A stretch of DNA of 64,000 nucleotides, from NCBI RefSeq assembly GCF_018350175.1, contig NC_058368.1, positions 79,052,001-79,116,000 on the forward strand, read 5' to 3'. The DNA is from Felis catus (taxonomy: Eukaryota). Positions 1 through 64,000 of this stretch are shown here, in pieces. The notes under the pieces were generated by a model. That model was not told where the DNA came from. It did not search any database and was given only the letters and a program-made list of their open reading frames with translations. The position numbers were made by a program, and so were the translations under genes. Every line of letters starts with the position of its first letter. Within the stretch, counting starts at the first letter, position 1.

Positions 1-3000
1 TCGTGAGTGATGACTTAACTGTACCACCCGGTCTCTTCCTTTATCATCGTTCTTTCCCTTTTCTTTGTCTTAAACTAATAATGGAGATGAACCTTAAATA
101 GAGTCTGAAGGAGGCAGCACACACAGTCTGTATAGTCATGGACACACATCCGTGCCAGGAGACCGGATTAGAAAGGGAGCAAGGAGGAATCACTAACACA
201 GGGGGTGTCTGCTCACCACTGTGGCACTGATCAGAGGCACATCGACAGGAGATGTGGGTGCCCATACGGAATTGTCCGACAGACTCACGGGTAACGGAGG
301 TCATTTCCGCTGAATCATTGCCGGCATCTTTAAGCTTAAGTACTTGGGTAGTAGCGGTTCAGGAATATGTCACTGAGATTTTCTGTATTTTTTTTCCCTT
401 CACAAACACTCGCAGATAAGTATAACGTGTTTTATTGGTGGTGAAAAGAAGCTGGGAGTCGTAGAGAACAGGTGAGGGAATCCAAAACAGTTATTTTACC
501 AGCAGATGGTAACCACAGCGGGTGACGAGCGCCGGTCCTCTGATACGCATGCGGAGAGAGCCTGGGGTGACGCGTGGCGGTGCCCGGGAGGCAGGTGGCT
601 CACCTGGTGGCTCACCTGCAGCCACTGTTCCTCCTGCACTCGTGCGTGTGCCGGGACACTTGACATTGCAGCAGGGAGGCTCTTAAATCGGAGCACGCGT
701 TGGGACTTTGGAAGAAGCGCATCCGAAGCCAAAATGGGAACGGGTTCCCATCGCATCACACCGGTCTATTTTCCTCACTCTTTAACTCCCCAAAGGAGGC
801 TAAAAATACAGGACGAAAAAATAAATGAATTCATTTATTCGCTGCATGCTTGCTTGTGTGTTCCATATTGAATCGTCGGGAAAGACCGCTTTCTTCAGCT
901 TCTCCAAGATGTAACTTTTCGTATACTTTATACCAGAAGACCAATCTTTAACTCCCTAGCAATAAAGCACGTTCATACTTCCCTTTCGTGCTAGTCAGAG
1001 AGCAAAAGGGTTTTTCAACCATCGTTTATTCCTGACCTGGAAAGCCAGACTCCTCAGTTTCAGAAGCAAAACATTGGTTTGAAATGTGTTGGTAGTTGCA
1101 GGAAGGGTTGGCCTGTCTCTCTTTCGGGTGGTTAATCTGGACAAATCGAATGAGGAGCTGTTGAAACAACAGTAAGTTCCTAATGGATGGCTGTTGTTTC
1201 TGTGGCATGGTTCCCAAATCGCTAAGAGTCACAGCGTATGTTTCTATTAAGAAGTCAGTGTTCATCATTTGGCTGTGAACGGTTACCAGGAATTAATTGC
1301 CGTTCTTTTCCATAGTTTTAAAAGCAACGCTAGCAGACAACAGAGATCAGAGCCATCTTTTGCTGCGTGAAACTGCATAGAATATTCGCCAGAAATTCAA
1401 TTCTCTTAACTAAAAATACGATGATCCCCTTATTGTCGCTCTGATTTGTCTTGGAGACATTGTGAGATTGTTTCAGTCCTTTACATTAACCAGACTCGTG
1501 CAGAAAAGTCTCAGAGGCATCAGTAGGGGCTTCTAGCTCCATTTTCTCCCATTGAACATTGGCTCCCACCCCTGGAACCGCCTCCGTGGCGGTGGTGAAC
1601 CCCAGCACCTCCTTCTGTTTCTGGTGCGGTGGACACATCTTCCTTTCGGAGCTGCTGGGTTTGTTCACCGATCCCACGCATGTTTATTCCCTATGTAGTT
1701 TGGGGTCTGGGGTCAGTGCGTGAGGCATGGGAATTTTTAATGTTTCACTCACAATGATTCCTCCCATCCGCAGAATGTGCTACAACTATTCAGAGCTTTG
1801 ACTCCATTTGATCTAAACCCAATAACAACTCCGAAGAACAACTGTACGCAAAAAAGGAAAGTCAGCAGGGCGAACGGTAATGGCCTCATGTGGGACACGA
1901 GGAAATAGAGTCTTGAGGGTCAACATACTCATCAAGGCATTCGGTGCAGTTCGTGCTTAGTTTCAGTGGCAAGGCTGCTTTGCCGAGCCCGGCATCTAAG
2001 TCTTGCTATGCTGTGTTCTTTCCACTGCATTGAACTCGATCTATATCTTTCAATGTAACCATCTGAAGCCCTTTTATTCAGATTAGAGAACTTGAAATGC
2101 ATAGATTATGCACCGTAGTGTGAGCTTTGATCAAAGGCACTTACAGATTCCTTTATTAGTGAGCAGATTGCTTCTTGCGGTTCGTGTCTTTTTTATGTTG
2201 ATCATTCACCTGGTAGATGAAGGAGAACCACACGGAGTGCGTCCCGTCGCGGGCCGATTCTGATCCCAATCTTTCTTACGCAAACCATCAGCCAGTGACC
2301 CTCAAGACCCGGTGCTTTTGGACTCTCGTTCCTAACTGCATCTTGGACAGAAAAGGAGAAGAAGGAGAAAGGGGAGAGAAAGAAAAGAAGTGGAAGATGG
2401 AGAAGGACTGGAATCAAGAGAGAGCTCTCAGGAAGGGTGTGACTCTAACCAGTCCTGGCTCTGAGCGGAGACCCGGCTGCTGCGCTGGCCATTCCCTGGG
2501 CGGTCCCGGGGGGCAGACGCTTGTGGGTGATGGTCCTGGAGATGGGCGTCAGGGTAACACTGGTTTCCAGTTCACGACTGGAGCTGAGCAAAGGCAGTCT
2601 GGGAACGGTCATAAAAAGCCATTTTGGTAAATCTACCCAGTTTGCAGTTGGCTGGGCCATATTCTAACTTCCCAGCGTTCTGCACCTCTCCGTGATACTT
2701 GCTTTCTCTTCTCTGCTTTCCTCTTGCCCCTCAGGCCGCACACCTTCTATGGGGTTGCTGACTGCGTCTCCCTCAGAAGGGATGCGCGTGTGCTGAGTCT
2801 GCCCCCATGTCCCTGCCACACAGTGAAGGAACGGGCACGGGGTAGACATCCACGCCCTTGCGCATGGCCAGCGAATGAGTCTTTGTCCATAAGAAGTGGC
2901 CAAACCATAGGATACATCTTATACAGATGCCACAGATGTGCAAGAGTTTTTACAATCCGGAATAATTCACAACCCAAACCTGACAATGGTCATATCTAGG

Positions 3001-5979
3001 GAAATGTTTTGAGACGATGGCCAAGTAGAATTTTAGCTTGGATCTATGATTAGAGGATCAATATGTTCATAAAGTCCTCCTGTATTTAAAAAGTATTTTT
3101 CAAATGGGTTTCCACCTCATAAGTACAATTTAGGTAGAATAGTGCATAAGGCCAAATTAATGATTTTAAGCATTTATGAAAACATGTATTCCCATTGACC
3201 ATGTTTTGCTCTAAAGCATTTTGGCCTTGAAACAAAAAGTGACCTATTGTATATGTTACATCACTGGCCCTCACGCCAGCCTTCTTTCCCATGACTGCAA
3301 GCAGTAACCACGAGTTTTGACAAACTCATTCATGATCCTATTCTCTCAACATCGTCAACATCGCTGCTTTCACGTAAGGTGCTTTTATTTTGAACAAAAA
3401 GGAAGAAAACTCAGGATATAGCATCGGCCGCAAAGGAGTCCTCCTTGCTCGCGGTTTCTTGGCCCTGTTTCCAATTAAATGATATGTTTGAAAAACATGG
3501 TGGACCAGTCAGAGGTTGATCCTCATTTCATGGCAGAATTTAGGTCAGTTGTTTAAGGGGGAATAAGAGCTAATCTGAGCAGACTTACTCTGGCCCACTT
3601 CCAGTAGTGTTTTCTGTGTCTCACCAGATGTATTTTTCCTTATGAAACAGAGTCTTCAGATCACTTCATTTGGGGGGGTGGGAGGAATACAGATAGTTTG
3701 AATTAAGTCGTAGTTTGGAAACAAGTTAAACGAAGCCACTAGTTATTAACCTTCTGTTGTTTGTTTTTCAAAATTGTTCAGATATTTTCTCTATCCAAAT
3801 ATATACAGTTTTAGTCCCGTCCTACTTTAAGGTGCCTTTGAAAATAATCCCTCCGAAACTCTGCATGTTTAATCAACCACTTTCTGCCCCGATTTCCCCA
3901 AGCCATGCGACAGCGACTGGCAGGCACTCAGCCCCAATGCAGAACATGCTTGTTTTGCAATGTTATGTCATTTATGTAAAGTGAAAACTTTTGAAACTAC
4001 TAATTCTAAGTGGAAAAATAAATGGTATAATCTGGTTTTCACACATTTTATATGAATCAACTGGTTATAGGACGATTTTTTTCTGTGTAGTTATTTGAAT
4101 GCTATATTCATTTTAAAGCCATCTGGTGGGATGACGAAGGGAGAAACAAATCTGTCAGAGTCGGTCCACGCGGCGCCAGGGGTGCTGCTTCAGAACACAG
4201 AAGCTCAGAGCGCAGGGGAAGTCAGCGCCGGGGACTGGCTGGCCCCCATGTAGGGGAGCTTTCCCAGAGAAGTGTCATTGTCCTTTCAAGCGGATTTTGA
4301 AACTTTGGGGTGGGGGTAGCTTTGTGGACAGGCAAAGGAAAGAGTCCTGTGAGGTGAGGTTCCCTTGAAGCAGGTGCTCATGGTCACTGTGACTGGAAAC
4401 TGTGGAAGGAGAAATTGAGACAGATTTTACATGGCCTCAGACATATTGAGGACGAGAAGTCAGACCCAGGAAGACTTCCGGTGACTTATTCAAGATCCTA
4501 CAGACAGAAAGTGAGCCACAAAATGAGAGCGTCAGCTCCGTCCCAACGACCCAGATGAGATGATACTTGCTCGTTCTCCTGTGTGATGTGTGTACGTGTG
4601 TGTGCGCATGTACATGTCTGTGTATGTGTGTGTGTATGAGAGAGAGCGAGAGGGACTGAGATTCTGAAAGAAGTCACAAAAGGCTGTCACAAAGGGCAAA
4701 CCCCAAATCTTAACGAAATGCACTTTTCCTATTTGTGTGTGCTCACTAACCAAAAAAAAATTACAGTAATTATGTTCTTTATCGTCATCTTCCAATGTAA
4801 TTTTCAAGGAATGGCCTAGATTTCGTGGTGTGTCTTTGTAAAATATATGATCTTTGAAGGAGCCACTCTTAACAGTGCTGAGAATTGCAAGATTAACATT
4901 TTACCATAACATTAAATAAAATCAGTTGGATGAAGGATTTATTATTTCATTAATCTAAAATAGTACGGTAGAGAAAAGATAATAAAAGTAAAAGCAAGAA
5001 ACTGTTAAAGTTTTAAGCACCTTCCACTTTTTTTTTTACATCTTCTAAGACAAGACAATGGTGTTGGAGCCCTTGGCTCTTATTAGCACAATAAATTAAT
5101 GGTTTATAACCTTTGTTTTATTACTCAAGGAGCACTTCATAAATCAACTGTAAGTACAAGCCAGAAAATAGCCCATAAAATTATTCTTTCTCTCATATCC
5201 CTTCCCTTCCTCTAGAATTATTAATGTTGAAAATAATAAGCGTTAGGGATCCTAGTGTATCTCTTGGTACTGTGTGCATTATAAACTGGGAATTACTATA
5301 TATATGCACATATATTTATTTCCCTTTTTCTCTTGTACTAAATACACACGCATCCATAGATACAGACACATTTTTATTATGAAAGTAGTATTTATTTCTG
5401 ATAAGAAACTTGAAAAATAGAGAAAATTAAAGAAGAAAGTACAGATCACCTGCAACTGAACTACCTAGAGATAACTGCCCCAAATGTCTTCTGTGTCTTC
5501 ACCGACTCAGTTTTTAAAAATAATATTACAAAATTGGATTCTCGGTCAGTGCCTCTCTCTCCTATTTCACTCTGAACTCCATTGAGGAAACATAGTATGT
5601 CTCTCTTTTTTCATGTATGTCCTCAGGCACCATGTGCATGCGTGTTTGTGGTTCACCGTTACATCCCCTACAGGGTCTGGCACAGAGTTGACACGGAACC
5701 GGTGTTTGTCGACTGAATGAATGAACCTACTTACTGCAACATTCTCTCTTTGGAAATGAAGGCATCCACTGTCAAGCCTTACTGACATGTGTGATAGTTT
5801 CTCCTTGGAAGTAATTTCATATTGTTCTCTCAACTTCCTTACACAAAAGACTAAGTCCAAAATCGGGCACTTAATAATTGCCAAGTGAGAGCTAGCTGTG
5901 CCTGTTCCTGACCCAGCTTTCATCTCCTGGAGACCAACCGAATTTCCTCTAGCTCAGGCTTCTTGGTTGATCGAGTCAA

Positions 5980-6250
5980 GGAGCATTTATAGAGCACCAC
6001 TGATGTCCCTGTAGTTGCACCAGGGTGATTATAAAGAAGGGGGTGTGATGTAAAGAAGGACTGTGATATCCCTCTTCTGCGGGCTTACTGGCTAAGGGGG
6101 AACAACACTAAACTAACGAATAAGCACAGGCTGGGATCCACTCTGGGGGGGCAACCCGTGAGGACCCGGTATAGACAGGCCAGGTGTCATGAAGGGCATC
6201 TGTAAGAAGAACACTCGGGGGCTGAGATCTGAAGGCTGAGGAGCAGGAGG
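5980..6250 (-). mobile_element. L2-like fragment
   Basis: catttatagagcacc ... gctgagatctgaagg; heavily diverged. Confidence 0.4.
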
Positions 6251-8295
6251 TAGGGGCGGGGCGGGGCGGGGACAGAGGGTGCCGGCTGAGAGCTGCTGGG
6301 GCAGGTGACAGAGCCCCAGGAACAAGGAGACGAGGGAGAGAACGGTGCATTGGGGCAGCGTTTTCTCCGCCTCCTTTGTTTCATTATTGCCGCCCTAGGG
6401 AGGAAAATGAATGTGAGTGACTGACGAACTTATTGCTGGGAAGGGTAGAAAATCGTAGCGATTACACTGGTTGGTGGCCCTCCAAAGCTCAGTCTTCCTG
6501 GACGGTAATTGACAACTGCTTGACAGCTTCTAAAACACGGCAGTTTCGACCGTGCCTAATCCAGTTCCATCTCGTGTGTGTCGATCTAATTTTCCCCAGC
6601 TCCAGGTTTATTTAGTCCTGCAGTAAGCCTTTATTAAGCACCTGCTACATGCCCCAAGCCTTGTAATAGCAAAGGGTTTTTCTGCAGATCAGGAAGCAGT
6701 TTCACCGTCTTGAGGTCGGTGCTTAGCGGTGAGCGGTGGCCAAGCCCCTGGGACCTTGGTTGCATCAAAACACAGCATTCTGTTTTACGTTCCCTTTGAA
6801 ACCACCGAGGAGCTTCAAAGAGGGTGGTAACGTGACATGATTTATGCTTTAAACGTGAAAACAATGTGTTGTTGGACGGCAAGCGCAGAGCCAGGAAGCC
6901 AGTTAACAAACGGGTGTCGTAGCCTATGCACATGGAGCTGTGGTGGGCGAGACAAAGAGCGGGGAAGGGGCGGGAGAGGACTCACGGTGACCTTCCACAG
7001 ATAGGCCCGTTAAATCACTTGAAGAGCGAGATCTCTTTTCAAACCGGCATCTCTAACAAGCGTGAATTTGCTGCACAAAATACGTGCGGAGCTCTGAACG
7101 ATGGAAGCACGCGGCCCTCCAGGGGCTGAAAGAATACATGCAGGTGAATCTCAAAGAACCCATGAACACAACCACAGAACACGTTTTTGGGACAATTAGG
7201 AAAGCTATGTATTTTTTATTATATCTAAAAGCACTCTTAAGGATGAGTAAGATAAGAGCCGGTGCCCGCGATGAAGGACCGGGAGGGATCCTGTTTTTTG
7301 GAAGTAAAGCAAGCATCAGAAGATGCAAAGGGCAGTGCCTTGTTGGACACTGGTGGCGGAGACCCCTGCCAGGGCGTCTGTGCCGCAGGCAGCATGACGG
7401 GCTGTGACTGTATTTGCTGCTCTTAATCGTTTATAACGTGTATGTTCCACGAAGCAGGTAATTCCTAGTGGTGTTCTTGAGGCCATCTTGTTACAAAGGA
7501 AGACCAGCGGCGCTCTTGAAATGAATACATTAACTTATCCGATGCACTTTCCTCTCTGCTTTTGAAGCTGGTCTGCTTTGTTTGGGTTTGGCTTTGGTTT
7601 GCTTTTCACCATGTGTGACTTTGAGACGAAGAGGTTTATTTTTGTAAGTGCTCTTGACCACGTCGACATGCTTTCTGTAATGAAATAATATACAGGATCG
7701 CATAGTAAGTTATTCACCAGGAAGCTCAAAATAGTAGTTTTTATTCATCACTGCTTGCTGTACAGGTCATACTGTTCTAGGTGAGAGTAATTAATTTTCT
7801 TAGCCTGTAATTATGTGTAATTCGAGCCAAACCACCTTCCTCAAATACCAGAAGATACAGTACTCTGTTAGATGTGTGTGGCTGTAATTATCTTCTCTGT
7901 GTTGAAGTTAAACTTCAAGAATAGTCTATTTATAACAAAGAGAACTTGTATTTTAGTATAAATGTATCCTCTGAGGATGTTTAAAAATACATTCAGAGCC
8001 AGGCTGAACATTAGAATATTTCCATTTGGTAGTTGTTCAAAGCTACCATGAAAAATGTAAAATACTGAAATATTAATAATAAAATATACACACATAAAAT
8101 AATGCCCATCCTTATAAATATAATGAATCCAAGAAGCAAATCAGGGAAATGTGTGAATTTAGCCCGGAGAAGATGAATTTTAGTTAAATGGTTGTTTTAC
8201 TGAACTTCTTGAAAGGACAGACTATATTCTATTTGTCCTTGTGGTCCTGGAGCCTGGCAAGGTGACTGGTATCGGGAAAGCCCCTGGCAAATGTT

Positions 8296-8890
8296 TGGAT
8301 GGACAGATGGATGGGTGGGTGGATGGATGGATGGATGGATGGAAGGATAGGTGGATGGAAGGAAGGAAGGAAGGAAGGAAGGAAGGAAGGAAGGAAGGAT
8401 AGATGGGTAGGTGGATGGATGGATGGATGGATGGATGGATGGATGGATGGAAGGATGGGTGAATGAATGGATGGATGGAAGGAAGGATAGATGGGTAGGT
8501 GGATGGATGGATGGATGGATGGATGGATGGATGGATGAATGGATGGATGGAAGGAAGGATAGATGGGTAGGTGGATGGATGGATGGATGGATGGATGAAT
8601 GAATGGATGGATGGAAGGAAGGAAGGATAGATGGATAGGTGGATGGAGGGATGGATGGGTGGATGGATGGATGGATGGATGGATGGATGGATGGGTAGAT
8701 GGATGGATGGATGGGTGGATGGGTGGATAGATGGATAGATGGGTGGCTGGATGGATGAACAGAGGGATAGATAAGTGGGTGGGTGATTGGATGGAGGGAC
8801 GGATAGATGTGTGGATGGGTGATGGAGTTAGGGATGGATGAATAAATGATTAAATAGATGGGGAGGACAGACACTTGGTAGGACGGATGA
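8296..8890 (+). repeat. Compound (GGAT)n/(GGAA)n microsatellite
   Basis: About 600 bp of GGAT/GGAA/GGGT tetramers. Explains ORFs 8197..8874 and 8411..8602. Confidence 0.97.
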
Positions 8891-9927
8891 ATAAATAAGA
8901 GAAAGAAAAATTGGGAAAGCTACAAGATACCATGTGCCTGAGAGTATGTGAAAATGACACAGAACCACGAATGTGTGCAGGACTGGTCATGGTGTGCATG
9001 TGGAAGTGTTGGAGTTTGAAGCTGTTTCTGTTTGAAAAGGATTACGTGGTAGGCACAGAAAGTGCTTTGCATGGTAAAAGTAGGAAGAAGTGTGTTTTAG
9101 AGGAACACAATGACATCCTCAGATCGGCAGGAAGGAAAACCAGGCTGATGGGAGAGTGATGCAGACATCAAAACACATAAAAGGAAGAGTGTGGTGTTCA
9201 TCATGCTGTCTAGAAACCCGTTTTAAGTCTGGGAACAGACCTACTTGGTAGGCACTTGGAGGGATACCAGGCATTTTTTTTTTTTGGAATGCTAATATTA
9301 CAGTGAAAGATGACCACTGTTGATGCAACTATAACATTATATGTCTTGTCTTTAAATGGGACAAATATTTATTAGAATAATGCTAATGCTTTTAAAGTAA
9401 GGGAGATTAAAATTTTTAAGGATTAATTCTTTGTCAGTAATAATGAAAATAAAGCATGTTTGTAGCAAAAAAATAAGCATTCGCATAAACTATTATTAAA
9501 ACATAATTTATGGTAATTATTAATAAAGCTATTTCAAGAATTATAGACATAGATGTAGAGGGACAATGTCTACCATAATGCTGACAGCAGTAGTAACATT
9601 ATTCAATACAAATTCCAAGCATAAGAATGCTATTGGCCCTTGATAGTGTCTACAGAAGTCTCCCGTTGGATTTCTGCTCTCACAGAGTGTGTGAAAAGTT
9701 AAAATAACTGTCAGTAACATCTGTTGTAGAAGAGTAAAAAGTGTGAGCTCTTCAGAGATGAACAAATATCATATTATGGAGGACTTTGAATGCCAAACCC
9801 AAAGATATGCATTTTAGTTTCTAGGCAATATGGAGTCATTGAAGGCTTCTGGAAGATTAATAAATTGGAGACAGGAAGGTGGCCAGAAGGCAGGGAAATA
9901 ATTAATTCTCTATTGATAAACAGCTAC

Positions 9928-10153
9928 TTTATTTATTTATTTATTTATTTTAATGTTTCATTTTATTTTTGAGAGAGAGAGAGACAGAGGGTGAGCAGGG
10001 GAGGGGCAGAGCGAGGGAGACAGAGAATCCGAAGCAGGCTCCAGGCTCTGGGCTGTCAGCACAGAGCTCGACAGGGGGCTCAAACTCACGAACTGCGAGA
10101 TCATGACCTGAGACGAAGTGGGATGTTTAACCAACTGAGCCACCTGCGAGCCC
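9928..10153 (-). mobile_element. Can-SINE (SINEC_Fc type)
   Basis: Reverse-complement tRNA-like head, GA-repeat region and T-rich tail. Confidence 0.93.
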
Positions 10154-12159
10154 TGACCTACTATTTATTTATAAACTACTACTGAATCTAGAATTATGAG
10201 ATAAAATCTAGATTTCGGTTTGAGATAATCATCTATGAGAAATGTGGTGGCACCAGAAATGTGCAAGGTAGCGTCTTTGTGTCTTGCTCTTTGCATTAGA
10301 TGCGTTTATACAAAATGAATGCATTTAAATAGTTTAAATGGACTTAGGTTTTTTTAACATATTTTAAATGAACTATATTTTTAATATCTGAGTTCATGTT
10401 ACAGTTAGTGTCCATTAAAATCACTCTTGAAATTCTACTTTCTTCATTTTCGTATTCCATTTACTTTTATCTCTCACCTTAATAGATGTAACTCATGACC
10501 TTTATATTTTTCCGACATTATCCTAGCCCACCCATATCTCACAGTCACGTGGAATATTCAGACAGGTATACAAATAATGACAAAAACAGGAACTCGGTAG
10601 TATTACAGAGATAGATAAACAAGGTGCATTAGCGATGTGGATCGCTGTTAGAATGAGTTCATTGTTGTAAGGGACACACTAAACTTAGAGTTCACCAAGT
10701 CATCTGTGTTTTAAAGGATGAATAGGGGCTTATCCAGTAGACGCTTTAGAGAAACGCGTTGAAGGAAAAAGAAATCATATACGTGAAACCAGAGCAGAAA
10801 AACACGTTCCCGTTTTGAAACAGCAAGCAACAGGATGTAGTTTGAGAGTAGACAAATCTGAATGCGTTGAGTAAAGCCATACTATGAGAAGTTTAATAAA
10901 CATTTCGAGAGTTTGAACGTTATCCTGAAAATCATGACCTACTCTTAAGTAATTATAAGCCTGAATGTAACATGAGCTTGATGTGTAGAAAGATCGCTCT
11001 GAAGATAGTTTTGCCGGTGGGTCTCCCAGTCAGTGAATGCGGGACATTCCTAAAAGGGCAAGGCCAGTAGGATGCAGGGTTGCCATGGAAACCGTGGGTG
11101 CCTGTCCCTCTACTACACTGGAGGGCAGCCTCTGCCACCAAGCTTGTCTCCTCTCTGCTTTCCCGCACCTCTGTGCTAGGAGGCAGCATTCAGTGAGGAG
11201 GAGAAGGAGGACAAGGAGAAAAGGGGGAAGGCCATCCTCAGAGGTTCCCTTGACCTCCCTCCGTGCAGCCTCAAGGCCACCCACACTCCATGGAAATGCC
11301 ATTCCAGCAGCTGTCTGAGCTCCCACAGCCAACACCTCTAAAAACTCCCTGAGAACGGTAACAGTAATTGAAGCTTTCGAAGTCATCAATGACAATTGTG
11401 CTTAATCTTTGAAAATCTGTCACTTCAAAAAGAAAAAGAAAAAACCTAATGGTTTTCTAATAAAAATAGCAATGACTATAATTCACAGATGGTTTACTTT
11501 TACAGGAGTCAGAATGACATTAACATTTTCATCTCAGATCAGAACAGTCTGCGTCTGGGGAGCACACAGGGAAAGGGCTCTGTAGGAGAATGTTTTAACC
11601 TCTCTGTTTCTCTGGTTCTCTAAGAAACACCTTCTTTTAAGAGAATGTAACCAAAATTAAAAATGTAGGTGATCTGGACATTTGGTTGCATTCAAACGAA
11701 GCCTAATTTGTTGGATTTGGTGTAGCACGCTAATGCGCTGATCACAGAGTAACTTTACGTGAACTTATTCCATAGAAAAAATAAAAAAGACCAACGCTTT
11801 TCTCCTAGTCAACATCATTAATAGACAATGGAGGTTTAGAACTCATGTGATCTTGTCTAGATTCTCCTGATAAAAAAAAAAAAAGAATCCTAGATGTATG
11901 TCCTACTAATTCTTAGCATCAGCGATAGCAGAGGACTTAATACTAAAATGTGTTATTCAAAACAGTTTCTGACAAAGAAATCCAAAATACTACTAAATGG
12001 CTAATTTCATTCTTTAAGGAGAGAAGAGGCATTTACTATAAACGTGACATCTCTAAAAGACCAGCAAATTCAAACAAATACTAAAATACCAATGAGTGTC
12101 TCTAAATAATGCCAAACCACAAATAAATTACATGGTAAAAAATATATATATAGGAAAAA

Positions 12160-12305
12160 AGAGAGAAAGAAAGGAAAAAATAAAGGATGGGAGGAAGGGA
12201 AGAAAGAAAGAAGGGAAGGAAGGAGGGAAGGACAAGGAAGGAAGGAAGGAAGGAAGGAAGGAAGGAAGGAAGGAAGGAAGGAAGGAAGGAAAGGAAAGAA
12301 GGAAG
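12160..12305 (+). repeat. (GGAA)n and purine-rich tract
   Basis: Pure GGAA run at about 12236-12290 within a GA-rich stretch. Confidence 0.93.
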
Positions 12306-13652
12306 GGCGGGTGGGCGGGTGGTCCCATTGGATATGTGTAAAGTGTACCCAAACAGCTGAAAGAAGAATTTTCTAGCCCATCTAAATGTGATGGTAGCAC
12401 AGTACACAGCCACGTTCACAAGTCTTCAGCTCTGCCTTAGCGGGATACTTGTGATGTGAATTCAGCCTTCCGTCCTCGCCTCCTCCCACTGAACCGAAAG
12501 CACAGAAGCTTCCCTCACTTACAAAGCCCTTGGCTCTACCTCTGGAGAATTTTCACGGGCATAACTATACCCACTCACCAGGAGCTTTGGGGGCTGGACT
12601 GTCCTTCTGGCTCCCAGAGGAGCATCTGTCTGTCTAGCATTGCTCCTCTCACATGCCCCGTGCTCGCATTCCCGCCCAGTTCCTCCCTTGCCATCATCCC
12701 AATCCGTGGATCTCAACAAGGACTCCTTTTGTTCTGCCTGGAGACATGCAGATCTGGCCTGTGAAGCACTCAGACCCCTCTTTAACTAGCCACTGTCGGG
12801 TCCTGGGACATCTCTAATACATTGAGAGAAAAGCCTACCGCATCCATATTTACTCCTCTTCTAATTTAGCCTCCTTGTGTGAACTGACACCTGGACATTC
12901 CTGAAAATACTCTGTTACAAGGATTCAGTTTTTTTTCACTTCCTTTGTCTCAGTGGAGGAACGGGGCCAGCTGACTCATTGCTCCCCAACCTTCTGTCTT
13001 ACATCTACACCATTTGTGGACTGCTTTCACCCCACGTTTCTTTTTCCTTTTATCCCCCCCCCCCCATCATGTGTTCTGTCACCTACTGGCTTCCATGACT
13101 TATCTCCAGCTTACTCAATAACTTTGGGTTGGCTTCTGCCTTCATTGTCCATCATACCTTATTTTCATCCTTGAAGACATTATCATCCATTGCTATGACT
13201 CATCTTATACCAAGACTTCACAATTCCTTATGTTCTGTTTCTAATCTGAATCTAACCCTCCCCACATCCTTACCACTTGTGAAGTTCAAGAATATATCTT
13301 CATATTCTTCAGGAGATTAAATATGTGTGCATAATGGCAAATATGCAATGCAATATAATAAGAGAAACAAAGAATCATCTGTAGGATATTATGGGAATGC
13401 AAATGGAAGTCATCAAAGTCCTACTAGAAGTGGATGCATGGATATCAAAATGGAGATGGGGTTTGATTTCAGTCGTGAAGGATAAGTAAGAGTTGGCCAA
13501 CAGACCCCCAACAAATCCAAATTGTTGATGACCTTATATTGCCCCACTTCACCAGGGACCTCCCAAAGCCAAGTCTGACAACCCATTCTCCAGACAGTTT
13601 TAAGAAGGAACTTTATACACTTCTAATACAATCTGAAAAATTATTTTTATGA

Positions 13653-13870
13653 GGGGCACCTGGGTGGCTCAGTCGGTTAAGCATCCAACTTCAACTCAGG
13701 TCATGATCTCACAGTCCATGAGTTTGAGCCCCGCGTCGGGCTCTGTGCTGACAGCTCAGAGCCTGGAGCCTGCTTTGGATTCTGTGTCTCCCTCTCTCTC
13801 TGTCCCTCCCCTGCTCATGCTCTGTCTCTCTCTGTCTCAAAAATAAATAAAAACATTTTTAAAAAATTTA
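13653..13870 (+). mobile_element. Can-SINE (SINEC_Fc type)
   Basis: GGGGCACCTGGGTGGCTCAGTCGGTTAAG head, CT-rich region, A-rich tail; TSD-like tatttttatga on both sides. Confidence 0.95.
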
Positions 13871-16429
13871 AAAAATCTATTTTTATGAAATTTAGCTAGG
13901 AACCTCTGTAAATCTCCCAATGCATCCTCACTGTTCCTAGGAAAATGTCCAGTTTTCCCTGGAAGACTCTTCATGAGGTGGCCACTGTTTACAATGCATG
14001 GCCTCTTCCCTTATCACCATAAATGCAGCTGTACCCCAAGATAGTTTTCTGACCCTTGCTGTTCACAGGAAAGGAACAGCTGGTTTTTCTGTCCCACATT
14101 CATCTTCTCCCACTATCCCTAGACACCCTGGAGAGTACCTGCCCATCCTTCAGGACTACATGGCTTAGATAACTTGGTTCTCATTGAATCCCACCTAATG
14201 CCATCTTGATCACTTCTTCCTCTTTGGTGTCCTTGGGACACAACTCTGTCATTTTTTCTTACTTCTGATCTTCCCCAAAAGCTTCGCTGTGAGCCTCTTG
14301 AGGAGACCATCCTCCTTTGCCCCCCCCCCTCCAATCTAGCAGAAATCTTAAACCTCCTTTGGTGTTTTGAATGGCTGTTAGAAATGTCACTATAAGAGAT
14401 CTTTGTCATCCCACCCAACTCCCTTCCTGTCCAGCCAGGGTCTCCTTTTAGTTAAGAGAGTGGAATCCAGTTCTCTTAATTCCATTCCGTAGGTCTTTTG
14501 CCCATGTTGAACCCCCCCCACCATAAATTAGTTCCCCCAGTGATCATTACTGACTCCCCCCCCGCCATTGCGTAGTATTGCAGGCTATCAGTCTTTTGGA
14601 GTTTCATTCGGGGACCCAGGTTTGCATGAATTTTGCCTTTGGGATGAAGTTTCCCACAATGAGTTGCATACCGCAGTCAGCGCTGAGCGGAAAGCTGCCA
14701 TACTCCCTCCTTCCCAGTGCCTGTCTCACAGATTTGTTCCGCAGTGCCCACAGACAGTACCAACTGCTTTTCCTCTTGACTGCCAAAATAAGTCAGCAGT
14801 TGGGAAGGGGGAAAAAAAAAGATGATGAATTATGGAAAATAACTAGGGAGAGAGAATGGCAATACAATGGGGGGGGGGGTAGGGGGGGAAGTAACAACTC
14901 TCTGTAGCTCCCCACCCAGGTGACTGTCTCAGATTTCAACCAACTAAAAGAAAACTAAACAAAGAATAGCACCCAGTCAACCAGAAGCCTCTGAAACCAG
15001 ACAGTAGTTGAGAACTTTCCCCATTGATCTGATAACCCCCCTGACCGCCACAATGCAAGATTCAGGCCCCAATCTCTTGCACAACTGCGTGTTTCATTAA
15101 GACAACAGATCATGGCGAAGAGGACAGCTAGATGGAAGGATGGGGGGGGGGGGGGCGGGTGACAACATCTGTTTGGAATAACTCCGTTTCCATATGAAAA
15201 GCTTCGCAAACCACCTCTGGCCAAGCGTTCTGGAGACAAGTCTGACCTATAAACCCTTCCAGTACCTAATGGTGTGTGCATACGTGCAAGCCTCGGGTGT
15301 CATTGTGATGTATGCTGGGGCTGGAGGGTGTTAGCATTTTAATGTCCCCAGCTCATGCTTGGGAGCACCGTGTTAGTCTTCTCATCGCGCCGGTATTTGT
15401 CTCCAGTGCTGAGAATGTGATTATGAACATATCACAAGGTTTGCCTAAGCGGTGTTTTTGTCTTAATCTAGCAGAAGATCCCCTCCAAGCTTCTGCGGCG
15501 TTTCATGTTAGCCCTTACTGGGCTCTTCCGCAGTTATTCACGCCTGCTTCCCCTAAGAGGCTGTGGGAATTTACGTCGTGAAGGGATTCCTCACACCTAC
15601 CGCAATTCTGCGAATTTGTAGAAAACACGCACAACACACAAGAAGATGTCTTTAAAAATGGATGGATGTGGTTGATTGTTCTGTGGTTTTAAAGACTTTT
15701 CTCTGACAGCTGCCTTCCTCCATCGCAGCGCATCCAGACCAGCTTGCAGACCGCTAAGGCTTTTGTAGAAGCCGATTTGGCGACACGCTTTTTCAAAGCT
15801 CTGGCGAGAAGTGTTCGTTGTGTTACTGTTCACACGATCACCTAGAAGATCCTTGCCAGTCGATGGCTTTGTGGAGACTTTTGCCTCTGTGCTGCATCTC
15901 TACAACCGTGGTCATGTACACATCCACTTTAGAATCACATAGGGGGTGGTGGAAACAAAGAGTGGCAACCATTCTGTATGTCAGTGTTACGGGGTTTGGG
16001 GTTTTTTTGTTGGTTTTTTGGGTTTGTTTTGTTTTGTTTTGGTCTTTTTGTTTCATTGTTTCCCTTTTTCCCGGACTCAACCTGCTTTGAGTTGAAAAAG
16101 GAAAATCATCGTAAAGGGAGGACAAGGCTCCGACTCTGTGATCTGAGCGTTCATCGACCGTTGACAGGAACGGTCTTCTCTACTGCTGGAACCGAGGCCA
16201 GTGTTTCTCACAGGCACCGCGTGGGGCAGCCGTCCCAACTCCAGTGTGCGGCCATTGGGAAACATTAGCGACCCTGTGTGCACACAGCAAACACGCTTAT
16301 TAGAATAAAACCTTTGGGATTGCGAGTGAATGCAATCGCATTAAAAACAAAAATTAAGGAAGATGTACTGGCATTAATTTTGTTAGCTTTGTTCCTTCTA
16401 ATCCTCTCCTGGAAAAATCTCTTGCCTGA

Positions 16430-16633
<204 letters not shown>

Positions 16634-17238
16634 TGAGATACAAAATCACTTAGTGCGCCTCGAGTTAAACGTCGGTGGGATCCACACGGTAGCGGGCCCC
16701 TTCCGTGACACTGTGCGTGGGCAGTTTTGAGGAGCCGGGCAAACAGTCAGGCTCAGGCAGCTCTCTACCAGCACTTGTATGCACTGCACATACTTTATGT
16801 GGTGGTCATTTCATCTGAAATCTTAGAGCAAATTTTCACCTCGATCGGAATTTGGAAGAGAGAGTGTTCATTTCTTGCAATTTACATGTCCGCCCCCTGG
16901 CAAATATTCATGCTTGTTGATCTGTTCAAAAAGCACACGACAGGAAGATGTACCTCTGAATCCACACTGGGATCCCCCGTGTGGCACTTAGGCGCAGATA
17001 TGAGGCAGAGTCCTAGCTCATTTCCGTCAGCACCACTGGTATATGCTGCTGGCTTTTGGAGGACCAGAACAGACAAATTCACCAAACCACATTTTACATA
17101 ATTCTACATATGCCTTGGTGAAATCCCTGACACTTAGCTTCCTTTAGGAAGTGACAAGGATATTGGAGTGTTACCTTTGATGGCAGACAGCATCGTTTTA
17201 GCTTTAGGGGAGATTCCGTGTAGAATTTTGTACCTATA

Positions 17239-17448
17239 GGGGCGCTTGGGTGGCCTACTGGGTTGAGCGTCCAACTTTTGATCTCGGCCCAGGTCATGAC
17301 CTCATGAGTTCGTGAGTTCAAGCTCTGCACTGACGGTTCAGAGTCTGCTTGGAATTCTGTCTCTCCTGCTCTCTGCCCCCCTCTTGTGCTCGCTCTCTCT
17401 CCCTCTCCCTCAAAACAAATAAATAAATTTAATTTTAAAAACTTAAAA
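17239..17448 (+). mobile_element. Can-SINE, diverged, with internal deletion
   Basis: ggggcgcttgggtggc head, caggtcatgacc, CT-rich region, aaataaataaa tail. Confidence 0.88.
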
Positions 17449-18639
17449 GATTTTTTTTTCCTATAAAAACCCAAGTGACCATTGAAAATGGGTACATTGG
17501 AAAAATCTTCACTATGCTTCCCATAAAACATATGTACTTACTAGATACTAGTTTTTAATTTGCTTAATGATTATATTATACTATATATCGTGAATAAATA
17601 TTTAAAGAAAGGCCGAAGAAGGAGAAATGACATGCTAGCTTTTGGTGGACCTGCTGACATGAGCTTGGCTGTCTGCTATCTTTGGAAATGTCCAGCACAA
17701 GCATAACTCAGTCCGAAACTGGTTTTATTCTGTCCGAGCCTCTGTCCATGGAGCCCCTGCTTGAAATCTCCAAGGGGTCCCATCATTTTCTGATGAGAAA
17801 AAGCCCTGCCACACGCTGGTGCCCTGAACTGTCAGAGTTTGGCAGGTCGAGCCCAAGTAACGTTCGAAGCTCAGAATTCCCTTCCAGGTGAAACCATCCC
17901 TCTTGGCCAGCTCAGGCCCCACAGGTGGGGTGTGGGCGTGGCTCTCATCCTGTCCGGGCAGGTGTGTGTGGACCCTTGGGGCTGGCGACAGAGAGGGAAG
18001 AGTGAGGGGACGGGGCTGCTCTTCTGTTCGAGCGGCACCTGTGCGGTCCGGCACAGGGTCTCTCTGGAAGGGCTGCAGGCGTTGAAAGGCTGTTGGAGCC
18101 CAGGGGAGCACCTCAGCACTCCTGTGCACTGCCTCCCTGAGAAGTGACATGAGCTCCCCTCGGGACAGTCACTTGTAATTCTCCCTCAACCCCAGTCACC
18201 ACAGACAGTGCTTTAAAACAAGCCTCTCTAGACGACTCCAAGCAGGCATCTCTTTCTTGACAAGCAGGCTGGTGCTTGAGAAACACAGGCTGGGACCCCA
18301 ACAGGTACGTCCCCTCCCAGCAGAGTCATTAGGCAGTCAGTGCCTGCCAGCACCCACCTCAGGCCCACGGCCCCCGTGTCCTCCAAACTGCAGGGTCGAG
18401 TGGCTGGTTCTCTGCATGGTCTCCCGAAGCCAGTTTCACCAGCCTGGAGGTCAGCCGGGCGGCGTGGGGAGCCCCAGGTGACGGAGGCAGTCCCTCCCCC
18501 CAGCTCTGGGCAAGTCTGGCTCCTCTCTGGGTTATGACAGTCTGGTCATCCTTCATCCAGGTAGGGAAAGGCCGGGGCCCCAGGCCAGTGCGCCCCACAA
18601 TTGTATTTGTGAGGTCAGCCTGGCCACCTGCTGTGCGAT

Positions 18640-18735
18640 CTGAGCCCCTGTCGAGTCAGCATCACCTGCAAGCCGGTTAGAAATGCAGAGGCTCGGGACC
18701 CCACCACCTCGAGAATCGGAATCTGCATTTGCAGC
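18640..18735 (+). mobile_element. MER5-like (hAT-Charlie) fragment
   Basis: tcagcatcacctgcaagccggttagaaatgcaga ... gaatcggaatctgcattt. Confidence 0.6.
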
Positions 18736-20018
18736 CTCAGCTAGAACTGGGCTGGGAGGCCCCATGGACCAGACCAGTGCCCTAATACCTGAGCTGTGGA
18801 GTCATTGGAGGTCCCTATGCTGGCATGGTATTCGTCCATAGAACAGGGTCTCAGAGTCTCCTGGAAAGTTTCCTACATCACAATTAGAAGAACACGCATC
18901 TTCCTCCATCAGGGATGCTCACTAGAAAGGTCTCCTGTATTTAACGGCAAAGATTAAGCTGACCCCCCTGACCCAAAACTGAAGAAACAAGCAGAAATCT
19001 AGACACTCCTTCACCTTGAAGGATCAAAATTGAGACAGGTCTTTAAAAAAAATGGCACCAAGATAAAAACTGTAATTCCAGATTACATAAATGAAATAAT
19101 GGATATAAAAGCAGCTTTAAAATTACAGGCTCTTAAATGCAAAGCATTAATTATTGATTTTTACTTTTACATCTCTTGGAACAGCCCCTTCCATACTTTT
19201 TGCTAGTGTGAAATTTACTCGAAATGTATGTAATTTAGAGTTATTTCCAGTTTTTCAAGCGTTCTCATTTTTCTTTTGTAAATGTTGCGGGGGGGGGCGT
19301 TGGGGAGAAAGCTGTAACGTTAATCATTTTAATATTAAATTATTCCTCATGGAAGCTTCTTTTGGACCCTCTGTGTTCCTTCTGTCCTAGAGGAAAGCTG
19401 TCTGTGAAGATCTCCATGCTGTTAAGTGTATAAAAGCAGTCTTTTAAATTGTCAGCAAGAGGGCCAATATTGATTTGTGGCAAATTCATTTTTCCTAGTT
19501 GCCTCTTATTAAAGACACCAATTTTGAGCAACTGTTATATCATGTTTAAAGGGTTTTTAAAGGCCGCCAGTATGAAGTGTGAGAACATGGTGTCCCCCGG
19601 AGGCAGAGTGATAGACCCCCGGTGAATGTGCGTGCAGAGAATAGCGCTGCTGTTCCCTGGGGCAGAAGTCTAGCCGAGCCACATTAATTCTTCCCTTTAT
19701 TCCACAAGATTAAACATCTGGAATATACCCTCACCTTCACCCTTCCAAAGTCAATGTCTCAAATTGTTTTAATGGAACAGGAATGAGCAAGCAAACTGAC
19801 CAGTTTGAATTCTTGTCCTTCTCTCTCTCAACGTGCCCATCGCGTGGTTAACACTTGTGCATTTTATAATCCTGAAAGTCTGATAGTACCTTTTATAGCT
19901 TAATATTTTTCCCCTTTAGATTAGTTCAGCAGGACTGTTTTGCACTTAATACAACTGCATTCCAGAGTAGGTAAACATTTAGTATTGCCATTTGGGGGAG
20001 AAAAAAAAGCCTTAAGCA

Positions 20019-20233
20019 TTTTACTTTTCTTTAATGTTTATTTATTTTTGAGAGAAAGAGACAGAGTGCAAGCAGGGGAGAAGCAGAGAGAGTGGGAGAC
20101 ACGGAATCAGAAGCAGGCTCCAGGCTCTGAGCTGTCGGCACAGAGCCCCATGCAGGGCTCAAACTCACAGACTGTGAGATCATGACCTGAGCTGAAGTCA
20201 GACGCTTAACCGACTGAGCCACCCAGGAGCCCT
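20019..20233 (-). mobile_element. Can-SINE (SINEC_Fc type)
   Basis: Full-length reverse copy; TSD ccttaagca on both sides. Confidence 0.95.
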
Positions 20234-20468
20234 ACCTTAAGCACTTTGGATGTCTGCTCATTATTTGCCTCTGCAGCTATAATTGTGGAAAGTCGTGTCC
20301 AGCTTTCCTTCCACCTTCTAATCAAGTAAAGGCATCAAAATGAGTATCATAAAAAACCCACACATTTATTCTTCTATGGCCAGGGAATACTTTAAAACAC
20401 TTCATGTTTCACGGCCTTCCCCACTCCCGACATGCACTATAAAGAAAAATAAAGCATCTTTGTTACAT

Positions 20469-20656
20469 ACATTGGTTTTCCCTTGAAATTATAGATCTTA
20501 GAATTCAAGCAGCTCCTTCTAACCGTAGAAACTTAGAATTGGAAGGGACAGCGTCCTATGGTCACAGGGCCCACACGGGAATCCCTGCACCTGTCCACAG
20601 CATCCAGGGGAAGGGGTCATCTAAATCCTCCCAAGCACACGGGCTCCCTCTCTCAC
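20469..20656 (+). repeat. Left arm of a 188-bp inverted repeat
   Basis: Reverse complement of 21193-21380 with 3 mismatches and no gaps, by manual alignment. Confidence 0.97.
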
Positions 20657-21192
20657 GAGACGCCCTTCTCCATTTACACCCTGTGCCCATTGCTAGAACG
20701 CACCTTCTCACATGAATCACAAACATGCTTCGCTATGACTCCTCCGTTGGGGCTCTGCTCTCTGGAGAGCTAAGGCAGCGTCTGTATGGTCAAAGGGAGA
20801 GGAGTGAGTTTGGCATGTAAGCACGGAGAGCTGAACCCTGGCTCTCCCGTTCATTGGTTGTGTTTACCCAGAGAAGTTTTCTTGACTTCACTAAGCTCTT
20901 TCTTTGGGTGCAAAATGGACCTAATGGCGTATTAATTATCACCGGGGTTTGGCATTTGACGATGGAAGGTCTAACACATGAAAGTACCTTTAAAATGGTG
21001 GGCATGACTACCTTTATTTGCAAGTCTTACCATTAGTTAGTGACAGGCTGACGATTTCAAAGTATGTTCACCCACTTATTCCTCCCGGTTCTCACACATT
21101 TTTCTAGCTCCATATCCCCGGAAAGCAGAAAGGACATCCTAAATTTCTACACAATCTCTTTCCAGAGTCTTAAATGCAGACTCTGCATTTAA

Positions 21193-21380
21193 GTGAGAGA
21201 GGCAGCCCGTGTGCTTGGGAGGATTTAGATGACCCCTTCCCCTGGATGCTGTGGACAGGTGCAGGGATTCCCGTGTAGGCCCTGTGACCTTAGGACGCTG
21301 TCCCTTCCAATTCTAAGTTTCTACGGTTAGAAGGAGCTGCTTGAATTCTAAGATCTATAATTTCAAGGGAAAACCAATGT
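21193..21380 (-). repeat. Right arm of the 188-bp inverted repeat (probable derived copy)
   Basis: Reverse complement of 20469-20656. Bracketed by direct repeat gtcttaaatgcag (21167-21179 and 21379-21391). Confidence 0.97.
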
Positions 21381-21819
21381 CTTAAATGCAGTGTTAGCTT
21401 TTCTAGAAGTTTAATCACTGTCTTGTTAACACATCACGTGATATGTCAGAAGACTACTTCCATAAGCCTCAGACGTTTCTGATATAATGGTCCTAAAATG
21501 GTCCAGTTGGAGCCCCACTGCAGAATTCTCTGGGGTTTGAACCTACTTCCTGCCCTCTGACTTTAGTCCAGTCCATCACGTCCAGCCTGTGTTAGGGAAA
21601 GAAGTGTGGACGTGTCAGGACTCGAATTAAGGAATTTGCGTCTAGTGTTATCATTGCTGGGTTTCGATATCTTTTCAAATACAGAGATTAGAATGTTTTG
21701 TGAACTCTTATTCTGAGTCAAACGGGTCTTATTTTATAGCTGCTCAAACATAAATGTGTTGTGACTTTTGTTTGTTGCACGTCTGGGGTTTCACTTCTGC
21801 TCCTCTGGCTGACCCCTGA

Positions 21820-22086
<267 letters not shown>

Positions 22087-22441
22087 TAAAGGCAGATAGA
22101 ATGAAACTTTAATTACCTTTGTAATTGATCCATGGAGCCAAGAAAATTCCGATAGCCCTTAATGCAAAGTTCAGTCAAACATGACAGCGGTTACGGGAAG
22201 AAGAGAGGATACATGCACAGTTTGCTATCTGAAACCTCCTCGCGATCTAAAAGGGTCCCCTCTTGTGGTTTCTTTTCTTGCAATAGGTGCTATATGTGTT
22301 AGTTTTGCCAGAGGAAATAATCACCGCTTCCCCTATGATGCTTGTATCACTTACCATCTCAAGGCCAAAGTTTTAAGGCAGCTAACGTTTCTGTCTTAGC
22401 AAAAATATATAACTTGGTGCTTGACATCTTTATATAAGTCC

Positions 22442-22674
22442 ATTTTTTTTAATTTCTTTTTAACATTTACTCATTTTTGAGAGGCAGAGAGAAACACAGC
22501 GTGAGTGGGGGAGGGGCAGAGAGAGACGGAGACACAGAATCCGAAGCAGGTTCCAGGTCCTGAGCTGTCAGCACAGAGCCTGATGCAGGGCTTGAACTCA
22601 TGGACTTCGAGACTGTGAGATCATGACCTGAGCTCAAGTCGGACGCTTAACCGACTGAGCCACCCAGGTGCCCC
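22442..22674 (-). mobile_element. Can-SINE (SINEC_Fc type)
   Basis: Full-length reverse copy; TSD-like tatataagtc / tatacaagtc. Confidence 0.95.
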
Positions 22675-24249
22675 TATACAAGTCTTATGTATATAAGGGT
22701 GACTCGTAGAAACTTCTGGAAATCTGACCCCCCAAATGGGCATAATGGTATATTCTGTTTTCTGAAAGCAGAAAAGTAGTGAAATCAATGGTTGTATGTA
22801 TTATATTGCCCTTAGTAATCTGTCACATTTTCTTCGCCAATACGGAAGGTTTGGGGGAAAGCTTTTGATTTTAAAGTTCACTTCGGATGCTGAGCTCGAA
22901 ATAGAAATGTGGAGACAACCTGGTCCTCCTCCAGTTTGTCACTCTTGCCTGTCTGTGAATGACGAGGACACCCGTGGCCCTCAGTCGCCCTCCCTGGGAG
23001 GGCAGGGACCTGGGTCCTAACTCGCCGTCGGGCAGATGTTTGTTTTTCCGCAGGAACTTGGCGCTATCTGGTTGTTTCCCGTCGAAAACGACTCCCCTTC
23101 GTCTTCAATGCCTATGTCAAATGATTTTTTATTAAAGATGAAATGGTGATGTGTCTCTCGCTAATTAGCTTCAAATATCTCAGTGATTAAATACTGAAAA
23201 AAATTCCCTTTGTACGGAAAACTGTAATTAAACATTACAGGGAAAACAAATTATTCACTGAGTGCCACTGAGTGCTAGCTTTCATCTTCAGCTAGTTCAT
23301 TTTCTACATGGGTGTCTGGCTCTGCCTTGTGGTAGATCCCAGCCCGGCTGGTGCTCTGCCACACAAAGATATAATTACAAGAACAAATGCTCGGAGACTC
23401 CTTGTAAAATGAATGCATTGACATCTCACTAGTACATGATTACATTGACATGTGAAGCCAGAAGGAATTTTTTTTTTTTTAGACCAGATAACTATTCATT
23501 TCATCTGACTCCCAGAATAATATTTATTATTTTCACGGCAGGCACTAAACCGCCACCCCAATTTCCCAATTTGATTACGTGTTCATTCGCCTGATGTAAA
23601 ATTAAGGGAGGAAGGAATTTTTTTTCTCTTGAGTTACTGGATCCCGGCGGCGGTTCGCTTGGCATTGGACAACCAGATGAAGTAACAGAACAAAAATAAT
23701 AATTCTGCACATAATGAAATGATTTGTTCACGGAGTTTACATGAGGGGAGAAGAAGGAAGGGGAGAGAGGGCACGCGAGAGGAATGTAAACTTTTGACAG
23801 TTTTAAGTCAAGTATCTGCTCTTTGCCAACGGGCGATGATGAACTCCTTGCATTTGATGCATCAGTAACTCTCTATTAAGATGGATATTATCATCCCCGA
23901 AATTATCATTCAGATTGAAATTCTGGTTTTCTGACTTGCTTAATAATCAGAGTGTGAAAAATTCATTCAGGGAGTGCCTGATAGAAAACGGGGCGCTCCT
24001 TCAGAAGGGTTGCGTTTGTGTGAGATTTTGAAAAAGTCACCGTGATGCATCTCCCCCCTGCTCATTCATCATAGAGCTGGGGCCGGAAGGCTGGGCCGCC
24101 CTCTCTGGATGCCGGGTTAACCAGAGTGCTACCCATGAATCCTCCGGCCACGGTGTGATTGTGTCTGCTTGAGCGGGTTCATTGTTACCATCTGAATAAT
24201 GCATCTGGGCCCCTCTGGTGGGGTGCTGTTTGTGTGTTGTTCCCCCAAG

Positions 24250-24521
24250 AGCCGAAGACAAGGGTGGACCCAGGCATTTCCAGTACACCTCCATCCCGGT
24301 ACCCATGGCGGTGGATGGCCTGATCCAGTCTCTGGCCGGCCCGTCCACCCGGTCTCCTTCCCTGCACTCGGTGTCCAGCCTGGATGACAGCAGTGGCCTC
24401 CCGTCGCCGCGGAAACAGCCTCCACCCAAGCCAAAGAGGGACCCCACCACGCGGCTGAGCGCCTCCTACGAGGCCGTGAGCGCCTGCCTATGGGCAGCAG
24501 CAAGGGAGTCAGCCAGTGAAG
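24250..24521 (+). CDS. MYO16: MYO16 coding exon (272 nt): start of tail, ...[39 protein letters not shown]
   Basis: Inside ORF 24218..24700. Acceptor tcccccaag|A (AG+A=Arg), donor GAAG|gtcagt. Phase 2 in, phase 1 out. Confidence 0.95.
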
Positions 24522-25144
24522 GTCAGTGGAGAAGAGGAGGGGAGTGCCTGTTTGGGGCCCCGATGTTCTGCCTTCCGGTGTCTGAGTGCCCACAGCAGTA
24601 TCATTGCCCTAATATATTTTTAATAGAAATCCGTCCAGCTGTTGGCTTGCCAGCAGCTTCTTCATCATTAAATATAAATAATATGTATTCAGTTCTCTAA
24701 GCGTCTTAGGGAAAAGCCACTTAGATATCATTTCCTTACTTCCCGGCCCCACGTCAGCATCCTCGACATCGGGGCTCTGACCGGAGTGTCTGTCCTAGTC
24801 TGCATAGATGTTCACTGACCACAATCCTCAAAAAATTCATCAGGCTTCCCTATGACCACAATCTAATCAAAAATTAAGTCTGTTTTATCATGTGGAGAGT
24901 GAAACATTCAGGCAGAGGAGAATCCCACCACGGCAGAATTCAGTAGGCAGAACTTGGGGGGTCTAGCTGAGGGAAGTTTCTACATTGGTGGCCTAGAAAT
25001 ATTTATGCAAAGAAAGGAGGAAGCCACGGTCTTTTCTCAGTGCAATCTCTCGTCGACTAGTTCATGGGCCTAGTGTTGCCTGATGATTAATTTTTACAAT
25101 AGTGAAGCATAGAGGCAGCACCCCTTGACAGAACAGGTACTAAT

Positions 25145-25432
25145 TCCACAGAGTTTATGTATCACCTACCGAAAGTTAGGCCCGTCGTCGGCCCATGGGG
25201 ATACGTAATAAAGGAAACAGACAATTATCTTTCCTCGTGGGGTTTACGTTCTAGCATGGGAAGACACATGCTCAGCGCAATAAACAAGTAAATAGATAAA
25301 GTCTGTTAGCAGATCACCGCTGCAGAGAAAAATAAACAGGGTAAAAGGTGATAGTGCCAGGGTGGGGTGGGGTGTGAGATTCTGCATGAAATAGCGAGTT
25401 AGATTTCACTAAGAAGTATCACCTGAACACAG
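25145..25432 (-). mobile_element. L2 3'-end fragment
   Basis: cacctac ... ggggatac ... ctcgtggggtttacgttctag ... aataaacaagtaaat resembles a reversed L2a 3' end. Confidence 0.6.
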
Positions 25433-27647
25433 GATGGATCACAATTCCTTCTGTTAACAAATGAGCCCAGGATTCAAAAGCACAGCAAAACCACACGCTC
25501 ATGTGTGGGAGCAGGTGGGTGACGCCATGGTGGGAAGACCGTGGGTCGGCGGCCACGAGCAATGAGAAGGCCCCAGTTATCTTCCCAGATGCCTTTTTTT
25601 TTTTTTGGTCGCTTTAAGAAAGAATAGATCTTTAAGAGAATTTTTATTAAAGCCTAATCCCATTACTATTGTACTGTATGAGTCATGCCATGATCCTATG
25701 TAGGCGTCAGCGATGTGGGAGAAATTCCTAAGTCTGGGGAGAGGAGTGCAGGTGTGTTTCTCACGTCCGTGTGGCAAGAACAGCCACAGAAGGTGAAAAT
25801 AGCGCTCCAGAGGGCCTCGGGAGGTCAGGCTTCGGTGGATGCAGATGTGAGCGCAGACACGGTGTTAGAACAGGAGGTGAAGGGCCACTGGCCTCTGATG
25901 TAGCCCACGGGCTGGAAGTGGCCGTAGACTGAGCACATCGTGAACGCATTCCCTGGAAAAGGGGAACACATCCCGTTTCCGTCCTTACTTGGGGACCTCT
26001 GCGCAGGATTTACAGGGTGGAGCTGAAACAGGTGTGCTGAGATGAGAAGAAGGATCCCTTTGGCTTTATTGGAAGAGGAAGATTAGCGCCCAACAAGCTA
26101 ACACTAACGAGACAAGGAGAAAGGGAAATAGACTAGGATAGCATCAGAAGTTCGAAGCAACATGAAACGAGGTTGAACGCTGCCGTGTATGTGAGACGGC
26201 TCCCTGCCCAGATTCCAACACCGCACACAGGTTCTGTGACTGAGTAAGTCAGCTGCAGAGTAGTCTGTAACCTCTAGAAAGTTCTGTGCGTGCACATTAC
26301 AAACCACTGCTCTGCGCTTCAGGGTCTGGAGTCGTCAGGTGCCCACCAGGCACATCGCCATGAAGGGTAAGAAAATGTTGGGGATGGATTAAAAAAATGT
26401 CTATTAAAAAATGGTTACTCAAGAACCATAGGAGAGAAAAATATATAAAAAAGAAGGTGACAGAATAAAAGATTAATGAAGAGGAAAGAGAAAGGCCACA
26501 CGGTCAGCCTCTGAAATTCCTACTCCTGTGGGAGTCACCAGGCTCTTCAGTCTCACTTAAGAGATTGCAGGATTTTTATGTAAAACGTTAAGTCCTTGGA
26601 TCCCAATTCCAGCGGGCATGAGACTGAGGCACTTGTCGGGGTCTCCCCCGCTGATCACATCCCCATGAACTGGCATTTTGGAGGCCACCCCCTAAGGCAG
26701 TGTTTTGATGGCTGTCACATTATTTGTCCCCTCTTACAAGATTCTTAATGTGGACTTTATGACCGCCGCTCATCTCCTGTGGTTGAAGATGAACTCCTTT
26801 CATCGAACCTGCTGATGGGATTGGCCAGGTGTGCCGGCTGGTTTTTGTAGGATCAGGAGTCAGGGGGGCCAGTGCGGGGCCCAGGCACCTGGGTCTCCAG
26901 TCCGTAACTGTAATGGTGGCCACACCCTCCAGAGATAAACCTGCCGCGCACAGGGGTTCTGGCCCCGTTTATGCATTTGTGACAGGAGCTGGAGGTGGCC
27001 AGTCCAGACGCCCCTAGCTCTTTGTGGCTCTTTCCATTTAAATTCGGTGAAATTTCAAACTCAGTTCTTCAGTCATGAGTCACACTGCACGGGTGTGGAT
27101 TCTCCCATCATCATAGAAACTTCTGTCAGACAGCATTGATTCCACGCGCCTCGTGTGTGTACCATGAGGACAACGCTGGGTTCTTTTGCACCTAGTAATA
27201 TGTCACAAAATCATCTTTCTGCAGAAGACAGGAAGGAACCCGGATTGCTATATAAAACGCTCTGTGAACCTTGGTTTCACAAGAAAAGGACCACAACTAG
27301 TCACGTTCTTACCCGAGTCATTCCTTTTGGCCTACCAAAAACTCGACGAGTCAGCTCAGAGGGTCCTTTGGCAAAGGGGAACTGCTGGAAAAAGAGAGCC
27401 AAGCATCTTAGAGAAACCAATGATCAGGTGACATTCAAGCCTGTGCCCAGGCCCGTTCTTATTAACACATGCCTCTCCTGTAGGTTTGCCCCCGGTCACC
27501 ACAGCCAGTATGCAGGGAGGCACTGGGGAGGGCTCACTTTTTTCACCACCTTTGTGCCTGGAAAGCATGAAGCAGTTTGATAAGCCCAGCAAATGTTGAC
27601 ACCTGTGCACAAGCTATTAGCAAGCTCGAGCCAACTATTTGCAAGTC

Positions 27648-28146
27648 TAGTTGACCTTGAAACAACGCAGTTTGGAGCTGCGTGGGTCCGCTTATGCGTG
27701 GAATGTTTTTCCGTAGAGTACAATCCTGAAAATGTAAATTCTCTTCCTTCTGATTTTCTTACTAACGTTTTTTTTTTTGTGTCACTTGTCTTTTAAGTAG
27801 TCGTAATAGAGAAAAATTTTATTAGCTTACTTTAGGTGAAGGAAAACCATTAGGCTGAATTCTCAGATTATTTTATAACAAGAGGATAAGATTCACATTG
27901 GTATAAAATTCAAACTGGTTAGTAATGTTTCCTTTCCGCTAGCTTGCTTTATTGTAAGACTACAGTACGCCTAAGACATTTGCAAAATATGTGTTAGTCG
28001 AATGTTTATGTTTAAGGCGGCTGCAACAGTATGCTATTTAGGAGTAAAGTTTAGGGACAGTCAAAAGTTATATGCAGATTTTCAACTGCACGGGGGGTGG
28101 GGGGTGAGGGGGTGTGGTAGTCCTACCTGCCGGCATTGTTCAACTG
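27648..28146 (+). mobile_element. Tigger2-family (TcMar) non-autonomous DNA transposon, interrupted at 27768-27918
   Basis: Termini agttgaccttgaaacaac ... ttgttcaactg. Internal gtcaaaagttatatgcagattttcaactgcacgggggg matches the Tigger2a consensus as I recall it. Confidence 0.85.
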
Positions 28147-29608
28147 TGCTATTTTTTAAAAGCCTGGGGTTGTTCTTTGCAAACAGTAACTAGGAAGGAA
28201 AACAGCAGCCCATTCCTTAGAAATAATACCTTGAGGAATCCATAATTTTTAAAAGCAAATCCTGCCTAACTCCATTCTCAACAAGGCAACTTATATGCAT
28301 AGATATAAGAGTTCATCTTTGACTTAACTTGGAAGTAACATTTTATCAATTTTCTTTTTTCACTATCTGGTTTACATCTTTATTCTAGAATAGCCCTTGG
28401 CACACATTAGGCACTGAATACGTACTCAGGGAACAATTTGATTCTTATTGATAAATCAAAATGAGCACAATTTGGCCAGGTTCAAATTTTACCCTTGGGA
28501 TTTGTTGAATTCGGACTGTCAGTGTATTTTCCAGAAGCCCCTTGATTCTGTTTTGCTGTTCCATGAAATTTGACAGAAATCAGGTCTTCCGTGAACGCCA
28601 TCCTGAGAATATGTCACTGGATATAGAAGAACGGGATTGCGGATTTCACAACTTATGGACACATTTGTCCATTCAACACATAGTAATTCAGTATGTTCCA
28701 TGATCTGGCTCCCCCAGAGGGCCACAGAGACCAGTGGAGGAGATAAATGGACAAACAGATTATGAGATAGAGTAACAGCAAAAACAGCAGATGGTGTGGA
28801 GCGCGAAGCAAGGGGGCTGACCCTTGCTGGAGAGTGGGGAGGGGTCGGGAAGGACCTTAAGTGACATTACGCATGTGGGGGGGCAGACCAATGGGTAAGA
28901 TGGGTTAACAGCAAAGGTTACGGACTCCTCCCACTGAAAAAAAATGTTATAACAAGGTCACAATATATCACGGCTCAGGGGAGGCCTCATTTGTTTTTGT
29001 TTTTTGTTTTTCCTTTTTCCAATTTGTAGCTGGTTGTAAATTGATGCTACATTCACTCATGTATGCAGCTAGTCTGGACATCTTTTATGTCCAAGGTCCC
29101 GTACTAAGCATTAAGTTTCCTCTGACACTAGGCAAAATCACCCTGGAAGGATTGGAATACAGTGGATATGTACACACACACAGAGGCAAATATTTTCTTG
29201 ATGAACAAGCTTTTCGTTCATTTTTTCTCATAGATTAAATATGTAGGTCCCTGGCTTTCAGTGAGAATAGAGCCAAATAACTTGTGTCCTGGGCAAAATG
29301 GCAACTTAAAAGCCACCGACATGCCTTAGCAAACCCTCAAAGGGCAAGTATTCTGTCTAAGATCATTCTTATCTCCTAACGGAACCTAAAAATGACATAA
29401 GTCCCTAGATCACTGCACAGTAGCTCAGATAAGAGTCAAGTTTGAGAACGCAGGGTTTAACACTTAAGCTACTGTTAGGACACCAGGACTTGCCCTACAG
29501 GTGTCCTTTGACCGTGAAATATTACTCCCTGACCGCATCTTGATGGAGTCACAGGTGTTTTCTCCATAAATCTTAAGACTAAACAATTGTTAAGAAAATT
29601 CTTTTTTT

Positions 29609-29834
29609 ATTTTATTTTATTTTTTTTTTCAACGTTTTTATTTATTTTTGGGACAGAGAGAGACAGAGCATGAACAGGGGAGGGGCAGAGAGAGAGGGAG
29701 ACACAGAATCCAAAGCAGGCTCCAGGCTCCGAGCCATCAGCCCAGAGCCTGACGCGGGGCTCGAACTCACGGACCGCGAGATCGTGACCTGGCTGAAGTT
29801 GGACGCTTAACCGACTGTGCCACCCAGGCGCCCC
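29609..29834 (-). mobile_element. Young feline Can-SINE
   Basis: Most CpGs retained; perfect 15-bp TSD gaaaattcttttttt (29594-29608 and 29835-29849). Confidence 0.96.
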
Positions 29835-30034
29835 GAAAATTCTTTTTTTAAACAAAATTCTTAACAGAAATTCACCTTTCATAATCCTTACATCCATATT
29901 TGCAAACGAACTATTAGCAAGCATTTGTGTGAACACGTGCGCGCGCACACACACACACACACACAGCCATAAAATCAAATGAGACTTTAATACTCCAACT
30001 GTGGATTTCTAATTTTAGTTTATGAAGACCAAAG

Positions 30035-30160
30035 CTTTCCAGGTCTCACCCCCAAAGAATCGAATTCAGTAGTTACGGGGTGGGGCGGGCAAATGCGTTG
30101 TCTTCATTCTCAGTAAAGCACCCCAGGTCGTCTGGTGCTGCCGAAGCCCGGCCCACACTC
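30035..30160 (-). mobile_element. MER5A-like fragment
   Basis: attcagtagttacggggtggggc ... cccaggtcgtctggtgctgc ... ccacact. Confidence 0.55.
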
Positions 30161-30554
30161 CACGGAAGCCGGCCGGTCACTCATGGTTAATTTCTGGTTG
30201 TGTAGCAAGTAAGAAGACGATGACCATAGGAGCTGGCCCTTACTCAGTGTCTGTTAGGTGCTGGGCATTATTCTAAGCATCTTCAATCTTTACAGCTACC
30301 CAGTGGAGTGGCACCATCACTGTGACCCTTTTGTGGTTGAGAACATTGAGTCGGGGAGCGGTGGTAATATAACCTGTCCCTTGTCACACATCCATGCTCT
30401 GGACCCAGGCAGTGGGGCCTTGGAGGCCAGCCTTTCTATGCCTCCAAATAAGCCATGCTACTTCTATTTATAACAGTTTAATACAAAAACAAAATGAAAC
30501 AACAACAAAAAAAACCCAACATTCTATCTGCATCAAAAGCAAACCTTGAGGGAA

Positions 30555-32920
30555 TGTATCAGTTATCTGTTGTTGTTTAACAGCTCATCCAAAACATAGG
30601 GATTTAGATACAATGCAGTCATGTAATGCTAGTGCTTGGATTGTGGGTGTTCACTGGGCTCCTCTGGGTGGTTCTCAGTCAAGGTCCCTTGTGAAGCTGC
30701 AGGCCATGGCTGGTGGCTGGAATCACCCGAAAGCCGGTCACTTGCACTTCTGGTGCCTCTGCCGTGTTAAGGACTAGGACTCCTTGGGCATCTCTGTCTG
30801 GAGATGGTCTCTCCACGTGGTGTGTGCAGCATGATGGCTTCAGGGTACCTGGATGTCATATGTAGAGAATCAGTGTGACAAAGACTCATAGGCTCCAGGA
30901 AGAGAGCGCCAGGCAGCCCCGGTGGTCGTGCATCTCGTGTTCACCAGCTTCCACCTGTCTGTCAGGCAGTCCCAAGGGTGCATCCGGGTTGAAGAAGGAG
31001 AAACAGACTCCGAGTCTTAATAGGACTAGAAACACTATTGTGGCCAATTTGGGGGAAATTCAGTTCCATTCCACCCACTGGACAAAACAATTCACACCCT
31101 TCCCGCATCTGAAATACACTCACTCCTCCTCCAAACTCCCCAAAGCCTCATCCCCTCACCCCTACCAGGGCCAGACCCAAAGTCCCCACCTCATCCATCT
31201 CTGCCAGACCCTGGTGTCCCGGGCTCAGGGACAGCTGCTTAGCCAGGCAGCTCTTCCAGGATGCCCCCTTCTATCTGAAGACAGGTTCTCTATTCCTTAT
31301 GGGGAGTACCTGGAGGGATGGGTGTGGATGCCCTTGACCGGAGCGGGGAGTTTGGGAGGCACGAGGCACTTCTGTACGACACCTGGGCATGTGATGTGCC
31401 TATAGAATTTAGTCCTATGCCTGGAAATGATTTTTTGTGACTCTTAGGTCCATGTTCTGCAGTCTTGGCTCACCTTTGATTTATAATTCCTGATCCACAA
31501 GAGGCATCTTATTTGGGGCTCTCAGCCTGCTTTCTGCTCATAAAATTTTGAGGCACCGGAACTTTCCATTTTGTAACGCCTCTGCTCCTTTCAGTGCACG
31601 CTGATACAATTCCCTTAAAAGCTTTGTGAGTTTCTTGTGAGTCGGTTTCTAATCCACTCCACTAGTGAAAAGCCACAGCCACTAACTTTTTTGAGACAAT
31701 CTCTTCTCTACTCTGGGCTCTCTCCAGGAGTTCTGTGGGGCAAAGCTCTCAATGTTCTTACAAGTCCTGTGGTCTTGCTGCTTTGGAAGGGTGTGTGAGG
31801 CCCTAATTTAAATCTTTCTGAGGTCTTAACAAAGGGTCGCAAAGCCATGATCTTGGCCCCATGTTTGTTTTTCCTGGAAACGGCCCAGATTTCATCTCTG
31901 CTTGGAAGTTACTTCTTCACTTGGGAATTATTTGCCATCTGGACAGCCTGGCAGTGAAGAGCCATGTTATTTTCAAGCCCAGAAAGCCCTGGCTCCTTTA
32001 TAGTTACTAGTTCTTTCTTTAGCTTATGTCTTTACTCTCACATTTTACTAGAGGAAGCTAGAATAATCCAGAAGGCAGCTTTCGCACTCTGCCTGCAGCC
32101 CTCCTTCGCTAGATCACCCACCTCCCAGAGCATGGTTTCTATTTTCCACACCACCACCGGTGACAGTGCTGCTGACCCTTCCGTGGTGGCATAAAAAGGG
32201 CTGTGCTTCCTCCAGGTTCCAGAATTTCTCCCTCCCCTTGAAGCCTCACCAAGAGCACTCTTAAGGATCACCACGCTTCTGCTAACATGCTCTTCAAGGA
32301 TCCTCCAATTTTCCAAAGCCACTGGCACACTTTTCAAGTAATTTCATAGTAGCACCCTCCAGGTACCGATATCTACATTAGCTTTCTATTGCCATATAAC
32401 AAACCTCTCCAAAATCCAGTGGCTTAAAATAACAAGCATGATGTTGTTCTCTCTCAGCAGCTGGCTGGGCTCAGCAAAGCCACCTCCTGGTTCTGCCACA
32501 GCTGTGGTGAGATGGTGGCTGGTGTGGAATCATCAGAAGACTCAGTTCACTAGATATTTCTGGTGTCTAGGCTGGGGAAACCCAGACAGCTGAGGGCCCC
32601 AGCGGATGGGGTCCCCCGGTATTTCTTTCATCTCTGTGGCCTCTCCACACGTGTGCTCCACAGCAGGGCTGCTCCAGGGTAGACAGATGTCATGCATAAA
32701 GATCAGGGCCCCCAAGATGTGTCCCAAGGGTGCAAGAGCCAGACAGAAGCTGTACTGCCCATGATCCAGCCTCAGAAGGCAGGTGGCTTCCCCTTTGTCA
32801 TAGTTTATTCATCATCAGGGGCAGGCAGTCACAGAGGCCCTCCTGGCTTCCAGGTTCTGGAAGAGCATGTGGGGTTGAAAATACCGCTGAAGCCAGTTTT
32901 GGCAAATACAATCTGCCACA
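30555..32920 (-). mobile_element. MLT1 (ERVL-MaLR) provirus remnant: LTR ~30555-31065, internal ~31066-32373, LTR ~32374-32920
   Basis: Two similar ~520-bp direct repeats share ggctgg(tgt)ggaatca, ttctggtg and tctccac blocks. They flank ~1.3 kb ending in the MaLR-type junction ggtaccgatatc|tacattag. Subfamily not resolved. Confidence 0.8.
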
Positions 32921-33384
32921 AATCCTTTAAATTATTCAAATCTTCGGAACAATTCTGTAATACTAATGTTAAAAATGTGTTTGGTTCATTAGCTTTCTAG
33001 AAGCTTATGAGCTGCTGTGTTTTAGCACATTGAAAGCCTTTGGAATAATGCTCACGAATTACGGAGTTATGCATGTTTGGTATTTTCTGCTCTTAAAAGT
33101 TGGCTGCTTTGGGGAACCCTGTATAATACTGGCTTACAAAGATGTCCAGTGGGTTGGGAAATTAATTTTGTTTTTTTCCTTTCTCATTTGGATCCCCCCC
33201 CCAATTTGGTCCATGATTACAGTGTGCCAGAGCACGAGCTGTCCACTGCACATGCAATATCTCTCCTTTTTATTCCTCTGAGATAATTACTGACCTCATC
33301 ATTTTGTGTGTGACTCTACTGGAGCTTAGAGAGACTTGCCTATGACCTCCTTCAAGTTCACAGCTGGCACCTTGCCATCCCCCC

Positions 33385-33416
33385 CACACACACACACACA
33401 CGTACACACACATGCA

Positions 33417-33451
<35 letters not shown>
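33385..33451 (+). repeat. Interrupted (CA)n microsatellite
   Basis: Direct reading. Confidence 0.93.
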
Positions 33452-33455
<4 letters not shown>

Positions 33456-33962
33456 CTCTGACCGCTTATTGTGACCTGTTGTTCCTGGTCCTGGCATGTA
33501 GCACATTCCAACGTGTGAGCATATTTACTTGTCTGTTTTTACTGTTTGTATTGTCTGCACCTCCCACCAGGGAAGAAGAAGGTAGGGAACATTTTGTCCG
33601 TGTTCACAAATGTGTCCCAGTCAGTGCTGCTGGAATGCAGGACAAAATGAATGACCGCAGGAAGGAGAGAACACACCGGGACCTAAATCCACTGTCCATA
33701 CGTGCATGTGACAGAAAACCTGGCTGCCTCAAACAGCTCAGGAACTCAGCAGAATTAGCTGTGCTTCTATGAAGGATTCCTTCAGGGGAATAAAAGACCA
33801 CATTAATCAAATAGTTCAAGATTTTTGAGAACTTTTGCTATTTCAGCAACACTCTCTGCAGTTTTTTAAAATTAACATCTCGGTTTCCAGAGCCATTATA
33901 GTGAACAAGAACACGATTACAATGTATAGTAAAAATATGTTTTAAAAAGTTTTGGGGGGAAG

Positions 33963-34196
33963 TTTTTCGTTTCTTTTAGGCCTATTTACTTTTTCTGAGA
34001 GAGAGGGAGCGGGCACGCGCACACACATGCACGCATAAGCGGGGGAGGGGCAGAGAGGAGGGACAGAATCCCAAACAGGCTCCACGCCGTTAGTACAGAG
34101 GCAGATGTGAGCCTGGAACTCACAAACTGTGAGAACTCACAAATCTGAGCCAAGATCCAGACGGGTGCTGAACCGACTGAACCACCCAGGCACCCC
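33963..34196 (-). mobile_element. Can-SINE, diverged
   Basis: Ends ...aaccgactgaaccacccaggcacccc; gggggaggggcagag core present. Confidence 0.88.
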
Positions 34197-34317
34197 TGGA
34201 ATTTTTAAAAATTAGCCTTTAATAAATGTTGGGGTCATATTTAAATAGTTTTTCTTCTTTGTTCATTGTTTTTCTAAATATCTCCTGTTTCAACAAGAAG
34301 TTTCCGCCTCAGGGGGC

Positions 34318-34544
34318 GGGGCGCCTGGGTGGCTTGGTCGGTTGGGCTTATGACTTGGGCTCAGGTCATGATCTCGCAGTTCCTGGGTTTGAGCCCCGTG
34401 TAGGGCTCTGTGCTGACAGCTTAGAGCCGGGAACCTGCTTTGGATCCTGTGTCTCCCTCTCTCTCTGCCCCTCTCCTGCTCATGCTGTCTCCCCTCGCCC
34501 CTCAAAAATAAATGTTAAAAACATTTGAAATAATTTAAAAAAAT
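34318..34544 (+). mobile_element. Can-SINE (SINEC_Fc type)
   Basis: Full-length copy; TSD aagaagtttcc (34295-34305 and 34545-34555). Confidence 0.94.
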
Positions 34545-34565
34545 AAGAAGTTTCCATCTTAGACG

Positions 34566-34713
34566 TTGTTTTTGTTTTTGTGTTTTTACCTTCTGTTTTG
34601 TTTTTTTTTTTTTTTTTCTTTTTTAAGGTGATCTCTAAGCCCAGCGTGGGGCCCAAACCCTGACCCCTGAGATCAAGCGGCCCAGGCTCTTCTTGATCCA
34701 GCCTGGCACCCCC
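34566..34713 (-). mobile_element. Short, older tRNA-derived Can-SINE
   Basis: T-rich tail followed by ...gacccctgagatcaag...cagcctggcacccc, a reversed tRNA-like head. Confidence 0.7.
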
Positions 34714-35303
34714 TCCCACTTAGAAGTTCCTGGTGACATGTTGTATCTTGATTCCCGTTAAACACGTGCTTGTGTTAAGGATTCAAATATACTGGTTAAT
34801 TGTAAAACTTACCCTTGGCATCTTTTTTAGAAAGTCCTTTCTAAGAAGGTAATCTCCCCAGGACATGTTGGTGTTTTGTCACCCGTATACCATTCACAAG
34901 GAGCCGAGGCCTTTCCTATAGGAAGCATCCATATGCCACTAACTAGCCAAGGTCCCTGCCGGCCCTGGGGAGGGTCGGTTCAGTCCACACTTACTTCACA
35001 GCTGTATCAGGCCCGAGGAGTGCAGGCAGAGTATGTTCCGGAAAGCAGATCTGAAAGGCCCTCCCCAGGGCTTCGCCCTTCCCCTGTGCAGGTGGCTGAC
35101 CATCCCGGGCCACCTCGCTGCCCACCTGACGCCTTCCTCAACCGGTACACTTGGCCTCCAGCTGCGGGGTCTGGATGCGTCTCCTCGCTGGGAGTCCGGG
35201 GCTCTGGAGGGCGGAGGGAGGCAGGCGGGGTGCTCGCGGTGGGACCCCGGGGTAAGGAGGGGGCCTGGCTGACACCTGCGTCCCTCCCCTGTGCCCCCTC
35301 CAG

Positions 35304-36350
35304 CTCTGACCCGGCCCAGGCCGCACAGCGACGACTACAGCACCATGAAGAAGATTCCTCCCCGCAAGCCCAAGCGCAGCCCCAACACCAAGCTCAGCGG
35401 CTCCTCTGAGGAGATCGCGGGCGCGCGGCGCAGAGGCGGCCAGAGGTGCGCGCTCGGGGTCCCCGCGCCCCCCGCGCCCCCCGCGCGAGCCCCGCCGGAG
35501 CCCGACCCCGAGCCCGAGCCCGTGTACATCGAGATGCTGGGCCGCGCCGGCAGCCCTGAGCAGGCCGAGGCCGTGTACGAGGAGATGAAGTACTTCGCGC
35601 CCCCCGAGGCGTCCGCGTCGCCCCCAGCTCTGCCCAGTGACAGTCGGAACCCCGTCCCCGGGGAGGAGGGCGACGGGGGCTGCCCGGCCGCCGGGTCCTG
35701 CAGAGACGCGTGCGACATCCCGGCCCCTTTCCCCAACCTGCTCCCTCACCGCCCCCCGCTCCTGGTGTTCCCCCCGACCCCTGTCACCTGCTCCCCGGCG
35801 TCCGACGAGTCGCCCTTGACGCCGCTGGAGGTGAAGAAGCTGCCGGTGCTGGAGACCAACCTCAAGTACCCCGTGCAGGCCGAAGGCTCCAGCCCGCTGT
35901 CCCCGCAGCACGCCAGGAACCCCAAGAGCGACGGGGATGGGCCCGCGTCCCCCGGCCCGCCGGCGCCCGGCGGCTCGCCCCCCACGCCGCCGCCTCCCCC
36001 CGCGCCCCCGACCCCCCGGCCGCCCACGCACTTCGCCTTCCCCCCGGAGCCCGTGGGCGCCGCGGCCCGAGCGACAGCCGGCCCCGACACGCCCAGGGCG
36101 CACCAGCCGCCCCACTCTGCGCCCGCGGGGGGCGCGTGCAGCTCTCTCCCCAAGGCCCCCTACTCCCCCGGGAGGGCCGCCAGGCCCGAGCACCGCAAGG
36201 CCAGCGCCAGCTCGTCCTCCCCGGTGCCCTACAGCCCCCCGAACTGCAGAGCCCTCAGCAGCCCCCTGGACGAGTTGACCAGCCTCTTCAACTCTGGAAG
36301 GAGCTTGCTACGCAAGTCGGCGGCCGGGAGGAGAATCAGGGACCCCGAAG
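35304..36350 (+). CDS. MYO16: MYO16 large tail exon (1047 nt): NYAP-homology, Pro-rich region with YSTM, YIEM and YEEM motifs
   Basis: Inside ORF 35291..36568. Acceptor gtgccccctccag|CT, donor GAAG|gtaggc. Contains [22 protein letters not shown], typical of NYAP/MYO16. Phase 1-1. Confidence 0.96.
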
Positions 36351-36420
36351 GTAGGCGGAGAGGAGAATCGGGGACCCCGGAGGTAGGCGGGGAGGAGAAT
36401 CGGGGACCCCGAAGGCAGGC
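36328..36420 (+). repeat. 32-bp tandem repeat, about 2.9 copies, spanning the exon/intron boundary
   Basis: Units: gaggagaatcagggaccccgaaggtaggcgga / gaggagaatcggggaccccggaggtaggcggg / gaggagaatcggggaccccgaaggcaggc. Confidence 0.97.
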
Positions 36421-37016
36421 AAAAGAGAAACCCGCGCCGGGGTGCATAGCACACGGGTGTGCATCTCCGCCTCGGGGTCCGCGTGCCTGCACACGCGCAC
36501 ATCCTTGTCTGTTGCTTAAACACGGCTTTGGGGGACCGAGTGGCCATTCCGAGCAGATGCCCACTTAAAAACATCTTGTGCAGCCAGTGTGGGCCTCGTG
36601 ATATGAAAATACATAGTGCCAAAACTGGGCTCAGCAAAGTCTAGTGACTTCAAGGTGTTAAAGCAAGACGGAGCTTGAGCTGGTGCTCTTTTCGCTAATA
36701 ATATGCTTCGTGATAACCCGGAAGTGGTATTTTTGTAGCATCACATTGCCGATTCCCGCTGCATTCACAGCTCACCACGAGTGCCCGAGTGTCCTGGGCG
36801 GAGGTGACGCCACGTGACCACCTGTCCATTCACAACCTTAGACCGCATACTGCTCACCTTTGTATTGCTTCGGATGAATCATTTTTCTTTGGTTCGAGTA
36901 CCACCCCAGGGACATCTTAACGCAGTTCTGTTAACACCTGTATCTTCTCATTGAGTAACTCAGCCTAGGGGGGGGGGGGGGGTTGCACTGACCATCCACT
37001 CTGGCGGGCACAACAC

Positions 37017-37076
37017 CTGACCTGAGCCCAAGTCGAAAGTTGGATGTTTAAAGGACTGAGCCACCCAGGCCCCCCC
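37017..37076 (-). mobile_element. Can-SINE 5' head fragment
   Basis: tgacctgagcccaagtcgaaagttggatgtttaaaggactgagccacccaggcccccc. Confidence 0.8.
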
Positions 37077-38024
37077 GAGGAACAGATTCTCATAATAATC
37101 GCAACTAATGTATTCATCTTCCAAAAAACATTCTAAGGCTTTTATACAAAACCAAAATATTTCCCAATGTGTTGTATCTTAAGGAAGAAATACGTTCATA
37201 TCTTCTGTCTAAGGAAGTTGTAACAGGTCCCTTTTGTCATAACGCCATCGATACCCACCCCTCCAGGTAAATGGCAAACCATTAACATCCTAGCTTTACA
37301 GACTGAGATGGGAAACTTCAAGGTGAAGAGGTTAAATGCCTTCTTCGGGTCAAGTGGTAGGAGTGGGAATAAAATGTTGGCATTTTATGGACACGCGAAC
37401 CCGCTGTGTCTCCAAAAGAAAATATATAAACATGTTAGCTTTCATCATTTGATTAGGAAAATTCCTTTTCTGTTCAGGAAAATTACAAAAACTCTAAAAT
37501 ATTTAGAAAGCAATCTGAGTAAGTGACAAGTAGATCAAGGTAGGAATACTTAGCAAATGACTCAATAACTTACTCCCTCTTCATTTTTCAAAAAAAAAAA
37601 TATGCGAATTGTTCTGCTAACAATTTAAGGATAGGCCCATTAAAAAATGAAATTATCCTTGTAGGTAGAGGAATGTTTGAATTTCACGAGTCATATATTG
37701 TATTCGAAGGAACAAAATGGAATCGAAGAGCAAAGCATTAAAGGAACAAATTAATATTTGCTTTTAGAACTAAAAGTTAATTAAAACCACATACAGCTCA
37801 TTTCACTGGAGTTAGGAATTGGGTGAATTCTTCTTGACTTGATTGACGAAAGTGAAGTGAATGGATTCCTAGACACAATTGGTCTTCCGGAAATCTCTGA
37901 GCTGAGGACTCAGCATAGTGAGAGGTATAGTGAGGCCTCCGGCGTGGTGTGTGAATTTGCTAATTACATTTCCCTGCGGTGGCATGAACCAGTATTTGAG
38001 AACACGTATCAGAACCTCAAGTAT

Positions 38025-38213
38025 GGGGCACCTGGGTGGCTCAGTCGGTTAAGCGTCCAACTTCAGCTCAAGTCATGATCTCATGGCTTGTGGGTTTGAG
38101 CCCCACGTCAGCCTCTGTGCTGACAGCTCGGAGCCTGGAGCCTGCTTTGGATTCTGTGGCCTCCCTCTCTCTGTCTCTCTCTCAAAAATAAAAGCATTAA
38201 AAAATATTCAAAA
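38025..38213 (+). mobile_element. Can-SINE (SINEC_Fc type)
   Basis: Typical head and tail; TSD cctcaagta on both sides. Confidence 0.94.
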
Positions 38214-39269
38214 ACCCTCAAGTACAACACTGTTAGTGCAAGCCTAAAATTACAAAATATCTATTTTTCTACTGTGCGCTTTTACAAAACACTCTTAATT
38301 TGAAAAAAAAAATAGCTTGAGCCATTTACGACTTTCTCATAAACACATGAATTGGCAGCTTCTGTGCAAACACCATAGTTTTCATAACCGAAAACTTAAC
38401 AATATGAGACCAGGTCATCCCCTCACACCAGATTCCAGGAGTTCCACCTACAACGGTTGAGAACTGGGTAATTCTTGATGGTCTGTGATGTGGGAAATAG
38501 CTTGGCACGTTTGCATGGCATGTCCTCATGGGATCTTACAGGTTATTCTTGCAGAATAAAAGAGACAAAAGATAAGATGCGGAAGAGAAAAGTTTTTCGT
38601 GCTGGCACTAATCACTAGAGCTGCTACGTGATGATTAAGGTTTACACAATTTGATCCTGAAGTCAGTAATCCATTTTCTTCTGAATGAATTGAATGGCTG
38701 TTATTAATGATTTACTATAGTCTTGGGACTTCTTCCCTTTAAGGTTTTAAATCTTTTCCTTTACCCTCTTTATATTTAAAGATATCCGTATTTTCACCTG
38801 AAATGGCTTTCTTACCAAATAATCCAGTGGGTGGCTAATTCACCCTCCAGGCACCTGAATTAATTACCCTCATCTCTTGCGGTTGTGGTCTGGGGAAATT
38901 GTTCCGCCGATTTTGCAGAAGCGTTGGAAATATTCCCCTCGCTTCTTTGGAAAGTGACCTTGAGGAGATTACATTAGTAATCATTAGTACCACGCTCTGG
39001 GCATCTCCAGTTAAAATATCAAGTACAATGAGTCTTGTGTAGTAACGAAGTCCTACCGTGTATAATTCTGCTCCGTCACTGCTCCGCAGACTTAGATGTA
39101 GGATTTCACAAACATGATCTTCCTCAAAACAGTTCACGTTCTGTTGACTAGTGGGCATGCGATCTGAGATGTGCAAAGTCACTCAGATGCTAAAAGAGCA
39201 GGATGCACATCCAGACGGAAGGGTGGGGGTGGCAGTGAGCCCATAGCCCGAGAGGAATGATATTAGCAG

Positions 39270-39425
39270 TGAGTGGTTGTAGTGCTTGCCCTGTAGTTAC
39301 CGTTTTAATAACCCAGTTAATTTTCCGGAGATGAAGAGATGTCTGCTGCTATTATCCCCATTGCACAGATGGGAAACTTAAGGCACAGAGAGGAACCCCC
39401 TTGCCCTGCGCCCATCCATCTGGGA
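39270..39425 (-). mobile_element. MIR fragment
   Basis: MIR core attatccccattgcacagatgggaaacttaaggcacagagagg. Confidence 0.75.
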
Positions 39426-40946
39426 GAGAGACATCGACATGCCTTGAGCACACAGCGATTCTGCACCCCCCCCCCATCACCCACCAGGGCAATTCTCTTA
39501 CCTACCTCTTGTCTTTAAGACAAGGTTTCGAAAGTTCACATTTGCTTACCTGAGGCGCAGCAGGTGGGAGCCATATGGTTGGGGTAGAGAAAGTGGTTAC
39601 ATAAATTTAAAAATGCCAAACGTGCACTTTACGGCTATTGGGGTGTATATACAATTTTGGAATACCATATGTGGGCCACTTGGCCCTTGATGTTGAGAAT
39701 GACTGGATGTTTAATTATCTGTGCCTTTCTAGACTCAATTACCCCATTTGGTCCAAAATGTTTTTCATTTGATGTCATAATATGACTAATATTATTATGC
39801 CAATTATTTCTAGTTGCTCAGTTTCAAAAATTATGAGACCTAATTCAAATGAAGGGAGAGAGTCATCGGCTGGTGTAGGCCACTAGGGTGCTCCATTGCG
39901 CCAAATGGTGTCCAGCGTCTAGTTGGGTTTATTTTAGAACATGAAATAAAGTCAGCATGCTGTTCTCTCCACCCATTGAAAAGACCAGGATGATAGGAGT
40001 TGGGCAAAAATGTAGCATATCTGGAGAAGAAAGGAGAAGAGCCAGGCTGAATAAGGAAGGGTCCGATCTGCAGAATGTTCTTACAAAAATTGTTTTATTA
40101 CTTTTGATATAGTGCAGCCATAGTTTATAAGATATAAATAGGTAGTCAAAAATGATGTAAAGAACAACAAAAACTGTACGTCTCGTTGCATATAGTCGGT
40201 GTTTATTAAATACCTATTTGGTGAAAAGCCTCCCTGAAAAAAAGCAGCCCTCGAGGCAGTTTTACTTAAAGAGAATCACCTAAGCCAAATGGAAATTCTT
40301 GTTCATCTCAAATACTTTATTTTCCTGCAGGAACATTCTGAGTAAAGAGTATTTTGAGTTTTCCGATCAGAGTGTTAGATGAATTTTCACCGTTTAATAT
40401 ATTATCCCATTGGGCCATTTGTTTGAAAAGGAGTTCTTTTTAAAGTTGGCCGTATGGAAGGCATCAAGCATATGCAAAAGCAGAGGGAACAGATTAATGG
40501 ACTCTCTCCACGGCCAGTCTCGCTTCGTCTCTAATCCCGCCCGGGGTCCCTGCACCGTTACTGGATGATTTTGAAGTACATTCCAATGTCAAATCAATTT
40601 GTCAATAAATATTTATAAATATTTTATTATTGAAGTCCTTTAGAAAAACTAAAAGATTTATTCTAGAAAGTGCTTTAGAAAAAAATGAAAGATGTATTTT
40701 TAAATCACTTTAATTAGTACGGACCACTTCGTCCACTTCAGCCTTCACAGACATGATCCACTGCTCCTAAGAGTAAGAGAAACCTGCTTCCGGAAAGCAT
40801 GGCATCAGTTTTCATGACAGAGACAGAATAATTCTCTGGGGTTAGATTTCCACCGAAAATACACTACTGGCCTGTGAGATCTTCCCCAGGAGCTTCGAGG
40901 GAAACCCCTGAGGAGGGCAGCTGGCTCAGGGAGCCCCTTCTACTAC

Positions 40947-40974
<28 letters not shown>
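40947..40974 (+). repeat. (CA)n microsatellite
   Basis: Direct reading. Confidence 0.93.
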
Positions 40975-40978
<4 letters not shown>

Positions 40979-42894
40979 TGGATCTCTAAATATTATACCC
41001 AGACTAAGGGTGAAAGACCAACGTTCCAAAAGACAAGCTACAGGTGCTTCTGAAATCAATATTTTATGAGGTTTCGATGCTTCTAGGCCACATTAGGGAC
41101 AGCTACTCAGTCATCATTTAGTAACAAGAAGAATGCTTTGAAATCACAGAAATGTCGTGCACTTCCTGGCAGAGATCTGTGACTTGCTCGAGGATGGTGT
41201 CTGTGAGCTGCCATTTGGGGACACTTTCTTCATTTCATCTCTGACGCGTTCTGGTGAGATCACAGCACAAGAAATGGGTGCGCCTTATGCATGTCTCTGC
41301 CTCCCGTGACGGGATGCAGGGCTTGGCCTCCCCTAGGCTTCCTGCCTCTACGCAGACACTTCTAGCACAGTCCAGTGCAGGGCCATTCGCCTTCCTCCCT
41401 CCCTGCACGCTTTCTCTCCGTGGTGACTTCCTGGGGGCAGGGGAGTGGCCTGAGGCATCCTGACAGCCATGAAGGGCGTGGACAGACAGGCACATAGTTC
41501 ACTGATGCGTTGCTGTCTGCCTTCCTGCATCATGTAAGAGCCTCCTTCCCGTGAAACAAGGCATTCCTCCGCGTTCTGGAACCATCTGGAGTTAACACTA
41601 AATGTCCCTGATTTTCCAAATGAGTGAGTCCTTTGGAAAGATGAGCTTAGCATCCCCGAGAAGCGAGTGGATATTAGGCGAGGAAGAGCCATCTAGGTTT
41701 CTCCCAGTGCCGGGGAGCCGAGCTTTGACATAAGAGGAAGATCCCTCTCTGGGAGAAAAGGATGTTTTTCACCAAGTTCTTGGCCCTTCTGCAGGAACAG
41801 GCGGCCTCTGTGTTTGGGACATGTTTGCAGTGTTTCTAATTTCCCAGATAATACTTGGTTCACCTCCACTTAAAAATGAGCTTTCAGTGTTAATAAATTG
41901 GTCAGCCGCCAACCCTCCTGTGTGACGAGCACAGAGCTGTTTGTCCTCTGTATCAGTTGGACACTTTTTAAAAAGCCTAATGTGTGTTGTGAATGGCTGT
42001 GACATTCTTCCCACCATTTAGAGCACCTTCTCTTTATAAATACCCGAGAATTCACACAGGGAAATTGTGCAACCGGGGGCCCGTAAGGGACTTGCATTAA
42101 CTTGTAGAGCTAATTCCCTAACCCATTTACTTAATGCAAGTACAGGGCTTGCTACGGGCAGTCAAGAAATGGAGAAATCCGGCCCCTGCCCTCTCACCAA
42201 CTGTCGGAGGCAGCAGGCCCATCCAATTCAGTGAGTCAAAGTCTAGGAGAAGAGAGAGGCTTTAGCCTGAAGGTCATAAACCATGGGTGGGTCCATAACT
42301 GAGCTCCCAGTGGCCCGTGAGCCCCAGGGTTGTGCTCGCACCTTGTTGGTGGAGAGAGTTCCTGGACCTCCTGAGATTCTCATGACACGTCGCACGGTGT
42401 GCTTGGTGAGTGGCTGCCGGAGAGGCTGCGAGAGCCTCACCCCAGGGCTGCCCTGCGAACAAGGAGAGTGGTACCCAACCGGGAGAGGATGGGGCCATCC
42501 AGGTGCACAAGTGGGGGAGTAGGCATGACAGCCAGGGGACCTGCTGTGTGCGGAGACACGTGAGCCTGGGGTACATGGTCCCATCAGAGCGTAGTCGTGA
42601 AGGGCAAAGAATGTACAGAGATGGAACAGCAAGCACTAGTCGCCTTGCGTGGGATGAAGGCAGGATGAGCTTTCCACCTGGAAGTTCCGTGACAAGGTCC
42701 TGAACGGTCTCCATCATCTCTCTTGGTCATGTGGCAGTTCAGCAGGAACGCTTAGCATCTTCCCCACAAGAGTGCAAAGAGCCAGGGGAGGGAAACGAAC
42801 CAGATGGATAATAGCAGTTCTAGGTATGGGCATGTGACCTCGTGTAACTGGAAATACTCAGAAATGCTGTGGAACATCTGTTAGTGGTATTCTG

Positions 42895-43125
42895 CTAATA
42901 ATATTAATAGCCAATGTTTGTGGACGGTTCTTTCCTGTTGCCCCGAGCACGCACAGTCTCTTCTGTCCCCAGATCCTCAGCCCTGTGTGAGGCCAGTGAA
43001 GCAGGTGTCAGCATTCCCCTCTGCTAATGAGCAATCCGAGACCTGGAGGGATTAAGTGATTCTCCCATAATCACAGGAACTAACGGGCCCCAGAGTCAGG
43101 AATCAAACAAGGCTCCTTTCTCCAA
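42895..43125 (-). mobile_element. MIR fragment
   Basis: taatagccaatgtttg ... ggattaagtgattctcccataatcacag. Confidence 0.55.
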
Positions 43126-46100
43126 AACCAGGGAGAGATTTCTATTTCTGTTCTGTGAGGCCATTGTCAGCCTCGAAAACCAATTGAGATTTTGAAAAGA
43201 TGCGGAGTCCCCGTCCGAGAGGATAATTACTTTTGAAAGTTACACAGGAACTCATGACCAGGAAAAGAGACGGGAATACTTTTCCTTTCCGGTGATTTTT
43301 TTTTCAGCTGCCCCCATGATTGGGATAGGAGAAAGGCACCCAGAAAAGCCTCCATCACTCGCCTCTTGGTGCCGTTCTAGACAAAAGAAATGAAAACAAG
43401 CAGCAGCAATTCAGTAGTTTCTGAACTATGGCAACCTAGAAACAGGGGAAGGTAATGGCCAGAAGTTAGAAATAGGTCTGGACAAAAATCTAGCGTCAGG
43501 CCTCCATTCAGGGCCCCTCAGTAAGGATTTGTTGGGGAAATATTAAGCTCACAGGTCTCACAGCCATGGTATGCTCACTAGACCGTGGTGTTTCGTTATC
43601 CTTTGAAACCCGGTAGCAAAACCAAGAAGAGAGGTGTGGCAATTAAATATGTAGATCAACCCAATCAAGAAGTTACCTTCGAGTAGTGGGAATCATGGGA
43701 AATTACCTGAACATGTTGGCTGTGGGTCTGTAGCCACCAGTCTTCCCAGAGACATGTAACTTGCATGAATAGCTCGTCACTTCTGCAATGAGCCAAAGGC
43801 AGCTGAGCAGCCATCACCACTGGGATGTTCTGTGATGCACTGTCAGCGGGAGAAGAATCTATTGTACCTGGAATTCTGAAGAAAAAAAAAAAAAAAAAAG
43901 TCGTCTTTTCAGAAGTGGATTATCTTTCATAACCAGTAAATATTTTTCATGCTATCAACCCGTTAAAGCAAGCAGCTATTGTGAATTGTGGGTCTCTCTA
44001 CTGGATTGTGAATTAAACTCCCACTGGGGGCTCCAAAGAGAAGCCCAGGGCTTTATCTTCGGAGGCTCTCAGCAGCTCTCCTTAAGCAAGTTAATAAAGA
44101 CCTTCCTGACAATCTGCATCTCATTATTGCCACATAATACAACATCCTGGGGTTTTCTTCCTTCTGTGAAGAAATGCTTAAAAGCGACACGGTGCATGGA
44201 ATGTTTTCCTAAAGACGGGCTGGATCGGTGCCATGGTCTCTCTCTCCTTAAGAGTGTTGGCAGAGGAAAACCTATTTCTTAATTGCCTACCAGCGTTCAG
44301 GTCCTTTATGCCGACTTGAATCATTTTTATGATTAATCCTCAGATTAGCCTAGAAAATCTCACACTACCTGAAAGCCGGCTCTATCCAATATCACTTTAT
44401 CCAGCGCTCGGTTCCATGGGTCCACAACGGTCACCTGGCATCCGCTGTGTGCGAAGCTTCACGGGGTGCTTTCTGCTCTGGCTGTACTTCCATCTTTTTT
44501 CTGGTTTCTCCTTGAAATCTGTAACGTTCATACCCGTCCTCTGTACATTTGCAATCACTGGCCTATTGCAGTCACACGTGGTAATTGTAATAAGACAGTA
44601 AACAACAATCTCGTTTCTTTTGGTCCGCACTCAGGTGACTAGGTCCTCAAGGATGCAGGGCCCAGACAATGGCAGGCATGAGCTGCATCTGACATTACAC
44701 AGCTTTACAGTAAAACCCGCCCTGTACCATGATGCCTGAGAATTGGTGCATTCCCCGGAATTGCTGAGAAACCTACAAAACAGCTTCCTCACACCCAAAA
44801 GTCTAGCTCATCACCAAACCTAATTTTGCCAAGGAAAGTTTCCTTTTAAAGAATCAGAGAACTGACGTGTACACAGTGGGTACGTGAGGGAATTTCCCAG
44901 GCAAATGTGCCTGTTTTGGATTTTGGTCTTACTATTCTTTGATGTGGAAAGATGGACAATCCAGGAAGAAGTAAGTCTGAGAGAGAAGATGGAGACAAAG
45001 CCTCGGGGGAAAACTAGGATCCCCCAAAAGGCATCTCCATGTTACCAGAAAGTGAAGCTGAGCTCCCAGCTTTTAAATTACCTTCTGACGTCACGCCAGG
45101 TCCGTTCACTGGAGCTATGTTTACTTGATCCTGTTCTCAGGTGAGATCACTGGTTGGATGGAGGCAGGCTGGTTTTCGCAGCAGAATGGAGGGGACGCAG
45201 CAATGTGCAAACAACTGCTGTGATATGGGGGAGCCCCCTCCCACGTCCTTTCTTAGGTACTCAGCCAGCGCCCAGCTCCAAGACACTGTGCGGCAAAAGA
45301 GTATTTTTTAATGTATTTTATTTTCATGAGAATTGCATTGACTCTGTTTCGTCTCTTGGTATTTTGGTACCTTTACATATGTCCGGTGATGGAGTCCTTC
45401 TCAGATTTTTTAATGGATAAATTGCTTTCAAAATAACGAATGCAATCCTTAAGGAAAAAAATAGTCTACGATGCTCCATTTCCCAGACATTGGCTCGCCT
45501 TTCGGCGTTACCACGCTGTTCGAGCGCCTTCGGGCCACCCCTCGTGTCCACATAAACCTTAGCCCAACTAGAGGCTGATTGAATCACTTATGTGTCATAC
45601 AAGACAGTAAAAGTCTAATTGTTAACATTAATTTTACTGGTGCAGTTGCGATGCGCAGGGGTCTCCGTTCGTTTACCGATCCTTGAAATCGTGCCTAATT
45701 TACAGAGACTAAAGAGCAGCACAACACAAGAGGCGCTGGGCTTATGTATGGTGATGAGGGATCATAAAAATGTCTTTTTAATCTGATGGTCATTAGAAAA
45801 CCCAGCGATGTGGTCCAGCTGCTAGTCAGAGAGCATTTTCATTGCTGTGAGGATTGAATCCATCCTGGGAACCCTTCGTAATGATTTTAGGAGAAATGTC
45901 CTTTTTTTTTTTTTTTAATTCAGGTAACAAAATAATTCTATGACATGGCCCCAAAACATGCAGTTCTTCTCAGGCACTAAAAAAAAAAAAAAAAAAAAAT
46001 TAGACACTAACACCGGGCAAGATGATTAAACTGGCAATGATATTTTGAATTGCCATTTGCCCCAAGTTTTGTTCATTTATTTAAAAAATGCATTGAGGAT

Positions 46101-47549
46101 CTGTTTTGTGTCAGGCATTGTACTAAGTTGTATGGATTTTTCAGGTCAAATGTGGGGACTGTTCAGAAGCAGCAGACAGCAGGGAAACATGAAAAATCCA
46201 ATGGATCCAGGCGGTGGGAAACGGCTTGTGTGAAAACACCATTTGGGTGTCACAGAATGCCACTTCCCCTCCATGCGTGTGCAATGCAGCATTTTTATTC
46301 AGTTCATTCCATTCTTCATCTTTCAGTGCTTACCATGACCCATTAAGTTGATTTCCCAACCTGTAAATATGTCTTTTGGAGCACTGGTCTAGAAGGTGGG
46401 GTTTATATGGAGGGACAGGAGTGGGGGGGGGGGAGGTGTTAGACCAAACATGAGGAGAGGGAGCTCCAGGACAGGTGGACCCCGGCCCTCATGCTAGGGG
46501 CCAGTCTGTGCTCTGTCGTGCACTATGGTCATAGGGTTTTATACAAGGGCATGGTGACATGGTCAAGTTAGGTTTGGGGGTACCTACACGAGGCCGCGTG
46601 GGTAGAATAGGTGTCTCTCTCTCTCTGATTTCTCTATATTCATGTAAATGTAAACATATAACTTTAGCAAGGATTCATGAGAAATGCTTAGTTGTGGGGC
46701 ATGCGGAAAGGGGATCGCACCTGCCAACCAGCCATTTGGTGGTTTCCTCCTGCTCTCCTGGAAGAAAGGAGAACCCATTTGAGACACAGGGGCAGCCTTG
46801 CCCTACAGGGTCCCAGTGTCCTCCCTCTGAGTAACTGACATCTATACTGTGACATGTCACTGCAGCGGCTCAAGGGAAATCCAAGCACAGGCGCACATGA
46901 TTTTAGAGGCCTAAGGAATTAGCAATGCCAACCAGCCGATGTGGGCAGGTGGGGCCGTTCCTCAAGAGACGAGCACGGTGCCACCTTGCTGTTGTTAAAA
47001 TATTGAAATATCTCTGTACCAGTTGGAAGTGACTGTCATTCAAGGCCTGTGGGGTCCCCAAGCCCAGCACCCGCCCCATCCCGCCTTGGGTGTCCTGGCC
47101 CCAGGCCTGTCCAGTTTCTTCTCGGTTAGATGTTGACACAGCGGGCTTGAGGTAAATGGCTTGTGCTTATTCGGTTGGTGTTGGCCCGTGCCCTTTAGGT
47201 TTAACTTGTTGAGGTGGGCAAATTTTGTGATTACTCCTGAACAAGGAGTTTGAAAAGACTCAGCATACATCACTGCGATTTTTTTTTTTTAACTCTTGCT
47301 GATTTTACTGGTTCTCTCTCACCTGCCGCAGTCACACAGTTGAAATTAATGTCCGCAAGTAGAGAGCTCTCCTGTCCGGAATGACAGGCATGTGGATCAG
47401 TAAACCTCTAGTCATGCTTAAGTCTATGTGATGGAGATCAGGGCTGGCTGGAGGGCTCGGAACATCAGGGTAAGACTGGAATGTGAGCCAATGTCCCTGA
47501 AATGGAGGAACATAGATTATATTATTCTTAAGGACCAAAGCTGTTATCC

Positions 47550-47780
47550 TTTTTTTTATGTATATGAACTTCTTTTTAATGCTTATTTATTTATTTTGAG
47601 AGAGAGATAGAGAGCAAGTGGGGAACGGGCAGAGAAAGGGAGAGACAGAGAATCCCAAGAAGACTCCGTGCTGTCAGCACAGAGCCGGACGCAGGGCTCC
47701 ATCCCACAAACCGTGAGATCATGACCTGAGCCCAGATCAAGAGTTGGACGCTTAACCTACTGAGCCACCCAAGTGCCCCC
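47550..47780 (-). mobile_element. Can-SINE
   Basis: Full-length reverse copy; degenerate TSD caaagctgttatcctt / caaagtagttattctt. Confidence 0.93.
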
Positions 47781-50502
47781 AAAGTAGTTATTCTTAAAGC
47801 AGATTATCTATTAAAGATCCAAGAAGGGCTCTATTACTAGCTACATATAAAAGCGACCAAATACCGGGAGACAAAATAGACTGCATACAGTTCTCACAAA
47901 AATTAAATAAATGCCCTCTGAGGTTCTATCAGATCCAGGGATGGGCATTGACGTAAGAAAGGATGCATGTGCTGGTAGAAGGGCATGGGACTCCTCTGTG
48001 TACCATCACGCGATGCCCCACGGGTGTCACAAATACTACATGTTCCTGATAAAAGAGCAGAATATTATCCTCCTCGCCTTGGAAAGTGAGGGGGACCCAT
48101 TTCCCTAAACCAAAGCGCCCCCCCTGCCAGGGCCCACAGAGCTGCATTCCATGACTCCTGGATTTACATTACCACCTGGCACTTGGGAAATGTAAAAATA
48201 ACAGCAATATAAATAACCGCATGACCTATGAAATTACACATGAGGAATGGGTCTCCGGGCCAGGCCAGCGTGTTGTTTAGATGTTGCATATTCAGCTAAT
48301 TATAGGAGAGGCGAGCTACCCAAGCACACGGAAAGGGAAGGGATTGGCGTGATTTGTTTCCCATTATGGCAGGGACAGAATGGATAGATGGGCACAAAAG
48401 GATCCAGCTAGTTAAATTTAAAGGAAAATTGGCACGACATAATTTTCTGTGCATTTCTGGGTTCTAAAAGCCCTATTTATACCCACAAGCATTTTTTAGC
48501 TTTACTATTCTTCCCCGGCTCAGCACATATGTTGTTGAAGATATCACTCTATTTCCTGACTCAGTTGGTGTTTTCTAGTGCAACCCCCTCCTTGCACTTA
48601 GCAGGGGAGAGGGTGGCTGGAGTTCGGAGCGGGGGACGAGGAAGCATTGCCGTTCCAACCTACTTAGCCTGGAGGGTCAGTGTCTGTGGCACTTGCTGGC
48701 ACAGAAGAATGCTTAAAACATAAGTTCAAGGGGGGATTTTGATCTACTCAAGAATGGCGATTTCATAAGGGTTGTTAAAGACTAGGAAAGTGCACTGGGG
48801 GCTGGAGTTAGCCTTTTAAGATCAGTAGCGTCGGGAAATTATGTTTTCTCAACCCACGCAGCCTTTGCAACTGCTACAGTGCTCTATTTTTTGTTTTCTG
48901 TTTTCCTAAGCAATCAAGTTCCTATGGAAATACAACTGGATTGTGGGACGCAGGTGCGTCCCATGGGTAATCGCATGGGAATCCGGTTTTCCGTCTCCAG
49001 TGCCCTGATACTGTTAGACCCTGCAGCCCTCCCTTGACACCTTTCTGCAAATATGAGCAAAGGGGCGATAAAGTCAGATTCACATGGCTTAGGGTCCGTT
49101 ACACCTGTGCTGTACAAAAGCTATAGAGACTGAGTGTGCACCCCTCAGTGTGAGCAGACGCACCCCCTGTAGGGAAGACCCCAGTCTGCATACATCTTAT
49201 GTCTCGTTACACTAGCCTGCACATGAGGTCTGTCTGCTTATTTGAGGTTAGGATCAGACACTGTCTGTGGGAATCCTTACACTTGACATTTGTCTTTCTC
49301 TGAGGCAATAAGCCATATGTTTGGGTTGTGCTATCGTGTATTTTTTTTTTTAGAGTTTAATTCACTTCCTAGAAACTTGTTATAGCAGAACGCAGGGCAA
49401 TTTGGGAGTGCTAAACCCTTATTTGTATTTCTTCCTCTAAGATTTTAGAAAAGTCAGAGGCGTAAAAGACATTGTTCCTTGTAATACAAACTAGATGCCG
49501 ACTTGGGCTAAGTGATCCCATCCAAATTTAATTACACACCATCTATGTGTATCTGTAAGCACAGTCCAGCCGTAACTCCTAAATTTTAGGAACAAGAACT
49601 CGAGAAGTAGCAGGACTATGCCAGCCACGTCTCTCGCTGTTTGTACCTTTCCTTAATGCCAAAGAGGAAAAAGCAAGCACATTCCCTTTGCGCATAGCCT
49701 TTCTAGAAGAGGAATTTTCCTATAGAGTTGCGGAATGAATCCCAGCCAGCATGAGTAATGAGTTGAAAATGTATTTTCACATTTTTTCTGCCTTGCATAG
49801 CACTCTCGGTATTAAATCAGTCAAACGGCTATAGTTTGTTTTTCTCTCCTGCGTTACTGAAACCTGGATCCTGTCTCCTATGTTTCCAAAATACACGCTA
49901 AAATTATCTCCAGTTCAGGTAACTAAGAACGAAATGACGTGCTTAGCATTCATCTTAAAGAAACACACCGTGGCTCATTCCTTACTTGTTCTGTACGACC
50001 TTTCAGTGGCATGGGTGCCCTCAGCCCCCCTTTGTCCCTCCGCCCTGTCTCCCAGCCCACACCTGCCTGCTTGTGTCCACCGTCACTGGGCCTCACCTTC
50101 TGCTGCCCATCGGGGGGGGGGGGGGGATGGCATCACTCTCCTGCAAGAGACCCTCCCTGCTGAGGGATGCTGGAGTCTCTCCCACACACGGTCTTCTCAG
50201 TCCTAATAAATGCTCTGCTTCAAATCATTGCCACTCTGTTTAGGCCTTGGGCATGTGGCTGTCCCTTGAAGGTCGATGTGCACAGCCCCACACTTGTCCT
50301 GTGTCCACTCACCTCGGCTGGTGCTGACTTACTGAGGTCCCTCAGCTCCAAGGGACCTGTAACTCGGACCTCCCTGCCCAGCCGGTCCTTCTGACCCTGC
50401 CCAAGCCTAAATGCTCTGTGCTCTTCTCTCTGAACTTCCCTCCAGCCTCATCCAGCTGGACACATTTTTGCTAGATTAATAACATTTAAAAATTACAGTC
50501 TT

Positions 50503-50660
50503 GGGACACCTGGATGGCTCAGTCCATTGACGGTCCGACTCTCAATTTTGGCTCCAGTCATGATCCCAGGGTCATGGGATCAAGCCTGGTTTTGGGCTCT
50601 GTGCTGAGCGTGGAGACAGCTTAAGATTCTCTCTTCCTCCCTCTGCCCCTCCCCCCCCCC
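50503..50660 (+). mobile_element. Can-SINE lacking its A-rich tail
   Basis: gggacacctggatggctcagtc head, ending in a C run; TSD aattacagtctt / aaatacagtctt. Confidence 0.88.
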
Positions 50661-50920
50661 AAATACAGTCTTTATGTTATGCCCTTCCTTACCTAAGAAC
50701 GTGCTAGACCCCACTCTGGTGAGGGTGCGTAAGTTGCAAACTTATGCCCAGTTCTCTCTGCCCTTCCCCTCTCCTCTCTCTTCTCTCCTCCCTCCCCTCC
50801 TTTCCCCTCGTCTGTGGGCAGAAAGGCTTTCCAGACAGTCGTTTTTTTCCAGACATTGAAGATTATACCATGGTGGGGGACAGGTGTGGAGGTGTCTTTA
50901 AGAAAAAGAATAAAAATGAT

Positions 50921-51082
50921 GGGGCGCCTGGTGGCTCGGTTGAGTGTCTGACTTCAGCTCAGGTCACGATCTCACAGTTGACGAGTTCGAGCCCAGTGTC
51001 GGGCTCTGTGCTGACGGCTTGGAGCCTGAAGCCTGCTCCGGATTCTGTGTCTCCCTCTCTCTCTGCCCCTCCCCCAATCACA

Positions 51083-51120
<38 letters not shown>

Positions 51121-51150
51121 AATAAATAAGCACTAAAAATTTTTTTTAAA
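50921..51150 (+). mobile_element. Can-SINE (SINEC_Fc type)
   Basis: (CT)n region and tail; 20-bp TSD aagaaaaagaataaa[a/c]atga. Confidence 0.95.
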
Positions 51151-51905
51151 AAGAAAAAGAATAAACATGACAACAATTTAGGGAGTGAGTTGAAGGTTTA
51201 TTTAAAATGAGGAAATAAAGCAAAGCTGTCTCATGCAGGCGATAACCACACGCATTGACCGACTGACCCTTGGGTTTCCGACTTGGCCTTTGCAAGTGAG
51301 TGTGAGTCTGGGACCCTCACGACTGAGACTCCTGGTCAACCCCCCTCTGCCCCTGTCCAGGTACCAAGATTCCAGAGCCAACATCTGTCACGCTCCTTGC
51401 AGTTCTCTGACATTAAAGTTCCTAAAACCATGTAAACTAAGGTCTTAAAAAACCTGACCATGCATAAACCTTGCTGATTGGTAGCACAGTAGTAGAAACC
51501 TGAATGCTTACTGTGAGTCAGGAACAGATTTCAAAGATCCCAAAGCCCTTTCCTCCACCCAAGTTAACAAGCAGGTGGAAAACAACCAGCTCTGGCCCTT
51601 TGAATATGGAGAAAACGTCCCCCTCACACAACGTGAAATTTTCTTCACCTCGTAATTTTAAATAAGTAGAGATTAGAACTCAAACGTGTAAAAACAGTGG
51701 AAGTCTTTTCACGATTCCAGTAATCTCTTATGAACGAGGAGAAACTGTTCCTGACTTTTCTCCCTCATCGTTCACATGAATTCTTCAGCCAGTAACTTCG
51801 TCAGTTCTTCCAATTACACAACACGTAGTTTCCTTTTAGAAAACAAAGTCTCTATAGCAATTTTGTCATAGCAATTCGTTTATTCTTTATTCTATTTTTT
51901 CTTTC

Positions 51906-52123
51906 CTTTTTTTAAAAAAAATTTTAACGTTTATTTATTTTGAGAGACAGAGTGCGAGCAGGGGAGGGGCAGAGAGAGAGGGAGGGAGACACAGAATCCG
52001 AAGCAGGCTCCAGGCTCTGAGCCATCAGCACAGAGCCCAACGCGGGGCTCAAACCCACGAACCGTGAGATTACGACCTGAGCCAAAGTCAGACGCTTACC
52101 CGTCTGAGCCACCCGGGCGCCCC
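51906..52123 (-). mobile_element. Can-SINE (SINEC_Fc type)
   Basis: Perfect 15-bp TSD tctattttttctttc (51891-51905 and 52125-52139). Confidence 0.95.
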
Positions 52124-52139
52124 ATCTATTTTTTCTTTC

Positions 52140-52570
52140 TTTCAGCAAATATTTTATCGAGCACCTACTCTGTGCCCGTACTTGCACTCCACAAGGGGCA
52201 GGCAGAAAACAAATGATGGGAGTGGAATGTGCCTGCCGTGAGAAGGACCACCCAGGGCACTAAAACCGGGAGTAAGGAAAGAAACTGACCTGAGGCGGAG
52301 AGAGGTGCTATCTTCTAGAAGGTGGTCCAGAAAGCCTGTCTGCTCAGGGCAGATTTGAGCAGAGCCTAAGCTACACACAGAGCTCCGTCCATGCTCTCTC
52401 CGGACAGGGGGATGCGTTAGCGGAGGGGCCCCAGGCTTAAGTGGCAAGGGCGTAGTTGGAAATGAGGTCCAGGACGAGCCGGGAATCAGGTGGTGGTTGG
52501 TCTCAGCCACAGGAAGCCTTTGGATCTCAATCTAAATGAAATAAGAAATGAGTGGAGAGACTCGACTGGG
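52140..52570 (-). mobile_element. L2 3'-end fragment
   Basis: ttcagcaaatattttatcgagcacctactctgtgcc. Confidence 0.6.
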
Positions 52571-52589
52571 CAAATGGCACCGTCTGACC

Positions 52590-52812
52590 TAGGCTTCTCA
52601 GCCTCAGCCCCACGGACATCCTGGGCAGGACCATTCCTCACCGCGGGGGTGGGCTGGCTGGCTGTGCATTGCTGGGGGCGTTGCAGCATCGCTGACCTCT
52701 ACCCACTAGATACCAGCAGCCACCCCCTCCTCCAGTGTGAGGACTAGAAACGTCTCCAGACACTGCCACGTGTCTCCTGGTGGGCAATATCACCTTCTCT
52801 TGAAACCCAGTG
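52590..52812 (-). mobile_element. MER20 (hAT-Charlie) DNA transposon
   Basis: cctctacccactagataccagcagc ... gtctccagacactgcca is the reverse complement of the MER20 core as I recall it. Confidence 0.85.
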
Positions 52813-53994
52813 TTCAAAGGATCACACCCACCCAGTGTGATATTTTCGTTACATAAAAATGAACACAGCAAAACTGAATTTCTGTTTTCTGAGATTTGCT
52901 AGAACTCTCCCCCTTGATTAAGATTCAACTCAACTGTGTCCACGTTGCATGCTTGTGTTTAACAATCGTATCCCAGTGGAAAGGCCAAGGCTTTATCTTT
53001 GAGTCAGATCCCAGGGTGATTCATTTCTCCCATACCTGTAACAACAGCACCAGGCAGGGGTCACAGAGCAGTCCTGTTTACAGGCTGGGAGAAAACAGCA
53101 CAGGTATTCAAATTAACTCGTGTGGTGAAGCAGCCAACCAGAGGTGCCACTGAATTGCATAAACCACTGATTACACAACACGCGCAGATACAAAAGTGAT
53201 TCAGACATACCTCGAATCGTTATACAGGATTTTACAGCACACACTCCTGTATTTGTTTGCTTAGATTTCCTGAGAGTCTCAGATATTTTCTTTTGCTGTG
53301 ACTGTGACCGCTTTTTCTTCACCCTCAAAACCCCAGCGGCCACCGCTTGGAGGCATGAACAGGCTTCGCGGCTTGGTTTGCTCTGGATGATTCCTCTTAG
53401 AATTCTCCCTAAAGGATGCACTCGTATTTGCACAATTATAAGTAAGGCTTCTCCAGGCTTCAGGCCGGTGTCCTCTTGATTTTTCGCTGCTGGAGTTCCT
53501 TCACTGCCTAAGTGCGGGGTCCAGGCACACTCTCCACGAGGAATGTTGTAACCACTCGTGTACCGAACTGCCCCTTTACAGCAAAATCAAAGTGTTGAGC
53601 GTTTCTGCGTTTGACCCTCACTGTAGTTGAATCAGGCATTAACAAGTTGGGGCACAGACGTCTTTGCGTGTTTGGATTTAACTTGGAGCAAAGGCGTTTA
53701 TGAGCAGAGGCTGACACAGAATTTAGTAAGCCAAGAACCATCCCCGCAATTAATATTAATGAATATTGGATAACGCCAAAGTGGAGACGTCTATATCGAT
53801 GTTGCAACTCTTTCAGTGGCTGGAATATAATGCTTACCCTACGGTTCCCAGTTCATTACCACCGAGGCATGGTGATCCAATAAAGCCACAGGAAAACAGC
53901 TGCCTTATCCTTTCGATCAGCAAATGAAATGATGGAAGACTTTGCATAGAAGGGCCAAGCGGAGGAGTGAATGTGGGTGGATGGCGGAGCTGGC

Positions 53995-54180
53995 CCGCCC
54001 CGGTCTGAACCCGGCTGCAACACCTACTAATTGAGAAAGGTTTGCGTGTGGGTAACCTCCCCAAACCTCAGTGAGCGCATCTCGAAAACGGGCGTGGAAG
54101 AGACAGCTGCTCAGAATCAGAAAAACCAGATGTCACCTCTAGCAGAGCCGTGGCCCAGCATAAACCCCCAGGCCATAGTA
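53995..54180 (+). mobile_element. MIR fragment
   Basis: taacctccccaaacctcagtgagcgcatctcgaaaacggg. Confidence 0.5.
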
Positions 54181-54759
54181 ATTCTTGTCAGAGCAAAGTG
54201 AACGATCACCATCAGATTGGCCGTGAGCGCTTGCCTTTTACACGAAGAAGGACTTAAATCCTCTTTCCAGTCCAAAGCCATCCTTGGGTAGACATATGCT
54301 TTTAAGGTAAAACTATAAAGAAAATTTTAGTAGGTCGTGTAAGGATCCCAGCCTCACATGTAGGACAAATTTAAAATCAGTCCTTGGCTACAGTTTAACC
54401 TGATTGGAAATATTTTTAAAACACTCATAGCAAAATGGGAGGTGTTGACTACAAATACGTGGGTTGTTTACGAGCTGGGAATCAGTTATGAGGGAAACTA
54501 GCATTGAGCGTTGGTACCAAGAGTGTAAGCAGTATCTTGGAGGGTTGAGTTTTGTCCCGCCAGATGGAAGGGGACTGTCCCGAGTTACCCAGTGAGGGGC
54601 TTTCTGGCTCACACCCTTCGTAAGCTCCTTCCTGCAGTGGCCTCCCAGGCCCCGGGCCATATGCCTGTCCCCGGTCCCACCTGCCCCTTCCTTCCACATG
54701 CCCAACCCATTAGGACCCTACAACCTGGGTCCTGCCTTACGTGTTCACACGCGAGGGAC

Positions 54760-55033
54760 ATCGTCTTTCTCCACAGTCACTTTTTTCCCTCCTTCTCTGA
54801 GCCCCAGTGCGACCCCCTAAATATGCTTCCCTGACCAAACTGCCTGACACGGTGACTCTCACCCCCGCTGCCCTTCAGCTTTGTACCCAGCCTGGAGGCT
54901 GCCACTTTTAATGATCTGCTCATTTGTTTACTTCTTGGTTGTCCTACTGGGAGGTGAGCATCATAATCGCATCTGGAGCATCCGAAAGGTGTCACCTAGT
55001 AGGCATTCAGCAGGCAAGTGAATTAAAGAATGA
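54760..55033 (+). mobile_element. L2 3'-end fragment
   Basis: Ends ...cctagtaggcattcagcaggcaagtgaattaaagaatgaa. Confidence 0.5.
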
Positions 55034-55084
55034 AAAAAAAAAATAGCTTGAAGAGAGGCAGATAAATATGTCTTGAGATGGCTT

Positions 55085-55287
55085 TAAAATTTTTTTTAAC
55101 GTTTATTTATTTTTGAGAGACAGAGCTCAAGCAGGGGAGGGGCAGAGAGAGAGAGAGGGAGACACAGAATCCGAAGCAGGCTCCGGGCTCCGAGCTGTCA
55201 GCACAGAGCCCGATGCAGGGCTCGACCTCAGTCCACAAGATCGTGACCTAAGTCAGATGCTCAACTGACTGAGCCACCCAGGCACCC
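55085..55287 (-). mobile_element. Can-SINE (SINEC_Fc type)
   Basis: TSD gagatggctt (55075-55084 and 55290-55299). Confidence 0.94.
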
Positions 55288-55943
55288 TGGAGATGGCTTC
55301 AAATCCAAACCAGTTTTACTGACTTTCAGATTTTTTTAAATGGCAAACTACAGTCAACCGAATGAAATAGATACTCATTTAGTGCCAGCCTGTTCGATAA
55401 TTGCTCATTGTCGCGACCTCACATGGTTCTGACCCCCGGACCTCACGTTCACCACTGTTCTTATGCACATTGGCTGGGCCAAAGCCTTTCTGCCTGGTTC
55501 CTAAATGCGACCTGTCAGGAGCTGCACTGGCTCCCTCGGTCCCTGGGATCTCAACTCCCCTGCACGGTTTTCAAAGCTGTGTCCATTTTGCCTTCATCCA
55601 GCATTTGCTACCTAAAAACCCCTTCCCATCTGGGCAGACCTAGCTCCTCTCTGTGCTTTGGGGCCAGACTCCACTTGTAAATGACAGGCCACTGTGGGTC
55701 CTCTGACCAGGAGTCCCACTGGTGGGCAGGAAGAGGCAGGGCTGGTGAGGACGGGGTGCTCTAGGTCCGGGGAGTGCATACAGCAAAGCACAGAAACACG
55801 GGTCAGTAAGGAGCTCTGGATATGCCTGGATATGCAGCGCCCCTTGAATGTAAGGGCAAGGGCAAGGGGAGATCATGTCTAGAGGGAAGAGTTAAAAAGG
55901 GTCATGGCAGGTGCAGCCTGGAGGCACAGCTCTGGACTGCTGG

Positions 55944-56090
55944 CCTTCTCCCTTTTTCTTTCCCTCCCTCCTTCCATCCTTCCTCCCTCCCTCTCCCTCC
56001 ATCCTTCTCCCTCCTTCCTTTTCTCCCTCCCCCCATCCTTCCTTCTTCCATCCAACCTTCCCCCTTCTTCCCTTCCTCCCTCCCTCCTTT
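55944..56090 (+). repeat. Polypyrimidine low-complexity tract (CCTT/CCTC/CCAT)
   Basis: About 145 bp, almost entirely C/T. Confidence 0.9.
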
Positions 56091-57091
56091 GGGATCACTG
56101 GAGATGAACTGTTCTGCCACATGTAAAGTATAATAAAGCGAATTATGCTTTTTATCCCTTTAGAATAATTTGTTAGCCTAAAACTTGAGAAAGGCCAACC
56201 TAACAGCAGTCACAATCCACTGTGTCCCAGCACACAAAGATCAGAAGCAGCATGCTTATTCTGGGGTGAACAAAAATCCCCCAGTACGTTGGAGCTTTTT
56301 GAGGTCCCTGGGGAAGCAAGAGCCAATCACGGCTCACTGGCCAGTCCAACAGAGGGGTCCCGATTGGGGGAATGGGAGGTGGCGAGGGCCACACCTGACC
56401 CCGTGATGGCCAGTTGTGCTTGCTTGACATGCTCTGGTCTATGGCACTTGCTGTGTTTTACTTTATTATTCCTACATAATTAAAAAAAAAATCTTCATTT
56501 GGCTCTTTGGCCTAATATGGACAACAGTTTCCATGTTCATAGATCTCCAAGCCCCCGATAGGGGACGGACAGTGAACAATTAGGTAATGTGGTTAGTGTA
56601 CAGAATCCAGAAGTGGGTTTGTAAAGTTTAATCTTCCTAAATGGATAAGAACTAATTTTGTAATGATGCCGAAAATATATTTGTGATTTTTTTGCAACCT
56701 AGAGGGTTGGCTCAGCTCTGCTTAATTTAATAATTGAGAAAACTTCTGAATTTATTTCCATGCTTCTTTTAGGAAATAGTGCTCTCAAGACACACAGGGC
56801 TACAGTGACAGGTTATTAGACTACGACATCAAACTTTGTGTATAGATATGCTTGAAAATAACAAATCATGAAATTCATTATCACCACTTAATATTCCCTA
56901 TGATGTGTTAGAGTGTTGTGGCAAAATTCGGTGAATATTTTGTAGGCCGTAAAGTTAATTAACGGTGATTATGAATTTACCATACAATTAAGGTTTCATT
57001 TGGTAAGTTTTATTATTTTCTTCTACTATTGTATTAAATTATTCGGTCCATTTTATCAGTAGAGAATAATCCTTTCCGAAATTTGTTTTAG

Positions 57092-57250
57092 GTTTTGAGA
57101 CTAACATGAACCTAACTGGCCGAGATGATCCTGGTAGAGCAGAAATTGTATCCGAGACTCAAGATAGAAATGCAAATAACCATGGAATTCAATTATCTAA
57201 TTCACTCTCAAGTGCTATCACGGCTGAAAATGGGAATTCTGTCTCAAATG
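57092..57250 (+). CDS. MYO16: MYO16 distal tail exon (159 nt): [53 protein letters not shown]
   Basis: Acceptor atttgttttag|GT, consensus donor AATG|gtaagt. Stop-free and in frame with the previous exon (G+GT=Gly). Absent from the ORF track; found by reading. Confidence 0.93.
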
Positions 57251-58175
57251 GTAAGTGCTTTTTAAACTCAGAAGTAAATAGATGAAAGTATTAAGCTCTA
57301 TCAACTTTCTAGGGAGAATGGATTTGAGACATAAAAATGAAGTAGGCTTAAAACCTGGAACATAGATCATAAACTTTACTGTAGGGTGTATTGTAGCATT
57401 TTATTGGTCAGGTTAAAGAATTACAGTTGCATTTGGTGTTAGTTGACTTTTCAGAGATTGTTACAGAGTATCTCATATGTGGGAACCAATATAAAATGAG
57501 ATTATACAGGACCAAAGGAGGAGATAGGTGCTTTAACAATAGTTTTAATTAAAAAAAAAAAAAAACATACCTTTTTCTTCTCATCTCTGAATGGTGTGAA
57601 GGGAAATAATATTGAAGTCATGGTAAACACCAAACAGGCCTTAAGCATTTAATTGGAGTGTATCAATGAATGCATCATCTAGAACTTGGCTAGACTGTGT
57701 GTATCCAAAATAGCGGCTTAGACAAAGCCACTTGAATCTTGGGAAGATTCAGACCAATCTTTTCCTGAGAACATGCAGAAAAGCTGGCCAAAACTTTCTT
57801 TGTTGTTTAATCTGATTAAAGGCACTAGGAAACTATTAAGACAGTGAGATCCTGGGAAGACACTGAGGAAGGCGGTATGGAATGTATAGAGGCCAAGCAA
57901 GGAGGCTGACATTCTAGGCTTTTCTCTGAGGGACGTCCAGGGCACTTTCCTTGTCCCCAGAAGGCAACTCAGAGGCCGGGAGGGACTTCTGACTGCCTCC
58001 AAGGATTGTGGGGAGACTAAGTCCAGGGCCTGCCAAGGCCATGGGCTGGAGCCTTGAAGTGTCCAAAGGTCAGGTGGACCCAACTAGAAGCCACAGCACA
58101 GTTACGGGTCATTTCAATCCCTGATGTTGGACAGAGGTCCTCCCGGACTGACAGGGCCCACCGGTGCCTGGGAGG

Positions 58176-58179
<4 letters not shown>

Positions 58180-58219
<40 letters not shown>
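58180..58219 (+). repeat. (GT)n microsatellite
   Basis: Direct reading, about 20 units. Confidence 0.95.
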
Positions 58220-58222
<3 letters not shown>

Positions 58223-58832
58223 AAAGGACAATTACAGCATCTGAGGCTTCAAACTGCTCTAACAGACCATTTTTCAAATAATTCAACACATAGTCAAAAA
58301 AAAACCCGAGCACATGAGGACAGAAAGCAAGATGAAAAATGAACAAGCAGAAATAGCCGTCGATTGCCGTTACATCCATGGGGTCCCAAAAGATTGGAGT
58401 TCAAACGCACGTACTTTAAAATAAGTATGTTTACACTCTGCCCAAGGAGATAAAAGAAGGAATCAGCAGAAACAATGGGAAACTATAAAAACGTGTCAAA
58501 TGGAAATTCTGAAATTGAGAAATAGTCATAAAATTAAGTACAACAGAGGATGGGTTTAAAGTTAATTAGACACAGTCATTTGGGAGAAGGGAAAAAAAAA
58601 AAAACAACCTGGGGAAGTGGGAGATAAATCAGAGGATATCGGGAATGAAACACAAAGAAGCGAAGAGAAGATTAAGGATTCCAGAAAGTGTTTGGAGACA
58701 TGGAAGTCTTGGTTGAGAGAGTCATCGGAATTTTAGAGAAAGAGATTATGCAGGCAGCGGAGAAGACTGTGTCCATGTGAATGCCTGTGTGCGAATGATT
58801 ATTGATAATCACCTACAATGGATATCCTTCCA

Positions 58833-59050
58833 GGAGCCTGGGAGGGCTCAGTCGGTTAAGTGTCCAGCTTCGGCTCAGGTCATGATCTCACGGTCCATGG
58901 GATGGAGCCCCGTGTTGGGCTCTGTGCTGACAGCTCAGAGCCTGGATGCTGCTTTGGATTCTGTGTCTCCCCCTCTCTCTGCCCCTCCACCACTTGTGTT
59001 CTCTCTCTCTCTCTCAAGAATAAATCAGCATTAAAAAATACACATATTTA
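58833..59050 (+). mobile_element. Can-SINE (SINEC_Fc type)
   Basis: Typical body; TSD-like aatggatatccttc / aatggataccttc. Confidence 0.93.
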
Positions 59051-59081
59051 AAATGGATACCTTCAACTGGTGACCGGGTCA

Positions 59082-59580
59082 TGTTCATTATCTCCTCCTG
59101 TGTAAAAACTACTGCCTTCCAGAACTCAGAGGCTTAATTCAACAAAAGGCTATGTTTTCATACCTTCTGTGGGTCAGGAATCTGGCTGTGGCTGAGGGGA
59201 GTGCCTTTGTTGCAAGGTCCCCTGTGAGGCGGCTGTCAACTGACTGTTGGCCAAAACCCTAGTCATCTTGACGCTTGATGGAAAGGTGGCCCAATTTCAG
59301 GATCACTTACATGGCCGCTGGCAGGCCTCACCAGCCCACTCACACGGCCTTCGCCATAAGGGTGGCCTCGAACCAGGGCAGCTGGCCATGAGAGAGCAAG
59401 AAAGAACATCTGGGTGGGGGCCGCGGTCCTTACCTAGCCCACCCCTGCAGGCAACGCCCAGCACGTCTGCCACATTCTGTCTGTAGGTCATCCATGCCGG
59501 CTACCGGATGGGAGGGGGTTAGATGAGTTGTGAGTGCCTGGTGGTGGGCTCACTGGGGGACATTGTATAGGCTGCCTGGC
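59082..59580 (-). mobile_element. MLT1-type solo LTR
   Basis: ttctgtgggtcaggaatctgg motif and typical MLT1 layout. Confidence 0.7.
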
Positions 59581-59721
59581 ACGTGGATAAACAGCCAAAA
59601 AAGTTTGGGGGGGGCACTAACCTTACACGCCACGAAACGGGTGCCTCTCAAGCACATTGCGCTAAGTGCAGAAAGAATCCGACATTGCCCAAGGCTGCGT
59701 GAGTGGCAGGGGATGGTCTGC

Positions 59722-60086
59722 TGTCTAGTTCCGTCCAGGCAGCTGTAGCAAAATACCCAAACCGGGCGGCTCATCAACAGCATAAGTATTTGCTCACAGT
59801 CCCGGATGTCCACGATCACGATCAGCGGGGCCGGTGCGGTCGGTGCCGACTTGGGCCCTCCTCCACCTGGCTGATTGCCAGTCTCTCTGTGTCCTCACAA
59901 GATGGGAAGGAATGAGCCAGGGCTCTGGGGTCTCTTTCAGAAGTGCATGAACCCCAGTCGTGAGGGCTCCAGCCTCATGACCTAACATCCTCTGAGAGGC
60001 CCTCCCTCCTAAAGCCATCACCTTGAAGGCTGGGATTCCAAAATAAACATTTGGGAAGAGGGGGGACAGACACTCAGACCATAGCA
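59722..60086 (-). mobile_element. MLT1A-like solo LTR
   Basis: gctgtagcaaaatacc ... atttgctcacagt ... gcctcatgacctaa ... cactcagaccatagca. Confidence 0.82.
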
Positions 60087-60386
60087 GACTGCAGAAGGCC
60101 ATGAATTGCTGTTGACAAACAAGAATGTACATGTTCCTCGAAATTGATAGACATCTTTCTGTCTACAAATGTGACTTTTCTTGAAACAAACAAAGCCTGA
60201 GTAGAATAAATAAAAACAAAACTGCTCCTAGGCATATCATAGTGAACCACGGGTAACTATGAGTGAATCTTAAAAGCAGCCAGAAGTTAAAAAAAAAGAC
60301 AAGTTCCAAAGAGCAACAATGGAAGTCCAAAGACACCAAAGTCACGTATGTCATGTGCTCAAATAAAATAATTGCCAAGCTAGAAT

Positions 60387-60589
60387 TAAAAAAAAAAAAA
60401 TGTTTGTTTATTTTTGAGAGAGACAGAGTTCAAGCAGGAGAGGGGTGGGGGGATGACGCAGAATCCAAAGCAGCTCCAGGGTCTGAGCTGTCAGCACAGA
60501 GCCCCACATGGAGCTTGAACCCACGAACCCTGAGATCATGACCTGAGCCAGAGTCGGCTGCTTAACGGACTGAGCCACCCTAGTGTCCC
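60387..60589 (-). mobile_element. Can-SINE (SINEC_Fc type)
   Basis: Reverse copy inserted in old L1 sequence. Confidence 0.92.
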
Positions 60590-61030
60590 TAGATTTTTAT
60601 AAGCAATAAAAAAACTTCTGTAAGAATGAAAAGGAGCTAAAGATAGTTTTAGAAAAAGGTAAGAAGTGGAAGATGAAGGCCAGCCATACCCAAATTCTCA
60701 GAGATACAAACAGGAAAAAGAATGGAAAAACCAACTGAAGTCGAGATTATGCACAGATAACTCAAACTAGCTGTAATTTCAAAGGCCACCACAGAAGGAA
60801 TAATAGTGGAGTATATAATTTCCAAACTAATAGGGTAAAACAGAATAATAAAAGCCAGCCCACCCAAAAGTTGGCAAAAATGAGGTAAACCGGAGATTTC
60901 TGGAAAACAGGCCAAATAGAAAGGTCGTAGATGGTAGACACAAAAGCCCCTTTGAAAATAACTAAACTCGAATTCCATGAAATTTTAAGAGACCCGTTTA
61001 ATGTGAATTTCCATTATAGATGAGTTGATT

Positions 61031-61250
61031 GGGGTGCCTGGGTGGCTCAGTCGGTTAAACATCTGACTTCGGCTCAGGTCATGATCTACCAGTTCATGGG
61101 TTTGAGCCCGCATCGGGCTCTGTGCTGACAGCTCAGAGCCTGGAGCCTGCTTCGGATTCTGTCTCCCTCTCTTTCTGCCCCTGCCCCACTCATGCTCTGT
61201 CTCTTAAAAATAAATAAACATTAAATATTTTTAAAAAACCTTTTTTAAAA
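61031..61250 (+). mobile_element. Can-SINE (SINEC_Fc type)
   Basis: Full-length copy; TSD-like tgagttgatt / tgaattgatt. Confidence 0.94.
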
Positions 61251-62357
61251 AGGTGAATTGATTTATACAATATTTTAAAGCGTAAAATTTCTGAAAACCA
61301 TGTAAAACATGATGCTTAACATTTAAATGTGAGGGGAAAATACAGACTATTGGAACGAATGCCAATGAAAACATAACAGAACGCACAGGATACTGCTAGT
61401 GTCTTAATCAGTGGAAATGTATGTCTTTAAACCCATACATTACAAAAGAGGAAAGGCCAAAAATTGGGGTTTTTAAATGTCAACAAGTTTGAAACAGAAC
61501 CACAAATTAAACACCAAGCAAGTAGGAGGAAAGATGTGACAAAGGTAAGACCTGTGTCACTGAAATTTATAACAAATAGGTAACAAATAACAAACCCAAA
61601 AGTTTTCAAACAAAAACAATCTTTGCAGCATGAATAAAATTGCCAAGTTTCCTGCAAGGGTGACAGGGAAATAAAGAAGGGGACCCAGAAGGCCAACTCT
61701 AGGGACAAAGAGACCTGCCACAGATCTTACAGAAATGAAAAATAATACTGAGTATTGTACAAACAGTTTGTGCCAAGACAGTTTTGCCAATTTACTTATT
61801 TATTTTTAATTTGTGGATTTAGATGAGGAGACACATTAAAAAACGAATACAACTAACCAAAATGGACCAAAAAAAATTAAAAAGGCTAAATGGTAACGTA
61901 AATATTAAATTAATTGAATTTGTAATTGAACACTTTTCTATGAGGAAAACACTAGGCCCAAATGACTTTTCCAGTGAGTTGCCTCAAAATTTTAAAAAGG
62001 ACGAAACAATGCCAATATTACACAAACTCTTCCAGAGACTAGGGATACAGAAGAAGGGGGGAATAAAGAAAAGCTTCCCAGCTTGCATAAATAACCACTT
62101 AATTTATGACGAACTTGGCATTGCAGGGCGCTGGGGGAAGGATAATGGATGGCTACCCATGTGAGGAAAACAGTGAACTTGACCCCTACTTGGTGCCCTA
62201 CACACAAAAGATTTCTGGTGGATTAGACATCCAAGTGTCAAACATAAAATAAAATTTGTAGTAGAAAATATAGGATGATTTTTTTTAACTTCAGAGGTAG
62301 GAAAAGAAAGAAGAACTTCTTACACAGGCCACAAAAGAGTGCTAACTACAAAGGGGA

Positions 62358-62362
<5 letters not shown>

Positions 62363-62405
<43 letters not shown>
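62363..62405 (+). repeat. (TG)n microsatellite
   Basis: Direct reading, about 21 units. Confidence 0.95.
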
Positions 62406-62408
<3 letters not shown>

Positions 62409-62625
62409 AGTATACACATGTATTCAACACATTTAACTAATGAAGACTCATATTCAGAGTTTACTTATAAACAAGACTATTGAATAGGAAATTGTTTTTG
62501 GACATTAATAAGCACAAACATTTTTCAGAGCCCAACTTCATTGGTAATTAGAGAAAATGCACATGAAAAGCACAGGAGAACGACACACAACACAACACAA
62601 CCTGCAGAATGGGAGCACTGAGCGC

Positions 62626-62853
62626 AGGGGAGGAGGGGCTGCAGGAGGAGGGGCTCCTAGGAAGGGGAGCTGGGGGAGGGGAGCTGGGTTGAGAGATAGG
62701 GGAGGGGCTCTGAGGAGGAGGGGCTCCGGGAGGAGAGGCTCTGGGAGGGGGTTGCTGGGGAGGAAGGGCTCCAGGGGGGTTGGACTCTGGAAAGGACGAG
62801 GGGGTTTGGCGAGGGAGGGGCTGGGGGGAGGGGCTCCAGGAGGGAGGGACTCT
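62626..62853 (+). repeat. Degenerate ~15-bp G-rich minisatellite (approx. GGGAGGAGGGGCTCY)
   Basis: Recurring ggaggagggctcc / ggaggggctct / ggaggagaggctct / ggaggaagggctcc units. Confidence 0.75.
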
Positions 62854-63460
62854 ATGCATCCCCCATAGGGATGTCCCCATCCTGTGTCAGAAGTCCCTCT
62901 GGGTCCAGGAGAACATAGGGAGGCTGGGGGTGCAGTTTCTAGGCCTAGTACATTGCCCGCCCACATGTGCTCTCCGCCAGGGTCCAGAGCAGGAGGAGGA
63001 CAGCGGGTGTAGGATGAAAACCAGGCAGGGCATTGCAGTGACAAGTCACAGGTTACCTGGAGGGACCAGAGGCAGGTAGTCGGTGGGGACAGAGCATTAA
63101 GGTCTCCAGAGCAGTGTGGGGATTCTCTGTTGACACTCGGAAAAAAGATCGTTGGAATCACACGCAAGGAGAAAAACCCAAATGTGTTTAGGAATCTCAC
63201 CCACCATATTAAGCAAGGATAATGAATAATGATCAAAAGTAGGCGGATCACAAGGCAGAGGCTTCTTGGTGCAATGGGGGTGTGGGGTGGGGGGTGGCAG
63301 TAAGTATCTTACATCAGTAAGATACAGAAGGATTTTTCTGCCAGCAAGAAACACCGCTAGAAAAAGGAAACCGCTTACCGAATTGTATTGCCACCGCGAA
63401 CAGACCAAAGTTCAGCAAAGAATGATGCAGGCTCTCGGGACCCCATAGTATTGTCCTGCC

Positions 63461-63680
63461 TTAAAAAAAAAAAAACGTTTCTTTATTTATTTTGAGAGAG
63501 GGACAGCACAAGCAACGTGGGGGAGAGGGGGCAGAGAAAGAGGGAGAGACAGAATCCCAAGCAGGCTCTGCCCTGTCAACACAGAGCCCAACGCAGGGCT
63601 CGATCCTGATCCCGGGAGATCATGACCTGAGCTGAAGTCAAGAGTCAAACACTTAACTAGCTGAGACACCCAGGTGCCCC
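63461..63680 (-). mobile_element. Can-SINE
   Basis: Reverse copy ending ...gagacacccaggtgcccc. Confidence 0.93.
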
Positions 63681-64000
63681 AGTTTTGACCTTTCTAAACA
63701 TCGTCTCCTGACTGAATTTCACAGCTTTTAAAAATAACATATTATTAATGTGGCATTTATAATTTCATGCATGTTATGAAAATTATACATGTTTTAGAAT
63801 AGTGTGAAGAACAATTCTTTTAGGGAAGAATAATAAAGAATAAAAACTACCATCAATCCTATTACCTAGAAATACTCCAAAAATGTCTATTATTCCACTG
63901 TGTTGAGTTTTATTTTTTCACACAAATGCGTGTATCTACATCGTATATTTGGCTTTATTTTTATAAAGTTTGAGTTATACATGGATGCAGTTTTACTGTT

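Follow-up and report, generated by a model that had tools for sequence, protein, structure and literature searches.

A minisatellite repeats the splice donor of a MYO16 tail exon in the domestic cat

The window analysed here is a stretch of 64,000 nucleotides from Felis catus (assembly GCF_018350175.1, contig NC_058368.1, positions 79,052,001 to 79,116,000 of the forward strand), in which tblastn places five exons of MYO16, of which the final two span roughly 35304-36350 and 57092-57250 (Table 1). The 5' end of the first of these two, the tail exon, is set by the AG at 35302-35303. Its translation is 100% identical to the Felis catus MYO16 model P0001 and 98% identical to a Prionailurus model, and contains the Pfam domains PF15439 and PF15452 (NYAP_N and the start of NYAP_C), which confirms the assignment of this DNA to the NYAP-tail exon of MYO16 made in an earlier, sequence-only reading. 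The acceptor AG of the next exon lies at 57090-57091, the intron between the two exons is 20,741 nt long, and the join of 36350 to 57092 keeps the reading frame. At the protein level the cat tail exon is only about 60% identical to its human counterpart. The codon at window position 36212 encodes Ser in the domestic cat and Pro in 16 of 16 other felid proteins and in hyena, a cat-lineage substitution in the proline-rich tail. The segment 35304-36500 is CpG-island-like (GC content 75% in the exon and 69% at the start of the intron, CpG observed/expected 0.87-0.94), and the gene body around this block has about 45% GC. Two other repeats were seen in the window, namely, a second GC-rich minisatellite with a 15/30-bp period in the following intron (62701-62772) and an intronic (TGGA)n array of 133 copies (8296-8826).

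Table 1. Features around the repeated donor of MYO16 (positions in the window)
Feature	Positions	Strand	Description
MYO16 tail exon	35304..36350	+	1,047 nt, 75% GC; encodes the bulk of NYAP_N and the first part of NYAP_C
Unit 1	36328..36359	+	23 exonic and 9 intronic nt; conserved GT donor at 36350/36351
Unit 2	36360..36391	+	GT pseudo-donor at 36382/36383; +32 nt, frameshift
Unit 3 (partial)	36392..36420	+	decayed GC pseudo-donor at 36414/36415; +64 nt, frameshift
Start of unique intron sequence	36415..36441	+	resembles the 14-nt insertion of run X16; ends in GCCGGG
Next exon	57092..57250	+	159 nt; tblastn 100%; premature stops at 57096-57098 and 57107-57109

The junction between the two exons is conserved. 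The junction peptide DPEG/FETNM is present in 17 of 17 felid protein models, and 146 of the 148 proteins that we examined contain the anchor, 135 of them in register with the donor at 36350 (donor 1), while the remaining 11 are exon-skipped, read-through or divergent non-mammalian models. As judged by this conservation across the felid and the anchored models, donor 1 is the orthologous splice site. The model P0001 itself departs from the conserved frame right after exon 57092-57250, with an unrelated 294 residues from the anchor versus 180 in other felids; its tail resembles the outcome of a skipped penultimate exon plus a frameshift, and probably reflects faulty annotation or assembly beyond the downstream end of the window. 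Two marsupial models, P0024 and P0042, omit the exon orthologous to 57092-57250, whose 159 nt keep the frame; skipping of this exon is thus a further conceivable result of splicing at the 57092 junction.

Across the end of the tail exon and the start of the intron, TRF detects a tandem repeat with a period of 32 at 36328-36420 (2.9 copies, 91% matches, no indels, score 158), and its best periodic identity, 56 of 61 positions, compares with a maximum of 34 and a mean of 28 when the surrounding 300 nt are shuffled 100 times. Each unit consists of 23 exon-derived and 9 intron-derived bases; relative to unit 1, 21 of the 23 exon-derived and eight of the nine intron-derived bases are identical in unit 2, and 22 of the 23 and six of the nine in unit 3. 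Consequently, the array contains three donor-like sites, AAG/GTAGGC (36350), GAG/GTAGGC (36382) and AAG/GCAGGC (36414), referred to as donors 1, 2 and 3, of which donors 1 and 2 share every base from -2 to +8. The sequence-only reading had described a 32-bp repeat of about 2.9 units at 36328..36420, with three donor-like sites of which the two GT sites agree from -2 to +6; TRF and the shuffles bear out the repeat, the sites have the positions and letters that it gave, and the identity extends two bases further than it had claimed.

Minisatellites that begin with a unit lying across an exon-intron boundary have been described as a class before (PMC1557585). The cat array has the features of this class: its period of 32 is above the roughly 10 bp of a minisatellite unit, its first unit spans an authentic exon-intron boundary, as indicated by the tblastn exon end and the junction peptide at donor 1, and the donor is reiterated within the intron as one intact GT site (36382) and one GC site (36414). 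The class of donor-spanning repeats is thus already published, and the cat MYO16 locus is a further member of it. Among the matches listed by our literature search, which covered the main text of largely non-subscription papers, the cat MYO16 repeat itself was not found.

We took the energy of the duplex with the 5' end of U1 as donor strength, a measure that ignores position -3, where A (as in donor 1) is commoner than G (as in donor 2). The energies are -9.2, -9.3 and -4.7 kcal/mol for donors 1, 2 and 3, respectively, and -6.5 and -10.2 kcal/mol for two other donors in the window. Folding in four windows predicts a mean unpaired value over -3..+6 of 0.56-0.66 at donor 1 and 0.60-0.81 at donor 2. 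As donor 2 is predicted to be as accessible as donor 1 or more so, RNA structure, on these predictions, neither favours nor protects donor 1. G-runs lie between the sites: units 2 and 3 carry GGGG where unit 1 has GGG, unit 2 has G-runs at 36370 and 36389, and the first 100 intronic bases contain four G-runs versus 0-2 at four other positions scanned, two of which are only approximately at an exon end. Silencers located between competing splice sites have been found, mostly in experiments on 3' sites, to inhibit the intron-proximal site, and many of these silencers include GGG motifs (PMC2095810). By analogy, we infer that G-run silencing may act at the cat MYO16 array.

Use of the downstream donors would shift the reading frame. 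Splicing from donor 2 (36382 to 57092) adds 32 nt and leads through a stretch of 16 residues to a TGA at 57107-57109, which lies 141 nt ahead of the 57250 junction, and splicing from donor 3 (36414 to 57092) adds 64 nt and leads to a TGA at 57096-57098, 152 nt before the same junction, past which the coding sequence continues in model P0002. A stop codon further than 50-55 nt upstream of an exon junction usually makes an mRNA an NMD substrate. Since both stops lie well beyond that distance, the mRNAs from donors 2 and 3 would be NMD substrates by this rule, and the frameshifts, the stops and the 141 nt that the sequence-only reading had given are reproduced by the translations. A protein that escaped would keep the WAVE-interacting region and the NYAP motif, which sit in the upstream part of the MYO16 tail (PMC7464383), and would lose the 158 residues that follow the donor junction. 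The prediction that three extra units (+96 nt) would restore the frame, on the other hand, is false for GT-type units, because each of these carries a TAG within its GTAG: three units pass through all three frames, so that a +96 donor has an in-frame stop just after the +64 site, and only a GC-type unit at that position would escape it. In a hypothetical allele with the 14-nt insertion described below and no extra unit, the GC site would fall at +78, where the reading frame is kept and stays open, although the site is weak. The frameshift peptide expected from donor 2 or 3 was found in none of the 148 proteins, but such homology-guided models are unlikely to list NMD forms, hence they cannot gauge donor leak.

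We sampled 64 words from the 671 31-mers of 35900-36600 and searched for them in sequencing runs, of which 24 were listed. Fourteen DNA-like runs from eight studies contain all of the sampled words (1.00), and seven of them, which come from four studies (organisms A and B), carry no flag as a possible source; since the list is ranked by word share, it shows presence rather than fixation. An allele with one unit would lack 81-93 of the 671 words, and would contain all sampled words with a chance of about 0.0003 or less, and an allele with two units would lack 42-62 words, with a chance of 0.002-0.015. We aligned four runs (X10, X16, X19 and X24) to the locus, while runs X17-X20, with their small word shares, were left out as evidence. 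For X24, a run of raw poly(A) reads from an unstated tissue, 2% was covered; none of 12.9 million reads lies on the locus, which says nothing on donor use. X10 (organism B, 1.00 of words) gave only 29 short 90% matches in a proline-codon stretch, and is uninformative on copy number. The contigs of X16 and X19 are unspliced, have no joints or loose ends and cover one side of the intron; X19 contributes a single intronic contig, 36472-36600.

The three contigs of X16 (depth 3-11) differ from the assembly within the array. The one covering 36116-36389 has two differences, both synonymous (36271 and 36295); a 62-nt contig aligns with 61 letters at 36360-36420 and has two differences; and the one starting at 36376 carries 14 letters inserted behind 36389, which turn an array unit into a unit of 46 nt, and one difference at 36529, which is common to X16 and X19. 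The differences at 36271, 36295 and 36529 are usable as allele markers. Judged by its length and mismatch count (its letters were not printed), the 62-nt contig fits an extra tandem copy of unit 2, for which mismatches at 36412 and 36416 and a clipped last letter are expected, and such a copy would explain why the first contig breaks at 36389. The word share of X16, 0.55, does not discriminate between the values expected with the extra copy (0.54) and without it (0.51). As X16 shows no difference at codon 36212, where it matches the Ser of the cat, its DNA is of the Felis type. As the contigs of this Felis-type run point to a longer array, the array probably varies in copy number or structure within Felis, so the variable copy number that the sequence-only reading had allowed for is probable, with the contigs of one run as its basis.

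The sequence itself suggests how the array may have arisen. It would be the product of tandem duplication and slippage acting locally where the exon meets the intron: in this model, which is built on the X16 contigs, a single duplication of about 46-48 nt across the donor would have been the first step, the distal copy would have decayed from GT to GC, a loss of 14 nt via short purine-rich microhomology would have produced the 32-nt unit, and the 32-nt units would then have gained and lost copies by slippage. An alignment by eye matches the intronic part of the 46-nt unit to the unique sequence beyond donor 3 at about 16 of 21 positions. The motif GCCGGG occurs both just before and just after the array, and this pair is possibly a breakpoint microhomology. 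Duplication of AG/GT sequences is also a model of intron gain. A new micro-intron between units was rejected on inspection, as 32-64 nt is below the usual intron size and a pyrimidine tract is lacking.

The known members of the class behave in two ways. F7, LMNB2 and PDGF are spliced from the first donor alone, whereas two further sites are used in IFI6 and CBS, and in F7 minigenes the downstream copies work only once the upstream ones have been destroyed (PMC1557585). The array in F7 intron 7 resembles that of MYO16 in that its first unit spans the boundary and in its donor spacing (37 nt in F7 and 32 nt in MYO16). Like the cat array may be, the 37-bp F7 VNTR is polymorphic, and its copies serve as functional back-ups, but it has only four exonic nt per unit, 5-9 copies and identical donors, and its upstream-only use was shown experimentally (PMC1557585). 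The IFI6 (6-16) intron 2, LMNB2 and PDGF minisatellites belong to the same donor-repeating class, but have longer units and/or 10-25 copies (PMC1557585). The 31-bp VNTR at CBS exon 13/intron 13, c.1444_1467+7(16_21), comprises 24 exonic and 7 intronic nt per unit (PMC2630376). CBS and cat MYO16 both have exon-rich units (24+7 and 23+9 nt), and neither unit length is a multiple of three. The title of the primary CBS paper reportedly ties this VNTR to reduced CBS activity. The CBS array is polymorphic, like that of F7, and two of its pseudo-sites are reported to be used (PMC1557585); it differs in having 16-21 copies, compared with about three, possibly four or more, in cat MYO16, where the third site is GC. 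The donor competition inferred in the sequence-only reading thus has a direct human precedent in CBS, which makes it less novel and keeps donor leak plausible. A tail-truncated splice form already exists in MYO16, namely, Myo16a as opposed to Myo16b, but Myo16a is without the NYAP motif, which the donor-2 product would keep (PMC7464383).

We consider it fairly probable that the array is a donor-spanning minisatellite of the F7/CBS kind in which donor 1 is dominant, with at most a small leak to NMD. Under this reading, most transcripts by far, about 90% or more, would be spliced from the most upstream donor, which would be favoured by upstream-first selection and the G-runs between the sites; donor 2 would be a back-up whose leak may yield frameshifted, NMD-eligible mRNA at a level of a few percent; donor 3, having lost its GT, would be close to silent; and the array would be selectively near-neutral and without dosage control. 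The F7 array, where downstream copies can act as donors yet do so only after loss of the first, makes such dominance probable by analogy. Counting against it, donor 2 is predicted to equal donor 1 in U1 pairing and to be no less accessible, and its exon context, purine-rich and 23 nt long, is close in length to the 24 exonic nt of CBS, which leaks, and unlike the 4 of F7, which does not. These points favour the main rival reading, a competition of the CBS type, in which donor 2 takes more than 10-20% of splicing and diverts it to NMD or to a protein without its last 158 residues; the identity of the two donors from -2 to +8, the two extra sites used in CBS, with its 24+7 nt unit, and in IFI6, and the two stops 141 and 152 nt before the junction would all suit this possibility. 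We nevertheless find it unlikely, as F7, LMNB2 and PDGF use only the first donor (PMC1557585), and the 148 proteins without a frameshift peptide are a weak test in the same direction. We regard as more doubtful still a scenario in which a polymorphic VNTR with 32- and 46-nt units, whose exon-rich copies let donor 2 compete, gives alleles that differ in their loss to NMD, with the change of GT to GC and the G-runs being compensatory. Such an array would be a splicing QTL, comparable to the tandem repeats (spl-TRs) whose length is associated with splicing level across individuals (PMC10078293).

The number of units in the usual cat allele is a related question. The X16 contigs fit four or more donor-like sites, and the direct join of unit 2 to unit 3 is needed by only 8 of the 671 31-mers, leaving a chance of about 45% that the sampled words missed it, so a longer array such as that of X16 might be the usual form, and the three-unit form a collapsed assembly or a rarer allele. 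Yet X16 differs from the assembly at 36271, 36295 and 36529, each of which had a chance of about 95% of being sampled, and the 14 top runs hold all 64 words; the single-base differences thus mark X16 as another haplotype, which need not describe those runs. We hold a longer usual allele to be improbable, and it alters the unit count rather than the class. An assembly artefact over a locus with a single unit, which the sequence-only reading had named as a possible refutation, has a negligible probability in view of the complete word content of the 14 runs; in addition, the X16 contigs independently cross units 1, 2 and 3, and the units differ from each other.

If donor 1 is dominant as we propose, the array should have little effect on dosage. 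Myo16-null mice have faster actin turnover in spines, though the reviewed tests revealed no cerebellar phenotype in them, anatomical or behavioural (PMC7464383). Given this mildness, a small loss of MYO16 dosage is unlikely to matter much. The idea that copy number tunes MYO16 dosage is accordingly graded as weak: units beyond the third should add little, because F7 picks the most upstream intact site, and CBS and IFI6 use only the next two. As it stands, the cat array is of little import, a short and probably near-neutral example of a published class. It is, however, a compact test case, with one intact rival donor 32 nt away and equal U1 pairing, and its 23 nt of duplicated exon context put it at the CBS end of the class, so it suits the question of whether exon context decides if the copies leak, as in CBS, or stay unused, as in F7. 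If alleles differ in leak, the array would be a candidate expression variant of a neuronal gene in cats, with an effect limited by what the mouse knockout shows, and if it does act as a splicing QTL, it would serve as a natural experiment on what makes arrays of the CBS type leak and keeps those of the F7 type from doing so.
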